From assembly GCA_964476565.1 (NCBI GenBank), contig CAYZBG010000001.1, forward strand, positions 64,405 to 128,404: a DNA stretch of 64,000 nucleotides, given 5' to 3'. Below are positions 1 through 64,000 of this stretch, one piece after another (position 1 is the stretch's first letter; each line of letters begins with the position of its first letter). A program made the translations under genes and the position numbers. The notes beneath the pieces are model-generated. The model had not been told where the DNA came from. It made no database searches and worked only from the letters and a program-made list of their open reading frames with translations. The DNA is from an uncultured Opitutus sp. (lineage in GTDB: Bacteria > Verrucomicrobiota > Verrucomicrobiia > Opitutales > Opitutaceae).

Positions 1-861
1 GGACGTCCGGGCTTGGCCTTGTTCGCCGCGTTCTTGGTCGCGCTCACCCGTCTCACCATGCCGTGGGCGCTGACGCGGTTGCTGCCCCGCACCGGAGTGG
101 CCGGAGACCCTTGGCGGCTTTGCGATGGGGTGGGGCGCTGCCGGTGCGAAGCGGAGCGTTGCGATCCGGACCGTCGTTCCCTGGCCAAGCTGACGACGGA
201 GCAGCGCGAGCTCGAGGCGCAGCGCGCCGCGCTTGGAGCGGAGGCGATTCCCGGGCCCCGCGTGCGTCCGCTGGCCGGGCTCGGCGTTGCCGCCGGCATC
301 ATGCAGACGGCCGCTGCGGTCTGCGCTGTGTGGCTCGGCAGCGAGGCCTGGTTCCAGTTTCGGCCCGGACCGGATACGGCCCCTTCGCCGGCATCGGGGG
401 AGACGGCCGCCGTGTCCACGCCCCTCCAGGAGCCGGTCGACCAGGTGGAGTCAGGAAAATTTGAATACGTCGATGAGGGTTTTGGCCGCGGCCTGCGCGG
501 ACCGCTTGAGCCCTGGACCTTGCATGCTCCCGCGGCGCCGGTGGAGGCCTTGCCCGTCGAGGCACGGGTCCCAGCCCGGCCGGCCCAGACCGCGCATGCC
601 TTGGTCAGCATCGAGCTGCTACTGCGGCCCTACGCGCGCAACGCCGTCAACGCCTTGGTGGCGGTGCGGGTGCCGTCCACGACGGGCCGGACTGAGTTGA
701 TGATTTTCAACGGCCGAAGCCGCCGACCTCTCGATGCCATGGCATTGCGCCTGACCTCTGAGCTAACCGAACGCACCTGGTACCAGTACGACCGCTGCCG
801 CGTGGTCTTTCTCGGTGAACCCCGTCAGCTCGTCGGGGAGATTTCCCTTGCGCCACCCTGA
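1..861 (+). CDS. hypothetical protein, possibly 5'-truncated by the window edge
   Basis: The reading frame is open from nt 1 (track ORF 13..861). I recognise no family. The middle is Ala/Pro-rich. Confidence 0.35.
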   Translation, partial: GRPGLALFAAFLVALTRLTMPWALTRLLPRTGVAGDPWRLCDGVGRCRCEAERCDPDRRSLAKLTTEQRELEAQRAALGAEAIPGPRVRPLAGLGVAAGIMQTAAAVCAVWLGSEAWFQFRPGPDTAPSPASGETAAVSTPLQEPVDQVESGKFEYVDEGFGRGLRGPLEPWTLHAPAAPVEALPVEARVPARPAQTAHALVSIELLLRPYARNAVNALVAVRVPSTTGRTELMIFNGRSRRPLDAMALRLTSELTERTWYQYDRCRVVFLGEPRQLVGEISLAPP

Positions 862-887
862 GCTCTTTGCGGCCATGGGGGTTCATC

Positions 888-2034
888 ATGATCGCCCCCG
901 AGACCTTTTCTCACATCGAGCACATCAAGAAGCGCGCCGGACACCTGTGGAGGTTTCTTTGACGTCGAACAAAAGCAGCGCGAGATCGAGGCCATGGAGG
1001 CGCAGATGGGCGCCCCTGAGTTCTGGGATAACAACGAGCGCGCCCAGAAGCACATCGGCAAGCTGAATGGTCTGAAGAAGACGATCGGTCCGATTGTCGA
1101 CTTCCAGAAACGGCTGGGGGATGTCGACGTCATGCTCGAGTTGATCGAGGCAGGCTCCGAATCCGAGAAGGAGGAATATTCGCGTGAACTGGAGTCCCAG
1201 GTCTCCGCGATGGTGTCCGAGTTGGAGCAGATCGAGATCGACGCCTTCCTCACTGGCCAGTTCGACCGCAACAACGCCATCCTCTCCATCCAGGCCGGAG
1301 CCGGCGGCACGGAGTCCAACGATTGGGCCGACATGCTCTTCCGCATGTACTCGCGCTGGGCCGAGCGTCGCGACTTCAAGCTCGAGTTGATGGACGTGCA
1401 GCCGGGCGACACCGCCGGGATCAGCAAGGCCACCCTGCTCATCAAGGGCGAAAACGCCTACGGGTACTGCAAGGCCGAACGCGGCGTGCACCGCCTCGTG
1501 CGCATCAGCCCCTTCGATTCGAACGCCCGGCGCCACACCTCGTTTTGCGCGGTGGACGTGATCGCGGAGATCACGGACGAAATCAAAATCGAGGTGCCCG
1601 AAGGCGAACTGCGCATCGATGTGTACCGTTCCTCCGGCAAGGGGGGCCAGGGCGTCAACACCACTGACTCCGCCGTGCGCATCACGCACCTTCCGACCGG
1701 CATCGTTGTCGTCTGCCAAAACGAACGTTCCCAGATCAAGAACAAGGCCGCCGCGCTCAACGTGCTGAAGGCCCGTCTGTACGAGAAGAAGCAGGACGAA
1801 CAGCGCGCCGAGATGGACAAGTTCTACGGCGAGAAGGGCGAAATCGGCTTCGGCGCCCAGATCCGCAGTTACGTCCTTCAACCGTACCAGATGGTGAAGG
1901 ACCTGCGCACGGGGGTCAGCACGAGCGACACCCAGGGCGTGCTCGATGGCGACCTCGACCGTTTCATCTACGCCTGGCTCCGGGCCGGCTGCCCGCGGCA
2001 CCGGAACAAGGAAATCCAGATGGACGACGAGTGA
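888..2034 (+). CDS. prfB: peptide chain release factor 2, made by a programmed +1 frameshift (frame-0 ORF 888..959 joined to 961..2034)
   Basis: ORF 994..2034 has the RF2 SPF motif ([15 protein letters not shown]) and the GGQ motif ([10 protein letters not shown]). A short upstream ORF starts at ATG 888 and ends CTT TGA at 957-962, and the +1 frame continues [17 protein letters not shown]. Confidence 0.95.
949..963 (+). other. RF2 autoregulatory +1 frameshift site (GGAGG-TTT-CTT-TGA-C)
   Basis: An SD-like GGAGG (949-953) lies 3 nt upstream of CTT TGA C. This is the same architecture as E. coli prfB. Confidence 0.85.
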
Positions 2035-2057
2035 CCGGCGCGCCACGGGCGCGCCGG

Positions 2058-2236
2058 GATGACGAATGACCGATGGCGAATGACGAATGACTTGGGATTC
2101 TTTGCGTTGACGCCGGGGAGGTCGGAGAATCGGCAACCGAGGATGTCGGTGCGCAGCGAATCGGATGGAGGTGAATCCGTTCGACCCGCTTCGCGCATTC
2201 GACATTCGTCATTAATCATTCGTCATTGCCGTCATG
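2058..2236. repeat. inverted arrays of tandem heptamers (GAATGAC units / GTCATTC units) flanking a ~103-nt spacer
   Basis: The left arm 2058-2091 reads GATGAC GAATGAC CGATGGC GAATGAC GAATGAC. The right arm 2195-2236 reads CATTC GACATTC GTCATTA ATCATTC GTCATTG CCGTCAT and overlaps the ATG at 2234. Confidence 0.7.
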
Positions 2237-3649
2237 CCTGATCTTTCCCGGGACGATCTCCGCGCCGCCTTTGCCGCCCAGCCACTGTTCGAGGCCAAGA
2301 CGTGGCAACTGTCGCCGGAGGCGTGGCCGCTGACACGGGAGCAGCACGCCCAGCTGGAGGCGATCGGTGCCGCCTGCCTGGAGTTCCATCAGGCCGTTGA
2401 GACCCTTTATCTGCGCTCGGCTGCGGGCAAGAATCTGCTGCGCAACAAGCCGCTCGTTGCGCCGTGGGTGGCCGACTACCTCGATCGCGGCAAACCGCCG
2501 GCCTTGGTGGCGCACGCCCGCGATCCAAGGAACCGCGGCGCGTTTCCGACCGTGCTCCGGCCGGACCTGCTGTTGACCGAGGAGGGGTTCGTCATGACCG
2601 AGCTGGATTCGGTCCCGGGGGGCATCGGACTGACAGCGTTTCTCAACCGGCTTTACGGCGGAGGCCAGCCGGCGACGGATGCGCGCGTGCTCGGCGCGGG
2701 CGATGCGATGATCCGCGGGTTCTACGATTCCCTGGCAGCCTTGCGGGCCGATGCGCGCAATCCGCTGATTGCGTTGGTCGTAAGCGACGAGGCTGCGACG
2801 TACCGTCCGGAGATGCAATGGCTCGCGACGCAGCTGCAACTGCAGGGCAAGCGCGTGTTCTGCCTCGAGCCGGACGATGTCTTTCCGCTCGGCAGCTCGC
2901 TCTGTTTCGACGTGGAGGGCAACCCGGAGAAAATCGACATCATCTATCGTTTCTTTGAGCTGTTCGATTTGACCAACATTCCGACGGCGCATTTCTTCTT
3001 CGAAGCGTGGGCGGCCGGCGAGGTGGTGATCGCCCCGCCGCTGCGGCCTTTTCAGGAGGAGAAGCTCAACCTTGCGCTGTTCCACCATCACCTGCTGCAG
3101 GATTTCTGGCGCGAGCATCTCGGCGGACGCACCCTGAAGTTGCTGCAGCAGCTCATCCCTCCGTCGTGGATTGTCGATCCGGCGCCGCTGCCGCCTGGAG
3201 CCGTCCTCGACGGGCCGCGCGTGGGCGGGCGTCCTCTCACTGACTGGCGCCAACTCGCCGGCGCTTCGCAGAAAGAGCGTGAGCTCATCCTCAAGATCTC
3301 CGGTTACCATGAGAGCGCGTGGGGAGCGCGCAGCGTCGTGCTCGGCAGCGATTGTTCGCGCGAGGAATGGCAGGCCGGGCTCGACCTGGCGGTGAAGGAT
3401 GCGCCCGCCAATCCCCACATCCTCCAGACGTTCAAGAAACCGATGCGGGCCCGGCACCGGCTGTATGCCTCCACCGGGACCGACGAAGCGGTGGAACGCG
3501 AAGGACGGCTGCGCCTGTGTCCGTACTATTTTGTCCAGGAAGGCACAGCCCGGCTCAGCGGAGCGCTGGCCACCTTCTGCCCGCCCGACAAGAAGATCAT
3601 CCATGGCATGCAGGATGCCGCCCTGCTGCCGTGCCGGATCCGCGATTGA
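2234..3649 (+). CDS. conserved hypothetical protein; possible ATP-grasp / glutathionylspermidine-synthase-like fold (unverified)
   Basis: A 471-aa ORF with protein-like, non-biased composition. The antisense 527-aa ORF is Arg/Pro-rich junk. The fold suggestion comes only from my recollection of similar proteins. Confidence 0.6.
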   Translation: MPDLSRDDLRAAFAAQPLFEAKTWQLSPEAWPLTREQHAQLEAIGAACLEFHQAVETLYLRSAAGKNLLRNKPLVAPWVADYLDRGKPPALVAHARDPRNRGAFPTVLRPDLLLTEEGFVMTELDSVPGGIGLTAFLNRLYGGGQPATDARVLGAGDAMIRGFYDSLAALRADARNPLIALVVSDEAATYRPEMQWLATQLQLQGKRVFCLEPDDVFPLGSSLCFDVEGNPEKIDIIYRFFELFDLTNIPTAHFFFEAWAAGEVVIAPPLRPFQEEKLNLALFHHHLLQDFWREHLGGRTLKLLQQLIPPSWIVDPAPLPPGAVLDGPRVGGRPLTDWRQLAGASQKERELILKISGYHESAWGARSVVLGSDCSREEWQAGLDLAVKDAPANPHILQTFKKPMRARHRLYASTGTDEAVEREGRLRLCPYYFVQEGTARLSGALATFCPPDKKIIHGMQDAALLPCRIRD

Positions 3650-3702
3650 CCGGACCGCGGGAGGCGTTACCTCAGCGGGACACGCGTAACCCTCCGTCAC
3701 CT

Positions 3703-5565
3703 GTGCTCCCTTCCACGTTTTTCCTGCGGTCCTCCGTTCGTGCCTCGTTGCGCGGCTCCTTCCTGGCGGCCGGTCTGGCCTGGATTTCGCTGGGTGCACC
3801 GATGCCGGCGTTCGCGCAAACGGATCTGGCTACCTGGCGCACTCGGGCCGCCCAAGGCGATGCGGAGGCGCTCAACGCCTTGGGCAACGCCCATGCGCTG
3901 GGGCAGGGCGTGCCGCGGGATGACAATGAGGCCCTCCGCTACTACCAGGAGGCGGCCAAGTCGGGGTATGCGCCTGCCTGCTTCAATCTTGGCCTGATCT
4001 ACGAACTCGGCCGCGGCGTCCCACGCAACGAAGCTGAGGCCGCGCGCTGGTATCGGCAGGCGGCGGCCCAAAATCATCCGCGGGCCGCATTGCAACTCGC
4101 CGTGCTGCTCGAGGATGGCCGGGGCGTCACGCGCAACGAGCCCGAAGCCGCCCGGCTTTACCGGATCGCTGCGGAGCAAGGAATCGGGGCGGCTCAGACC
4201 AGCCTCGGACTGATGCTCGCCGCCGGTCGCGGTGGCTTGGACATCAACCTTCCCGAAGCGCTGGCATGGCTGACACTGGCGGTCGACCAGGGGGCACCTC
4301 CGGCCAGCCGAGATCTGATCCTTGCCCGTCTCACTCCGGAGCAGAAGGCCCAAAGTGATCGTCTGCTCGTAGATCTGCGCGGCCGGCTCAGTGCTTCGGC
4401 CCCGGTGGTACCCGTGACCAGCCTTCCGGCGACACCGTCCCCGGTGGCCGAACCGACGGCGGTCGCAGCCGCCGCCGTTGCTGCGAGCGCCTCTGCCAGC
4501 CCGGCCGCGGTGGCGCCCCGTGACGACACGTCGGTGGCGGATTTGCGCGCTTCCCTCGTGCAGTTGCGTACCGAGAATCGTGAACTCTCGGCCGCGCTGA
4601 CCGAGGCGGGCCGCGAGACTCGGCGGCTCGAGCAGGAGGTCGCGAGCCTTCGCGCCGCACCGGCTCAAGGGGTGTCAGCCCCCGCCGAAGCGCCCAGGCC
4701 TTCGCCGGACGCCGCTGCCCTTGCGACCCTTCAGGCGGCCCATGCGACCTTGCAAACGGACCTCGTGACGGCCCGCAAGACGATCGACGAACAGCTCAAA
4801 CTCATCGCCGAACTCACCGACGCGGTGGAGGCGGCCAAAGCGTCGGCTGCCGCGGTGGCAACGTCCCCGGAGACCCCGGTACCGTCGGTTTCCCCGGCCA
4901 CCTCGAACGTCGAACTCGAACTCGCCCGTGCCGATGCGGCCGCGCTGCGGGCGCAAGTGGAGACGTTGACCGCCGATCTCGCCAACCGCACGCGCGAACG
5001 CGATGAGGCGCTGGCTCGCACCCCACCGGCTCCCTCTCCCGGGCCCGGCGTACCGGATGATTCCATCTGGGTGGCACGGCTCGCGGCCGCCAACCAGATT
5101 GCCGCCGGGTTTCAGGCGCAGGTCACCGAACTTTCCGCTGCCAACGTCGCCCTCCAAGAGGAATTGGCCCAGCTTCGGGCCGATGTCGCCCGGCTCTCCG
5201 GGGCCATGCGGGTGCTGAGAGGCGACAATGCCCGACTCGCCGCGCAGGTCGGGGTCAATCCGGTGCCAGGCAACGTGCCGGTGCTGCGTCTTCCTCCTGC
5301 TCCGGTGGTCAGCTTCAATCCCGGACGTGCGGCGCCTTCGCGTCCCGGTCAGGCTCCGGCTGCTGTTCCCGCCCCGGCAGCGACCCTCTCGCTGGCAGGG
5401 GAGGAGGCCCGGTTTCACACCGTGGCGCCCGGCGACTCGTTGAGCGCACTCAGCCTGCGCTATTACGGCAACGCGCGCCGATGGACCGAGATTTTCGAGG
5501 CCAATCGCAGTGTGCTGCGCACGCCCAACCGTCTGAGCGTGGGTCAACGGCTGCGGATTCCCTGA
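3703..5565 (+). CDS. secreted Sel1-repeat protein with an Ala/Pro-rich coiled-coil region and a C-terminal LysM domain
   Basis: Repeated Sel1 motifs are present (A..LG..Y..G.GV.R). The C-terminus FHTVAPGDSLSALSLRYYGNARRWTEIFEANR...GQRLRIP is LysM-like. An in-frame GTG at 3703 gives a signal peptide ending AFA-Q. The track start at 3319 would overlap the upstream gene. Confidence 0.75.
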   Translation: MLPSTFFLRSSVRASLRGSFLAAGLAWISLGAPMPAFAQTDLATWRTRAAQGDAEALNALGNAHALGQGVPRDDNEALRYYQEAAKSGYAPACFNLGLIYELGRGVPRNEAEAARWYRQAAAQNHPRAALQLAVLLEDGRGVTRNEPEAARLYRIAAEQGIGAAQTSLGLMLAAGRGGLDINLPEALAWLTLAVDQGAPPASRDLILARLTPEQKAQSDRLLVDLRGRLSASAPVVPVTSLPATPSPVAEPTAVAAAAVAASASASPAAVAPRDDTSVADLRASLVQLRTENRELSAALTEAGRETRRLEQEVASLRAAPAQGVSAPAEAPRPSPDAAALATLQAAHATLQTDLVTARKTIDEQLKLIAELTDAVEAAKASAAAVATSPETPVPSVSPATSNVELELARADAAALRAQVETLTADLANRTRERDEALARTPPAPSPGPGVPDDSIWVARLAAANQIAAGFQAQVTELSAANVALQEELAQLRADVARLSGAMRVLRGDNARLAAQVGVNPVPGNVPVLRLPPAPVVSFNPGRAAPSRPGQAPAAVPAPAATLSLAGEEARFHTVAPGDSLSALSLRYYGNARRWTEIFEANRSVLRTPNRLSVGQRLRIP

Positions 5566-5630
5566 CGGGCGGCCGACGGCTTTGCCCTTGTACGGGGCAT
5601 GAGCTACGCCTAAGGCTTCCGCGCGTGAGC

Positions 5631-5673
<43 letters not shown>

Positions 5674-5766
5674 TTGTATCGATTTTTTCAATACGTTTCG
5701 CAACATTTCAGAACGCTGCTTACAGAGGAGAAATCGACGTCTCGCGATTTCATGGGGGCCTGTTCG

Positions 5767-5818
5767 ATTTCACACAATTCCACTGGATCGGGGCGAAATG
5801 TGTGAAATCGGGTGTGAA
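5767..5818 (+). promoter_or_regulatory. candidate integrase/Xis arm-type binding module (left arm)
   Basis: ATTTCACACAATTC ... GCGAAATGTGTGAAATCGGGTGTGAA matches, in the same orientation, GTTTCACTCACAATTC GCAAAATGTGTGAAACGACGTGTGAA at 15280-15321. Confidence 0.5.
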
Positions 5819-5873
5819 TTTTTCGGCCGCGCGTACGATTTGACCCGGGACCAAAACCCGCCAGCCTCGGCAC

Positions 5874-6083
5874 GTGATCGGCTTGGTTCTAGCTCCCGTC
5901 TACCTGCTCGTTGCTTGGGTTTTCGCCCTGGTCGTGTGGAATCAGGCCGTCGCTTGGTGGAACGATCCAACCGAAACCCCGCTGCGCATCGGCCTTGCCG
6001 GGCTGTTCATCTGCTTCGGCCTGCTCGTTGCGTACCATCTTGGGGTTGCCCTGATCAACCGCCTTCGAGGCCGGCGCGAGTGA
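5874..6083 (+). CDS. small hydrophobic (2-TM) protein; the only plus-strand gene of the island
   Basis: A 69-aa ORF with a GTG start and two hydrophobic segments (LVLAPVYLLVAWVFALVVW and GLAGLFICFGLLVAYHLGVAL). Confidence 0.5.
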   Translation: MIGLVLAPVYLLVAWVFALVVWNQAVAWWNDPTETPLRIGLAGLFICFGLLVAYHLGVALINRLRGRRE

Positions 6084-6084
6084 A

Positions 6085-6114
6085 CAAAAAAGCCCCGGCG
6101 TTTCGGCCGGGGCT
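6085..6114 (-). terminator. rho-independent terminator ending the leftward island operon
   Basis: The stem is AGCCCCGGC / GCCGGGGCT. On the minus strand it is followed by TTTTTTG. Confidence 0.6.
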
Positions 6115-6131
6115 GTGAGAGTGCGACTGGT

Positions 6132-6416
6132 TCAGCGTGCCGACTTTCTCGGCAACTTGCCGTTCAGAGGAGGGAGAACCTCCGGCCGGTAGACCAGCCT
6201 GAAGAGATGACTCGGGATCGTGCCCCGAGGAAAGCCAATCTTCTCGCCAAGCACACGGACGTACTCTCGCTCGCCAATTGTCGAGGAGACGATTTCAAAC
6301 CATGCGGCCTCGACGTAATGGAGCCTGCCGACGAAGTGTGCGTGATCCCAGTCCGACGGGCTGCCGATCCAGCGAACGCGGTCACCTCTACGGAATGTGT
6401 GCTTCGGGCGCTTCAT
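6132..6416 (-). CDS. hypothetical protein (second gene of a 2-gene cassette)
   Basis: A 94-aa ORF whose ATGA overlaps the stop of the upstream gene by 4 nt. No family recognised. Confidence 0.55.
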   Translation of the reverse strand: MKRPKHTFRRGDRVRWIGSPSDWDHAHFVGRLHYVEAAWFEIVSSTIGEREYVRVLGEKIGFPRGTIPSHLFRLVYRPEVLPPLNGKLPRKSAR

Positions 6417-6658
6417 GACGCCCTCCCGGCCAGGGCTTCGGATGCATCGCGATGGGCTGCAAGCGCGTCACGAACCATAACGTCGTCATCGATATCGCCA
6501 TCTCGGATGGCGGCTCGGACGGCCTTGACGAAGGGCGGCCCGTCGGGGACATCCCCAAAACGCTCCCGTGGACTGTGTGTTTCGCCTTCGATGAAGGAAC
6601 GCGCAAGGGCGCGGATGTACTTGGCTGTGCGGGCTGAGACTTGGACTGTGTGTTTCAT
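6413..6658 (-). CDS. hypothetical small protein, possible ribbon-helix-helix regulator/antitoxin
   Basis: From ATG 6658 the sequence MKHTVQVSARTAKYIRALARSF resembles an RHH strand-helix. Palindromes lie immediately upstream. Confidence 0.45.
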   Translation of the reverse strand: MKHTVQVSARTAKYIRALARSFIEGETHSPRERFGDVPDGPPFVKAVRAAIRDGDIDDDVMVRDALAAHRDASEALAGRAS

Positions 6659-6663
6659 GAGCA

Positions 6664-6741
6664 TGGAATGGATACACATTCCAGTGTCCAGAACCACGCG
6701 TTAGCGTCAATTCGTAACAACCTAATTACAAGGTTGTTACG
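6664..6741 (-). promoter_or_regulatory. two palindromes upstream of the 2-gene cassette (candidate operators)
   Basis: TGGAATG-N6-CATTCCA lies at 6664-6683, just upstream of ATG 6658. A perfect 11-bp inverted repeat CGTAACAACCT-N7-AGGTTGTTACG lies at 6713-6741. Confidence 0.4.
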
Positions 6742-6811
6742 TCGAGTCTCAAGAGGGGCACCATCCGTCAGAGTACGCGAGGCATACGCACAAACGCCGC
6801 ACAAAGGCCCG

Positions 6812-8956
6812 TCAGGTCATCACGCGGCTGCGGTTACGACGGACGATCTCGACGATCTGATCTTCCGTCGACGAGTTCCACTGGATGCGGTTCGCCTCGC
6901 GCCGGCTGTCAACGAGCGTCAGGTTGAGCGGGCGGCCCGCTTCCTCCGCGGTGTCACGGCGTGCCGACGCCTGAGCTGGCACGCTCGCAAGCCCCGCCCG
7001 CGCGGAATCGATCGCAGCGCCCCGCGCGGCGAGATTGCCGTAGATCTGATCGGAAAGACCTGAGACGGCCCGCATTGAGTCCACAAAGCCGCCTGCCGCG
7101 AAGCCAGGGCGCCCCATGCGTGCGCCTTCGAGGGCCGCGATCGCGGGCTGAAAGAGCGGACTCTCGACCATCCATTTCGGCGCGACCCATTCGCCTGCGT
7201 GAACCACGCCGGCCGGCTTTTTCGCGGGCCCGGGTGCGGTGAATCCGCCTTCCTCGAAACCTGCGACGGATGATGCAAGCACCGTACCCTTGGCAATCGC
7301 GATGGAAATGGGAGCTTGGGCCGCGGCGCCGCCGAAGCTCGCGATTGTCGCCAGCGTCGCAGGGACAGCCCAGATCGCAGACGTTGCCGCGGCAACCGGG
7401 ATCGCGGCCGCAACCGCTCCGGCCTGAATCGTTTTCCCTACCGTCGCCTGCAAGAGCATGCCGGCAATCCACTCCGCGAACATGGTGGCGATCGACGAAA
7501 CGACGCTCGTTGCAATCGTGACGCCGACATTCCGCAGCGCATCACGCCAAGTCGTCGTCCCTTTGATCAGGCCTTCGATTGAAGTCTTCGTGCCGGCAAG
7601 CGCCGCGTTGAGCGTACCTGACACCGTCGCCGCGACATTGTTGGCCGTCGTGCCGAGCTGATTGAGAAAGTCCAAGGCCCCGCCTTCAACGCCTTCGCCG
7701 ATGCCCTGAAACGACTGCGAGGGATCGTTCCGATCATCACGGCGCCGGCGTGCAAGGCTGATCCTGCTTTCAGGTTCATCAATGCGGCCGTAAGCCTCGC
7801 TCCGGCGCCGCAAGGCTGCGATCTCGGCGTCAATGCGGGCAACTGCGTCGCTGTCACCCGTCAACGCGCGCTCCTCAAGCCTGAGGGCAATCACGCGCTC
7901 GAGCTGACGGCGGTACTCGGCGGTGTTTTCGGCGAGCCGGGCCCGCGCCGTCGTCTCGTCGAGAAGTCGATTCTGCAGGATCTGCGTCCGCTCTTCGCTG
8001 ATGCGGGTGAGCTCGTCGCCTGCGACATCGGCAATCGACCGCTGAACGGCAAGGATCTGTTGGCCGATTTCGAGGCGGCGCTCTTCGAGAGTAATCGCCC
8101 GCTCCCACTGGACCGGGTCGGCAATGTCAGTGAGGGCCGTCTCTGCGTCGATGGCGGCGAGCTCGGCACGCAGGGCAACAAGCTTCTCGGTCGATGCAAT
8201 GCGGGCAAACTCCGCGTCCGCCTGTTTCTGCCCAAGCTGAGCGGCCCGCTCGTTGAGTTGTAACGCGGCCTGTGCTGCTTCAGTACGCCGACGCGATGCT
8301 TCAGCACGGAGCTTGAGCTGTTCAGTGATCGGCTTGCCGTCTGCCTCGGAATCAATCCGGGCGGCCTCCGCGTTGAGGCGGTTGATTCTCTGACCAATCG
8401 ATTCACCAACCTGATTCTCGGCTGCGAACGTTTCACCGACTGTTTTTAGGGCCGCGGCGTAATCGGCCGCGGCCTTCTCGGCTGCCTTCATGGCCTCCGC
8501 TGCGCGTCGGTTTTCCGCGGTAAGTTCCGCCTGCTTTTTCTTCGTGTCTACGGCAGCGCGGCCCATGTCCTGCCACGAATCGTAAAGTCGAACGGCGGCT
8601 TCCTCGCCCTTGAAGAGCAGTGTCGGGAGCAGCGACAGATTAAGAATTCCCTCCGCCAGGAACTTCTTCCCGCTGGTCGCAAGCCCGTTGAGTGTCGTCT
8701 CGATCCCGCCCATCACCTCGATCGCATCCTGACTTACGCCCGGAATCTTATCGATGTTCTGGACGACGTCGCGGACTTCTCGAACCAAGAGACGCGCCGC
8801 ACCTTGAACCGTGAAGAAGCCGATACCCAGCTTTGCGCCGGCGCCAATCAGGCCGTTCATCGACGTCTGAACACCAACGACAGCACGGCGCAATTGATCG
8901 ACACCCGACAGATCGGACTTCGTCCTTAAAACAAGATCAACAATTTTGCCGGCCAT
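6812..8956 (-). CDS. phage tail tape measure protein
   Basis: 714 aa. It has a long Ala/Glu/Arg coiled-coil centre, hydrophobic Gly/Ala segments and a C-terminal GFEEGGFT...GVVHAGEWVAP motif typical of tape measure proteins. It sits directly downstream of the G/GT chaperone pair. Confidence 0.8.
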   Translation of the reverse strand: MAGKIVDLVLRTKSDLSGVDQLRRAVVGVQTSMNGLIGAGAKLGIGFFTVQGAARLLVREVRDVVQNIDKIPGVSQDAIEVMGGIETTLNGLATSGKKFLAEGILNLSLLPTLLFKGEEAAVRLYDSWQDMGRAAVDTKKKQAELTAENRRAAEAMKAAEKAAADYAAALKTVGETFAAENQVGESIGQRINRLNAEAARIDSEADGKPITEQLKLRAEASRRRTEAAQAALQLNERAAQLGQKQADAEFARIASTEKLVALRAELAAIDAETALTDIADPVQWERAITLEERRLEIGQQILAVQRSIADVAGDELTRISEERTQILQNRLLDETTARARLAENTAEYRRQLERVIALRLEERALTGDSDAVARIDAEIAALRRRSEAYGRIDEPESRISLARRRRDDRNDPSQSFQGIGEGVEGGALDFLNQLGTTANNVAATVSGTLNAALAGTKTSIEGLIKGTTTWRDALRNVGVTIATSVVSSIATMFAEWIAGMLLQATVGKTIQAGAVAAAIPVAAATSAIWAVPATLATIASFGGAAAQAPISIAIAKGTVLASSVAGFEEGGFTAPGPAKKPAGVVHAGEWVAPKWMVESPLFQPAIAALEGARMGRPGFAAGGFVDSMRAVSGLSDQIYGNLAARGAAIDSARAGLASVPAQASARRDTAEEAGRPLNLTLVDSRREANRIQWNSSTEDQIVEIVRRNRSRVMT

Positions 8957-8959
8957 GGT

Positions 8960-9507
8960 TTATCGTCTCCGAGGTTGCCGCATTGCCGTGGCCTCACGCT
9001 TCAAACGCGCGGCCGCCTGCTCTGCCCAAAAGGTGAGCTGGCGGAGCGTGTAGGTTTGAAGCTCCGACCATGAGTGGCCTTGGTGCCTGAGGCTCTCGAT
9101 CAGGCCGCCGATTTCGCCGCGGGACGCAGTACCTGGGCGAACCGGGCGGCGACGGCGTTTCCCGCAGCAAAGAGGTCAGGCGTGCAGTTCACCTCAAGGG
9201 CGGCGTCTGCCAGCGCGAGAACCATCCGCGGCGAAAGCTTTTCAATTTCCTCCGGCTTGAGCTTCGCGGCCTTGCTCACGAGGTCGATGATCAGGGCGCC
9301 GGATGTGCGGACAACGTCGGCAAGTTTCGCGCGATCGAGAACAAGCCCGGCCTCAGTTTGGGAAACGAACTCGCCCGCGGCGGAACCGAGCTTCTCAACG
9401 AAGCCGAGCAGCTGAAGCCAGGTGAGCTCGTGAACGGTGAATTCGCCTTGCGGCGATTTGATGACGCGCGGCTCGCCCGCGAGGATTTCGATGGTTTTGG
9501 AGGACAT
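8960..9507 (-). CDS. tail assembly chaperone G (9100..9507) and its -1 frameshift product GT (extension to 8960)
   Basis: A 135-aa ORF lies immediately upstream of the tape measure gene. The -1 frame is open for 65 codons from the slippery site to a TAA at 8960-8962. Confidence 0.7.
9157..9163 (-). other. -1 slippery heptamer G GGA AAC
   Basis: GGA and AAC are codons 116-117 of the chaperone in frame 0. The X XXY YYZ pattern is as in lambda G/GT (G GGA AAG). Confidence 0.65.
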
Positions 9508-9588
9508 AGGATGTGATGGAGAATTTTGCCCGCGCCGGCGAAGATGGGCCGGCGCGGGCTCAACAACTGACCCAAGTACAGAAAACGG

Positions 9589-10002
9589 TTATGCCGCCGC
9601 GCCGATGGAGCCGATCCATTCGTTCAACAGCGATAGGCCGTCCGGGTGATCATCGGGGAGCGTCTTGATCAGTTCGAGGGCCTCGGCCTTGTCCTGCGCG
9701 CTTCCTTTCATCAAGCGTCGGATTCGCGCGGGAGTATCGGCGGCAGAGGCGCGGACGTTTGACATGCGAATGCCGAAGCCGCGGGCCGCTTTGCCCAACG
9801 TCGCGGCGGACGCCTTCACGTTCATTTTCCCCTTGGGAGCGAACTGACGTGCCCACACCGAATGCGTGGAGGGTCGGGATTGAGTGTTGATGTCGGCGGT
9901 CGGCGTTGCGGATGCCGGCGCGGGCGCGGGCTGCGAGTCGGTCGTTTTGGCGAACTGCTTCGCCCAGACGGAGTGGGTGGAGGGTCGATTGGTTTGGGTC
10001 AT
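9589..10002 (-). CDS. hypothetical phage-module protein with an internal 13-aa repeat
   Basis: 137 aa. RPSTHSVWA(K/R)QFA occurs twice. The gene is tightly packed between the 133-aa gene and the chaperone. Confidence 0.5.
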   Translation of the reverse strand: MTQTNRPSTHSVWAKQFAKTTDSQPAPAPASATPTADINTQSRPSTHSVWARQFAPKGKMNVKASAATLGKAARGFGIRMSNVRASAADTPARIRRLMKGSAQDKAEALELIKTLPDDHPDGLSLLNEWIGSIGAAA

Positions 10003-10006
10003 GGTT

Positions 10007-10408
10007 CTATCCTACGGGCTCAAGGGTTGCATTGCCGGCGGTGACGTCGCCTCCGCCGGACTCGACGGCGAGGGCCAGACGCACGAAGCGCTTGATCGTC
10101 GGCGGGACCTTGAAGATGACCTCGCGGGCCCCGGACCCGGTACCGCCGGCACCGATGACGATGAGCGGCGCGAGGGTGGGAATGGCTTCCCATGCCTCGC
10201 CGTCGCCGGAATGCTGAAGCGTGAGGGTCGCCGCCTTGTCGTCTTCGAGCGCCGGCAGCGCGTCGACCTTGACGACGAAGTTGAAACTCTCGGTGGTTAC
10301 CCAGGGCGTTGCGGCCCCGAGGTCGATCGGATCGCTGCTGGCGGTTCCAGCGGCCGCGGGCAGGGCGGTCACAACGTGCAGAAGGTGGTCGCGAAGGTGG
10401 CGGTTCAT
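10007..10408 (-). CDS. hypothetical structural protein; positional candidate for a tail tube protein
   Basis: 133 aa with beta-rich-looking sequence. Its position is upstream of the chaperone and tape measure genes. There is no motif-level support. Confidence 0.4.
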   Translation of the reverse strand: MNRHLRDHLLHVVTALPAAAGTASSDPIDLGAATPWVTTESFNFVVKVDALPALEDDKAATLTLQHSGDGEAWEAIPTLAPLIVIGAGGTGSGAREVIFKVPPTIKRFVRLALAVESGGGDVTAGNATLEPVG

Positions 10409-10411
10409 GGT

Positions 10412-11098
10412 TCAGTCCTTCTTTTTTCCGCCCTTGCCAAGCAGGCGTTTGATTTCGGCCTGGACGCCATCGACCATGGCCTTTGCGGTTTCGAGCCGGG
10501 CGGGGTGAGCTGTGAGCGCTGCCCGGGCGGCCTCGATCTGCGCTTGGCGGGCCACCACGAAGGCGCATGAATCGCCCACCTGGGCGTACTTGGGAAGTGA
10601 ATACACAGCATCGTGGATCGCGCGTTCCGCCCCATCAATCATGGCCTGGAGGTGTTCCGGCATCGTCTCGATGTACTTGAGGCTTTCGCGCAGTCGGGGC
10701 AGTTCCGACCGTAGTTCCTCGATCCGCTCGAGGCGGCGTTCGGCGGCCTCGCGCTTGGCCATGGCCGCGCTCATCTTCCGGTTGGCTTCCGCGAGCTCCT
10801 TCCCGGCGGCCTCGACTTCTCCGACGATCTCGGGCGCCTCGCGTAGGTCGTCGACGGGAATCTCGTCCTCCGTGAAGTTGAATCGCTCCGCGACCTCGGC
10901 GAAGGACGACAGATTGCACCGATCCTTCAACACCGTGAACAACGCTCGGCGAAACGCCCCGGCGTTCGTCTGGTGATCGGCCCGCGTCTCACGGCACGCC
11001 TCGTTGAAACGCATGCGCCCGGCCGTCGTGACGCCTCGTGCCTCGATGAATTCCGTAAGCCGGTACCAAGGGTCGTTTATTTCGCTCGTCGATCTCAT
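10412..11098 (-). CDS. hypothetical coiled-coil protein
   Basis: From ATG 11098 (MRSTSEINDPWYRL...). The part of track ORF 10412..11554 upstream of this start is Arg-rich off-frame sequence overlapping the better ORF 11125..11493. Confidence 0.55.
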   Translation of the reverse strand: MRSTSEINDPWYRLTEFIEARGVTTAGRMRFNEACRETRADHQTNAGAFRRALFTVLKDRCNLSSFAEVAERFNFTEDEIPVDDLREAPEIVGEVEAAGKELAEANRKMSAAMAKREAAERRLERIEELRSELPRLRESLKYIETMPEHLQAMIDGAERAIHDAVYSLPKYAQVGDSCAFVVARQAQIEAARAALTAHPARLETAKAMVDGVQAEIKRLLGKGGKKKD

Positions 11099-11124
11099 AC
11101 CAATGCGGAGGTTCCCAGCCGGAA

Positions 11125-11493
11125 TTAACCTTCGTTCGATCGTCCCCGGATTCTTCCGAGGTAAAAACGAGTTTCGGCCATTAACTTGCACGCCGCTGCG
11201 GGGGTCACTCCAATCCGCTCGGCAAGCTGGCGTTGGGTGCGGACGCCAGGCAGTTCGCCCAGGAGCCATGCGAGGGCGAACACGCGGCGCCCTGCGCTGA
11301 CGAGGTCCCGGCCCTCGATTGCAAACCGGATCAACGCGGCTGCCGTCTCGCGGGCGGAGACGAGGGCGGCCTCGCTCGCCTCGCCGGCAAACGGGTCGTC
11401 GAACGCGACGGACGGCACCGGCCGGCCGTGATCGTCGTAGCCTGTTGTGCCTCCGTGGCTCAGCGGCGGGCCTTCCTGAACGCCTTGCGCCAC
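11125..11493 (-). CDS. hypothetical HTH-containing protein
   Basis: 122 aa. The segment TQRQLAERIGVTPAAACKLMAE is helix-turn-helix-like. Confidence 0.45.
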   Translation of the reverse strand: MAQGVQEGPPLSHGGTTGYDDHGRPVPSVAFDDPFAGEASEAALVSARETAAALIRFAIEGRDLVSAGRRVFALAWLLGELPGVRTQRQLAERIGVTPAAACKLMAETRFYLGRIRGRSNEG

Positions 11494-11614
11494 ACAGCGG
11501 CGACCGTCGGACGGTTTGAGATCTCGGCCCGTAGTCGAGCCTCTGCTCGATCATTCGCGGCGCGGAGGCGTGCCACCTGTTGCCGTATCGTTGGGCGTTT
11601 CTTTTTCATCGTGT

Positions 11615-12091
11615 TCATTCCTCGAAGTGCTTGGCCAGGGCTTGGTACTCCGTGAAGATTTCCGACCAGATTCCGCGAAGGACTGACCGGCAGAGCGCGA
11701 CGTCACCGGCGGCCGCGGCAAACCGCATCGGGTGTTCCGATTCAGACCTCGACCGGAACGCGTTTAGTTCGCCGGCGGCCCGTTGGAGCCGGGCGCCAAC
11801 CCAGGCCCGGTCCACGAGCTGACCTTCCTTCTCGTCGTTCGCGATCTTGAGTCGGCGTCCGTTTTCCTTCGCGACCCGGAGCCGTGCCGCGGCGAGCGCG
11901 CCGGCGAGTGCGTGATGGACTTCAAGGATCGTGTACGTCTGGCCGTCAGCAACCTTGTGACCGGCTGAGATCAGGCGGCGTTGGAGCGTGGATCGAGCGA
12001 CGCCGAATTGCTCGCAAGCCTCGGCAAGCGTCAATCGGTGGGCGTTGGCTAGTTGGGCCGTGGTACGGCGTTTTCGGATTTTAGTAACCAT
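11615..12091 (-). CDS. Nu1-like terminase small subunit / DNA-packaging HTH protein (tentative)
   Basis: An N-terminal HTH (LTLAEACEQFGVARSTLQRRL) is followed by ARLRVAKENGRRLKIANDEKEGQLVDRAWV. This resembles the lambda Nu1 layout as I remember it. Confidence 0.45.
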   Translation of the reverse strand: MVTKIRKRRTTAQLANAHRLTLAEACEQFGVARSTLQRRLISAGHKVADGQTYTILEVHHALAGALAAARLRVAKENGRRLKIANDEKEGQLVDRAWVGARLQRAAGELNAFRSRSESEHPMRFAAAAGDVALCRSVLRGIWSEIFTEYQALAKHFEE

Positions 12092-12199
12092 AAACTCGAA
12101 GCTCTCTCATGGTGACGAGGCGCGCTCTCGCGGACCCTGTCGGGCCAAGGGCGAAAAGGAGACTTCCTTGGCGGGCAGTGGTGATGCCGCTGCGTTGCT

Positions 12200-12928
12200 T
12201 TACCGCATGAGCGGACGGCGTGGATTGGGTGAGTTCCATCCGACGGTGTCATGGTCCTCACGCACCCACGTGTCTGGGTCATCGTCGTAGCTTCCCCGAT
12301 TATACCATGTCGCAGGATGCGGCACGAATCGGCGCTGATCCTCTGGCCACTGGCTGACGGCTTCCGCGTATGCCTTGGTGCGCTCGGTCAGGTACTCAGC
12401 GGTGGCTGTCTTGAGGGCCTTGGTGATCGCCTTGAGTGCCTCCGGCTTGGCGACCTTCCGCGGATAGAAGGCATAGATGCCAAGGGCGGGAGATATAGAA
12501 TCTTCTCCAGTTCTTCTCTCTTTTTTCTGTCTTTCTTCTGATGTAGCCAACGGACCACTTTGTGACGAATTGGCTAACGCTAGTTCACCATTGGCGAACG
12601 ATGGGCAATCGCTGGCGAACGAAAGCAGAACGTAGGTTGACGGCGCCCGTAGTGGCGGGGTGGTTACGCTGATCAGGCCAACCTCGGAAAGCACCATGAG
12701 ATGCTTCTTGATCGTGCTCACAGAGACGCCGCTAATGCGCTGAATCCACGCGTGCGTGGTGGTGAACTGCTCGCGGCCCTCGTCGCTCGCAATCTCACAG
12801 AGAGCGTCATAGACCGAAAGGGCAGATGCGACGTTGTTGGTAGCGTCGAATGCCTCGCGAATTCGACGCCGGGCGGCCTTGCTCTGCCAGCACCATGGGC
12901 CGTCTTTCGTCGATCGAGGTGAGGTCAT
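12200..12928 (-). CDS. phage replication-organizer-like winged-HTH protein
   Basis: The N-terminal wHTH is ISGVSVSTIKKHLMVLSEVGLISV. The C-terminal YPRKVAKPEALKAI...HPATWYNRGSYDDDP motif is common in prophage replication-associated proteins. Iterons lie inside the linker-coding region. Confidence 0.5.
   Translation of the reverse strand: MTSPRSTKDGPWCWQSKAARRRIREAFDATNNVASALSVYDALCEIASDEGREQFTTTHAWIQRISGVSVSTIKKHLMVLSEVGLISVTTPPLRAPSTYVLLSFASDCPSFANGELALANSSQSGPLATSEERQKKERRTGEDSISPALGIYAFYPRKVAKPEALKAITKALKTATAEYLTERTKAYAEAVSQWPEDQRRFVPHPATWYNRGSYDDDPDTWVREDHDTVGWNSPNPRRPLMR
12491..12622. promoter_or_regulatory. candidate replication origin: three 21-bp-phased iterons next to a polypyrimidine/AT-rich tract
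   Basis: TGGCTAACG, TGGCGAACG and TGGCGAACG start at 12571, 12592 and 12613. The adjacent tract at 12491-12540 is AGATATAGAATCTTCTCCAGTTCTTCTCTCTTTTTTCTGTCTTTCTTCTG. Confidence 0.45.
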
Positions 12929-13098
12929 TTCGCACCATCCTGCCCAAGCAGCCGGCGGTATCGGGTGATCTCATTTTGCAGGGTCACCCGTTCGGCTGGA
13001 TCAGTACATGCGTTGGCGGCCTCGACAGCCTCGGCCAACCGTTCACGCAGGATCTCGTCGGTGGGCCTCGGGGGTAGGTGAAGATCGAGCTGAGTCAT
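12925..13098 (-). CDS. small hypothetical protein
   Basis: An ATGA overlap couples it to the replication-like gene. The start is uncertain (the track gives 13164). Confidence 0.35.
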   Translation of the reverse strand: MTQLDLHLPPRPTDEILRERLAEAVEAANACTDPAERVTLQNEITRYRRLLGQDGAK

Positions 13099-13240
13099 TC
13101 CGCACCGCCTTTCGGAAAGGGCAGAGGGGCGACACATGGACTGCGGCGCCATTGTGCCCGCCATGCGCGGATCTTGGCGGCGAGGCGCGTGGCCTTGTGG
13201 CGAGCGCTGCGGGGCTGATTGTTTTCGCGGCGGTTGGACT

Positions 13241-13465
13241 TCAAGACGCGCCTTTCCCTGCCACTAAAGCGCGAACGGATGCGACTGTGTAGAGACATTG
13301 ACGAAGGCCAGGCACTCGCTTCAAACGGCCCTCTTTTTCCATGCGCCAACAGGTGACTCTGGAGATTCGTTTACTGCCAAGGAGAGCGCGGACGCCTTCC
13401 AGATCTACTGCTAACGGCTCAAGCGTTGGTTGCGTGGTGTGTGATTTTGTTTCGGTGGATTCCAT
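13241..13465 (-). CDS. AlpA/excisionase-like (HTH_17-type) DNA-binding protein
   Basis: 74 aa. GVRALLGSKRISRVTCWRMEKEGRLKRV...YTVASVRALV fits the small MerR-like excisionase pattern. Confidence 0.55.
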   Translation of the reverse strand: MESTETKSHTTQPTLEPLAVDLEGVRALLGSKRISRVTCWRMEKEGRLKRVPGLRQCLYTVASVRALVAGKGAS

Positions 13466-13550
13466 AGGGCACGCTGTGTTGCGTACCCTATTCTATGGAC
13501 CCGATTTGGTTTCATCCTGCTGAATGCAATTCGGCCAGCTGCTGAGCGCC

Positions 13551-13587
13551 AAAAACAACGAACCCAGGGCTTGCTGACCCCGGGTTC
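13551..13587 (-). terminator. rho-independent terminator after the int-orf149 pair
   Basis: The minus strand reads GAACCCGGGG-N8-CCCTGGGTTC followed by GTTGTTTTTGG. Confidence 0.5.
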
Positions 13588-13631
13588 ATGTCGTGCTGAA
13601 CGCGAACCTATGCGCCCTTTTTTCTGCTGAA

Positions 13632-14081
13632 TTATTTGACAGCCTTTGCCCGGCCGCCCGCGCTGGGGCCTACTTTCTTGAGCCTGTCGCGCTCGGCCTC
13701 CATGGCGTTGATCCACCACGTCGGAAAGGAGTCTCTCGCGCGTGACGATACCCATGCAGACTCGGCACCATCGGGCCCGAAGTGAGGAGTGAGTGCCGCG
13801 ATGCACCATTTCCTCAAAGTGTAGATGTTTTTTGTGCCAAGGATGGTCTTGGCTTCTTCGGCCGTATGATAGGTTTCTGGCGAATCTAGACGCTTTTGCG
13901 CGTCAACCAATCCGGCTGCTTCCTCGTTAATCCATCGATTCCAGAAGATCCATTGAACGAGAAGCCGGTGAATCTCTTTTTTCGTCCATAAGCTGGGAGA
14001 TGGTTGCTCGCATCCAAGCACTTTGGCCCAGCCGATCGCCTGGGCAAACATTGCCAGCTCTGCGGGTGTTGGGACCTTCAT
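13632..14081 (-). CDS. hypothetical protein with an excisionase-like HTH segment
   Basis: 149 aa, AT-richer than its surroundings. TAEEAKTILGTKNIYTLRKWC is HTH-like. The start overlaps the integrase stop by 4 nt. Confidence 0.5.
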   Translation of the reverse strand: MKVPTPAELAMFAQAIGWAKVLGCEQPSPSLWTKKEIHRLLVQWIFWNRWINEEAAGLVDAQKRLDSPETYHTAEEAKTILGTKNIYTLRKWCIAALTPHFGPDGAESAWVSSRARDSFPTWWINAMEAERDRLKKVGPSAGGRAKAVK

Positions 14082-15286
14082 GACGCACCCCCAAAGTTGA
14101 CCTTGGCTGCCTGAGAAACGCTGTGCTCTCGCGTGGCAATGCCCTTGTAACGGGCAAGGAGGGTGACGCCTTCGTCAGCATGTCCCAGCCAGTCTGCAAC
14201 GGTCGGGACCGGGACGCCGGCCTGTATCGCCTGCGTGGCGAAGAAATCGCGCAGGTCGTGGTGGGTGAGGCGAGGGATGCCAACGGCCGCGCATGCCCGC
14301 GTGAGGCTCTTCAAAGCCTCGCGGACACGAAAGACGCGGCTCGAGGGATCGACGTGCGGGACACCGTCGACGGCGACCTCTGCCTGCTCTTCCCGCTTGC
14401 GTCGGATCTTCTCGAAGAGCTCACGGGCGGCCGGGATCAGCGGGACTTCACGGTCACCTGCCTCTGTCTTCGTACCGCGTACCCGCAGGACGCCGGTGAC
14501 GAAATCGACGTCGCGCCAAACCAAGCCGGCCGCTTCCCTCTGTCGGCATCCGGTGAAGGCAAGCCCTCGGCAGAAGTCCGCGGCTTCGATGCCCCGCCCG
14601 CCGATGCATTCCATTTCCGCAAAGATCTCGGCCAGCTTGGACGGCGAGGGCAGGTCGGGCTTCTTCGGTCGATCCTTCGCCCTCAGACCGCGTTTCCCGG
14701 CCAGCACGTTGGCGTGAAGGGCGCCGTTCTCGACCGCCCGGTCCAGCATGCGGCGGACCGTCGCGAGGCCCTTGTTGAACAACGACGCCGACCGCCCGGC
14801 CGTGCCGGTCGATTTGGCGCCAGGCGGGCGGAAACCGGTCCCGGATGTCAGGGCCCGGTTCCGCCACTCGTTCACGGCCGTTACGGTGATCTCGTCGGGG
14901 CGGAGGGACGCGAAACCTGGCCATGTCTTCTCGACGTAGTCAATCGACTGCAGCCGCATCTCCTTGGACTTCGGTCCGATCTCGGCAAGTTGCGCGATTG
15001 CGGCGCGCTCGAGGGCGACCAGTTCCGCCATGGTAGCGACGCCCGCCTTGGCCTTGCGGGACGCCTTGCGCACCCGTTCCACCGATGCCTTGCGATCAGC
15101 GAAGCGGCGCCGGGCAACTTCGAGCTCTGTCGTGCCGAGCGCTTCAAAGCGGTTCTTGCCGGCGAGAGTGAACCGCGCATAAAAGCGTTTCGTTTTCGTG
15201 TGACGGAGCAGGCCCTTCGGCCAGCTCGATGTTCTTTGCCAAGTCTTCGGGGTGGTCTCGTTGCTCATGGTTTCACCGTGTTTCAC
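14078..15286 (-). CDS. int: tyrosine recombinase / phage integrase
   Basis: The C-terminal catalytic region reads RLTHHDLRDFFATQAIQAGVPVPTVADWLGHADEGVTLLARY. The gene abuts the tRNA target. The start is GTG 15286 or ATG 15268. Confidence 0.9.
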   Translation of the reverse strand: MKHGETMSNETTPKTWQRTSSWPKGLLRHTKTKRFYARFTLAGKNRFEALGTTELEVARRRFADRKASVERVRKASRKAKAGVATMAELVALERAAIAQLAEIGPKSKEMRLQSIDYVEKTWPGFASLRPDEITVTAVNEWRNRALTSGTGFRPPGAKSTGTAGRSASLFNKGLATVRRMLDRAVENGALHANVLAGKRGLRAKDRPKKPDLPSPSKLAEIFAEMECIGGRGIEAADFCRGLAFTGCRQREAAGLVWRDVDFVTGVLRVRGTKTEAGDREVPLIPAARELFEKIRRKREEQAEVAVDGVPHVDPSSRVFRVREALKSLTRACAAVGIPRLTHHDLRDFFATQAIQAGVPVPTVADWLGHADEGVTLLARYKGIATREHSVSQAAKVNFGGAS

Positions 15287-15321
15287 TCACAATTCGCAAA
15301 ATGTGTGAAACGACGTGTGAA
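15280..15321 (+). promoter_or_regulatory. candidate arm-type binding module (right arm)
   Basis: See the left-arm module at 5767-5818. This copy overlaps the 5' end of the integrase gene. Confidence 0.5.
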
Positions 15322-15366
15322 ACAAAAAGCAATGTGATAGTCCTAAGGCATTGGTTGTCAGTGGAA

Positions 15367-16293
<927 letters not shown>

Positions 16294-16358
16294 GATATTC
16301 CATTAAGATGGCCGACGCCTCCATTCTGTCTCGACACGAAAAACGATAGGGTAAGCGA

Positions 16359-17186
16359 ATGGTTGCCTCCCTCGATTCCTCGCCGACCCCGCTGCTCTCA
16401 CCCTCTCAGCTCCGCCAGTTTCGCGACGACGGCTATTGCGTCGTGGAAGGGCTCTTCTCCCCGGAGGAGATCGCCGCCATCGAGGTCTTCTTCGAAGAGT
16501 TCAAGCAGAACGGGGCGGCGATCTACGATGGGAACAGCCGCTATGAGGAGGTCGACAAGACGAAGCGGCAGGTGCGTGCGATGCATCCGCACCGTCACAG
16601 CCGCCAGGCCCTGACGTGGGCGCTGCAGCCGCGCGTGATGGAGGTGCTCGCGGCGCTGCTCGGCCGGCCGGCCCTGCTCGCCCAGACGATGTACTATTTC
16701 AAGCCGCCCGGGGCCAAGGGACAGGGCATGCATCAGGACAACTTTTACCTCCTCGCGGCGCCGGCCACCTGCATCGCGGCGTGGACGGCGATCGATGCGG
16801 CCACCCTCGACAACGGCTGCCTTTACGTTGTGCCGGGCTCGCACCGCCACGACATCCATTGTCCGGCCGGCGAGGCTGAGGCCTGGCTCAGCTACGGCGA
16901 CAGCCATATCAAGCCTTTCCCGCGCGACGCGAAGCCGGTGCCAGTCGAAGTCCCGCGTGGCGCCACCATGTTCTTCGGTGGCAACCTGATCCACGGGTCG
17001 GGCCCGAATCGCACGACCGATCGCAGCCGGCGCACGTTCATCGGCCACTATATTGACGAGGCCTCCGACCGGGTCGCCGAGTTCTACCATCCGGTCCTCA
17101 ACGCACGCGGCGAGGTGGTTTCCAACATCGCCATCCCCCAGGGCGGCGGCCCCTGCGGCGACGGCTGGCTGGGCGCGACGCACTGA
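16359..17186 (+). CDS. phytanoyl-CoA dioxygenase (PhyH) family Fe(II)/2-oxoglutarate oxygenase
   Basis: QLRQFRDDGYCVVEGLFS, HQDNFY and GNLIHGSGPN are PhyH-like motifs. Confidence 0.8.
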   Translation: MVASLDSSPTPLLSPSQLRQFRDDGYCVVEGLFSPEEIAAIEVFFEEFKQNGAAIYDGNSRYEEVDKTKRQVRAMHPHRHSRQALTWALQPRVMEVLAALLGRPALLAQTMYYFKPPGAKGQGMHQDNFYLLAAPATCIAAWTAIDAATLDNGCLYVVPGSHRHDIHCPAGEAEAWLSYGDSHIKPFPRDAKPVPVEVPRGATMFFGGNLIHGSGPNRTTDRSRRTFIGHYIDEASDRVAEFYHPVLNARGEVVSNIAIPQGGGPCGDGWLGATH

Positions 17187-17191
17187 CCCTG

Positions 17192-18124
17192 TCAGGCTGC
17201 TGAGGCGGCGACCCGCAGCACGGTGAGGGCGTGAAGCCTCGCCGTGTGCACTCGGTCGCGATTGTAGCCGCCGCCGTAGAGTACGACGGCAGGCAGCCCT
17301 CGGGTGCGAATCAACCCGAGGACATGCTCGTCCCGGCTGGCAAAGTCGGCGTCGGTCAGGCGCATTTGCCCGAAGCGGTCGTCGATGTGAGGATCGGCGC
17401 CGGCGATCCAGAAAATGAAGTCGGGCCGAAAGTCATCGAGGGCTGGACCGAGTGTCGCTTCCAGCTGCTCAAGGTAGTGTTCGCCGGCAACGTATCGCGG
17501 CAGACCGACGTCGAGACAGCCGGGAACCTTGACCGAGGGATAGTTGCGGGCGACGTGGATGGAATATGTGAAAACGCGGGCGTCGCTGGCGAAGATCGCA
17601 TGCGTGCCGTTGCCCTGATGTGCGTCGGTATCGATCACGGCGATACGCCACTGTGGCGAGCGAGCCTGCAGTCGTCGGATTGCCACCGCTACGTCATTCA
17701 GTACACAGTAGCCTTCACCGCGGTCGGCAAAGGCATGATGCGTGCCGCCCGCAAGGTTGCAGGCCAGGCCATCGGTAAGAGCAGCGTCCATTGCGGCGAG
17801 GGTACCGCCGGTCTCCAGCCGGGAGCGGGTGAGCAGATTCTCTCCGGCCGGGAGTCCAAGCTTGAGCGCGGCAACCGCATCCAGGGCGCCGGCGCGGATG
17901 CGTTCCAGGTAATCGGGATGATGCACGCGCCGCAGGTCCTCCCACGGTGCGGGTTCGGGCTCTTCGACGGTGACGGCCGGCCCCGCCTCGGCCCGGATCA
18001 TGGCCTCGGCACGCCAGAACTTGTCCATCGGGAAGGGATGGGTGTCGGGCAGCGGGAAGACGTAATCGGGGTGGTAGAAGCAACGCACGGCGGGCAAGCA
18101 GGTTGAAAAATTGCCGTTTCGCAA
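17192..18124 (-). CDS. histone deacetylase-family amidohydrolase
   Basis: GGTHHAFADRGEGYCVLNDVAVAI and DTDAHQGNGT motifs are present. Confidence 0.85.
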   Translation of the reverse strand: MRNGNFSTCLPAVRCFYHPDYVFPLPDTHPFPMDKFWRAEAMIRAEAGPAVTVEEPEPAPWEDLRRVHHPDYLERIRAGALDAVAALKLGLPAGENLLTRSRLETGGTLAAMDAALTDGLACNLAGGTHHAFADRGEGYCVLNDVAVAIRRLQARSPQWRIAVIDTDAHQGNGTHAIFASDARVFTYSIHVARNYPSVKVPGCLDVGLPRYVAGEHYLEQLEATLGPALDDFRPDFIFWIAGADPHIDDRFGQMRLTDADFASRDEHVLGLIRTRGLPAVVLYGGGYNRDRVHTARLHALTVLRVAASAA

Positions 18125-18135
18125 TCGCGTGCAGG

Positions 18136-18396
18136 ATGGAGCGTGAGATTCTGAACGCGTTGGCCCGTCTGCGTCCTGGGACGACGGTTTGTCCCGGAAT
18201 GCTCGCGCGGCGCCTCGGGTCGACGCTGCGGCAGTTGCGTCCGGCCTACCTTTCCCTGGCGGAACAAGGAACCATCGTTGTCACCCAGCGCGGATTGCCG
18301 GCGGATCTCCGGACCCTGCGCGGGCCCTTTCGCGTGGCTTTGCCGGAGCGTGGCTCCGGTGCTACTCGCGCGTCTTCGAATCGAGCAGGATCGTGA
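18136..18396 (+). CDS. DUF3253-like small protein
   Basis: [11 protein letters not shown]...[13 protein letters not shown]...GPFRV follows the DUF3253 pattern as I recall it. The start is uncertain. Confidence 0.45.
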
Positions 18397-18814
18397 CCGG
18401 GCCGTCGTTGACGAGCGACACCTGCATGGCGGCGCCGAATTCGCCGCGGGCGACCGGGGCGCCGAGCCGCGCTTCGCAGTCCCGGAGGAACCGCTCGTAG
18501 AGAGGGATCGCTGCGGCGGGCGGCGCGGCGTCGTTGAAGGACGGCCGTGTGCCTTTGCGTGTGCTGGCGAAGAGGGTGAACTGGCTGACCACGAGCAGGC
18601 CGCCGCCGATGTCGAGCAACGACCGGTTCATCCGGTCCTCGGTGTCGGCAAAAATGCGAAGCTCGACGAGCTTCCGGGCCAACCAGGCGGCATCTTCGAG
18701 CGTATCGCCGGACGCAATACCCACCAGCACGAGCAAACCCGGGCCGATCGCGCCAAGGGTGCGGCCCTCTGACGTTACCTTTGCTTCGCTGACCCGCTGT
18801 GCGACCGCACGCAT
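18362..18814 (-). CDS. dtd: D-aminoacyl-tRNA deacylase
   Basis: MRAVAQRV...GLLVLVGI...VVSQFTL...GTRPSF...NDGPVT are conserved over the full length. Confidence 0.93.
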
Positions 18815-18820
18815 GCAGCG

Positions 18821-20185
18821 TCAATCCAGCTGCTTCACGAGCACTTTGGGATTCCGGCCGCTCTCTTCGTAAAGCCTGAGCCGGTCCTTCGGTAGAATGG
18901 ATTTGTCGGTTTCCTCGAAGCCGCAGACGCTGGTGAAGAAGGTCGCGCTCTGGGTCGACAGGGCGACGACGCGTTTCGCACCGCGTTCCTTGGCCCGCAG
19001 GCTGGCGAACTCGACCATCTTTCTCCCGATGCCCCGGTTATGATAAAAAGGCAGGACGTACACCGAACCGATCTCAGCGAGGTCCTTGATGTCGGGATAA
19101 AAATAGAGCGTGACGCAGGCGATGATGTTTTCGTCGATCTCGAAGACGAAGAACTGCTCGATGTTTTTCTCGATCGCCTGCTGGGTGCGGTGGATGAGTT
19201 CCTCGCGCTTCACCGCGCTGCGGGTGAGGCTGTAGATGAAACGGACATCCCGGCGCGTGGCCTTGCGGATCTGCTGGTAGTCGTTGCCGTAAATCAGGGT
19301 GCCGATACCCTCGTTCGAGAAGATCTCGTTGAGCAGTCCGTCGAAGATCCGGCTATCGACAATGTGCACGCGCGGGGTGCCGGTCTCGATCGCCTTGACG
19401 GCGTGAGTCACCTTGGAGCGGGCGTCGTCAGCGATCTGTTCCGGATGTTCCTTGAGGAGAAGGCGGAGGGCATCGACTGAGATCTCGCGCCGGAACTCGC
19501 CGTTGAGGAGCAGGCCCGGAAGCTCGGTGAGATAAAGGATCTTGGTGGCGTTGAGCGCTTCGGCAATTTCGGCGGCGAGCAGATCGGAATTCACCCGAAG
19601 GGTGCGACCGTCGGGACCGAAGCCGATGGGCTGGATGATCGGGATGATGTCCTCGGCGAGCAGGTGCTCGAGGAAGCCCTTGTCGACCCGGTCCACCTTG
19701 CCGGTGAACTGCTGGTCCACGCCCTTCAGCACGCCGATCGGCAGGGCGCGAACCGCGTTGGTGATGGCGCATTTGAGCCCGTTTTGGGTCAGGCCCTCGA
19801 GAATGAGGTGGGAGACGCGCGACGAGGCCCGCACGGCCAGGTCGAGGGTGGCGGCGTCCGTGACACCGGTCCCGTCGGCGTTCGAGATGGGCACATTGCG
19901 CAGATCGGAGAGCTCGCGCAGTTGCACCGAAATACCGTGAACCAGCACCACGCGGATGGTGAGGCTGCGCAACACGGCGATATCGACCAGCAGGTTGGGG
20001 AAGTTCTCGTCGGCCACACTCGAACCATCGAGCGCGATCACGAAGATCTGATCCCGGAAACGCGGGATGTACTTCAAGATGCCGCGCAGGTCGGTGGGCT
20101 TGATCGTCGTGGCGGTGGCCGGGATCGCCGGCGTGGCGGAGCCATTGCTCATGTCTCGTGGTTGCAGGGGGGAGTCTTCGGGCAA
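18821..20185 (-). CDS. argA: amino-acid N-acetyltransferase (N-acetylglutamate synthase; AAK + GNAT domains)
   Basis: An N-terminal amino-acid-kinase fold (FVIALDGS...VVLVHG) is joined to a C-terminal GNAT domain (YHNRGIGRKMVEF). Confidence 0.85.
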   Translation of the reverse strand: MPEDSPLQPRDMSNGSATPAIPATATTIKPTDLRGILKYIPRFRDQIFVIALDGSSVADENFPNLLVDIAVLRSLTIRVVLVHGISVQLRELSDLRNVPISNADGTGVTDAATLDLAVRASSRVSHLILEGLTQNGLKCAITNAVRALPIGVLKGVDQQFTGKVDRVDKGFLEHLLAEDIIPIIQPIGFGPDGRTLRVNSDLLAAEIAEALNATKILYLTELPGLLLNGEFRREISVDALRLLLKEHPEQIADDARSKVTHAVKAIETGTPRVHIVDSRIFDGLLNEIFSNEGIGTLIYGNDYQQIRKATRRDVRFIYSLTRSAVKREELIHRTQQAIEKNIEQFFVFEIDENIIACVTLYFYPDIKDLAEIGSVYVLPFYHNRGIGRKMVEFASLRAKERGAKRVVALSTQSATFFTSVCGFEETDKSILPKDRLRLYEESGRNPKVLVKQLD

Positions 20186-20308
20186 GGAGATCGATCCGTC
20201 AATGACCGAGGCGGGCAGGCTGCGGGTGGCCAGACGCCTTGCCGCGCATCAATCCCGCACCGGGAGCGTCGATGCTCCCTCCTGGTGCCACGCGCTCCCC
20301 GCCAATCC

Positions 20309-20932
20309 TCACTCGACGACGATCTCCCACCGCTGCGACTGTCGGGAGCCGACGAGGAGAACCTGATAGCGGCCGGTCTTGAACGTGCCGGCGGGAATCT
20401 CGATCTGGACGATGCTTTCGCGGCTGCGGGCGAGCAGGTCTCCCTGAATGCGTTCGAAGGTCGGTATCAGCACGAGGTCGTTCTCGCGCAGGTAGAGTTC
20501 AGCGCCGGCGAGTTGCTCCTTGTTGTCCGGCACCGAGCAGACGAACTGCACCGCATACGGCGCGTCGCCGCGGGTGGAGGCTGCCGCCGTCACGCCCAGC
20601 ACGGATTCGGGCATCAGGGGGATCTCGACGAGCACCTGACTGAGAATGACGGGCAGGCCACCCGGGGCGGAGGAGGGGGTGGCGGCGGCGCCGGCGAGCC
20701 GGAACCGGGAAGGGTCGGCGTTGCGCTGCGCCGCAACCGTGAAGCGTTGGTAGCCGGCTTCGAGCAGACGGACAACGTTGGCGCGATTCTTCGAATCCTC
20801 GTAGGGCTGAAAGGCCGGACCGGGTTTGCGGTAGCGCAGCGTGATCCATGTGTACGGGATGATGCAAAGCAGGATGGCCAGGATCACCCAGCGCATCGGC
20901 CACGGTTTCTTGTCGGTGCTGCGAGCGGACAT
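20309..20932 (-). CDS. membrane-anchored hypothetical protein
   Basis: From ATG 20932 there is an N-terminal TM segment (WVILAILLCIIPYTWI). No family recognised. Confidence 0.5.
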   Translation of the reverse strand: MSARSTDKKPWPMRWVILAILLCIIPYTWITLRYRKPGPAFQPYEDSKNRANVVRLLEAGYQRFTVAAQRNADPSRFRLAGAAATPSSAPGGLPVILSQVLVEIPLMPESVLGVTAAASTRGDAPYAVQFVCSVPDNKEQLAGAELYLRENDLVLIPTFERIQGDLLARSRESIVQIEIPAGTFKTGRYQVLLVGSRQSQRWEIVVE

Positions 20933-21073
20933 GACCGGAGAGTGAAGGCGGCGTCGCCGGGTGGGGCAATCCTCCTTGCGTGGTCGATGTCTAGCGGGAC
21001 CGGGATGGGCCCCACTCATGGGATTTGAAAGTGGACTTGCGACCCGGGTGGAGGCGCCGCGTACTGATCCGGC

Positions 21074-21835
21074 ATGAGTTCAACCGCGCCCGACCCCAAG
21101 GCGGGGGAAAAAGCCTACTATCGCGCCATCGGTGAGGCCGGTCGGGCGCATGCGCGCGGCAAGCCGTTCTCCGACGCGGAGTGCGGCAAGTACCTCGCGG
21201 ATCTCGGTGCGTTGCTGGCGATGATGGAACCGGCGCCCCGGCGCGTACTCGACCTCGGATGTGGCACGGGTTGGACCTCGCTGTTTCTGGCCCGCGCCGG
21301 GCACGACGTCACCGGGGTCGATCTGGCGGAGGAGGCCATTGCCGCCGCGCGCGAGATCGCGGCGAGGGAGGAGTTGCCACGGCTGAGCTACGTGGCGGCC
21401 GATTACGAGAGCTTCGCGCCCGAGCCGATCTACGACTATGTGTTGTTCTACGATGCGCTCCACCATGCCGAGGACGAAGCGGCGGCCCTGCGCACCGCTT
21501 ACCGTGCACTGAAGCCGGGCGGTGTCGTTTTTGCCTTTGAACCCGGGGCGGGCCATCATCGCACGCCCGGTGCCCGTGAAGCGGTGTCCGTGTATGGCGT
21601 GCACGAGAAGGAGATGCCGCCGGGCAAAGTCTGGCGTCTCGGCCGGGCGGTGGGCTTCCGGCGTGCGCTCTATCTGCCGCTGCCTCGCCAGGTGAGCGGA
21701 GGCCTGTTTCGGCGGGACTTTCTGCGCCACCCGTCGGGCGGCCGGCTCTGGCTCGAGCGACTCTGGGGATTCTTCCGCGTGGTGGGCCGGGTTCTCTTCG
21801 CGCGGCGATCAGGCCTGCTGTTGATGTGGAAATAG
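21074..21835 (+). CDS. class I SAM-dependent methyltransferase
   Basis: VLDLGCGTGW motif I is present. Confidence 0.8.
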   Translation: MSSTAPDPKAGEKAYYRAIGEAGRAHARGKPFSDAECGKYLADLGALLAMMEPAPRRVLDLGCGTGWTSLFLARAGHDVTGVDLAEEAIAAAREIAAREELPRLSYVAADYESFAPEPIYDYVLFYDALHHAEDEAAALRTAYRALKPGGVVFAFEPGAGHHRTPGAREAVSVYGVHEKEMPPGKVWRLGRAVGFRRALYLPLPRQVSGGLFRRDFLRHPSGGRLWLERLWGFFRVVGRVLFARRSGLLLMWK

Positions 21836-21863
21836 CGGCCCGTTGTCGGGCCGGTGTGGATAC

Positions 21864-21892
21864 AAAAAAAGCGCGCCGGGTGTGGCGCGCTT
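21864..21892 (-). terminator. rho-independent terminator after the pdh operon
   Basis: The minus strand reads AAGCGCGCC-N6-GGCGCGCTT followed by TTTTTGT. Confidence 0.6.
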
Positions 21893-21915
21893 GAGGGACG
21901 GGAGCTTCGGCTCGC

Positions 21916-23208
21916 TCAGACGAGCAGCAGGGCCGGCGCTTCGAGCAGCTGCTTGAGAGCGCCGAGGTACTGCGCGCCCACCGCGCCGTCGAATACCCGA
22001 TGATCGCAGCTCAGGGTCATCGTCAGCGTTTGGCCGGCCACGATCTGGCCGTTCTTCACCACGGGCTTGGCCACGGTGGTTCCGACCGCGAGGATGGCGG
22101 CGTTGGGCGGATTGATGATGGCGGTGAATTTGGGGATGCCCATCATGCCGAGATTCGAGACACAGAAGGTGCCGCCCGTGTAGTCGGCCGGAGCGAGTTT
22201 CTTCTCCTTGGCCTTCTTGCCGAGGGCCTTGGCTTCGACGCTGATCTGGAAAACGCTCTTCAGGTGCGTGTCGCGGATCACCGGGGTGATCAGGCCGTCC
22301 TCGAGCGCCACGGCGAACGCCACGTGCGCGGCGCCGTGATGGCGGATGTGCGTGCCTTCCCACGAGCAGTTCACGGTCGGAACCTTGCGCAGGGCCTCGG
22401 CACTGGCCTTGAGCACGAAGTCGTTGACGGAGAGCTTAACGCCTTCCTTTTCGAGACCGGTGTTGAGCTGCTGGCGCAGCGCCAGCAACGGCTCGGCGTC
22501 GATCTCGATGTCGAGATAGACGTACGGGATCGTCGTGGTCGATTCGACCATGCGTTTGGCGATCACGCCACGCATGGTGGAGACGGGGACGAGACGATCC
22601 TCCTGCACCGGACCCTTGTTGACGAGTGAACCGCCGCTGAAGGTGGCTGCCTTGGCCGCGCCGGGTTTGGCGGAGCCGTTCTTCTCCGCGGCGATGACAT
22701 CCGCGCGCACGATCCGACCTCCGGGACCGGAGCCGGTGATCCGGGCGGGATCGAGTCCCTTTTCGGCGGCCAGTTTTCGGGCGAGGGGCGAAATCTTGAC
22801 GCGCCCCCCGGCCGTGGTGGCCGGGGCCGGCTCGGCCGGGGCCGAGGCCGCCGCCGGAGCCGGGGCGGCGACGGGCGCCGCCGGAGCAGGGGCAGGTTCA
22901 GCTTTCGCGGCTTCGGCTTTGGCCGGAGCGGCGGCCGGACTCTTGCTCTTCGGCGTCGGCACGGATTCGCCGGGCTTGCCGACGGCGCAGAGCGCCTCAC
23001 CAATGGCGACCTGCGAGCCGGCCGGAGCGAAGATCTTCAACAACGTGCCATCGAAGAAGCACTCCAGCTCCATGGTCGCCTTGTCGGTTTCGACCTCGGC
23101 GAGCATCATGCCGGCCTTAACGGCGTCGCCTTCGTTTTTGAGCCATTTGACCAGCGTGCCCACCGTCATGGTGTCGCTGAGTTTGGGCATTTCGATGATT
23201 TCGGCCAT
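21916..23208 (-). CDS. pdhC: pyruvate dehydrogenase complex E2 dihydrolipoamide acetyltransferase
   Basis: It has a lipoyl domain (EVETDKATMELE), an Ala/Pro linker, an E3-binding domain and a catalytic DHR motif region. Confidence 0.93.
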   Translation of the reverse strand: MAEIIEMPKLSDTMTVGTLVKWLKNEGDAVKAGMMLAEVETDKATMELECFFDGTLLKIFAPAGSQVAIGEALCAVGKPGESVPTPKSKSPAAAPAKAEAAKAEPAPAPAAPVAAPAPAAASAPAEPAPATTAGGRVKISPLARKLAAEKGLDPARITGSGPGGRIVRADVIAAEKNGSAKPGAAKAATFSGGSLVNKGPVQEDRLVPVSTMRGVIAKRMVESTTTIPYVYLDIEIDAEPLLALRQQLNTGLEKEGVKLSVNDFVLKASAEALRKVPTVNCSWEGTHIRHHGAAHVAFAVALEDGLITPVIRDTHLKSVFQISVEAKALGKKAKEKKLAPADYTGGTFCVSNLGMMGIPKFTAIINPPNAAILAVGTTVAKPVVKNGQIVAGQTLTMTLSCDHRVFDGAVGAQYLGALKQLLEAPALLLV

Positions 23209-23303
23209 GGGGAGAAGGAAAGGGTGAATTATGAATGATGAAGGAGGAAGGAGACGGAGGGCGTGGCTGGCGGGCGTCGGTTCAACCCCGTCTTTCCGGC
23301 TTC

Positions 23304-24281
23304 TTACTTTACGGCCGCCAACGCCGCCTTGAGCACGCGCTGGGGATTCGGCAGTTGTTCGGTTTCGACCGGCGGGCTGTAGATCGCGGGCGCGTCGACC
23401 GTCGACAGGCGATGGATCGGACCGTCGAGTTCGTCGAAGGCCATGCGCTGGATCATGTCGGACAGCTGCGATCCCACGCTGGCGAACGGCTTCTGTTCCT
23501 CGACGATCAGCACGCGGTGCGTCTTCGCGACCGACTTCAGCACGGTGTCGATATCGAGGGGACGGATGGAGCGCAGATCGACGATTTCGACCGAGAGGTC
23601 GTGTTCTTTCTCCAGGACTTCCGCGGCCTTGAGGGAGTGCAGGACGGAGCGTCCGTAGGTGACGATGGTGAGATCGGTGCCTTCGCGCTTCACGTCGGCT
23701 TTGCCGAGCGGAACGACGTGTTCGCCCTCCGGAACCTCGCCCTTTTCGCCGTAGAGCAGCGTATTCTCGAGGAAGAAGACCGGATCGTTGTCGCGGATGG
23801 CGGACTTGAGCAGGCCCTTGGCATCCGCGGCGGTGGCCGGGACGACCACCTTCACGCCCGGATGGTTGGCGAGCACGTTCTCCGGCGTATGCGAGTGGGT
23901 GGCGCCGACGTTGGTGCCGCCATTGGCGGGACCGCGGACGACGATCGGGCAGTTGATCTTACCCCCGCTCATGTAGCGGACGTTGGCGGCGTTGTTGAGG
24001 ATCTGGTCAAACGCGACGGAGTAGAACGACCAGAACATCAGCTCCATCACGGGGCGGATGCCGAGCATCGAGGCGCCGATGCCCATGCCAATGAAGCCGG
24101 CTTCGCTGATCGGCGTGTCGACGATGCGTTTCGGGCCGAAGCGTGCGAGCAGGCCTTCGGTGACCTTGTAGGCACCGTTGAACTGGGCGACTTCTTCGCC
24201 CATGACGACGACGTTGGCATCGCGCTCGAGTTCCTCGGCGAGGGCGTGGCGGATGGCTTCGCGATAAGTGATGAGAGGCAT
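23304..24281 (-). CDS. pdhB: pyruvate dehydrogenase E1 beta subunit
   Basis: Full-length similarity to transketolase-like E1 beta proteins (VVMGEEVAQFNGAYKVT...DTPISE). Confidence 0.93.
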   Translation of the reverse strand: MPLITYREAIRHALAEELERDANVVVMGEEVAQFNGAYKVTEGLLARFGPKRIVDTPISEAGFIGMGIGASMLGIRPVMELMFWSFYSVAFDQILNNAANVRYMSGGKINCPIVVRGPANGGTNVGATHSHTPENVLANHPGVKVVVPATAADAKGLLKSAIRDNDPVFFLENTLLYGEKGEVPEGEHVVPLGKADVKREGTDLTIVTYGRSVLHSLKAAEVLEKEHDLSVEIVDLRSIRPLDIDTVLKSVAKTHRVLIVEEQKPFASVGSQLSDMIQRMAFDELDGPIHRLSTVDAPAIYSPPVETEQLPNPQRVLKAALAAVK

Positions 24282-24328
24282 CGTGGAGATCTCGGCGTGA
24301 AAACGGATGAAGGGGTGCGGAGCGCAGG

Positions 24329-25423
24329 TCAGTTGTCGAAGAACAGGCGGCCTTCGGACGTGCGTTTGTCGGCGTGGTCGACCTCCCAGTAGACGTCTTT
24401 CTGGATGTCTTCGACAGTCGGGTAGGGGCTTGCCTCGGAGAAATCCGCGGCGGCATCGGCCTCGGCGCGCGCCTCGGTGTCGATCTGTTCGATGAGGGCG
24501 TCGTTAAGCACGCCTTCGTCCACCAGGGTGCGTTGGAAAAGGGTGATCGGATCCTTGGTGCGCTGGTATTCCTCGATCTCGGCCTTGTCGCGATAGGTCT
24601 TGTCCGGATCGGCCACGGAGTGACCGCGGTAGCGATAGGTATCGATCTCCACCACGGCCGGTTTCGATTGCTCCCGGGCGCGGGTGAGGAACTTGTCCAT
24701 CGTTGCCCGCACCGCGTAGACGTCATGACCGTCGCAGGTGGCCCATTCCATGCCGTAGGCTTCGGCGCGCTGGGCGAGGCCCGGGCCGGCGGAGGAACGC
24801 TCCTGACTGGTGCCCATCGAGTAGCGATTGTTCTCGATCACAAAGATGACCGGGAGATCCCACAGGGCGGCGAGGTTGTAGGCTTCGTGCACTGCACCCT
24901 GATTCACGGCGCCGTCGCCCATGAATGCCATCGCGGCCCCTTTGAGCCCCTGATACTTCAAGGCATAGGCGAGACCGGTGCCGAGCGGGATCTGGCCGCC
25001 GACGATGCCGTGGCCGCCCCAAAAATTCATCGACGGTTCGAAATAGTGCATCGAGCCGCCCTTGCCCTTGGAGCAACCGGTGACCTTGCCATAGAGTTCC
25101 GCCATGAGGGGCTTGGTGTCCATGCCGACGGCGATGGCGTGACCGTGGTCCCGATAGGCCGTGATCACATGGTCGTTCTTGCCCATGAGCGAGCAGCAGC
25201 CGACGGCTACGGCCTCCTGGCCGATGTAGAGGTGGAGGAAGCCACCGATCTTCTTGGCCTGATAGGCGCGCAGACTGCGTTCCTCGAAGCGGCGGATGCG
25301 CACCATCTGGCGGTAAAGCTCGATCCGCTGCTCCTTGGTCAATTGGGCGTTGATCGGGGCGCTGGCGGGGGTGGTGCCCGCATCGGCTTTCTTATCGGCA
25401 GTGGCAGTCGGTTTTTTGCTCAC
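24329..25423 (-). CDS. pdhA: pyruvate dehydrogenase E1 alpha subunit
   Basis: RIRRFEE...GFLHLYIGQEAVAVG... and a TPP-binding region are present. I chose the GTG 25423 start because the track start at 25561 would overlap the Nudix gene. The start remains uncertain. Confidence 0.9.
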   Translation of the reverse strand: MSKKPTATADKKADAGTTPASAPINAQLTKEQRIELYRQMVRIRRFEERSLRAYQAKKIGGFLHLYIGQEAVAVGCCSLMGKNDHVITAYRDHGHAIAVGMDTKPLMAELYGKVTGCSKGKGGSMHYFEPSMNFWGGHGIVGGQIPLGTGLAYALKYQGLKGAAMAFMGDGAVNQGAVHEAYNLAALWDLPVIFVIENNRYSMGTSQERSSAGPGLAQRAEAYGMEWATCDGHDVYAVRATMDKFLTRAREQSKPAVVEIDTYRYRGHSVADPDKTYRDKAEIEEYQRTKDPITLFQRTLVDEGVLNDALIEQIDTEARAEADAAADFSEASPYPTVEDIQKDVYWEVDHADKRTSEGRLFFDN

Positions 25424-25479
25424 GGGAGGAGGCGACGATGGTTGGAAAAACGCGAAGTCTTTGTCGGACAGAGGGGAAA

Positions 25480-26010
25480 TCAAGCGTTGATTCGCCCGCC
25501 GCCGCCGGTCGGAGGCGTGACTTGCTCGACAGTGATTCGCAACGGCTGGCCCGGGTCGCAATCGGCGCGCAACGCCACGAATTGTTCCTTGTACTGGTCA
25601 AAGATCGGCCACAACGCGGTCCGGTCGGTCGCGGGAAGCGGGAGCGTATCAATCTCCGAGCGCGCAAAGAATCCGAAACGGCCCTCGCTGATCGCAGGAG
25701 GCAGGCTGGGAATGGGCCGGAGGCACCGGAACAGGAACAGGAGCCAGTGCGAGGACCCTTCGTAGGCCTTTTCGGCGATCATGCCAAACAGGTGCAGGTC
25801 ATCGGTCGTGATCGTGAACCCGGTTTCCTCCTTCGTTTCGCGCACCGCACATTCAAAGGGCGACTCGCCCAAGGCGGTCTCCAGTTTTCCACCGATCGGA
25901 CTCCAGGCGCCCAGGTTGGGTGCCTTGGCACGCAGTAGCAGCAGGTGTTGGCCGTCGGAATTCTCGAGAAACACGAGTGCGGCGATCTTGTAGGCTAGCG
26001 GGACGGACAT
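25480..26010 (-). CDS. NUDIX hydrolase
   Basis: The Nudix box is GGKLETALGESPFECAVRETKEETGF. Confidence 0.85.
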   Translation of the reverse strand: MSVPLAYKIAALVFLENSDGQHLLLLRAKAPNLGAWSPIGGKLETALGESPFECAVRETKEETGFTITTDDLHLFGMIAEKAYEGSSHWLLFLFRCLRPIPSLPPAISEGRFGFFARSEIDTLPLPATDRTALWPIFDQYKEQFVALRADCDPGQPLRITVEQVTPPTGGGGRINA

Positions 26011-26084
26011 GGAGCAAGGACGTGGAAGGGCGGACTTCGAACGTGACCCGACCGAAAGGTGGCTCAATGCTAATTGGTCCCCCT

Positions 26085-26693
26085 ATGCGTCTTCTCTCAC
26101 TTGTGTCCTCGATGGGCACCGGCCGGGCTTTGCTTGGCGTGCTCCTGCCGTTGGTCTGTGCCGCGGCGGCCCCCGCATCGCCGCCCGCCGCCGTTGCCGT
26201 GCACGACGTAACCTGCTCCCTCCTGCGCAACGAGGGTGGGTGGCTGGAACTCGCGGTGGAGCTGGAGGCGGGCGTACCGTCGCGGCCCCGGGCATGGGTG
26301 GACCACGTTACGGTGGCGGTCTGGCTGGCGTATGAGCCTCCGGCGGCATCCGGCGCGCCGCCACGGCGCTTCCACGCCGCGGCGGAGTTTGTCACCATTC
26401 CGTCCGGTCGCTCCACGGTTCGATTCTACCTGCCTCCGGAGGTCGTGGTTCGCGACCAGGTGCGTACCGACCGGATCGACTACGTCGTGGAATTGCAGGT
26501 GGACGGACGAAAACAGGAGTGGACCGAGGCCGCGGTTTGCCGGCGTTTGCGATCATCTGCGGCATGGGCGGTCTTTCTCGCTCAAGGCCGCGCCGCCGAA
26601 GGTGAGGCCGACGGCGTCCTGCGGAGTCAGGCCGAGTCTCCGTTTGCCTGGGATCCGCGACGGCCAACTCCGGCAATGCGGTTGAGGCGGTGA
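26085..26693 (+). CDS. secreted hypothetical protein, first gene of the pilus-like cluster
   Basis: It has a signal peptide (MRLLSLVSSMGTGRALLGVLLPLVCAAAAP). No family recognised. Confidence 0.5.
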   Translation: MRLLSLVSSMGTGRALLGVLLPLVCAAAAPASPPAAVAVHDVTCSLLRNEGGWLELAVELEAGVPSRPRAWVDHVTVAVWLAYEPPAASGAPPRRFHAAAEFVTIPSGRSTVRFYLPPEVVVRDQVRTDRIDYVVELQVDGRKQEWTEAAVCRRLRSSAAWAVFLAQGRAAEGEADGVLRSQAESPFAWDPRRPTPAMRLRR

Positions 26694-26753
26694 AGCCAGG
26701 GAATAAAACGCACTTTACTTGCAATAGATTTTCTGGGATCGACGGACTCCCCT

Positions 26754-28307
26754 ATGCGTTCCGTCTTCTTGAACGCAGTCGCCGAGGTGGCTGGCTGCAT
26801 GGTCTGCGCGCGCTTTGAAGTCCGTCGAGGTTCCGGCCTTGTCCTGCATGGGTGGCATCCTCCGACGGAGAGCACCGTTGGAAGCCGCGCCGGCGTGGCC
26901 TCGGCGCCGACCCCACCCACCAAGCGATCGGTGGTTTTCCGGTTCCGCAAAGCCCGGGAGGGACTACGCCTGGCGGTGCCAGCTTCGGTTGCAGTGGTGC
27001 GCCGTCTGGCCACGCCGACGCTGCCGCAGGCGGCAAAGGCGAAGCTGTTGGCATTTGAGGCCGGCCAGATGGCCGGCGTTCCGGCACCTGAAGTCGAATG
27101 GGCCCACGCGAGCCTCCCTCAGGACGGAGGACAGGCCAGGGTCCTCTTGGCAGCAGCCAGCCGTTCCCTTCTGGAAACCTGGACCCGGGAGGCGGCGGTT
27201 GGCCGAGGTGTGCCGGACGACGTCGAACCGGCCTGCCTCGCGTTGTATCGCAGTTTTCGTTACACGCATCCCGGCATCGAGTCGGGGGTGGTGCTGCTGG
27301 ATGTGACCCGGCGGGGCCTTCGCGTGCTGCTCATCGATCAACCGGGCTATGCCGCGCGTCAGGCGGTGTGGCCGCCTGCTGCCGCCGGCACCTCAGCCCC
27401 CTGGGGTCCGCAAAACCCTCCGACGGCCGGTGCCCTCGCGGAGCGTGCTCATCTTGAACTGGCGCGCCTGCTCGCCAGTGCGGATACCGTCGGCGAAGGC
27501 AAGCGGCCGGTCATTCAGCGGCTGTTCATTTGCGGAGAGTGGTCCCTGCTTCCCGGCTTCGCGGCGGCCTTGGGCGGCCGACTTGGCCTCCCGGTTGAGG
27601 GCTATGATCCGCTGGGGCGTGTGTTGATGGAAGGAGCTTCGCCGGCCGCCGACCTGCGTGTCGCCATGGGTGAACTCGTCGGCCTCGCGGCGCGCGGACT
27701 GGCCGATGCTCCTGACTTACCGCTGGTGTCGCCTGCGGTTCGGCACGAGCAGGCGCGCCCGGGCCGGGTGCGCCTCGTCAGGCTGGCGCTGGCTGCGGCG
27801 ATGCTCACCCCGCTGCCTCCGCTGATTGCGGTCAATCACCGCGCCAGCAGGGTGGAATCGCTCTGCCAGGAGATTTCGAGCGCACTGACCCGGGTGGAGC
27901 AGTGGGAAAAGGTCGTTGCGCTCGCGCTGACTCGGCTGAACCGGCTCCAGGCTGAGCGTGACTTGCTCTCCGGCCTGCTGAACGAGCGCGTGGTGTGGGT
28001 GCGTTTTCTCGCGGATCTTGAAGAACGTCTCGCCGAGGTGCCGGGAATCGAATGCCGGCACCTGAGGGTTGAGGATGAAAGCCAAGGGCGGGGTGCGGCC
28101 CTGGTCAGGTTGGGCGGGCGGTTTGACCGTTCCGTCGCGATGGGCGGAGAGGTGCCGTGGGATGACCGGATGCGTACCTTGCTCGCCCGGCTTTCGGCGT
28201 CGCCGTTTGTGGCGAAGGTTGAGCACGAGCGCTTCCTTGAGGTGGGAGCGGCGCAAGCCGAGTTTGAGCTGACGCTGCGCCTGTGTGTCCGGCCGATCCA
28301 GCCATGA
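26754..28307 (+). CDS. divergent PilM-like (actin-fold) protein fused to a PilN-like TM/coiled-coil module
   Basis: Segments VVLLDVTRRGLRVLLID and RLFICGEWSLLPGFAAALGGRLGLPV resemble PilM phosphate/adenosine motifs. A TM segment (LALAAAMLTPLPPLIAV) and a coiled region follow. Confidence 0.5.
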   Translation: MRSVFLNAVAEVAGCMVCARFEVRRGSGLVLHGWHPPTESTVGSRAGVASAPTPPTKRSVVFRFRKAREGLRLAVPASVAVVRRLATPTLPQAAKAKLLAFEAGQMAGVPAPEVEWAHASLPQDGGQARVLLAAASRSLLETWTREAAVGRGVPDDVEPACLALYRSFRYTHPGIESGVVLLDVTRRGLRVLLIDQPGYAARQAVWPPAAAGTSAPWGPQNPPTAGALAERAHLELARLLASADTVGEGKRPVIQRLFICGEWSLLPGFAAALGGRLGLPVEGYDPLGRVLMEGASPAADLRVAMGELVGLAARGLADAPDLPLVSPAVRHEQARPGRVRLVRLALAAAMLTPLPPLIAVNHRASRVESLCQEISSALTRVEQWEKVVALALTRLNRLQAERDLLSGLLNERVVWVRFLADLEERLAEVPGIECRHLRVEDESQGRGAALVRLGGRFDRSVAMGGEVPWDDRMRTLLARLSASPFVAKVEHERFLEVGAAQAEFELTLRLCVRPIQP

Positions 28308-29200
28308 AGTCCAGGCGCTGGCATGGGTCGGTTTTTACCTGGCGAGGAGCCTGGGTCACCACCCTCACGGTACTTTGCGCCGTGCAGGTATTCGGCGTGT
28401 TCCGCGCCGTCCGGCGCCATACGGCTGCGACGCAGCATCAGTCGGCGCTTGAGCGGCGAGCCCAGGCCGCGATGCGGCTCAAACCGTCTCCGACGGAAAG
28501 CGGGCTGGCCAAACTGAACCTCCGGATTGAAGGCATTGAGACCGACCTCGCTCCGTTGCGCCGTCACTTTACCCGCCCGGCCGGATCAACCACCGTTCCG
28601 GGCTCGCGAGCCGAAGCCTACTTTGCGTTGCGCGCCTACATGAGCCGGCTGCAGGCCGCGGCTTTGAAGATGAACGTGGGCCATCGTCCCGAGGAGCGGT
28701 GGGGCTTTGCTGCCCATCAGCACGAAGGACCGCCGGACGGGCTGGGCGCGAACGTACACGCCCAGTGCGTCGATCTCGAGCGCACGTTGAGTGCTTTGAT
28801 CGAGGCGAAACCCGCACGGATTGAGCGTGTGCAGCGGGAACGCCCAACTGGCCTGGCACCCGACCTCAGGCGCTCGGCGGGCGACGAGGCGGACTTTTTC
28901 TCCCTCGCTCCGGGATTGGCCTTGCCCGTCAGGTCGGGCGTGGATGTGCGCGCGTATCGGGTGACCTTTGTCGGTGATCGTGACGTGCTTCGTACCTGGC
29001 TCAACCGCCTCGCCGGACTGCCTGGGCCAGTGATCGTGCGCGACGTGATCGCGGAGCCGGTGGCCGCGGTCCGAGAGCGGGAGGAGCCGGCGTTTGGGAA
29101 GCCGGCGCTCACCCGTTTCACTGTGACGTACGTGGAAGTGGTCAAAAACGGTGAATCTGCGCCGGAACCGGAACGGGCGAGACCTGAGGAGCGACGGTGA
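28304..29200 (+). CDS. PilO-like membrane-anchored protein, probable Amuc_1100 homolog
   Basis: It has an N-terminal TM. The segments ...WGFAAH..., SAGDEADFF and YRVTFVGDRDVLRTWLNRLAG parallel Amuc_1100 ...WLGFQVY..., ESDEADQAPW and LEIAFQGDRESVLKAMNAITG. That comparison is from memory. An ATGA overlap links it to the upstream gene. Confidence 0.45.
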   Translation: MKSRRWHGSVFTWRGAWVTTLTVLCAVQVFGVFRAVRRHTAATQHQSALERRAQAAMRLKPSPTESGLAKLNLRIEGIETDLAPLRRHFTRPAGSTTVPGSRAEAYFALRAYMSRLQAAALKMNVGHRPEERWGFAAHQHEGPPDGLGANVHAQCVDLERTLSALIEAKPARIERVQRERPTGLAPDLRRSAGDEADFFSLAPGLALPVRSGVDVRAYRVTFVGDRDVLRTWLNRLAGLPGPVIVRDVIAEPVAAVREREEPAFGKPALTRFTVTYVEVVKNGESAPEPERARPEERR

Positions 29201-29994
29201 TGCGTCGAATGCATGGGGCGTGGCGGCAGGTGTTGGCCGGACTTGCGTGCTCGGCGTTGGTGGTGTCGCTCGCGCTTTCGCTCACCTGGTACCGAGCGGT
29301 GTCCACGCCCGTGCTTCCTTTACGCCTGTCGCCGGACGAGCCGGAGGAACCGGCACCCACCGAAGGCACGCAGTTTGACCCGGATTTCAACTGGCCGGCT
29401 CGTCTCGGTGTGCAGGGGCTGTTTGCCCGGAGGGCGCACGACGCACGGCCGAAGATCGACACGAACCGGCTGAGCGACCGCTCCCCGCCCATCCTGCGCT
29501 ACGTGCGACGCAAGCTGCCGCCGCTCCGCCTGGAAGGATTCTGGGCGGCACCGGAGGGACTGCGCGGAATCTTTGTGGTCGGCGCCACCGGGGAGAGCGT
29601 GATCGCCGCCCCGGGGCACCGCTTCGCCGATCTCGGCCTCGTCCTGGAGAGCCTGGTCCGACGATCGGGCCGCCCGGAATCCGGCAGCGGCGATGTTGTC
29701 ATCGAATGGTGGATACGTGATGTGCTTTCCGGGCATATCAGCCGGCACGATTCGGCGATTCAGGCGTCCGAAGGCACCATGCTCGCCGGCTTCGAGGTGG
29801 AGGCCTCAGCGCCGGTGGTCGAAGTGGAGCAGGGCGGAGCGCTCGTCTCGGGCGCCGACCGCTGGGTGGTCGATTCGATCTCCGAACACCCGCCCGAGGT
29901 GCGTCTGACCGGCTCCGGCGCATCGCCCGAGCTCCTGCTCCGCCCGGTCCTGCCTGCGGTTCCGGTCCACCAGGACGCCGGGCCCGCTCACTGA
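29197..29994 (+). CDS. membrane-anchored hypothetical protein (PilP position)
   Basis: It has an N-terminal TM and an ATGA overlap with the upstream gene. It sits between the PilO-like gene and the secretin. Confidence 0.45.
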   Translation: MMRRMHGAWRQVLAGLACSALVVSLALSLTWYRAVSTPVLPLRLSPDEPEEPAPTEGTQFDPDFNWPARLGVQGLFARRAHDARPKIDTNRLSDRSPPILRYVRRKLPPLRLEGFWAAPEGLRGIFVVGATGESVIAAPGHRFADLGLVLESLVRRSGRPESGSGDVVIEWWIRDVLSGHISRHDSAIQASEGTMLAGFEVEASAPVVEVEQGGALVSGADRWVVDSISEHPPEVRLTGSGASPELLLRPVLPAVPVHQDAGPAH

Positions 29995-29998
29995 ATTT

Positions 29999-32524
29999 AT
30001 GCGAACTGTTCTCGCTTCCTTCCCCTCGGCGATTCGTGTGCTGCTCGCCTTCGGGCTTGCTGGCTGGACCTGCAGGTCAGGTCAGGCGTCTGACGGCGAA
30101 CCAGGCTCACTGGAATCGGACGCGGCGGCGTGGGCCGGCGCGGTACGTGAGCGCCTTGATCAGGCGATCACCGCGACTGAGCCGGTGCTGGCCCGGTCGA
30201 AGCAGGAACTTGAACGAGGCGAACCGTCGGCTGCGCTGGCCCTGCTGGACGAACATCTGCGCCGACTTCCCGACACAACGTTGACCCGAGATGCCCTCAT
30301 TCGCACCCGGCGTCTACGGGCCGAGGTGTTGGTGACGATGGCGGGGCGGGCGTTGGACGGCGGCGAACTCGCGGAAGCGCGCCGGTTGCGCGAGCTGCAC
30401 CGCGAAAGCGGAGTCGCGGATGTGCGGGCGGCACGGTTGGACGCGCGGCTGGAGGCCGCCGAGCTCGATCCTCCGCTTCCCCAGCTCGAAGACGTCAGCC
30501 CCGGTTATCTGCATCGTCGAAAAGAGCTCGCGCAGTGGCTGGCACGCGGACGTACCCAATACGGAGTCGGGGACCTGGAGGGCGCGGTACTCAGCTACCG
30601 TCACGCCGGGCAGCTGGCCCCGGATGACCCGGAGCCCAAGCTCATGCTCAAGCGCATCGCCGCCGACCGCGAGAAACGGGGGCCGCTCAATCGCGAGCGG
30701 TCGCGCACGCAGATGCTGCAGGAAGTCGCCCATGCCTGGGAACGTCCGGTGGCCCAAGCCGGCGCCCCGGCCGAACCGGGACGGGAGCGGGCGAATGCCG
30801 AGCCTCTCGTGAGGAAACTCTCCGAGATTCAAATCCCGCAGGTGAGCTTTGTGCAGATGGACCTCGCCAAGGTGGTCGCGACCTTGAGCGCAATCTCCGA
30901 GGACTACGACCGGACGGACCTGCCGTCCAAGGGCGTCAACATTGTGCTGCTGGATCCGTCGGCACGGAACCCGCCGGTCAACCTCACTCTCAGGAATCTG
31001 TCGCTGGCGCGTATCCTGGATTTCATTACTGATGCCGTCGGCTATCAGTACGAGATACAGGCAGATGCCGTGGTGGTGCGACCGGGGGGCGAAACGACCT
31101 CGCTCGATACGGAGTTCTTCCCGATTACCCGGTCGACCGTGATCCGCATGACGGGCCCCGCGTTGAGCACCCCGCCTGCGCCGCCGGCGGGGGATCCGTT
31201 CGGTGCGGCCGCGCCGGCGGTCGCTGCCGCGGGTGCGGAGGCGTTGGCGCTCCGCGGCTTCCTGCAGCAGGCCGGCGTGAACTTCGAAGGCACGCCCGGA
31301 TCCAGTCTCGCTTACGATGGATCGGCGATGATCGTGACCCAGACGGCGCGCAACCTCGAACGTATCCGGAATATCCTGCATCGGTACAACGACGTGCGCC
31401 AGGTGGAGATTGAGGCCAAGTTCATCGAGGTGCAGGAGGGGGCGCTCGAAGAGTTGGGCGTGACCTGGAATGTAACCCGGCGCGGACGGCGCCTGCTGGA
31501 TCCCGTGACCGGCGAGCCCCTGCGGGATGCCACGGGGGCGGAACGCTACGACGTGCAGGACCGTTTCACCTCGGGCGGAGTGCGACCGCTGGCGGAGGCG
31601 TTTCGGAATTCAAATTCGGTCAATGCGATCCTCATCGACGGCGAAGCGGCAGCGACGACGGCTCCTCCGACGTTCCCGGGGGCCGTGCTCATGGGCGGCG
31701 CCGGCAGCCCGCTGGCGGACCTGTCGGGTGCGGTGGGCGACTTTGATGTACAGGCCGTGGTGCGCGCGTTGTCGCAGAAGCAAGGCACCGATCTACTCAG
31801 CGCGCCGAAGGTCACTGTGCTTTCGGGCAATACCGCAACCATGGTGGTCGCGCAGGAGATGCGGTATCCCCAAAGTTACGGGGAGATTCAGAGTCAGGTC
31901 GGGTCGAGCAACAGTTCCGGTACCTCGGGCTCGGCAGGAGTTACGGTCACGGCCGGGACGCCGCAGGATTTCGCCACGCGCAACGTGGGCGTCGAGCTTC
32001 GGGTCACGCCGATCGTGGAGGAGGACGACTACAGCATCAGCCTCGACCTGAATCCGAAGGTGACCGAGTTCGAAGGTTTCGTCGAATACGGCGGGCCCAG
32101 TCTGGCGATTTCGTCGGGCCGGACGGTGACCGTCCCTCCAGGGTTCTACCAACCGATCTTCTCGGTGCGCGAGGTCTCGACCAAGGTTACGTTGTGGGAC
32201 GGAGCAACGTTGATCATGGGAGGATTGACGCGCGAGGAGGTGAAGCAGGTCGACGATCGGATTCCCGTGCTCGGAAGCATACCGGGACTCGGTCGGCTCT
32301 TTCGTTCCAAGGGCGAGACGGCGCAGAAGCGGAACCTGCTGATTTTTGTTACGGCCAACCTCGTCAGTCCCGGTGGCTCGCCCAAGAAGCAGGTGCTGCA
32401 GGATACGCCCCCCAGCACCCCGTTTCGCAATCCCACGTGGGTTGCCCCGGGAGGCCCATCGGCCCGACCGCGCGATCAGGTCGCGCCGCCGGCGGCCACA
32501 GCGCATCAAAACGGCGGATCCTGA
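29999..32524 (+). CDS. secretin (type II/III secretion system family; PilQ/GspD-like) with a helical N-terminal extension
   Basis: The C-terminal secretin domain reads LSAPKVTVLSGNTATMVV...GVELRVTPIV...IPVLGSIPGLGRLFRS...NLLIFVTANLV. Confidence 0.88.
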   Translation: MRTVLASFPSAIRVLLAFGLAGWTCRSGQASDGEPGSLESDAAAWAGAVRERLDQAITATEPVLARSKQELERGEPSAALALLDEHLRRLPDTTLTRDALIRTRRLRAEVLVTMAGRALDGGELAEARRLRELHRESGVADVRAARLDARLEAAELDPPLPQLEDVSPGYLHRRKELAQWLARGRTQYGVGDLEGAVLSYRHAGQLAPDDPEPKLMLKRIAADREKRGPLNRERSRTQMLQEVAHAWERPVAQAGAPAEPGRERANAEPLVRKLSEIQIPQVSFVQMDLAKVVATLSAISEDYDRTDLPSKGVNIVLLDPSARNPPVNLTLRNLSLARILDFITDAVGYQYEIQADAVVVRPGGETTSLDTEFFPITRSTVIRMTGPALSTPPAPPAGDPFGAAAPAVAAAGAEALALRGFLQQAGVNFEGTPGSSLAYDGSAMIVTQTARNLERIRNILHRYNDVRQVEIEAKFIEVQEGALEELGVTWNVTRRGRRLLDPVTGEPLRDATGAERYDVQDRFTSGGVRPLAEAFRNSNSVNAILIDGEAAATTAPPTFPGAVLMGGAGSPLADLSGAVGDFDVQAVVRALSQKQGTDLLSAPKVTVLSGNTATMVVAQEMRYPQSYGEIQSQVGSSNSSGTSGSAGVTVTAGTPQDFATRNVGVELRVTPIVEEDDYSISLDLNPKVTEFEGFVEYGGPSLAISSGRTVTVPPGFYQPIFSVREVSTKVTLWDGATLIMGGLTREEVKQVDDRIPVLGSIPGLGRLFRSKGETAQKRNLLIFVTANLVSPGGSPKKQVLQDTPPSTPFRNPTWVAPGGPSARPRDQVAPPAATAHQNGGS

Positions 32525-32558
32525 CCGGTCGCCGGTTGACGCCTGCGGGTGACCGGCC

Positions 32559-33452
32559 TTGCCTTTCCCGATGGCGAAATGGTTGCTCATCGATGGCTTC
32601 AATCTGGCGTATCGCTGCTTCTTCGCAGTTCCGGAGCTCACGCGGTCCGACGGGTTTCCCACCAACGCATTGCACGGCTGGGTGAAGTCGATTTGGAAGC
32701 TGCAGGATCAGGAGCACCCTGAGGCGACGTTGGTTTTCTTTGACCTTGGCGGTGCGCAGGACCGACTCGCGCTTCTGCCGGAATACAAGGCTCAACGTGA
32801 GGAAATGCCGGAAGCCCTCGAGCGGCAGATTCCCATGATCAAGGCCCTCACCCGGGCGATGGGACTCGTGGGCGTCGAGCAGGAGGGGGTCGAAAGCGAC
32901 GATCTCCTCGCCTCGCAGGCATGCGCGCTGGCCGGCGGAGGCCACGACGTCATGATCGTGAGTTCCGACAAGGACTTTGCCCAGATCGTGAGCGAACGGA
33001 TCAAGATCATGCTGCCTCCGCCTTCGGCGAATCCCAAGCTCGGCTGGCGTATGCTCGATGCCGCCGGAGTAGAGGAAAAATTCGGGGTGCCGCCGGCGCA
33101 GATCGCCGACTACCTCGCCCTGATCGGCGACACGTCGGACAACATCAAGGGCTTGGACGGAGTCGGTCCCAAGACGGCGTCGAAATGGTTGAAGGAGTTT
33201 GGCGGTGTGGAAGGCGTGATTGCCAACGCGGCCCAGCTGAAGCCGGAACGGTTTCAGGTCCAGGTTGCGGAATCGGCCGACAACTTGCGTCGCAATCTCC
33301 GACTCACGACGCTTAATCTTGGCCTGCCGGTGGTTGCAGCCGATAAGACACCGGTCGATGCCGGCGCCCTTTTCCAGCTGCTCGAAGAGCTCGAGATGAA
33401 GAGCAGCCTCGCCGAAGCGAGGAAGCGTTACACGCAGCCCGAACTGTTTTGA
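32559..33452 (+). CDS. stand-alone 5'-3' exonuclease (Pol I N-terminal / FEN-like)
   Basis: LLIDGFNLAYRCFFA...PTNALHG...EYKAQREEMPEAL...ESDDLLA...SSDKDF motifs are present. Confidence 0.88.
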   Translation: MPFPMAKWLLIDGFNLAYRCFFAVPELTRSDGFPTNALHGWVKSIWKLQDQEHPEATLVFFDLGGAQDRLALLPEYKAQREEMPEALERQIPMIKALTRAMGLVGVEQEGVESDDLLASQACALAGGGHDVMIVSSDKDFAQIVSERIKIMLPPPSANPKLGWRMLDAAGVEEKFGVPPAQIADYLALIGDTSDNIKGLDGVGPKTASKWLKEFGGVEGVIANAAQLKPERFQVQVAESADNLRRNLRLTTLNLGLPVVAADKTPVDAGALFQLLEELEMKSSLAEARKRYTQPELF

Positions 33453-33474
33453 GCCCGCGCCCGACCTTCGGGCC

Positions 33475-34245
33475 TCAACGACCCTCGGCGGAAACACCGG
33501 CCGGATCGAAGATATAGCCGACCCCGTGCACGGTGCGGAACGTATCCAGATTCAGGCCGTGCTGGGTGAACATCGTGCGGATCTTCACGATGTATTGGTC
33601 GAGCGAGCGGCTCTTCACGTCGGCGTGGATTCCCCAGACCGAGTGAATGAGCGCCTTCCGCGTGATCACCACGCCCTTGTTGGTGTTCAGGTAGGCGATG
33701 ATGCCTAGTTCCTTCCGGCCCAATTTGTGGGTCGTGCCGTCCGGGAAACTGATCTCGAGGCGTGTCGGGTTGATCTGCGCCCCGCAGAAATCGAACGGAT
33801 CGTCGCTGATCTTGGCGTTCTTGGTGACCTTGAGGTCGTCCTTGGACTCCGTGCGACGCAGCACGGCCCGAATGCGGGCAACGAGTTCGGCGTAACCGAA
33901 GGGCTTCGTGATATAGTCGTCGCCGCCCAGTTCCAAGCCGCGAACTTTGTTCACCTCCAACGCATTTCCGGTGACGAAGATGGTGGGGACGCTGATGTCG
34001 TTTTTCTTGAGATCCTCAAACAGGGCAAAGCCCGATTGATCGGGAAGGTTGACGTCCAGAAGGACGAGGTTGGCGAAATTGCGCTTCAAGAAACGCAAGG
34101 CATGCGCGGCCCGGTTGCAGAGCTGCGTTTGCATGCCGGCCTCCTCGAGGTGGATGGAAATGAGCTTGGCCAGTTCTTCTTCGTCTTCGACGACCAAGAT
34201 GAGGGGCTTTGGCTCGGCGCGGGTGGATGAAGGGACAATGGACAT
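33475..34245 (-). CDS. OmpR-family response regulator
   Basis: A receiver domain (ILVVEDEEEL...LLDVNLPD) is joined to a winged-helix C-terminus (RTVHGVGYIF). Confidence 0.88.
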   Translation of the reverse strand: MSIVPSSTRAEPKPLILVVEDEEELAKLISIHLEEAGMQTQLCNRAAHALRFLKRNFANLVLLDVNLPDQSGFALFEDLKKNDISVPTIFVTGNALEVNKVRGLELGGDDYITKPFGYAELVARIRAVLRRTESKDDLKVTKNAKISDDPFDFCGAQINPTRLEISFPDGTTHKLGRKELGIIAYLNTNKGVVITRKALIHSVWGIHADVKSRSLDQYIVKIRTMFTQHGLNLDTFRTVHGVGYIFDPAGVSAEGR

Positions 34246-34452
34246 GCAGGTAAACGCTTATATCGGCCGCTGAAGGATTTTTTACAATTAAAATTATGAC
34301 TTTTGCCAATAAAGATTAAGACGGTGTTTCCCGCGCCGGGAGACCGGTAAAGACCCGGTGCAAGTTCCGTGCTAGCGCCTCGGGAGAATAGACTTGAAGC
34401 GCCGGCAGGCGCGGTGTCCCTTCGCGCCGTGTCGTCGCAAGCACCACTCCTG

Positions 34453-35313
34453 ATGCTCGGTCTGCCGAAGGGCAGTCTCGAGGAATCCACGAAGAACCTC
34501 TTCGCCAAAGCAGGCTGGAAGATCACCACCAGTTCGCGCTCGTACCGGCCGTCGATCGACGATCCGGAACTCGATGGACGCTTCGTCCGGGCCCAGGAGG
34601 TGAGCCGTTACGTGGAGCACGGCTTTTTTGACTGCGGACTGACCGGACAAGACTGGGTGCTGGAGAACGAGTCGGATGTCGTGGAGGTCTGCGACCTCAT
34701 CTACAGCCGCGCTTCGGTCAAGAAGTCGCGCTGGGTGCTTTGCGTCCCGGAAGCGTCCCCGGTAAAAACGGTCGAGGACCTCGCCGGCAAGCGGGTCGCC
34801 ACCGAACTGGTCAACACTGTGAAGCGTTACTTCGAGGCGAAGCGGGTTCCGGTCGAAGTCGAGTTCTCGTGGGGAGCGACGGAGGTGAAGGTCCCGGATC
34901 TGGTCGACGCGATCGTGGACATCACCGAAACCGGTTCATCGTTGCGCGCGAACAAACTTCGCATCGTCGACACGCTGCTGGAAACCAACACCAAGCTCAT
35001 TGCCAACAAGGCGAGTTGGGCCAATCCCGCGAAACGTCGGAAAATCGAAACGATCGCCCTGCTTCTTCGCGGTGCGCTCGAGGCCGGAAGCAAGGTGGGG
35101 CTGAAGATGAACCTGCCCAAGTCGGCGCTCGACGCCGTGGTGCGGACGCTTCCGGCGCTGCGCAACCCCACGATCTCGCCCCTCAGCAACGTCGACTGGA
35201 TCGCGCTCGAGACGATCATCGACGAAAGCGTGGCCCGCGAAATCATCCCCCAGCTCAAGTCCCTCGGTGCCGAAGGCATCGTCGAGTATCCGCTCAACAA
35301 GGTCGTCTACTGA
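34453..35313 (+). CDS. hisG: ATP phosphoribosyltransferase (long form)
   Basis: [22 protein letters not shown]... over 287 aa, with a C-terminal regulatory domain. Confidence 0.88.
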
Positions 35314-35336
35314 GGCGGCCACGTCGTTCCCGACCC

Positions 35337-36221
<885 letters not shown>

Positions 36222-36226
36222 GTCCC

Positions 36227-37312
36227 GTGGCCACTTCCCGGAAGGCTTCGAATTCCTCCGCGCGTAGCTCCGCGACCGGACGCACGCCGGCTGCCCTTGG
36301 CTTCCGCATGCCGGCGGAGTGGGCGCCCCAGGCCGCGATCTGGCTTTCGTGGCCGCACAAGCGCGCGTCCTGGCCGGGTCAGTTCCGCCCCATCCCGTAT
36401 GTCTTCGCCGGCATTGTGGCGCAGATCAGCCGGTTTGAGGCCGTGCGCATCAACTGCGCCGCCGCCCTGCAGCCGCGCGCGCAGCGGCTGTGTGCCAAGG
36501 CCGGTGCGGACATGGAACGGGTGACCTTCTACGATCATCCGACCAACGATGCTTGGTGCCGCGACCATGGACCGATTTTCGTGAAACACCGCCGGACCGG
36601 GGAGGTGGCGGTGACGGACTGGGTGCACACGGCATGGGGCGGGAAGTACCCGCCCTACGACCTCGACAACACGATTCCGCCGTTGGTGGCGAAGAAACTG
36701 CGCATGCGGCGCTTCGAGAACAATATGGTCCTCGAGGGCGGCTCGATCGACGTGAATGGCGAAGGATTACTGCTGACCAGTGAGCAGTGTCTGTTGAACA
36801 AGAACCGCAATCCGCACCTCAGCCGGACCGAGATCGAGCGCAACCTGTGCGACTACTTGGGGGTGACAACCGTGCTGTGGGTGGGCGATGGTATCATTGG
36901 AGATGATACCGATGGGCACATCGACGACATCACCCGGTTCTACAAGCCCGACGGCTTCATCACCTGCGTGGAGAAGAATCGCCGCGACCCGAATCACCGC
37001 ATCCTGGCGGAAAATCTCGAGCGCCTGTCTTCTTTCCGCACGCCGCAGGGACGGAAGTTCGACCTCGTGGAGTTGCCGATGCCGAAGCCGTTCGCGATCC
37101 AAGGGCAGCAAGTTCCGGCCAGCTATGCGAATTTCCTGATCATCAACGGTGCCGTCCTCGTTCCGACCTTCCGGCAGAAGAAGCGTGACGCGGAGGCCTG
37201 TGCGATCATCGGCGGCTGCTTCCCGGGCCGCGAAGTGATTGGGATCGATTGCTACGATCTGATCTGGGGCCTCGGCACCCTCCACTGTATTTCTCAGCAG
37301 CAACCCGCCTGA
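36227..37312 (+). CDS. aguA: agmatine deiminase
   Basis: FRMPAEWAPQAAIWLSWPH and a C-terminal GTLHCISQQQP are present. The start is GTG. Confidence 0.9.
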   Translation: MATSRKASNSSARSSATGRTPAALGFRMPAEWAPQAAIWLSWPHKRASWPGQFRPIPYVFAGIVAQISRFEAVRINCAAALQPRAQRLCAKAGADMERVTFYDHPTNDAWCRDHGPIFVKHRRTGEVAVTDWVHTAWGGKYPPYDLDNTIPPLVAKKLRMRRFENNMVLEGGSIDVNGEGLLLTSEQCLLNKNRNPHLSRTEIERNLCDYLGVTTVLWVGDGIIGDDTDGHIDDITRFYKPDGFITCVEKNRRDPNHRILAENLERLSSFRTPQGRKFDLVELPMPKPFAIQGQQVPASYANFLIINGAVLVPTFRQKKRDAEACAIIGGCFPGREVIGIDCYDLIWGLGTLHCISQQQPA

Positions 37313-37424
37313 CAACCGCGGGTGGGCCAACGGATGTCGCGTCACCGACTCCGGCGAGCCCTGCCGATTTGGGATCGACCTGCCCACCCGGCGAAGGCCA
37401 TTTTCTTTCGGCCCGGCCGCCACC

Positions 37425-37925
37425 TTGGTCCGGTTTCCAGGTCCTTCTCTTACCGTGCGCTTCCCCGTTCTCCTTGCCGCCTTGATTGCCCTCCTCGCCC
37501 TGACCGGTTGCGACTCGCTTCCGGCGCGGCTGTCAGATCGCTTTGCGAACGTAGCGCCCCAGGAACGCGAGATCGAGGCGGACCGAAGCGTGGTCTTTCA
37601 AGCCACCCAGCTGGCCTTCAAGAAGATCGGCTTCACGGTCGATCGCGCCCTTGAGGCCCAGGGTATAGTGGTGGCGCGGAGTAACTTGCGCTCGGACGAT
37701 GCCTTCGTGGGCGTGAGGCAGTACGAGATGGATGTCAAAGTGAGGGAGTTCGGTGAGGGTGCATCCAAAATCGCCATCCGACTGCAGGAGCAAGTGGAGG
37801 GTGAGGTCAAAGCCGGGGCGACGAGCCATGTCCTGCGTGAGCATGGCCTGTATGACTCGTTTTTCGCGGCCCTCGACGCTTCGTTGGCCGAGCTCAAGTC
37901 CGGCACGGACCAGCCGCGAAAGTAG
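37425..37925 (+). CDS. lipoprotein of unknown function
   Basis: The lipobox is LLALTGC. The alternative in-frame GTG at 37455 gives a more typical signal peptide. Confidence 0.6.
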   Translation: MVRFPGPSLTVRFPVLLAALIALLALTGCDSLPARLSDRFANVAPQEREIEADRSVVFQATQLAFKKIGFTVDRALEAQGIVVARSNLRSDDAFVGVRQYEMDVKVREFGEGASKIAIRLQEQVEGEVKAGATSHVLREHGLYDSFFAALDASLAELKSGTDQPRK

Positions 37926-38130
37926 GGCCTCGGTGCCGTACTTTCCGCTTGCTCCGAGCGTGGCGTTGCCGCGATTCTGACCGTTCGCGGCATTCGTTTC
38001 GGTCAGACCGGTGCCTCCGCCGCGGTGCTCCCACCGGTCTTACGTCAGTCAACCATCAACCAACGGCCCGCAAGGGTCATAACGGATGATCGGCGCTGCG
38101 GGGCAGGCGGCGTTTGTCCGTGTTTTCGTC

Positions 38131-39801
38131 ATGAGTTCCATCATGGAAGAACTGCTCGCGCAGTCGTCCTTCGATCAATTGAAGGAAGGCAGCATCGTGG
38201 CAGGGGTTATCACCGAAATCCGCCAAAACGAGGTCGTCGTCGACATCGGGGGCAAGTCCGAAGGCGTCGTCCCGGCCAATGAATTCATCGATCTCGGTGA
38301 GCTCCAGGTGGGCTCGCCGATCGAGGTCCTGATCGAAAAGGTCGAGGACAAGAACGGCAACCCCGTCATTTCCTACGACAAGGCGCAGCAGAAGAAGAAC
38401 TGGGAGAACATTCTCACCAAGTTCCCCGAAGGCTCCGTCGTCGCGGGCCGCGTCCGCGCCAAGGTCAAGGGCGGCCTGATCGTTTCGATCGGCGTCGACT
38501 CCTTCCTGCCGGCTTCGCACATCGATGTGCAGCCGCCCAAGAATCTCGACCAGTACGTGGGCCAGACCTACGACTTCAAGGTCCTCAAGATCAACCTCGA
38601 GCGCCAGAACATCGTCCTCTCCCGCCGCGAGCTCATCGAGCAGCAGCGCACCGAGAAGCGCCGCAACCTGCTCGACTCGATCCAGCCGGGCCAAGTCCGC
38701 AAGGGCGTGGTCAAGAACATCACCGACTTCGGCGCGTTCATCGACCTCGACGGCATGGACGGCCTGCTCCACATCACCGACATGTCGTGGGGCCGCATCG
38801 GTCACCCGTCCGAGATGCTCAAGCAGGGCGAGGAGATCGAGGTCATGGTCATCGACATCAACCGCGAGAAGGAGCGCGTCTCCCTCGGCCTCAAGCAGAC
38901 CAAGAACAACCCGTGGGACAACATCGACCACAAGTTCCCGGTCGGCGCCAAGGTCCGCGGCAAGGTCGTCAACCTCGTCCCCTACGGCGCGTTCATCGAG
39001 CTCGAGCCGGGCGTCGAGGGCCTCGTCCACATCACCGAGATGTCCTGGACCAAGCGCATCACCAAGCCCTCCGAGCTGCTCAAGGTCGGCCAGGAGCTCG
39101 ATGCGGTCGTCCTCGGCATCCAGAAGGACGAGCAGAAGATCTCGCTCGGCCTCCGCCAGCTCGAGCCGAACCCGTGGGACATGGTTCGCCACAACTACCC
39201 GATCGGCGCCCGCGTCCGCGGCAAGGTGCGCAACATGACCACCTACGGCGCCTTCATCGAACTCGAGGAAGGCATCGACGGTATGGTGCACGTCTCCGAC
39301 ATGTCGTGGACCCGCAAGGTCAACCACCCGTCGGAAGTGCTCAAGAAGGGCGACGAGGTCGACGCCATCGTGCTCGACGTCGATCCGAACCAGCAGCGCA
39401 TCAGCCTCGGCATGAAGCAGCTCGCCGTCGATCCGTGGACCGACATCGACAGCTTCTTCAAGATCGGCGACGTCGTGCAGGGAACCGTCACCAAGATCAC
39501 CTCCTTCGGCGCCTTCGTGGAGCTCAAGGACGGCATCGATGGCCTCGTGCACATCTCGCAGATCAGCGAGGAGCGCATCGAGAAGGTGAAGGACATCCTC
39601 AAGCCCGGCCAGCAGGTCACGGCCCGCGTCATCAAGATCGACCGCGACGAGCGCCGCCTCGGCCTCTCAATCAAGGCCGCCAACTACTCGGCCGACCAGC
39701 TGGCCGCGGAGACGGCGAGCTACGACGCGCTCAACCGCGACAGCTCCGGCGACATGATGAACCTCGGCGACATCCTCGACGAGGCCGCGAAGAAGGAATA
39801 A
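38131..39801 (+). CDS. rpsA: 30S ribosomal protein S1
   Basis: Six S1 domains with repeated G.V..I..FGAF(I/V) motifs. Confidence 0.95.
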   Translation: MSSIMEELLAQSSFDQLKEGSIVAGVITEIRQNEVVVDIGGKSEGVVPANEFIDLGELQVGSPIEVLIEKVEDKNGNPVISYDKAQQKKNWENILTKFPEGSVVAGRVRAKVKGGLIVSIGVDSFLPASHIDVQPPKNLDQYVGQTYDFKVLKINLERQNIVLSRRELIEQQRTEKRRNLLDSIQPGQVRKGVVKNITDFGAFIDLDGMDGLLHITDMSWGRIGHPSEMLKQGEEIEVMVIDINREKERVSLGLKQTKNNPWDNIDHKFPVGAKVRGKVVNLVPYGAFIELEPGVEGLVHITEMSWTKRITKPSELLKVGQELDAVVLGIQKDEQKISLGLRQLEPNPWDMVRHNYPIGARVRGKVRNMTTYGAFIELEEGIDGMVHVSDMSWTRKVNHPSEVLKKGDEVDAIVLDVDPNQQRISLGMKQLAVDPWTDIDSFFKIGDVVQGTVTKITSFGAFVELKDGIDGLVHISQISEERIEKVKDILKPGQQVTARVIKIDRDERRLGLSIKAANYSADQLAAETASYDALNRDSSGDMMNLGDILDEAAKKE

Positions 39802-39832
39802 GCCCCTTCGTCCTCATCCGCCCAGACTTCAA

Positions 39833-39863
39833 GGCGCCCGGAGCAATCCGGGCGCCTTTTTTT
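39833..39863 (+). terminator. rho-independent terminator after rpsA
   Basis: GGCGCCCGG-N6-CCGGGCGCC followed by TTTTTTT. Confidence 0.8.
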
Positions 39864-39978
39864 GTCCATTTCCCCGCGCGGGCCGTTGCTGTCGCTGGGC
39901 GTTCAGGCCGTGGGTCGTTTGGCTCAACGTCCGCGGCTGGTGGTGGGCGGCCTTACGGTGCCCCGCGGTGCCAAGGCC

Positions 39979-40344
39979 TCATGCTTCGCAGACGCCCCCT
40001 GGTACTTCGGGGCGAAGCTCGATCGAGCAGCCTGCGGCGAGGCCGGGAAACGAACGGGCGTAGGCGAGCGCGATGTCGTACGAGGAGCAGTCAATGCACT
40101 CGAGGCCGCCCAGGAATTCGCGCGTTTCGGCGAACGGCCCGTCAGTGACCGTGATCCGTTGGCCGTCGGACCGCACGGTCTTCGCGGTCGCGACCGGCTG
40201 CAGGCCGATCGCGGCGACGCCATGACCGTGCTTCAGGATGTCGGCGTGCCATTGCCCGCAGGCTGCGTGCACACGATTTTGCTCCTCGCGGGAGAGGCGT
40301 CCGAAGCGGACTGGATCAACGTAGATCAAGAGGGAGTACTTCAT
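39979..40344 (-). CDS. YCII-related (DGPF) domain protein
   Basis: From ATG 40344: MKYSLLIY...VTDGPFAETREFLGG. Confidence 0.7.
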   Translation of the reverse strand: MKYSLLIYVDPVRFGRLSREEQNRVHAACGQWHADILKHGHGVAAIGLQPVATAKTVRSDGQRITVTDGPFAETREFLGGLECIDCSSYDIALAYARSFPGLAAGCSIELRPEVPGGVCEA

Positions 40345-40531
40345 GAGACCGGGAGAGGTTTGTCCTGGTCGAACGGATCGAGCCGATTTCGACCGGCACC
40401 GACGATTGACGCCACGATCGGGCCGGCCTTCGAGCGGGAAAGGGCCGCCTCGCTGGGAACTGCTCGGCGGTACGGCATAAAAAAGGCGGCAACCCCGAGG
40501 TTGCCGCCAGAAAACCACGCAAAGGAAATGC

Positions 40532-41608
40532 TCAGTTGCGCCCGGATTTGCCCGGCTTGGCACTGCGCGCCTCGATGAACTCGCGGATCACCTCCATGCG
40601 CTTCCGCTGCACCTCCTCCTGCTCAATTTCCTCGAGCGAGAGTTGGGCTTCATTGCGGGCGATGGCCTTCCGCATCTTTGACAAAGCGATGTTCTGCAGC
40701 TGCCGGATGCGTTCACGCGTCACCTTGAATTTACGCCCGACTTCTTCGAGCGTGAGCTCGTCGTAACCGTCGAGGCCGAAACGATAGCGGAGGATCTCTG
40801 CTTCGCGAGGTTCGAGGGAATCGATCATCGAGTGCAGGTCGGAGGTGCGGGTGCGTTCGCTGAGCGACTCAAACGGGCTTGCGGCGTTCTCGTCACCGAC
40901 GATGTCGCCGAAGGTGCCGGAGTCGCCGTCTTCGCCGATCGGGGCGTCGAGCGACGTCGGGCGGACGCTGACCGACTTCAAATGCGCGACCTTGTTGGTC
41001 GGGATCTGGAGCTCCATGGCGAGCTCTTCATCGGTGGGCTCGCGGCCGAGTTCCTCGGTCAAGGCCATGGCCGTGCGGCGCATCTTGGCGATCTTGTCGA
41101 CCAGGTGCACGGGCAGGCGGATCGTCTTCGACTGATTGGCGAGGGCGCGCTTGATCGACTGCTTGATCCACCATGCGGCGTAGGTGGAGAGCTTGCCACC
41201 CTTGCGCGGGTCGAAGCGTTCCACCGCCTTGATCAAGCCAATGTTGCCTTCGCTGATCAGGTCGAGGAGCGGGAGGCCGAAATCCTTGTAGTCCATCGCG
41301 ATCTTAACGACCAGACGGAGGTTGGCAGAGATCATGTGATCCCGAGCGGCCTTGTCGCCCTTGCGGATGCGCTTCGCCAAACTGACCTCTTCCGCCGGAG
41401 TCAGAAGGGGAGTCTTGCCAATCTCCTGCAGATAAAGCTGGAGATTGCTGCGCTCGAGCGGACCGGTGTCCCGGCTGGCGGGCTCGTTCTTTTCGAGGAA
41501 AGAGGGAGGGGCGTCCGGCGCTGCCGTGACCACCGCTTGGGTCGGCTCGGAGGATTCAACTTCGTCGGCGTCGGCGTACTTGCGGGAAGTGTTCGAGAGG
41601 GAAGCCAT
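40532..41608 (-). CDS. rpoD: RNA polymerase sigma-70 factor (primary-like)
   Basis: Region 2 reads ANLRLVVKIAMDY...LISEGNIGLIKAVERFD...STYAAWWIKQSI. Regions 3 and 4 are conserved. Confidence 0.9.
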   Translation of the reverse strand: MASLSNTSRKYADADEVESSEPTQAVVTAAPDAPPSFLEKNEPASRDTGPLERSNLQLYLQEIGKTPLLTPAEEVSLAKRIRKGDKAARDHMISANLRLVVKIAMDYKDFGLPLLDLISEGNIGLIKAVERFDPRKGGKLSTYAAWWIKQSIKRALANQSKTIRLPVHLVDKIAKMRRTAMALTEELGREPTDEELAMELQIPTNKVAHLKSVSVRPTSLDAPIGEDGDSGTFGDIVGDENAASPFESLSERTRTSDLHSMIDSLEPREAEILRYRFGLDGYDELTLEEVGRKFKVTRERIRQLQNIALSKMRKAIARNEAQLSLEEIEQEEVQRKRMEVIREFIEARSAKPGKSGRN

Positions 41609-41980
41609 GACGTAGGGGAGCTTTCAGGTGGGAGGTGGCGGAGGTGGAAAAAATTCCCGGACCGTTTTCTTTTTGACAGAAGGGGAGCGTAAATCGTTCC
41701 AGCGGGTTTGCTTGGCCTTTCACCTCTGGGGGCGATCGACCGGGCAAACCGTCCGAGGGCCACGATGGCTCATGGGGACCGGCCAAAGAGACCCGTTTGT
41801 CCCATTTGCGTCGTTTCATAGAAGAAACGAACCAGCGTCCGCAGCGGATGCGGAGACCGTGCGAAATTTTTGGCGGTTCGTCGCGAGGTGCCTGCGAACG
41901 CGCGGGTTGGAACGCCGGTCACTCCGTCAGAGGACCTCTTGCCACACCAAACCTAGGGACGGACCGGGGAAGGGTGCGGC

Positions 41981-43462
41981 TTACAACCGCTCCGCCATGG
42001 CGGCCGCCTTGAAGAGAGCGGACGCCTTGTTGATGGTTTCCTGATATTCGGACACAGGCACGCTGTCGGCCACGACGCCTGCACCGGCTTGAATGTGGAG
42101 CTGCCCGTCCTTGAGCAAGGAGGTGCGCAGCATGATGCACGAGTCGAGATTGCCGTCGTAGCCAAAGTAACCGAGCGCGCCCGCGTAGAAGCCGCGTTGC
42201 GTCGGTTCGTTCTCGGCGATGATCTGCATGGCCCGGATTTTGGGCGCACCGCTGACCGTGCCGGCGGGGAAGGTGGCGCGCATCAAGTCGTAGGCGTTGT
42301 GTTCGGGGGCGATGGTACCTTCCACCTGGGACACGATGTGCATCACGTGGGAGTAGCGTTCGACCACCATCATTTCCGGCACATGCACCGAGCCATAGGC
42401 GCAGACCCGGCCAATGTCGTTGCGGGCGAGGTCGACCAACATGAGGTGCTCGGCCCGTTCTTTCTCGTCCGCCAGCAATTCCTTTTCCAGGGCAAGATCC
42501 TCCGCCGGGGTGGTGCCGCGCTTGCGCGTGCCGGCAATCGGACGAATCTCCACGCGTCCGTCCGTCAGCCGGACGTGGACTTCCGGTGACGCGCCCACGA
42601 TCGCATACTCGCCGGTCTCGAGGATGAAGGTGTAAGGGCTCGGATTGACCGTGCGCAGCGCACGGTAGAGATCGAGTGCCGGACGCTTGAATGGTTTGGA
42701 GAAACGCTGCGATGGCACCACTTGGATGATGTCGCCGGAGCGAATGAATTCCTGGGTCGACTCGACCACCTGCTCGAACCGTTCCTGGGTGAAGTTGCCG
42801 GGCGGAACCTTGCCGGGTGGCGTGTCGACCAGCGGGGCGGGCGCGAGGGCGCGGGGCTGGCGGAGGAGGCCAAACAGATGCTCGAGCTCACGCACGGCCT
42901 GGGTGTAGGCCGCTCCCGCGTCGTCCTTGATGTGGGCGTTGACGCAGAGGCGGAGGGTTTGTTTCGCGCGATCGAAGATCAGCAGCGAATCCGAGAGCAT
43001 GAAATAGAGCAGGGGGAGACCGAGTTCGTCCTTCTTCGCCGCGGGCACGGTCGACTCGATCCGGGTCACGTATTCATAGGCGATGAAGCCGACGGCTCCG
43101 CCGGTGAAACGTGGCAACCCGGGCAGGCGTACCGCCTTGTGGCCGCGCATCTCCGCTTCGATCAGGCTCAGCGGATCCTTTGGCGTAGGAACCGTCCGGC
43201 TTGCTCGGCCGGGCTCACGGATCTCGGTCGTTTCGGATCCGCAGGCAAAGATCTTGCGCGGGCGGCAGCCGATGAAGCTGTAACGGGAAAGATTCTCCCC
43301 GCCTTCGACCGATTCGAGCAGGTAGGAGGGGCCGCCTTCCCGAAGTTTCGCGTACGCCGAGACCGGGGTCTCGAAATCCGCCATCAGATCGGTGTAGACG
43401 GGAATGACGTTGCCTTGCCGGCTGAGCTCCAGGAAAGCCTCGCGGGTCGGAAAGATGGTCAT
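41981..43462 (-). CDS. trpE: anthranilate synthase component I
   Basis: Full-length TrpE similarity (LLESVEGGE...GAPKIRAMQII...). Confidence 0.93.
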   Translation of the reverse strand: MTIFPTREAFLELSRQGNVIPVYTDLMADFETPVSAYAKLREGGPSYLLESVEGGENLSRYSFIGCRPRKIFACGSETTEIREPGRASRTVPTPKDPLSLIEAEMRGHKAVRLPGLPRFTGGAVGFIAYEYVTRIESTVPAAKKDELGLPLLYFMLSDSLLIFDRAKQTLRLCVNAHIKDDAGAAYTQAVRELEHLFGLLRQPRALAPAPLVDTPPGKVPPGNFTQERFEQVVESTQEFIRSGDIIQVVPSQRFSKPFKRPALDLYRALRTVNPSPYTFILETGEYAIVGASPEVHVRLTDGRVEIRPIAGTRKRGTTPAEDLALEKELLADEKERAEHLMLVDLARNDIGRVCAYGSVHVPEMMVVERYSHVMHIVSQVEGTIAPEHNAYDLMRATFPAGTVSGAPKIRAMQIIAENEPTQRGFYAGALGYFGYDGNLDSCIMLRTSLLKDGQLHIQAGAGVVADSVPVSEYQETINKASALFKAAAMAERL

Positions 43463-43470
43463 ACGTGGGA

Positions 43471-43596
43471 GAGTAGCGAGTAGCGGGTAGCGGGTAGCGA
43501 GTAGAAAAAGGCAACCTGGACCCGCGAGGGCAGGTCGCGAGGAGTTGCTTAAGGCCGGCGATATGCTCGCTGCCCGCTACCGACTACTCGCTACTG
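43471..43596. repeat. inverted arrays of tandem heptamers (GTAGCGR units) forming a ~32-bp near-perfect stem around a ~60-nt spacer
   Basis: The left arm reads GAGTAGCGAGTAGCGGGTAGCGGGTAGCGAGTAG. The reverse complement of the right arm reads GTCAGTAGCGAGTAGTCGGTAGCGGGCAGCGAG, with only ~2 mismatches across the shared part. Confidence 0.75.
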
Positions 43597-43605
43597 ACTT
43601 TCTCC

Positions 43606-45456
43606 TCACTCCACCGTGACGGACTTGGCAAGATTGCGCGGCTTGTCCACGTCGCAGCCGCGCGCGACGGCGATGTAATAGCTCAGCAACTGCACCGGCA
43701 CCGTGGCGATGACCGGCAGCACGGCCTCATGGCAGTCCGGGATGAGGATGATCTCGTCCGCGAGCCCCGGCGGCAGTTCACAGCCCTCGGTCAGGATGGC
43801 GATGATCTTTCCTTTGCGTGCCTTGATCTCCTGCATCGATGACACGAGCTTGTTGAAGATCTCGCCCTTGGGCACGAAGAAGACCGACGGGCAGTCCTCG
43901 CTGATCAGGGCAATCGGACCGTGCTTCATCTCGGCCGCGGGATAGCCCTCGGCGTGGATGTAGGAGATCTCCTTGAGCTTGAGGGCCCCTTCGAGCGCGA
44001 TCGGGAAAAGCGAGAGGCGCCCGAGGAACAGGAAGTCGTTGTAATGGGCGTACCGCTGCGCGATCTCCCGGATGCGCGGGGCCTGTTCCAGCGTGTGGCG
44101 TACGAGGTCCGGCACCCCCTTGAGCGCATTCACATATTGGATACCGTCGCTGAAGCTCATGTCCCGCATCCGCGCCACATAGAGGGCGAACATGGCGGAG
44201 ATGAGCAGCTGCGAGGTGAACGCCTTGGTCGAGGCGACGCCGATCTCCGGCCCGGCATGCTGGTAGATGCCGCCGTCGGACTCGCGTGCGATCGTCGAGC
44301 CCACGCCGTTGCAGATCGCCATGACCTTGTACCCCTTGCGCTTCGCCTCGCGCAGGGCCGCCAGGGTGTCGATCGTTTCACCTGACTGGCTGATCACGAA
44401 GAAGAGCGAATGCGGATCGAGTGGCGAGTTGCGGTACCGGAACTCGGACGCGTAATCCACTTCGACCGGGACCCGCGCGAACCGCTCGATCAGGTGCTCG
44501 GCGACGAGACATGCGTGCCAGGCCGAGCCACAGGAGCAGAACACAAACCGGTCGATGGCCCGGAAGTCCGCCGCCGTGAGATTGAGACCACCGAAGTTCG
44601 CCGTACTGCCGTCCTCGGAGAAGCGTCCGCGCATGGCATTCTCGAGCGCCGCGGGCTGCTCGAAAATTTCCTTCTCCATGAAGTGCTCGTGGATGCCTTT
44701 TTCCGCGGCCTCGATTGACCAGGTGACCTTGTCGATCACCGGTGCGACGTCCGCCTGATCCAGGGTGGTGATGGAAAAGTCCTTCGCCGTGACGTGGACG
44801 ATCTCGCCGTCCTTCAGGTAAACGACGTTCTGCGTTCGGCTGACCAACGCGGAGACGTCCGAGGCGATGATGTTTTCGTCGACGCCTACTCCGAGGATGA
44901 GGGGCGAACCCTTACGGGCCGCGACGATCTCGCCGGGAACGTCGGTGCACAGCACGGCAATGCCGTAGGTGCCTTCGACATGGTAGAGCGTCTTGCGCAC
45001 GGCTTCGAGGAACCGGCTACCCTCGGCGGGTTGCGGCTCTTTGGCGTAATGATACGCGACGAGATTGGTCAGCACCTCCGTGTCGGTCTCGGATTTGAAG
45101 GTGTATCCCTTGGTCAGGAGGAAGCGTTTGATGGCATCGTAGTTCTCGATCACGCCGTTGTGCACGAGGGCGATCTTGTCGTCGCTGCTGAGATGTGGGT
45201 GCGCGTTTGCATCGCTGACGCCGCCGTGGGTCGCCCAACGGGTGTGGCTGATGCCCGTCGTGCCCACCAGGGCGTGCCGCGCCGCCTCCTTGGCCAGCAC
45301 CGCCACGCGGCCGGCCTTCTTCGCCACCTCAATGCGACCGTTTTGCTGGATCGCCACACCGGCGGAATCGTAGCCGCGGTATTCGAGACGCTTGAGTCCC
45401 TCGATGAGAATGCCCGCAGCCTTCTGTTTGCCGACGTAACCAATAATTCCGCACAT
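43606..45456 (-). CDS. glmS: glutamine--fructose-6-phosphate aminotransferase
   Basis: An MCGIIGY N-terminus, SIS domains and a C-terminal ...KSVTVE. Confidence 0.96.
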   Translation of the reverse strand: MCGIIGYVGKQKAAGILIEGLKRLEYRGYDSAGVAIQQNGRIEVAKKAGRVAVLAKEAARHALVGTTGISHTRWATHGGVSDANAHPHLSSDDKIALVHNGVIENYDAIKRFLLTKGYTFKSETDTEVLTNLVAYHYAKEPQPAEGSRFLEAVRKTLYHVEGTYGIAVLCTDVPGEIVAARKGSPLILGVGVDENIIASDVSALVSRTQNVVYLKDGEIVHVTAKDFSITTLDQADVAPVIDKVTWSIEAAEKGIHEHFMEKEIFEQPAALENAMRGRFSEDGSTANFGGLNLTAADFRAIDRFVFCSCGSAWHACLVAEHLIERFARVPVEVDYASEFRYRNSPLDPHSLFFVISQSGETIDTLAALREAKRKGYKVMAICNGVGSTIARESDGGIYQHAGPEIGVASTKAFTSQLLISAMFALYVARMRDMSFSDGIQYVNALKGVPDLVRHTLEQAPRIREIAQRYAHYNDFLFLGRLSLFPIALEGALKLKEISYIHAEGYPAAEMKHGPIALISEDCPSVFFVPKGEIFNKLVSSMQEIKARKGKIIAILTEGCELPPGLADEIILIPDCHEAVLPVIATVPVQLLSYYIAVARGCDVDKPRNLAKSVTVE

Positions 45457-45529
45457 AGTTTTACCCGTTTAAGCTCGCGAAGATAGGGGCCGCGCGGAAA
45501 CTCGAGCAAGTCAATAGACCCCAGACCTC

Positions 45530-46819
45530 ATGAGTACTCAGAAAAAGGTGATGGCTGTAATCATGGGCGGCGGACGCGGCACGCGTTTGCACCCTTTGAC
45601 CATGGAGCGCTGCAAACCGGCGGTACCCCTCGCCGGCAAGTACCGGCTCGTGGATATCCCGATCAGCAACTGCATTAACTCGGAGATCAACCGCATCTTC
45701 CTGCTGACGCAGTTTCACACCGCCTCGCTACATCGCCACATCCAGTCGACCTATCATTTCGATCCGTTTGGTGGCGGATTCGTGGACATCCTCTCCGCCG
45801 AGCAGACGGAGAAGAATGCGGACTGGTATCAGGGCACGGCGGACGCCGTTCGGCGCAATCTTCAGCATTTCCGCAACTTCCCCCACGACTATGTGCTGAT
45901 CCTGTCCGGCGATCAGCTCTACCGCATGGACTTCCGCAAGATCATCGCCGAACACGCGGCGAGCGGTGCCGACGTCACCATTGCGGCGATACCGTTCCCG
46001 GTGTCCAAGGTGGAGGGACTCGGTCTGATGAAGGTGGACGACACGCTGGCCATCCAGCAGTTCGTGGAGAAGCCGAAGGATCCGGCCGTGATCAACAGTC
46101 TGACCCTCAGCCCCGCGCTGGAGTCGAAGCTGCAGGCGGCCCAGCAGGGTGAGAAGCACTGTCTCGCCTCCATGGGCATTTATGTGTTCAACCGCGCGGC
46201 TCTGGCCGAAGCGCTGGCGAACACGATGACCGATTTCGGCAAGGAGGTCATTCCCAGCCTGCTGGGGCGGAAAAAGCTGAATGCCCATGTCTTCGAGGGC
46301 TATTGGGAGGACATCGGTACCGTCCGTGCGTTCTTTGACGCCAATCTCGCGCTGGCCCAGCCGCTGCCGCCATTCAATTTCTTCGATGCGACGGCCCCGA
46401 TCTACACCCAGGATCGCTATCTGCCGGCGTCGAAGATCAACAAGTGCTCGGTCGATTACGTCGTGATCGGCGACGGTTCGATCGTGGAGGACTCCTACCT
46501 CAAGCACAGCCTGCTTGGCATCCGCTCCTTTGTGCGCGCGGGCTGCAACCTCGAGGACGTCGTGATGATGGGGGCGGATTACTACGAGATGGACGACCAG
46601 ATTGCGGCCAACGCCCGGCAGGGAGTGCCCAACCTGGGCTTGGGCAACAATTGCCGGATCCGCGGTGCGATCATCGACAAGAACGCCCGTATCGGAAATA
46701 ATGTTACACTGTCACCCGACGGCAAAGCGGACGGCACGTACGCGCACGGTGTCGTGGTTCGCGACGGCGTGCTGGTGGTGCCGAAGGGCGTGGTGGTTCC
46801 GGACGGAACGACGATCTAA
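45530..46819 (+). CDS. glgC: glucose-1-phosphate adenylyltransferase
   Basis: IMGGGRGTRLHPLT..RCKPAVPLAGKYRLVDIPISNCINS. Confidence 0.93.
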   Translation: MSTQKKVMAVIMGGGRGTRLHPLTMERCKPAVPLAGKYRLVDIPISNCINSEINRIFLLTQFHTASLHRHIQSTYHFDPFGGGFVDILSAEQTEKNADWYQGTADAVRRNLQHFRNFPHDYVLILSGDQLYRMDFRKIIAEHAASGADVTIAAIPFPVSKVEGLGLMKVDDTLAIQQFVEKPKDPAVINSLTLSPALESKLQAAQQGEKHCLASMGIYVFNRAALAEALANTMTDFGKEVIPSLLGRKKLNAHVFEGYWEDIGTVRAFFDANLALAQPLPPFNFFDATAPIYTQDRYLPASKINKCSVDYVVIGDGSIVEDSYLKHSLLGIRSFVRAGCNLEDVVMMGADYYEMDDQIAANARQGVPNLGLGNNCRIRGAIIDKNARIGNNVTLSPDGKADGTYAHGVVVRDGVLVVPKGVVVPDGTTI

Positions 46820-46897
46820 ACCGGCGCGGCGGCCATCCGGCCGCCGCGGCTCTGATGCGTTGATTCGTCGTCGGAGTACCGGCCGCTCTGTTCCGGA

Positions 46898-48001
46898 TCA
46901 GGTGTTGAACCGGAACAGCGCGACGTCGCCGTCGGCAAAAACGTAGTCCTTGCCTTCCAGGCGATATTTTCCCGCTTCGCGGGCGGCGGCGACACTGCCG
47001 AGGCGGGTGAGGTCCTCGTAGGACACGACTTCCGCCTTGATAAAGCCTTTCTCGAAATCCGTGTGGATCACCCCGGCGGCCTGGGGCGCCTTCCAGCCCT
47101 TCTTGATGGTCCAGGCCCGAACCTCCTTTTCGCCGGCCGTGAAATAGGTTTGCAGGCCCAGCAGGGCGTACGTGGCCTTGATCAGCGCCGAGACGCCGGA
47201 GTCGTCGACGCCGAGATCCTTGAGAAACGCCTTGGCCTCGTCCGGCGCTAGGTCGATGAGCTCTGATTCGATGCGTGCGCTGATCGGCACGTAGGCGGCG
47301 TCGTGGTGGGTGCGCACGTACTCGGCGACCTTCTTGACGTGCGGATTCTCCTCGGCCGTGGCGAGGTCGCTTTCGGCCACGTTGCACGCGAAGAGCACGG
47401 GCTTGGCGGTGAGCAGCTGAAAGAGCTTCATCAGCGCCTTTTCATCGTCGCTGGCGGCGAGGGTGTTGGCCGTCCGGCCCTCGTTGAGATGCGGCGACAG
47501 TTTCTCGAGCAGGGCGAGCTCGGCCTGTGCCTCCTTGTCGCCCGATTTCGCCTTCTTCTGCGTCTTGTCGATGCGTTTGGTCACGGCGTCGAGGTCGGCG
47601 AGCACCAGCTCCGTGGTGATCACTTCGATGTCCCGCACTGGATCGACGTTCCCCATCGTATGGATCACATCGCCATCCTCAAAACAGCGCACCACCTGGA
47701 CGATGGCGTCGACCTCCCGGATGTTGGCGAGGAACTGGTTGCCCAAGCCTTCGCCCTTGCTGGCGCCGGCGACCAGACCGGCGATGTCCACAAACTCGAT
47801 CGCCGCCGGAATGACGACGTTGGTCTTGGCGATCTTCTGCAGCACGTACGCGCGTTCGTCGGGTACCATCACCACCCCGACATTCGGGTCGATGGTGCAG
47901 AACGGGTAGTTGGCCGCCTCCGCCTTGCGCGAGCGGGTGAGGGCGTTGAAGAGAGTGGACTTGCCTACGTTGGGCAGACCGACGATGCCGGCTTTGAGCA
48001 T
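46898..48001 (-). CDS. ychF: redox-regulated ATPase YchF
   Basis: From ATG 48001: [22 protein letters not shown]. The C-terminal TGS-like region ends [10 protein letters not shown]. Confidence 0.93.
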
Positions 48002-48157
48002 AAGAACGGGCAACGTCGCGCCCGCACCGAGATCGGTCAACGGCAAATCCGTCCGACTTTGGTCCCGCTGGGGGCTTGACAAGGCCAACGTTGTCTCGTG
48101 CAGTCTCGTCCTTTTTCCAAACCACCCAGTCGTCCGCATCCGTCACCACGCATCTCC

Positions 48158-48412
48158 ATGTCTCTCAAGATCCGTCTTTCCCGCATCGGCTCCACGCACA
48201 ATCCGATTTATCATGTGGTTGTCGCCGAAACCCGTTCCCGCCGCGACGGCCGTGCGGTGGAGATCCTCGGTACCTATTCGCCCCGCGCCAAGAACAACGC
48301 CCTCACGCTTGATGTGGCCCGCGTGGACTACTGGGTCAGCAAAGGTGCCACGCCCACGGACACGGCCAAGTCGTTGGTCAAGAAGGCCAAAAAGGCCGCT
48401 CCGAGCGCCTAA
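48158..48412 (+). CDS. rpsP: 30S ribosomal protein S16
   Basis: MSLKIRLSRIGSTHNPIYHVVVAE. Confidence 0.95.
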   Translation: MSLKIRLSRIGSTHNPIYHVVVAETRSRRDGRAVEILGTYSPRAKNNALTLDVARVDYWVSKGATPTDTAKSLVKKAKKAAPSA

Positions 48413-48437
48413 GGGCGCCTCCATTGCCTAGCGCGCA

Positions 48438-48465
48438 AGCCCCGGAATTCCACCGGGGCTTTCTT
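48438..48465 (+). terminator. hairpin with a short T-tract between rpsP and trmD (terminator/attenuator)
   Basis: AGCCCCGG-N7-CCGGGGCT followed by TTCTTAT. Confidence 0.5.
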
Positions 48466-48488
48466 ATGGGTCCGATCCGTCTGCCGCC

Positions 48489-49187
48489 ATGCCCTTGCAC
48501 ATCGATGTCCTGACGCTGTTTCCGCGGATGCTCGAAGGGTTTTTGCAAGAGAGCATCCTCGGCAAAGGCATCGAAGCCGGATTGCTGACCGTCAAGGTGC
48601 ATGACTTGCGGACTTGGACGACCGATCGGCACCGTACGGCGGATGACCGTCCCTTTGGCGGAGGGGCGGGGATGGTCATGAAACCGGAACCGGTCTTTGC
48701 TGCGATCGAGCAATTGCAGACGCCGGGATGCCGTCGCATTTACCTGACTCCGGACGGAGTGCCGTACTCGGAGCCGTTGGCCCGCGAACTGGCCGGTCAG
48801 ACGCATCTGATTTTGCTGAGCGGTCACTACGAAGGCATCGATCAACGGATTCGTGATCGGTTGATCGACCAGGAGATCAGCATTGGGGATTATGTCCTGA
48901 CCAACGGGACTTTGCCGGCTGCCGTGGTCATCGATGCGCTGGCGCGCTTCATTCCCGGCGTGCTCGGGGAAGAAAAGTCGTTGACGCACGAATCCTTCAC
49001 CGGCAAGTTGCTCGACTTTCCTCAATACACGCGTCCCGCCGATTTTCGAGGTATGTCCGTGCCGGAAGTGTTGCTCTCCGGCAACCACGGCGAGATCGAG
49101 AAATGGCGGCACGCGCAGCGTACTGAGAAAACCCGCCAAGTCCGACCCGATTTATTCGAGAAACATCGTCATGAATCCCATCATTAA
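48489..49187 (+). CDS. trmD: tRNA (guanine37-N1)-methyltransferase
   Basis: [10 protein letters not shown]...[17 protein letters not shown]. Confidence 0.95.
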
Positions 49188-49536
49188 AGACATCACTTCG
49201 CACCAGCTGAAGAAGGATCTCCCGCCGTTCAAGGTCGGCGACGGCGTCCGCGTGCACACCAAGGTGCGCGAGGGTGACAAGGAGCGCGTCCAGGTCTTCA
49301 CGGGCGTCGTCATCGCCCGCAAGGGACATGGCATTCATGAGACCTTCACCGTCCGCCGCATCAGCTACGGCGAGGGCGTCGAGCGCGTGTTCCCGGTGAA
49401 TTCCCCGAACATCGACAAGATCGAGATCGAGCGCAACTCGGAGCCGATGCGTGCCCGCCTGTACTACCTGCGCAGCCGCCAGGGCAAGGCCGCCATGGCG
49501 GTCAAGGAACGCCGGGTGGAAGTGCCGGCCTCCTGA
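49171..49536 (+). CDS. rplS: 50S ribosomal protein L19
   Basis: [35 protein letters not shown]. Confidence 0.95.
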
Positions 49537-49562
49537 GGTCGCCCCGCGTGAACATTCAACAA

Positions 49563-49591
49563 AGCGAGCCTGTCCCGGCTCGCTTTTTTTT
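49563..49591 (+). terminator. rho-independent terminator after rplS
   Basis: AGCGAGCC-N6-GGCTCGCT followed by TTTTTTTT. Confidence 0.8.
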
Positions 49592-49665
49592 GCGCTCAAA
49601 TTTGGGCTTTCATGCCGGCATCCCCGGCCTTCATCCTCACTTTTCCGTCCTAAACCCTTTCCTCC

Positions 49666-51657
49666 ATGAAGTTGAATACCGAAATCCTCGCGAAAGCTAG
49701 CAACCAAGCGCGTGGACTGGCGATCGATGCCGTCCATAAGTGCTCCTCCGGCCACCTCGGCCTGCCGTTGGGCGCCGCTGAGATCGGCGCTGTGCTCTAT
49801 GGCCACGCGCTGGTGCACAACCCGGAGGTTCCGCGGTGGCTGAATCGTGACCGGTTCGTCCTTTCCGCCGGCCACGGCTCGATGTTCCTCTACGGTTGGC
49901 TGCACCTGAGCGGCTACGACCTCCCGCTGGAGGAGGTGAAGAACTTCCGCCAGCTCCATTCCAAGACTCCGGGGCATCCCGAATATCATGAGACCCCCGG
50001 GGTCGAATGCACCACGGGTCCGCTGGGGCAGGGTATTGGCAACGCGGTGGGCATGGCGGTGGCCGGCAAGATGGCTGAAGCCCGGTTCAACACGGCCGAG
50101 CAGACCGTTTTTGACTATCACGTGATCTGCCTCGCCGGTGACGGTTGCATGCAGGAAGGCGTGGCGATGGAAGCCGCGGCCTTTGCGTCCCACCAGGGAC
50201 TCGACAACCTGATCCTGATTTACGACGCCAACGATGTTACGCTCGATGCGATGGCGGACAAGACGCAGAGCGAGAACACGGCGCTGCGCTTCAAGGCCCT
50301 CGGCTGGGACGTCCAGACCCTCGCTGACGGCCACGACCTTGCCGCCATCCTCAAGGCGATCAACAAGGCGAAGAAGGCCACCTCGGGTAAGCCGCAGCTT
50401 ATCGTCGCAAAGACGGTGATCGCGAAGGGCATTCCCGAAGTTGCCGGCACCTCGAAAGGTCATGGCGAGGGCGGTGCGAAGTTCGCCGATGCGGCCCGGG
50501 CGGGCCTCGGTCTGCCGGCCGACCAGCACTTCTTCGTGAGCGACGATGTGCGCGCCTACTTCGCCGAGCACAAGAAGCGTTTGGTCCGTAGCTACAAGAA
50601 GTGGACCAAGACCTACGAAGCCTGGAAAACGGCGAACCCGGACAAGGCGGCGCTGCTCGAAAGCCACGCGGCCAAGCCTGATTTCTCCTCGCTGCTCTCG
50701 AAGATCCCGGCTTTTCCGGCCGACGCCAAACTGGCGACCCGCGCGGCGGGCAAGGATGTCCTCCAGCCGATCGCCGCCGCCCTGCCTCTGTTCATTTCCG
50801 GCAGTGCCGACTTGTATGGCTCGACGCTCAACTACATCGCGTCGGACAAGGATTTCGACCGGAGCAATCGCTCCGGCCGCAATCTCCGCTACGGCATCCG
50901 CGAGCACGGCATGGCTGCCATCAACAACGGCATCGCCTACGACGGCGTCTTTCGCACGTCCTGCGCCACCTTCCTCGTCTTTGCGGACTACTCGCGTCCG
51001 TCGATGCGTCTCGCCGCGCTCTCGAAACTACCCGTGGTCTACATCTACACCCATGACTCCGTCGGCGTGGGCGAGGATGGTCCGACCCACCAGCCGGTGG
51101 AAACGGTCTCTGGTCTGCGTGTGATTCCGAATCTCGATGTGATCCGCCCCGCCGATCCCGAGGAAACGGCCGGCGCGTTCGCGGCTGCGCTCGAGCGCAC
51201 GGACGGACCGACCTTGCTGGCCCTCACCCGCCAAGCGGTGCCGATGCTCAACGACATTCCGGTCGAGCAGCGCCGCCAGGGCGTGTTGAAGGGTGGCTAC
51301 GTCGCCATTCGCGAAACCGCACCGCTCACCCATATCCTGTTGGCGGCCGGCAGCGAACTGCAGCACGCCGTCGCGGCGGCGAAGATCCTCGGCGCCGGCG
51401 TACGCGTGGTCTCCCTCCCGTCCTTCGAGCGTTTCAACCGCCAGTCGGCCGAGTACCGTGAATCCGTGATTCCGTCGTCGTGCCGCAAGCGCGTGTCGAT
51501 CGAAGCCGGTGTGACGGGCCTCTGGCAGCAGTACGTCGGTCTCGACGGCAAGGCTCTCGGCATCGATCGCTTCGGCATCAGCGCCCCGGGCAACACCGTC
51601 ATGAAGGAACTCGGCATCACGGTGGATGCGGTGGTCACCGCTGCGCGCAGCCTCTGA
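49666..51657 (+). CDS. tkt: transketolase
   Basis: 663 aa with [13 protein letters not shown] and [11 protein letters not shown] motifs. Confidence 0.96.
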
Positions 51658-51677
51658 TCATCCGGCCGATTCAAATC

Positions 51678-51709
51678 AAAAGGCGGGCCCGCAAGGCCCG
51701 CCTTTTTTT
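51678..51709 (+). terminator. rho-independent terminator after tkt
   Basis: AGGCGGGCC-N5-GGCCCGCCT followed by TTTTTTT. It overlaps the stop codon of the convergent lactonase gene. Confidence 0.8.
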
Positions 51710-52772
51710 ATTGCCCGAAGAGCACGCACACCGGTTGGGGGACCTGGAAATGGTGGTTGGTGCGCTCCAGTTGTCCCGTGGCCGGATCGACCCGGAAGAC
51801 GTAGCCGTCGTTGGACTCTTCGTGCAGGGCGACCAGCCATCGTCCGTCAGGGGAGAGATCGAAGTGCCGCGGCGAACGGCCGCCGCTTGGCACGGTCTGC
51901 CGCCAGGTGAGCAGACCGGTGGCGGGGTCGCGCGCGAACACCACCAGGCTGTCGTGTCCGCGATTGGATCCATACACGACGTGACCCCGGGGATGTACAA
52001 TCACCTCAGCAGTCTTGTTGGCGCCGTTGAAATCCGACGGCAGCGTCGGCACGACCTCCAGCAAGGTCAGGCGTCCTTCGCGCGCATCGTAGGCGAACGA
52101 GGCGATGGTTCCGCCCATCTCGTTGATCACATACGCGTGTCGGCCGTCGGGGGAGAACGACAGGTGCCGAGGTCCGCTGCCCGGGGGAACCGGCGTGAAG
52201 GCGTGGACGTGGGGAGTCAGCTCCGCCCGGGCGTGGTCGAGCACATACGCCATCACTTTGTCCGTGCCGAGATCGGGTACGAAGACGAAGCGATTGTCGG
52301 GTGACAGAGTCACTCCATGCGCGTGGGGTTCCTTTTGCCGGTCGGGATTGATGCTGGACCCTTGATGGCGGATCAGCGTGCGTGCCGGGCCGAGGGTGCC
52401 GTCGGGGAGTCGCGGCCAGGACGTGACCGTGCCGGTGCCGTAGTTGGCAGAGATTGCCATGCGCCCCGTCGCATCAATGACAACGTGAGTCGGGTGACCC
52501 GCTCCCGATGCCTGTTGGTTCAAGACGGTCCAGGCACCGGTGGCCGGGTCGCGCCCGCAGGCCTTGATCCCTTCCAGACCGGCGTCGGTGACGTAGACGT
52601 TCGCGTGGTCCGGCGACCAAGCGAGCCAGGTGGGATTCTTCGCCTCGATGATGCACTCGGGCGGCCCGACCTCGCCCGTGCGGTCGTCGAACGGCGCGCG
52701 ATAGACACCTTTGCTGGTGGTGCGCGTGTAGGTGCCAAGGAGGAGGTGGGACGGGGAGAAGGGCGAGGCCAT
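51708..52772 (-). CDS. lactonase, 7-bladed beta-propeller family (6-phosphogluconolactonase-like)
   Basis: From ATG 52772. The repeated propeller pattern and ...HPRGHVVYGSNRGHDSLVVF... resemble YbhE/Pgl-type lactonases. Confidence 0.7.
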   Translation of the reverse strand: MASPFSPSHLLLGTYTRTTSKGVYRAPFDDRTGEVGPPECIIEAKNPTWLAWSPDHANVYVTDAGLEGIKACGRDPATGAWTVLNQQASGAGHPTHVVIDATGRMAISANYGTGTVTSWPRLPDGTLGPARTLIRHQGSSINPDRQKEPHAHGVTLSPDNRFVFVPDLGTDKVMAYVLDHARAELTPHVHAFTPVPPGSGPRHLSFSPDGRHAYVINEMGGTIASFAYDAREGRLTLLEVVPTLPSDFNGANKTAEVIVHPRGHVVYGSNRGHDSLVVFARDPATGLLTWRQTVPSGGRSPRHFDLSPDGRWLVALHEESNDGYVFRVDPATGQLERTNHHFQVPQPVCVLFGQ

Positions 52773-52891
52773 GACGGTGGGTGAGGGGGTTCCGGTGTGC
52801 GCATCGAAGCCGGTCATCGCAAGCCCAAGCTGGCATCGGCCTGCGCCGCAATCGCGTGAAACGTTTTGCGCCCCGCGGTGAGGGCGGAACA

Positions 52892-53551
52892 ATGAGGTCT
52901 GCCATGCGTCTGCTTTGGATCTTCATCGGTCTCGCCGTCTTGGTCCTCGTTCCGTTCGCGATCTGGGGCGGGGATTTGGAACGCAGTTTCTCCGCGACGG
53001 GCGCAGTGGACTGGCTGCGTGGCTATGGCGCGTGGGGCTGGCTGGCCGGGGTGGTGCTGCTGATGCTCGACCTCGTGCTGCCCATTCCGAGCACGGTGGT
53101 CATGTCGGCCCTTGGATTTCTGTACGGGCCATGGTGGGGAGGCTTGCTGGCGGCAGGTGGCTCGTGGCTGGCCGGTGTGTTTGCGTATACCCTGTGCCGC
53201 ACCCTGGGACCGAGGATGGCGGTGCGACTCGTGGGTGAACGCGACCTCGCGCGCGGGCAGGCCTTGTTCGAGCGTTACGGCGGCTGGCTGGTTGCGTGGT
53301 CGCGCTGGATGCCGGTCCTGCAGGAAACCGTGGCCTGCATGGCTGGCCTGGCCCGCATGCGCCCCGCGCCCTTTGCGGTTGCGCTGGCCTGCGGAAGCCT
53401 GCCGATCGGATTCTCGTTTGCCGCGATCGGGCATGCCGGCGTGGAGCATCCTGGACTGGCGCTTGCGCTCAGTGCCGCGCTGCCACCGCTGCTCTGGCTA
53501 CTCAGCCGTCCGATCTGGCGCCGCCGGGATTCCGGAGTCAGCGGGGGCTGA
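52892..53551 (+). CDS. TVP38/TMEM64 (DedA-related, SNARE-associated) membrane protein
   Basis: A multi-TM protein with LPIPSTVVMSALGFLYG and a conserved loop pattern. Confidence 0.7.
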   Translation: MRSAMRLLWIFIGLAVLVLVPFAIWGGDLERSFSATGAVDWLRGYGAWGWLAGVVLLMLDLVLPIPSTVVMSALGFLYGPWWGGLLAAGGSWLAGVFAYTLCRTLGPRMAVRLVGERDLARGQALFERYGGWLVAWSRWMPVLQETVACMAGLARMRPAPFAVALACGSLPIGFSFAAIGHAGVEHPGLALALSAALPPLLWLLSRPIWRRRDSGVSGG

Positions 53552-55022
53552 GCCGCAGAATGTATTTGATCGCGTAGTAGTAGGCCCGTTCCCGCACGAC
53601 ATCGGTCTGAACGGCGTCCTCCAGGCCGAGCTCGTTCACCCGCGTTACGGCTGTGGTGTCGCCATCGAGCGGATACAAGGTGATGTACGCGAGGATCCGG
53701 ATCAGGTCCTCCTTCGGCACGCGGGCCTCGAGCGTCTCGAGGACGAGGGCCGGGACATAGCGCTCCACCGGGAGCTGGATCGCGTCCGGCACGGCGGCGA
53801 CGTAGAGCAGGTTTCTTACGCGCTGCACCGGGTCGTCGACGAAGCCCGGTGCCCAGTGCGGCAGGTTGGCGCGCAGGGTGTCGAGTTCCTCCACGATGAA
53901 ATCGTCCGGTTGCTCCGAGGGATCAGCGTAGGGGGCGACCACCCCGTGATCGGGCGGCACGCCGAAGTAGCGGATCGCCTGCAGGTGGCTCGGTTGGATG
54001 TCACGCCAAGTCCGGGGCGTTCCGTCGGCGGCCGGCCCGTCCGGTGTCGCGGCCGGTTGGGCGGCAGGCTCGGATGACGGCGATGGCGCGGCCGGGCGGT
54101 CGGGTTCCGGTGCGGGATTGGGGGTCTCTGCCGGTGGCGAAGGCGGAGACGGCGCCACGGTGGGCGGCGCGGCGGGAGGCGGCACGTCGTCGGGGCGCGG
54201 ACGGGTCCGGTCCTGAAGTTCGGCTGCGATGCCGACTCCAGCCCAGCCCAGGATCACCAGGAAGAGCCACGGCTTGCCGGACAGGGAGCGGAAGGACTGC
54301 TGGGCGTCCCACCGGAATAGACGCAGACCGGCAAGCGATGCCACCACACCCAGGCCGGCGAGGGCGGCGAGGGCGAATCCTTCGCTGCGCAAACCGGTAC
54401 CGTTGACGGTCGTCTGAATCGCTTCGACGGCATATCGTCCCGGAAAGAAGGCTGAGACCTGTTGCGCCCATTCCGGAAGGGCGGTGAGAGGCACGGCGAC
54501 CCCGCCGATGATGAGCATGGGCAGAAAGACACATTGCCCGAGCGCTTGGACCGCGGGCACGTTGTTGGCCAGGGTGGCGATGACGAGGCCGAGTCCGATG
54601 AAGGCAAATGCGGCGAAGGTAAACGCCACGAACAGTTCGAAGGGGTGGGCCGGGAACGGCAGGCCGAGCGCGAGGGCAAGTCCGAGCTGAAGCAGTCCGG
54701 CCAGCACCAGCAGCGCGTAGCGGGCGATCAGGGTGGCGGCGACCAGTGCGGCCGGTGCGACTGGGGTCAGGCGGTAGCGCCGCCAGACGCCCCGCTCCCG
54801 CTCGCTGACCAGCGTCGTGGGCAGACCGAAACAGGCGCCGCCAAGAATCGACACCGTGAGCAACTCGCCCATGTGCCGGACCAGAGGAACGCGGTCGTGC
54901 CGGTACAGCACCCAGAACGCGATGAGAAAGACCAGGGGAAAGAGGAATCCATAGACCAGCGCCATCCGGTTTCGGAAATGTAGGCGAAGCGAACAACGCA
55001 GGCTGGCGACCATGGCTTTCAT
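53538..55022 (-). CDS. ABC-2 type transporter permease fused to an extra TM, a Pro-rich linker and a ~190-aa C-terminal domain of unknown function
   Basis: The N-terminal ~250 aa have an ABC-2 six-TM pattern. Then come PWLFLVILGWAGVGIAA, a PPPAAPPTVAPSPPSPPAETPNPAPEP linker and a globular C-terminal domain. Confidence 0.75.
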   Translation of the reverse strand: MKAMVASLRCSLRLHFRNRMALVYGFLFPLVFLIAFWVLYRHDRVPLVRHMGELLTVSILGGACFGLPTTLVSERERGVWRRYRLTPVAPAALVAATLIARYALLVLAGLLQLGLALALGLPFPAHPFELFVAFTFAAFAFIGLGLVIATLANNVPAVQALGQCVFLPMLIIGGVAVPLTALPEWAQQVSAFFPGRYAVEAIQTTVNGTGLRSEGFALAALAGLGVVASLAGLRLFRWDAQQSFRSLSGKPWLFLVILGWAGVGIAAELQDRTRPRPDDVPPPAAPPTVAPSPPSPPAETPNPAPEPDRPAAPSPSSEPAAQPAATPDGPAADGTPRTWRDIQPSHLQAIRYFGVPPDHGVVAPYADPSEQPDDFIVEELDTLRANLPHWAPGFVDDPVQRVRNLLYVAAVPDAIQLPVERYVPALVLETLEARVPKEDLIRILAYITLYPLDGDTTAVTRVNELGLEDAVQTDVVRERAYYYAIKYILRLSPR

Positions 55023-55951
55023 CGCACGTCCTCCTTCGTCCGTTCGGGCGTCCGGGTCAGGGCAAGGAAGACGTCCTCCAGCGAGCCGCGGTCGACCTCA
55101 AGTCGGACGAGGGCGTTGCCCGACTCCGCCAGACGGCTGAGTAAACGCGGGACCGCCTCCTCGGGGCGAAGGGTGAGGCCTTGCAGACGACTTCCGTTTA
55201 CAGCGAGTGCGGTGACATCAGGTAATCCGACGAAGAGGGAGGCAGACAGAGGCTGGGCAGCGGTGAGCCGCACCTGATGCGGCCGCGCTTGGGCACCGAC
55301 CAGGTCGTGCGGTGCGCCGGTGGCGACGATGTGCCCCTGGTCGATGATGGCGATCTGGTCACACAGGCGTTCGGCCTCGTCGAGTTGATGGGTGGTCAGA
55401 AGAACGGTGTGCCCGGCGCGTTTGAGGTGGAGGATCTCCGCGTGGAGTTCCTGACGCGCCTCCGGGTCGAGTCCGGTGGTGGGCTCATCGAGCAGGATCA
55501 CTTCCGGGCGATTGAGGAACGCGAGCGCGAGGGCGAGCCGCTGGCGTTGTCCGCCGGAGAGCGTGTCGTAGGCGGCGTCCGCCTTCTCCACCAGGGCAAA
55601 GCGCGCCAGCAGGTCGGCGGTCGGAACCGGATGCGGATAGAACGACGCAAACAGCTCAAGCGCTTCCCGGGGTGTCAGCTTGTCCTGCAGGGCGGTGGTC
55701 TGAAGGGCGGCGCCGATCCGGGCCTTCACCGCGCGCGGATGCCGTCGGGCATCGATGCCGCAGAGTTCGATGTCACCCGAATCCGGCTGGCGAAGGCCGA
55801 GCAGGCATTCGATCGCCGTTGTTTTGCCCGCGCCATTGGGGCCGAGCAGTCCAAAGATGGTGCCGGCCGCCACCTCGAAACTCACGCCACGCAGTGCGTC
55901 GAATGCGCCGTAGCGCTTGCGGAGCTCTCGAACGGCGACAATGGCAGCCAT
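55019..55951 (-). CDS. ABC transporter ATP-binding protein
   Basis: Walker A is GPNGAGKTT, the signature is LSGGQRQR and Walker B is ILLDEP. Confidence 0.92.
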   Translation of the reverse strand: MAAIVAVRELRKRYGAFDALRGVSFEVAAGTIFGLLGPNGAGKTTAIECLLGLRQPDSGDIELCGIDARRHPRAVKARIGAALQTTALQDKLTPREALELFASFYPHPVPTADLLARFALVEKADAAYDTLSGGQRQRLALALAFLNRPEVILLDEPTTGLDPEARQELHAEILHLKRAGHTVLLTTHQLDEAERLCDQIAIIDQGHIVATGAPHDLVGAQARPHQVRLTAAQPLSASLFVGLPDVTALAVNGSRLQGLTLRPEEAVPRLLSRLAESGNALVRLEVDRGSLEDVFLALTRTPERTKEDVR

Positions 55952-56088
55952 GACTTGGGATGGAAAAGCGACACCGGGGCGTCAACGCAAGCTGCGAGCC
56001 GCTTGTCCGCGGTCATGTTGCTCCGGCAAGTCCGGCGAACGACCGATCGCAAACCAGCCGGGGCATTTCCGCCCCGGCCGCAGTGCGC

Positions 56089-58635
56089 TTATTTCAACAA
56101 CGCCAGCAGCTCGTCGTCCGTCCACGGCTGCGTGCGCTTGATGGATTCCTCACGCACGCCCTTGACGAATTCGGGCGTGACCGGCGAGGCCGTGTGGCCC
56201 CAGGAGCGGCGCAGGTAAGTCATCACACCCGCAATCGCTTCGTCATCGAGACTGGCGAGGGGCGGCATCATCAGCCCGCCGCCTTCCTTGCCGTTCAGGA
56301 TGATGCGGGCGAGGTTCTTTTCCGGTCCGACCACATGCCGGGAATTGAGCAATGCGGGGGCGAGTCCGGCCATGCCTTGACCGTTGGGTTGGTGGCAGGC
56401 GGCGCAGAGCATCGCATACTGAGCTTTCCCCTTTTCGAAGAGAGCGAGCTGTTCGCCATTGAGGCGGGTGGCCGCGGCCGGCGCGACGAAGCCCTCCAGG
56501 CCCGACCAACGCAGCGACTTGAGCAGGGTGGCGGCCTTCTCGGCAGACGGATCCCCGGCGGCCTTTGAAAGTGCGATCAGGCCCTTCGGCTCAACCGGAA
56601 GGGTGAGGCTGGCAGGAGCGGCGGCGCCTCGGCCACGCGGACTGCGCGGCAGGCTCTGCTGAACGCCATCAAGGATGGCGACGCGCAACCACGACTCGTG
56701 CTTCACGGAGGGGTCGACGCGACCGAGTAACGCATCAATCTTGCGGGCGTCGCCAGACTTGAGCACGGCGCTCGTGGCGATCGCCACGGCGGATGAGGCT
56801 GGCGAAGCCTTGGGCATCGCTGCGAGTGCGGCGATGAAGTCAGTCTCTTGGCCGGCCAGACCGCTCACGAGGGCGGTGCCGAGGAAGGGCTGTTTGCCGT
56901 GCACGCGGGCCACCTGGGCGAAAATCTGCGCCTTGTCAGCGGAACCCAGGGCACCCAGGGCGAGGGTGGCGTGCAACACCACGCGGGGATGCTCGTTGGC
57001 ATCGATCGCTTGTGAAACCAGCAAGGCCTTCAATTCCGCATCGGCTGAATTCTTGATAAACGTCTCGCTCAGGCGCGCACCCGCAGCGCGCAGACCTGAG
57101 TCCGGATCTTGCACGGCGGACATGACGGTCGCACGGTCAAGCTGGCCGATCCCATCGAGCGTCCACAGGGCATGGAGACGACCGAGCGGATTGGCTTTCG
57201 GGTCGGCGGCGAGGGCGCGCAAGGCCGGCGCGACGGACGGATCACGCCGTTCGACGAGCAGGCGCTGCGCCGTGTCACGCCACCAGCCGCCCGCGGCGTT
57301 GAGTTGTTCGACGAGGGTGGCGTTCGAGGCCTTGGCCAGATCCATCGGCGCCCGCACCGCCGGCGCGTTTTCCGGGACAATCCGGTAGATGCGGCCGAGC
57401 CCTGTACCTTGGTCGAGACCGCGTTCCTCGATCTGTTTGCGCAGGAAACTGGTGAGGAAGATCCGGTGCTGCAGAATGCCGCGGTAGAGATCGACCACGT
57501 ACAGCCCGCCGTCCGGACCTTCGTACAGATTGACCGGACGGAAACGCTCGTCCGTGGAGGTCAAAAATTCCGTCTCCGTGTAGGCGCTCGTTCCGACCCG
57601 GGTGCCATCGGGCTGGTCCTTTAGCACGATCCGTTTCACCAGGTTGGCTGACGGTTCGGCCACAAAGGCGTTCTCCTGAAACTCAGCGGGGAACAGGGCG
57701 CCGCGGTAGACCAACGGGCCGCAGGCCGCCGTCATGGCCCGGATCTTTCCCTCGGCGTCGAGGATTTGGTAACCGCGATTCACGCCCGGCGTAACCCGTC
57801 CCGGCCAGATCCGCAGGTCAGCCGGAACCATCCGAACGCGCGCGCCATCGAGGTTGGTGAGGTTTGGATTCCTCAGCAGGTACTCCGCTGGCACCAGATC
57901 GGCGTGGAGTGGGTCGCTGTTGGTATTGTGGTAGATGCGGCCGAGGTTGTCCTGGCTGATGCCCCATTGGCCGCGGGCAATGGTTTCCTCGCGGGTGAAG
58001 CGGCCGTTGCCCTCGTAACGAAAACGGACGTCGTGCTTCGCGCTGTAGATCCAATTGTCTTGGGCCCAAAGCAGACCGTTCGCCGTGTGCTCTGGATTGC
58101 CGGGCTGACCATAGTCGGATGCGACCTCCGTCTTGCTGTCGGCGCGTCCGTCGCCGTCAGTGTCCCGCAGGAACCAAAGATGCGGTGGCTCCGCGACGAG
58201 CAGACCGTCGCCCACCAGGGCGAGGGCGCGGGGCATGACGAGTCCCTCGGCGAACACGGTGCGCTGGTCCATCCGGCCGTCTTGGTCGGTGTCGGCGAGC
58301 ACCGCGATGGTCCCGGACGGCGCGTCTTCCCCGGCGCCGTCGGCGTTGAGCATGTAGCCGCGGAACTCCGCGACCCACAGGCGGCCGTCGGTGCCGAATG
58401 TCATGGCCACCGGATCGTGCACCAAGGGGTCAGCCGCGATCAGCTCGACGCGATAGCCGGCCGGCACCTTGAGCGTCTTGATCGCCTCCTCGGGGGACAG
58501 GACCGGGGCCGGCGGGATCACGATATGATCCGGCACCGGGGCCTGCACTTCACCTTCACGATCGCCCTGCTGGGCGGTGAGGGGCACGGACAACGACAAC
58601 ACGGACAGGGCGAGGGCGAGGGTAGGGCGGGACAT
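56089..58635 (-). CDS. PVC-type heme-binding CxxCH protein (membrane-bound dehydrogenase-like domain + HEAT-like repeats + cytochrome c domain)
   Basis: After a signal peptide the N-terminus reads ...FTVPAGYRVELIAADPLVHDPVAMTFGTDGRLWV. The C-terminus carries CAACHQPNGQG. Confidence 0.8.
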   Translation of the reverse strand: MSRPTLALALSVLSLSVPLTAQQGDREGEVQAPVPDHIVIPPAPVLSPEEAIKTLKVPAGYRVELIAADPLVHDPVAMTFGTDGRLWVAEFRGYMLNADGAGEDAPSGTIAVLADTDQDGRMDQRTVFAEGLVMPRALALVGDGLLVAEPPHLWFLRDTDGDGRADSKTEVASDYGQPGNPEHTANGLLWAQDNWIYSAKHDVRFRYEGNGRFTREETIARGQWGISQDNLGRIYHNTNSDPLHADLVPAEYLLRNPNLTNLDGARVRMVPADLRIWPGRVTPGVNRGYQILDAEGKIRAMTAACGPLVYRGALFPAEFQENAFVAEPSANLVKRIVLKDQPDGTRVGTSAYTETEFLTSTDERFRPVNLYEGPDGGLYVVDLYRGILQHRIFLTSFLRKQIEERGLDQGTGLGRIYRIVPENAPAVRAPMDLAKASNATLVEQLNAAGGWWRDTAQRLLVERRDPSVAPALRALAADPKANPLGRLHALWTLDGIGQLDRATVMSAVQDPDSGLRAAGARLSETFIKNSADAELKALLVSQAIDANEHPRVVLHATLALGALGSADKAQIFAQVARVHGKQPFLGTALVSGLAGQETDFIAALAAMPKASPASSAVAIATSAVLKSGDARKIDALLGRVDPSVKHESWLRVAILDGVQQSLPRSPRGRGAAAPASLTLPVEPKGLIALSKAAGDPSAEKAATLLKSLRWSGLEGFVAPAAATRLNGEQLALFEKGKAQYAMLCAACHQPNGQGMAGLAPALLNSRHVVGPEKNLARIILNGKEGGGLMMPPLASLDDEAIAGVMTYLRRSWGHTASPVTPEFVKGVREESIKRTQPWTDDELLALLK

Positions 58636-58708
58636 GAAGCTTGGGAACAGGAATCAGGGGCGACGGGATTTCAAACCTCGGCGTGAAAAAGCGGACTTCG
58701 GATGGCAA

Positions 58709-59764
58709 CTAAGTGACGTTAACGGAGCGATCGGTGGCGGCGGATTGGTAGATGGCGTTGACCAAGGCGACGGCGTGGCGCGCCTCCCGCCCTTCGATGG
58801 CCGGCTTTCGGCCCGATTGCAGGGCGTCGATCAGGTCCTGGATCTGACGCAAATGACCCTCGTGGGAGATGGCATGAGCCGCCCCGGCACCGGACCGGAG
58901 GGCCGTGTCCGACGGCGCGGTGCGGATCGAGGCGTCCTCAGGGCGTTCTTCACGGAAATCCCAGCGGGTAATCTGGTCGTCTTCGAGACACACCGATCCC
59001 TGATCGCCGCACAGTTCGATGCGCCTGGACCATCCGGGCCACGCTGCGGTGGTGGCCTCAAAGGCACCGAGGGCGCCACAGGGATAACGCAGGACGGCGC
59101 TGGCGGTGTCCTCGGCCTCGATGCCGAGATGGACCCGGCGGGTAGTCTGCGCATAGACCTCGGCGGGCAGACCGGCGAACCATTGGAGCAGGTCGAGGCC
59201 GTGGATGGACTGGTTGATCACGGCGCCGCCCCCATCGAGCGCCAAGGTACCCTTCCACCCCGTGTAGTAGGAGGCGGGCCGATGCCACTTCACATAGGCA
59301 GAGGCGAGCACGAGACGGCCGAGGCGGCCGGCTTCGATCGCGGCTTTGACGGTGCGTGCACCTCGGCCGAAACGGCTTTGGAAGATCGGAGTGATATGGA
59401 CGCCCGCTTGGGCGGCCGCGGCGATGATCTCATCTGCCCGCGCGGTGGTGATCTCGATCGGCTTTTCGATCACGAGATGTTTGCCGGCGCGGATCGCGGC
59501 CAAGGCGGGCTCAAGGTGCGCACCGCTCGGGGTGGTGACGCAAACCACGTGGAGATCCGGCCGGGCCAACAGCGAGGCGAGATCACCCGTGGCAAAGTCT
59601 GCGCCATGGCGGGCCGCGAGTTCCCGGGCGCTGGTCTCGTTTCGACTGGCAACACCGACCAGCCGCGCTCCCCGGGCGTGGGTGATCGCTTGGGCGTGGA
59701 AATCGGCGATCATGCCGGAGCCGATGATGCCAAATCCGAGGACGGGTGGGAGCGAGGTGGCCAT
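58709..59764 (-). CDS. Gfo/Idh/MocA family oxidoreductase
   Basis: The N-terminal Rossmann fold reads GFGIIGSGMIADFHAQA. Confidence 0.85.
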   Translation of the reverse strand: MATSLPPVLGFGIIGSGMIADFHAQAITHARGARLVGVASRNETSARELAARHGADFATGDLASLLARPDLHVVCVTTPSGAHLEPALAAIRAGKHLVIEKPIEITTARADEIIAAAAQAGVHITPIFQSRFGRGARTVKAAIEAGRLGRLVLASAYVKWHRPASYYTGWKGTLALDGGGAVINQSIHGLDLLQWFAGLPAEVYAQTTRRVHLGIEAEDTASAVLRYPCGALGAFEATTAAWPGWSRRIELCGDQGSVCLEDDQITRWDFREERPEDASIRTAPSDTALRSGAGAAHAISHEGHLRQIQDLIDALQSGRKPAIEGREARHAVALVNAIYQSAATDRSVNVT

Positions 59765-59941
59765 GAAGCAGACGTGGGGCAGGGAAGAAGACGTCGCGCG
59801 CCCGCCATCGGCAACGACGAACCTGGTGAACGTTTACGTGCCTCCGTCTGCCGCTGCGGTTGCCACGCGTTTGGCTGCCTTATCCCACCGACTCAGTCTG
59901 GACCCGAGGATACGCAGCGGGTCCTCAAACGGACGGGAAAA

Positions 59942-60016
59942 TGGTACGGTCGCTGGGAATCGAACCCAGATCACCGGCTTCGGAGACCAGTGCACTATCC
60001 ATTGTGCTACGACCGC
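59942..60016 (-). tRNA. tRNA-Arg (anticodon CCG)
   Basis: A 75-nt cloverleaf on the minus strand: GCGGTCG...GCAC/GTGC D-arm, anticodon loop CTCCGAA, T-arm CTGGG-TTCGATT-CCCAG, a G1-U72 wobble and an encoded CCA. Confidence 0.88.
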
Positions 60017-60088
60017 AGAGAACGCCGCAAAATTCAGGACGGGCCGTACCGCTGTCGAGAGGAAAACCGCGGCGAGCGTAAGGCCGCC

Positions 60089-61012
60089 TCAGGCCGTTGG
60101 CTGCCGATCGGCCGGCGGGGCGACCCGACTGAGGACGAGAACGACGGCCGCTCCCGCGAGCACCAGGGCGCAGGCGACCAGGATCTGTCCTTGGTCCGCG
60201 GGCAGTACGTTGACCTGCATCAGAGGCACGATCTCTCCCTTGCTGTTGATCCGCGTGGAGACGGTTTCCTTCCACGGCCACACGGTGCGCAGCGCGCCGG
60301 CCATGATGCCGGTCAGTGCGACGAGGGTGGTGCGGCGGTAGTGATGCAGGAGCCAGCTGACGACCCGGACAAAGGAAAGGACACCGGTGCCGATGCCGGC
60401 GATGAAAATGGCGAGCGTGGCGAGGTCGCGATGGTTCACCGCCTCGAGGATCTGGTGATACTTGCCGAGGATGACCAGGAGGTAGGAGCCGGAGATACCC
60501 GGCAAGATCATCGCGCAGATGGCGATGGCTCCAGAGATGAACACAAATACGGGCGTGGGGGGCGTCTGGGTGACCGGCAGGCCGACCAGCCAATAGGTGC
60601 CGAGTGCGGCGGCCACGAACGCGATCCATTCGACCGGGCGCCATCGCCAGGTGCTATGGGCCAGCAGGACGATCGAGCCGAGCACCAGTCCGAAGAAAAA
60701 CGACCACAGTTGAACCGGGTGACTCGTGAAGAGCGCCGTCAGCACTTTCGACAACGAGAAGATGGCGAGGAGCAACCCCGAGCCCAGGCACCCGAAAAAG
60801 ACGAGGGGCAACTTGCGGTTGAGGCCCTTCCAATCGAGACGAAACACCATCCGGAGCGCCTGAAGGTCGAAGGCCTTGATGCCATCGATAAACCGGTCGT
60901 AGATGCCGCAAACGAAGGCGATGGTGCCCCCGGAGACGCCGGGAATCAGGTCGGCCGTGCCCATCAGGAAACCGACGAACATGAGGCGAAGGTGGTGAAT
61001 CAGTGTACGCAT
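60089..61012 (-). CDS. DUF368 family membrane protein (family recently linked to undecaprenyl-phosphate translocation)
   Basis: The GTADLIPGVSGGT motif occurs twice in variant form, and the protein has ~8 TM segments. Confidence 0.8.
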   Translation of the reverse strand: MRTLIHHLRLMFVGFLMGTADLIPGVSGGTIAFVCGIYDRFIDGIKAFDLQALRMVFRLDWKGLNRKLPLVFFGCLGSGLLLAIFSLSKVLTALFTSHPVQLWSFFFGLVLGSIVLLAHSTWRWRPVEWIAFVAAALGTYWLVGLPVTQTPPTPVFVFISGAIAICAMILPGISGSYLLVILGKYHQILEAVNHRDLATLAIFIAGIGTGVLSFVRVVSWLLHHYRRTTLVALTGIMAGALRTVWPWKETVSTRINSKGEIVPLMQVNVLPADQGQILVACALVLAGAAVVLVLSRVAPPADRQPTA

Positions 61013-61066
61013 ACAGGCAGGGCAGAGGTGCGGGGGAATCCCGGGCGGAGAGACGCAAATCGACAC

Positions 61067-61100
61067 AAAAAAGGCAGGTCGACCGGGGTCGATCCTGCCT
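61067..61100 (-). terminator. rho-independent terminator after the cutA-small ORF pair
   Basis: The minus strand reads AGGCAGGATCGACC-CCGG-TCGACCTGCCT followed by TTTTTTG. Confidence 0.6.
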
Positions 61101-61125
61101 CAAATCGGGGGCGGAGCGCGGTGGC

Positions 61126-61281
61126 TCAGACGTCGGGCTTGGTCTTGCGCAGACCCTGGACCCGGTCGCCTTCCTTCCACTGGCCGCGCTTCTTCAGCAC
61201 CGCGACGCGTTCGAAGCGCTTGAGGACGTTACGTTTGATGACGATGCCTTTGGCACCTTGGAGGCTGTTATGCTGGGACAT
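61126..61281 (-). CDS. small basic hypothetical protein (51 aa)
   Basis: The ATG at 61281 lies downstream of cutA and a terminator follows. No family recognised. Confidence 0.35.
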   Translation of the reverse strand: MSQHNSLQGAKGIVIKRNVLKRFERVAVLKKRGQWKEGDRVQGLRKTKPDV

Positions 61282-61307
61282 GGCGGAAAATCGAGGTTGG
61301 TGACGAG

Positions 61308-61628
61308 TTAAAGGGGTGGAGGCGTAGAGTTCGCCTGTGCCCATGACAAGTATTTTTCTGCCACGTGATCGGCCCGGATCACGAGCCATTCCGGATTCTG
61401 GTAGGGATGCCGGCTTAGGAGCCAGGTTTCGAGTTCCAGGTGCCGGTGGGAGAGAAACTTGACGGTCAGGCGGAACTCGGCGGCGCGTTCGACCTGGTTT
61501 TGCCACCGGTAGATTGACTGGATGGGGCCGTCTATCTGCACACAAACGGCAAGACGGGCTTCCACCAGCCCTTTCGCCAGCGATTCAGCCTGCTCCCTCG
61601 TCTCCACGGTGGTCCAGCCGATCAACAT
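61308..61628 (-). CDS. cutA: divalent-cation tolerance protein CutA
   Basis: MLIGWTTVETREQAESLAKGLVEARLAVCVQI...SIYRWQ...HPYQNPEWLV. Confidence 0.85.
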   Translation of the reverse strand: MLIGWTTVETREQAESLAKGLVEARLAVCVQIDGPIQSIYRWQNQVERAAEFRLTVKFLSHRHLELETWLLSRHPYQNPEWLVIRADHVAEKYLSWAQANSTPPPL

Positions 61629-61744
61629 GGTACGGAGTGAAAACGGGAGCCCGGGCGGGTGCAAGTCGCGACAAGATTGCCCTTGACGGGGGAGGGCGTC
61701 CCCCATGCCCTAGCCGATTCACGACGACGACCTCCCTTCGAGCC

Positions 61745-61945
61745 ATGCGAGACGACTACATCAAAGACGCGCTGAAGATCATTCCCGATCCCAACATCCT
61801 CATCAACGTGGTATCGCGCCGCGTCAAGCAGCTGAAGCGCGGCAGCCGGCCCTTGGTCGAGTCGCTGGAGAAACTGTCCCCGGAGGATGTCGCCCTGCGC
61901 GAGATCATCGACGGCAAGATCAGCTTCGAACTCGCCCACAACTAA
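61745..61945 (+). CDS. rpoZ: DNA-directed RNA polymerase subunit omega
   Basis: NILINVVSRRVKQLKRGSRPLVE. Confidence 0.85.
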   Translation: MRDDYIKDALKIIPDPNILINVVSRRVKQLKRGSRPLVESLEKLSPEDVALREIIDGKISFELAHN

Positions 61946-62015
61946 GGCGCCACGGCTCGGTCCGTAATTTCTGTCACGGGCGGCTCCGCGGTGCGGTGCC
62001 GCTCTTTTTGTTACC

Positions 62016-62495
62016 ATGTGTGCAGCCAAATCCAAGGCGGCCGGTGAGCGCTTCACCGAGATCCGGAACGCGAAGGCGTTGCGTGACTACACCGTGGACG
62101 AACGCTTCGAAGCCGGCATTGCGCTGCGCGGCACGGAGGTGAAGTCGATCCGCGCCGGCAAGGCGCAGATCAACGACGCGTTCGCCCGGGTGCACAAGGG
62201 CGAGGTCTGGCTGATGAACGCCCACATCGACGAGTACGCCTTCGGTACCATTCACAACCACGAGTTGCGCAGGAACCGCAAGCTGCTGCTCAAGCGCGCG
62301 CAGATCCGCAAGATCGCCGAAGCCCTGGACGCCGGCGGCCGGGTGCTCGTCCCGCTGCGGATGTACTTCAAGGACGCCCTGGTGAAGGTTGAGCTGGCCC
62401 TCGGCACCGGCAAAAAACTTTACGACAAGCGCGAGGACCTCAAGAAGAAGGCCGTCATGCGCGAAGTCGACCGAGTCATCAAATCCCGTCGTTAA
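62016..62495 (+). CDS. smpB: SsrA-binding protein
   Basis: RDYTVDERFEAGIALRGTEVKSIR...RNRKLLL. Confidence 0.93.
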   Translation: MCAAKSKAAGERFTEIRNAKALRDYTVDERFEAGIALRGTEVKSIRAGKAQINDAFARVHKGEVWLMNAHIDEYAFGTIHNHELRRNRKLLLKRAQIRKIAEALDAGGRVLVPLRMYFKDALVKVELALGTGKKLYDKREDLKKKAVMREVDRVIKSRR

Positions 62496-63400
62496 TGTCC
62501 CCGGCCTCCTCGATCACGGTCCGGGTGCCCGGCAGCACGTCCAACTGCGGCGCGGGTTTCGATACGCTCGGTCTTGCGCTCACAATCTACAACCGCGTGA
62601 CGCTGGTGCGCGTGGCCGGCGAGACGCCCGTGGCGGCGACCGCGCCGGACCGCCGGGCGCAGGCGATGGTGGCGGCGGCCGCCGGCCGGTTCTTCGAGGC
62701 GGCGCGGCGTCCGGCCTTCGGCTTTTCGTATCAGATTTCTGGAGACGTACCGCCGGCGCGCGGGCTCGGATCGAGCGTCACGGTGCTGGCGGGGGTGGTC
62801 GCCGGGCTCAATGCTTTGACCGGAGCGGGACTCCCGCCCCACACCCTCACGGCGCTCGTCACCGACCTCGAGGGACATCCGGACAATGCTTCGGCTGGCA
62901 TCCTCGGCGGATTCTGCGTATCACGGTGCGATCCCGCCACCGGCGCCTACCTCGACACGCTGCGGTTCGCCGTGCCGCGCGAGGTGGCGTTCGTCGTGGC
63001 GTCGCCGTCGGTGGAGATTGCGACGAAGGAGTCGCGCGGCGCCCTGCCGGCCGTGCTGCCTTACCAGGATGCCGTGCGCAGCATCAACAGCGCCACCTAT
63101 CTGACGGCGGCCTTTGCCTCGGGGCGGTTCGAGAAACTGCGCGACGCGGTGGCGGACTTCATGCACGAGCCGTACCGGCTGCCGCGCGTTCCCGGAGGTC
63201 GGGATGCCATTGCCGCCGGGGTTGCCGCCGGGGCGTGGACCGGCTGGCTCAGCGGTTCGGGTTCCAGCGTGCTCTGTGTTGCGGATGAACGCGTCGCGCC
63301 GGCGGTGGCCTCGGCCATGCAGGCGGCGTTTGCCCGGGCCTCGCTCGCGGCCGAGGCCCGCATCCTGCACGCGGACAACGACGGCCTGCGTCTAGAGTGA
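62495..63400 (+). CDS. thrB: homoserine kinase
   Basis: VPGSTSNCGAGFDTLGLAL and the GHMP motif PPARGLGSSVTV are present. The start overlaps the smpB stop (TAATG). Confidence 0.88.
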   Translation: MSPASSITVRVPGSTSNCGAGFDTLGLALTIYNRVTLVRVAGETPVAATAPDRRAQAMVAAAAGRFFEAARRPAFGFSYQISGDVPPARGLGSSVTVLAGVVAGLNALTGAGLPPHTLTALVTDLEGHPDNASAGILGGFCVSRCDPATGAYLDTLRFAVPREVAFVVASPSVEIATKESRGALPAVLPYQDAVRSINSATYLTAAFASGRFEKLRDAVADFMHEPYRLPRVPGGRDAIAAGVAAGAWTGWLSGSGSSVLCVADERVAPAVASAMQAAFARASLAAEARILHADNDGLRLE

Positions 63401-63805
63401 TGCGGCGGCGGGTTGCCGGAGCCCGGGTTCCGGCCAGTGCCGGACAATCTCCTCGGCGAGCAGCCTCCAGCTGAAGGGCTTGGCCAGAATCGCCTTGAGC
63501 ATGGGCAGGTCCGCGTAGCCGGTTTCCGCCAGTTCCATCATGTGGCCGGTGATCATGACGACCGGCACGTCCGGCGCGACGCCATGCAGGCGTCGGATGA
63601 ATTCCAGCCCGTTGATGCCAGGCATGTAGTAGTCCGTAACCACGAGGCCTGCATTCAGGCCGGGTACCGCCGCGAGCGCGTCGAGCGGCCGCGTGTACGC
63701 CTTGATCGGGCAGCGCAGCGAACTGGTGAGTAATTGCGCGAGGAGATCCGCGTAGGATTTTTCGTCGTCGACGATGACCAGGGCCTTGTCGGAGGTGAAA
63801 CTCAC
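63392..63805 (-). CDS. single-domain response regulator (CheY-like receiver)
   Basis: From GTG 63805: [15 protein letters not shown]...[19 protein letters not shown]...AKPF. The longer track ORF would overlap trmL. Confidence 0.7.
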
Positions 63806-63883
63806 GGGCGGTGTCTGGAGGGGCGGGCGCGATCGAATGAGGTTTGGCTCGCGGCGGAAGCGGTGCGGGCTTTGAAGGTTTAT

Positions 63884-64000
63884 GTGCTGCACCTCGTCCT
63901 TTTTCAACCCGAGATCCCGCAAAACACCGGGAATATCGGCCGGATGTGCGCCCTGACGCGCAGTCGGCTCCATCTGATCCATCCCCTCGGGTTCGAGATC
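63884..64000 (+). CDS. trmL: tRNA (cytidine/uridine-2'-O)-methyltransferase TrmL (SpoU family), 3'-truncated by the window end
   Basis: From GTG 63884 the translation [38 protein letters not shown] matches the conserved TrmL N-terminus. This ORF is not in the track. Confidence 0.75.

Follow-up and report, generated by a model that had tools for sequence, protein, structure and literature searches.

A mobile island of ∼9.7 kb is inserted in a tRNA-Arg gene at positions 5631-15408 of the window (the whole 64-kb stretch of DNA analyzed). It is probably an integrative, helper-dependent phage satellite of an undescribed family, defined by a core of genes for a TerS-like, an HTH, and a coiled-coil protein; a helper-dependent satellite building chimeric virions is the best reading of its gene content. 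The island is flanked by a 42-nt direct repeat (5631-5672 and 15367-15408), which corresponds to the 5′ half of tRNA-Arg(TCT) and is perfect, as a preceding analysis of the letters and their open reading frames (the sequence-only reading) had stated for the att sites. The interior of 9,694 bp is 87% coding, with every gene on the minus strand and no pseudogenes, and the GC content of the island is 0.62 versus 0.647 in its flanks. The motif GTGTGAAA occurs three times in the 64-kb window, always at the island ends (5800, 15303, and 15315), with reverse copies at 5768 and, just beyond attL, at 5413; these repeats may serve as integrase arm-type sites. The features are as follows (L001 and L016 are related islands).

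5631-5672, no strand: attL, 42-nt core, partial 5′ copy of tRNA-Arg, perfect repeat of 15367-15408
5730-5830, no strand: non-coding arm adjoining attL, with GTGTGAAA(T/C) repeats, candidate integrase arm-type sites
6091-6114, minus: intrinsic terminator closing the late operon (9-bp stem with 8 GC pairs, then a T run)
6132-6416, minus: p94b, 94 aa (95% identical in L001, dN/dS 0.39)
6413-6697, minus: p94a, 94 aa, overlapping p94b by 4 nt (72% identical in L001, dN/dS 0.32)
6812-8956, minus: tail length tape measure protein (TMP), 714 aa (matches to nine PHROG families, of which seven carry a TMP annotation)
8960-9507, minus: G/GT tail assembly chaperone pair (G at 9507-9100, T by the −1 frame to 8960)
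9589-10002, minus: p137, containing the motif RPSTHSVWA(K/R)QFA twice and a helical C-terminal domain
10007-10408, minus: Bbp16-type capsid cement/decoration protein by family match, 133 aa (PF21190, 27.2 bits at a cut-off of 27.1)
10412-11098, minus: cc228, coiled-coil protein of 228 aa and family hallmark (small N-terminal helical domain, long helical hairpin)
11125-11493, minus: hth122, conserved HTH protein, preceding cc228 in six island lineages
11615-12091, minus: TerS-like protein (phrog_57, terminase small subunit, 1.3e-6)
12200-12928, minus: replication initiation protein, 242 aa (phrog_270, 8e-18; phrog_9474, 3e-11)
12925-13164, minus: p79, small conserved protein (identity 75% in L001, 51% in L016)
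13241-13465, minus: p74, putatively Xis/AlpA-like (HTH_17-like sequence pattern only)
13632-14081, minus: p149, no assigned role, overlapping the int end by 4 nt
14078-15286, minus: tyrosine integrase, 402 aa (PF00589, 8e-16; phrog_1, 1e-39)
15367-15408, no strand: attR core, inside the intact tRNA-Arg(TCT) gene (15368-15444, plus strand)

The gene inventory put forward earlier for this ∼9.7-kb element (integrase, replication gene, TerS-like, HTH, and coiled-coil proteins, G/GT, and a 714-aa TMP) was borne out. So was the claim that large terminase, portal, and major capsid genes are missing: none was present in the inventory of ORFs and gaps, and as the biggest non-coding gaps measure 459, 166, and 121 nt, none can be hidden there. 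The late genes form a single co-directional operon running from terS to the terminator. Beyond TMP, it holds only the two 94-aa genes, followed by the strong terminator (6114-6091) 18 nt past the p94b stop codon; in agreement with the earlier remark that nothing after TMP resembles baseplate or fibre genes, the island has no sheath gene and cannot encode a tail tube, baseplate, or fibres. The tight spacing of 3-5 nt attributed to the genes holds for some junctions (−4, 3, 3, and 4 nt) and not for others (26-166 nt), and the iterons postulated within the replication gene were not detected. Neither a Stl- or AlpA-type regulator nor a primase-helicase was detected in the island by HMM. The likeness of p74 to Xis/AlpA is suggested by its sequence pattern, the protein having no HMM match in Pfam or PHROGs at E ≤ 0.01. 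No family match was obtained for p94a, nor for p149 and p94b in Pfam, PHROGs, or PADLOC.

The element had been described as head-less, with a possible tail tube gene. The 133-aa protein is, by sequence, a Bbp16-type capsid cement/decoration protein: its family profile matched the BPP-1 cementing protein (3j4u_H, 8e-13) and a capsid decoration protein (8cjz_B, 1e-3) in the PDB, and in four phages its homologues are encoded immediately downstream of the major capsid gene. The tail tube identity was rejected on the grounds of the PF21190 match, the BPP-1 cement match, and this capsid-gene neighborhood. The island is thus not purely a tail element, and the description as head-less does not stand. 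The adjacent p137 has relatives in islands L001, L008, and L016, and in island L013 a ClpP prohead protease has a C-terminal extension made up of three copies of the p137 motif; p137 is probably a capsid-targeted or scaffold-like protein.

The tail module consists of the chaperone pair and TMP. G matched phrog_1442 (3e-5), and the recoding site claimed for it is intact: the slip site GGGAAAC (9163-9157) is in frame (G_GGA_AAC, fitting X_XXY_YYZ), and the −1 frame runs on for 67 codons until a TAA (8962-8960), which is separated by 3 nt from the start codon of TMP. Both features are conserved in L001 (heptamer in frame, −1 frame open), with T peptides 67% identical, at only ∼70% nucleotide identity of the G and TMP genes. 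The best PHROG match of TMP had an E-value of 3e-13; of 29 records of matches in cultured phages, the 12 listed all fell under an annotated TMP gene. Homologues occur in L001 (71% identity) and L016 (31% identity, 2e-45), and between window and L001 the dN/dS of TMP was 0.17 at a dS of 1.27. Its C-terminal similarity is of the lambda type, which, together with the G/GT-TMP arrangement, only suggests a long-tailed helper, probably a siphovirus.

Upstream of the structural genes lies the core. In the TerS-like protein, an N-terminal winged HTH (MerR/excisionase type) is followed by a helical C-terminal part; equivalent genes matched phrog_57 at 1.4e-9 (L009) and 1.2e-5 (L016), and matches to this family were found in three lineages. 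The protein had no match by BLAST against phages or by PDB sequence search, and its structure model was weak, of low confidence, and did not confirm the identity; the designation TerS-like follows from HMM E-values of 1e-5 to 1e-9. The hth122 gene directly adjoins cc228 in all six lineages except L009, its products at five other loci (L001, L008, L009, L016, and L018) being 36-62% identical to the window protein. A search of 1.84 billion representative proteins gave only seven clusters of the coiled-coil protein cc228; each of the six looked up (6/6) lay in a small-island-type context, and an exhaustive search found no member in a full-length phage. An AlphaFold2 model of cc228 (pLDDT 85) gave no Foldseek match; the protein possibly has a scaffold-like role.

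The family is almost confined, as judged from cc228, to small tRNA-integrated islands. The TerS–HTH–coiled-coil core is found in at least five discrete islands of 9.2-10.7 kb, each at a different tRNA gene (Arg, Ala, Val, Leu, and Glu) and with diverse tyrosine integrases; none of the five cc228 islands contains a large terminase or portal gene. Structural cargo differs between members: four lineages have a confirmed TMP (that of the window, L001, L016/L017, and L013), and L018 is the only related island with a major capsid gene, which takes the place of TMP. The closest comparison is with L001, which lies at tRNA-Ala in a different chromosomal context, has different integrase and replication genes, and has 10 late genes in common with the window island (31-96% amino-acid identity). 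All 10 are under purifying selection (dN/dS 0.17-0.47), and their dS ranges from 0.06 to 1.7, a spread that indicates mosaic exchange.

Recurrence of the same reduced late module in independent islands, under purifying selection, argues against a decayed prophage. Derivation from a complete siphovirus prophage, left as a cryptic remnant after deletion of its head, tube, and tip genes, would account for the phage homologues of every structural gene and for the canonical phage late-gene order (terS … cement … G/GT, TMP). Yet it requires at least three or four precise deletions leaving 3-4 nt junctions, and the same reduced set in L001 at another tRNA gene and with another integrase. Five independent islands, all within the same narrow size range, the low dN/dS of genes none of which is a pseudogene, the conserved slip site, the perfect att sites, and the lack of cc228 in any full-length phage oppose it further; a remnant is largely refuted and now scarcely credible. 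The proposal of a satellite rather than a deleted prophage, which had called for a look at relatives, has accordingly held up: the relatives are discrete islands of 9-11 kb and not full prophages. A part of a split domesticated system (gene-transfer-agent-like or tailocin-like), controlled by the host and with head and tube genes elsewhere in the chromosome, is very improbable as well. Gene transfer agents can indeed be encoded at several loci, but the island is mobile and has an integrase, a replication initiator, and att sites of its own, its GC content lies under that of its flanks, its relatives occupy different tRNA genes with different integrases, and genes for a sheath, tube, or baseplate are lacking.

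Less easily dismissed, though still unlikely, is an integrative defence or interference island that is not a transmissible satellite, whose TMP, G/GT, and cement proteins would be poison subunits or decoys against siphovirus assembly and whose own spread would rely on other means. Defence by a block of tail assembly is known (Tai systems, PMC11364771; Rta in PLE11), and the variable structural cargo of the family is often typical of defence cargo. No helper phage was identified within the 64-kb window, the other 54 kb of which held no homologues of the structural genes from four phage/island query loci, and the viral contigs of IMG/VR yielded no member of the family, which gives no sign of encapsidation. 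Against this, a TerS-like gene is conserved as the first of the late operon in the lineages checked, a fact difficult to account for if nothing is packaged; TMP has been retained alongside a matching G/GT pair with an intact slip site, which fits productive tail assembly better than poisoning; and PADLOC defence models gave no meaningful match. Defence and satellite life are not mutually exclusive, as PLEs do both.

If the island is a helper-dependent satellite, induction of a siphovirus helper, or infection by one, would be followed by its excision through Int, perhaps aided by the Xis-like p74, and by its replication via the 242-aa initiator. The TerS-like protein would steer the helper large terminase to island DNA, and the cement protein, p137, and cc228 would act on helper procapsids, stabilizing the capsid and probably redirecting its size, as do P4 Psu/Sid or SaPI Cpm. 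Island G/GT and the 714-aa TMP would take the place of the helper chaperone and tape measure, with helper tube, tip, and fibre proteins assembling around this satellite-specified core; at ∼1.5 Å per residue, the predicted tail would be roughly 105 nm long. By analogy with PLEs, an own TMP would likely make satellite transmission independent of the helper TMP, and would also permit interference with helper tail assembly.

Among known satellites, P4 provides the helper capsid with a decoration protein (Psu) and a helical size-determining protein (Sid), to which the cement protein and cc228 could be analogous. However, the cement protein belongs to the Bbp16 jelly-roll-type fold family and not to the Psu fold, P4 lacks tail genes, and PHROGs scans of the island proteins gave no HMM match to P4-type families. 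The island resembles PICIs (SaPIs and Gram-negative PICIs) in size class, int–regulation–replication–terS layout, site-specific integration, and the lack of large terminase, portal, and major capsid genes. It differs in that all genes run in one direction starting from int, in that HMM scans detected no Stl-/AlpA-type regulator or primase-helicase, and in having tail genes, of which PICIs, according to PMC12987554, have none and instead take over whole tails of the helper. The cf-PICIs also carry phage structural genes, but theirs amount to a full capsid set (major capsid protein, portal, protease, and connectors), of which the island has none.

The sequence-only reading had regarded an island with its own tape measure as a new satellite strategy. 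This is superseded by descriptions of TMP-carrying satellites, the first of which date from 2025-26: Vibrio cholerae PLEs encode TMP and a tail assembly chaperone, with incorporation of the satellite TMP in chimeric tails shown experimentally (PMC12987554; Nature 2026), putative tmp genes were noted in PLE-like elements and some cf-PICIs (PMC12987554, Extended Data Fig 10), and EPIP satellites encode TMP (PMC12822802; 2025 preprint). EPIPs (Extracellular Prophage-Inducing Particles, Mycolicibacterium aichiense), which are of ∼11 kb, share with the island TerS, an HTH protein, and TMP, and also encode a scaffold and give tails of altered length (PMC12822802); they belong to a different host phylum and have a serine integrase, major capsid protein, and head-to-tail adaptor and stopper, all lacking here. 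Closest in how the element would work, with no sequence kinship claimed, are the PLEs, satellites of ICP1 with a tmp–tac tail cluster, which are likewise small and integrative with an incomplete virion gene set and their own TMP and chaperone (PMC12987554). Their helper has a contractile tail, whereas that of the island is only suggested to be long-tailed, probably a siphovirus, and some (PLE11) supply a baseplate hub, to which nothing after TMP compares; the island, in turn, adds the Bbp16-type cement protein and a tyrosine integrase at a tRNA gene. A satellite with its own TMP is therefore no longer new as a strategy; the family is, being undescribed and separate from the TMP-carrying satellites described to date.

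The island lies between two perfect copies of a direct repeat, the right one of which makes up the first 41 nt of the tRNA-Arg(TCT) gene at 15368-15444, which is intact. Its 9,694-bp interior has a GC content of 0.62, compared with 0.647 in the remaining window (the GC of the window is about 63-65%), is 87% coding, and carries every gene on the minus strand. Scans of the 14 genes with Pfam and PHROGs gave the following result.

Features of the island (window coordinates, strand, assignment)
5631-5672 and 15367-15408: perfect 42-nt att direct repeat flanking the 9.7-kb island
14078-15286, minus: tyrosine integrase, 402 aa (PF00589; phrog_1, 1e-39)
13632-14081, minus: p149, named by its length in aa, as are the other p proteins; no match
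13241-13465, minus: p74, Xis/AlpA-like by pattern only
12925-13164, minus: p79, no meaningful match
12200-12928, minus: replication initiator, 242 aa (phrog_270, 8e-18)
11615-12091, minus: TerS-like (terminase small subunit-like) protein TerS158, 158 aa, with N-terminal HTH (phrog_57, 1.3e-6)
11125-11493, minus: HTH protein hth122, 122 aa, conserved across the island family
10412-11098, minus: coiled-coil protein cc228, 228 aa, hallmark of the family
10007-10408, minus: 133-aa protein (Pfam Bbp16)
9589-10002, minus: p137, 137 aa, no database match
9100-9507, minus: tail chaperone G (phrog_1442, 3e-5)
6812-8956, minus: tape measure protein (TMP), 714 aa (nine PHROG families, seven of them annotated TMP, down to 3e-13)
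6413-6697, minus: p94a, no match
6132-6416, minus: p94b, no match
6114-6091, minus: strong intrinsic terminator just 3′ of p94b
5730-5830 and 15296-15325, both island arms: clustered GTGTGAAA(T/C) motifs together with the palindrome GAAATCG…CGATTTC

In none of these genes did Pfam or PHROGs reveal a large terminase, portal, major capsid, tube, or baseplate/tip protein. Because the gaps between genes are small (−4 to 166 nt) and the arm on the attL side measures 459 nt, there is no room in which a gene for any of these proteins could be hidden. The inventory of the sequence-only reading was thus largely borne out by the domain scans, the slip site, the TMP matches, and the small gaps; the iterons it had placed within the replication gene (12200-12928) were not, as a repeat search there returned nothing beyond short matches in two copies (11-23 nt, 74-100% identity), which were not accepted as iterons, and found no iteron array. 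For p74 and p149, no HMM match at E ≤ 0.01 was obtained, the HTH_17-like pattern of p74 having been read by eye only, and PADLOC returned nothing but coiled-coil noise for the unknown proteins of the island. Two longer open reading frames were dismissed as high-GC artefacts: one of 404 aa on the plus strand, antisense to the integrase gene, and one of 380 aa (10412-11554), which extends cc228 by an Arg/Pro-rich N-terminal stretch (cc228 homologues are 228-257 aa long).

The att repeat corresponds to the 5′ half of the tRNA-Arg gene (positions 1-41) and reaches through its anticodon loop. As the intact gene has the island on its upstream side, both the 5′ half of the functional tRNA-Arg and the region upstream of it derive from the island. 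The native tRNA-Arg promoter now faces a 42-nt stump. In tRNA-integrating elements, it is usually the 3′ part that is duplicated, and three related islands (L001, L018, and L009) use the 3′ end of their tRNA, unlike the island in the window. Rfam returned two tRNAs only. Three copies of the octamer GTGTGAAA are present in the 64 kb, all of them in the two non-coding ends of the island; reverse copies are found at 5768 (attL end) and at 5413, just outside attL. The GTGTGAAA(T/C) motifs and the palindrome of the arms are plausible candidates for integrase arm-type sites, or possibly for a pac/cos region.

Upstream of the TMP gene, the slip site G_GGA_AAC (9163-9157) lies in the correct X_XXY_YYZ frame, and the −1 (T) frame runs on for 67 codons without a stop, closing 3 nt short of the TMP start codon. 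A frameshifted chaperone pair (G/GT) directly upstream of a TMP is the arrangement of a long-tailed phage tail module. In the sister island L001, on a contig from a copper-mine metagenome, GGGAAAC is likewise in frame and the T frame open; the T peptides of the two islands are 67% identical. When TMP was compared with cultured phages, 29 records had a match, and in all 12 of those listed the match fell under an annotated tape measure gene; in the listed records the matches lay within residues 455-633, mostly in a short C-terminal motif (∼556-633). Among 5.8 billion proteins, TMP had a single close relative (71% identity), which is that of L001, and the GTDB species genomes contained no relatives. 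The canonical G/GT pair suggests that a predicted helper would be long-tailed, probably a siphovirus. A 3.7-kb Logan contig (L002; run ERR3494950) encodes TMP and p94b at 100% and p94a at 99% identity, and this near-identity implies that the same or a near-identical island was sequenced independently. In L001, an extra gene for a 242-aa protein (9270-9998), which has no counterpart in the window, is located between the T frame and TMP; its sole relative is a 241-aa gene between the protease and TMP genes of the fragment L013, and it has no family match.

The 133-aa protein, which the sequence-only reading had taken for a possible tail tube, is instead assigned to the Bbp16-type capsid cement proteins. 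It scored 27.2 bits against Bbp16 (PF21190; cut-off 27.1), and a profile of the protein together with 14 homologues matched the BPP-1 cementing protein, the structure of which is solved (Bordetella phage; 3j4u_H, E 8e-13), as well as a capsid decoration protein (8cjz_B, E 1e-3). Its homologue directly follows the major capsid gene, downstream of portal and protease, in Akkermansia phage Chantilly as well as in the metagenomic phages L003, L005, and L007. The element thus does encode a head protein, albeit one with an accessory role. Among cultured phages, homologues were limited to two that infect Akkermansia muciniphila, Chantilly and Chambord (31-33% identity), which hints weakly at a host within the Verrucomicrobiota.

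The assignment of TerS158 is at the level of HMMs, and the putative TerS genes of the related islands L009 and L016 likewise match phrog_57 (1.4e-9 and 1.2e-5, respectively). No match was found for TerS158 and the L009 protein in a tblastn search of 50,697 phage records, nor for TerS158 among PDB sequences; its single-sequence model (pLDDT 68) gave only weak matches to HTH domains of the MerR/excisionase type. The AlphaFold2 model of cc228 (pLDDT 85) consists of a small helical domain and a long helical hairpin, for which Foldseek returned no match with E < 0.08 in PDB and BFVD, and a PDB profile search returned generic coiled coils only. Since cc228 heads the morphogenesis genes, one might guess at a scaffold or a capsid-size determinant.

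Protein p137, to which nothing among PDB sequences corresponded, contains the motif RPSTHSVWA(K/R)QFA twice, and its relatives in the fragment L008 and in L016 contain it three times. The ClpP-type prohead protease of L013 has a C-terminal extension past the catalytic domain that consists of three copies of this motif. This protease gene (L013 786-1610) lies within an island-type cluster, and the three copies, of the form STEEVFARQF, make up the C-terminal 80 residues of its product. Prohead proteases and scaffolds enter procapsids via terminal peptides (lambda C/Nu3, HK97 protease). Because copies of the motif form the C-terminus of a protease, and because of this mode of procapsid entry, p137 may be a capsid-targeted or scaffold-like protein. 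Among the sequences compared, the motif was confined to the island family, and STHxVWARQF was found in none of the true phage loci, so that the notion of p137 as a mimic of a helper peptide is unsupported.

Islands of this kind recur. L001 has the late module of the window, with amino acid identities of 75% (p79), 34% (TerS), 60% (HTH), 93% (coiled-coil), 96% (cement), 84% (p137), 63% (G), 71% (TMP), 72% (p94a), and 95% (p94b). The integrase and replication genes of L001 differ from those of the window, as does its site, a tRNA-Ala, where a 24-nt repeat bounds a 10.5-kb island. With cc228 as the query, HMMER was run exhaustively against 1.84 billion representative proteins and retrieved only seven clusters, six of which were looked up; in all four that resided on contigs long enough for gene context, the surroundings were a small island or an island-type cluster lacking a large terminase or portal. 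Besides L001, the following members were recognized.

Related islands and fragments
L009: 9.2 kb, at tRNA-Leu
L016/L017: about 10.2 kb, at tRNA-Glu
L018/L019: 10.7 kb, at tRNA-Val, 51-nt repeat
L013: fragment
L008 and L015: fragments of ≤ 2 kb, the HTH–coiled-coil pair still visible in L008

All-against-all BLAST defined the family core as TerS-like – HTH – coiled-coil, with the HTH and coiled-coil genes adjoining in every lineage but L009. The structural cargo 3′ of this core differs between members. L016 encodes a TMP homologue (31% identity, E 2e-45, plus PHROG TMP matches), and in L013 the ClpP prohead protease gene precedes that of a TMP truncated by the end of the contig (phrog_9483, 9e-18). 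In L018, a major capsid protein takes the place of TMP (PF20911; phrog_212, 2e-22), which means that a different partial-virion cargo is carried within the same family. In L018 (3510-14150; also in L019), the core is followed by this GP7-type major capsid protein, and portal, terminase, and TMP are lacking. A 564-aa protein of L009 is TMP-like in composition, and no HMM match supports its being a TMP. GTDB species genomes yielded no relatives in a search with the cc228 alignment, and a metagenome scan yielded the L001 contig again and one 1-kb fragment only. Alignment scans of IMG/VR with cc228 and hth122 returned nothing, so no encapsidated copy was found. With none in IMG/VR and a handful of clusters in an exhaustive search, the family is missed by current satellite and virus catalogues.

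One alternative would be a defective prophage, meaning a unique deletion derivative under relaxed selection or with pseudogenes. For the ten genes common to the window and L001, dN/dS (Nei-Gojobori) ranged between 0.17 and 0.47, with the TMP at 0.17 (dS 1.27), and dS varied from 0.06 to 1.7 among the shared genes, which indicates purifying selection with mosaic exchange. Together with the conserved late module of L001 and the recurrence of such islands, these values led us to reject the remnant. The proposal that the gene set might recur as a conserved unit held, as five discrete tRNA-linked islands have the core genes in common and selection acts on the shared genes.

The best-supported reading of the gene content is that of a helper-dependent satellite. 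The element is small and mobile (9.7 kb, att repeat at tRNA-Arg, tyrosine integrase, phrog_270 initiator), lacks virion-building genes, carries putative genes for redirecting packaging and assembly (Bbp16 cement, G/GT, TMP, and TerS-like, the latter by HMM only), and recurs as a conserved unit rather than as a one-off deletion. What the sequence-only reading had offered as a hypothesis has thereby gained comparative evidence in the form of recurring islands and purifying selection. When the rest of the window was searched with the structural genes of four phage and island loci, no helper phage was found. Beyond the gene identities, the life cycle can be inferred as follows: the island would be excised by its integrase, aided by the Xis-like protein, and replicated by the 242-aa initiator; the TerS-like protein would redirect the large terminase of the helper, the cement protein, p137, and the coiled-coil protein would act on its capsids, and G/GT and TMP would replace the core of its tail. 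Tentatively, and with rather less confidence than we place in the satellite reading, the island may be the founding member of a new satellite family, defined by the TerS-like – hth122 – cc228 core and possibly residing in Verrucomicrobiota-like hosts, the lineages of which swap in different helper-virion parts, with STHxVWA(R/K)QF as a portable capsid-targeting peptide. By lineage, these parts are a major capsid protein (L018), a ClpP prohead protease and TMP (L013), and cement, G/GT, and TMP (window). If true, modular virion-part substitution, of heads and of tails, would be a strategy general to satellites and at work on non-contractile tails as well.

The prevailing view until 2025 was that satellites use the tails of their helpers unchanged. 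To our knowledge, experimental support for satellite-specified tape measures comes so far only from PLEs and possibly EPIPs, and the island would be the first satellite reported with a textbook G/GT frameshift pair. Alongside a TMP, Vibrio PLEs encode a tail assembly chaperone and, in some but not all cases, a baseplate hub (Mathur, Boyd et al., Nature 2026, PMC12987554). The PLE TMP is built into PLE virions to the exclusion of that of the helper, the tails are ∼10 nm shorter, and deletion of tmp lowers transduction by 96-99.9%; putative tmp genes were also described in PLE-like elements and some cf-PICIs (PMC12987554). EPIP satellites (11 kb) likewise encode a TMP and show altered tail lengths (Qian et al., bioRxiv December 2025, PMC12822802). 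A satellite-supplied tail-length determinant, which the sequence-only reading had considered a new strategy, thus has precedents in both groups (PMC12987554; PMC12822802).

With PLEs, which use their own tmp and tac cluster for chimeric tails, the island and its G/GT and TMP share a way of working, not descent. Membership in the PLEs, which are defined by a shared core gene set, a Vibrio host, and phage ICP1 as helper, is very unlikely because of the tyrosine integrase, the high-GC host, and the siphovirus-type G/GT arrangement. PICIs carry no virion structural genes beyond remodellers of capsid size and packaging and leave the helper tail unchanged, whereas the island has TMP, G/GT, and cement. 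Next to int, PICIs have an Stl-type master repressor or an AlpA activator; p74 and p149 gave no HMM match at E ≤ 0.01, and p74 is AlpA-like by pattern only. The major capsid protein, portal, protease, and connectors of cf-PICIs are all missing from the island. EPIPs have a serine integrase, a major capsid protein, and a head-tail adaptor/stopper (PMC12822802), whereas the island has a tyrosine recombinase (PF00589) and neither major capsid protein nor adaptor. Sid, Psu, Delta, and the alpha primase-helicase of P4-like satellites had no match among the island proteins (PHROGs, Pfam). The island would thus work like PLEs and EPIPs but belongs to no described family. What is new is a family with an HTH–coiled-coil hallmark, the frameshifted G/GT pair, the pairing of cement and TMP, and the variation in cargo between members. 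The island extends the strategy of bringing one's own TMP to an unrelated, tRNA-integrating family with tyrosine integrases in a high-GC host, and a compact family with differing virion parts lends itself to comparative work on why a satellite gains from its own TMP.
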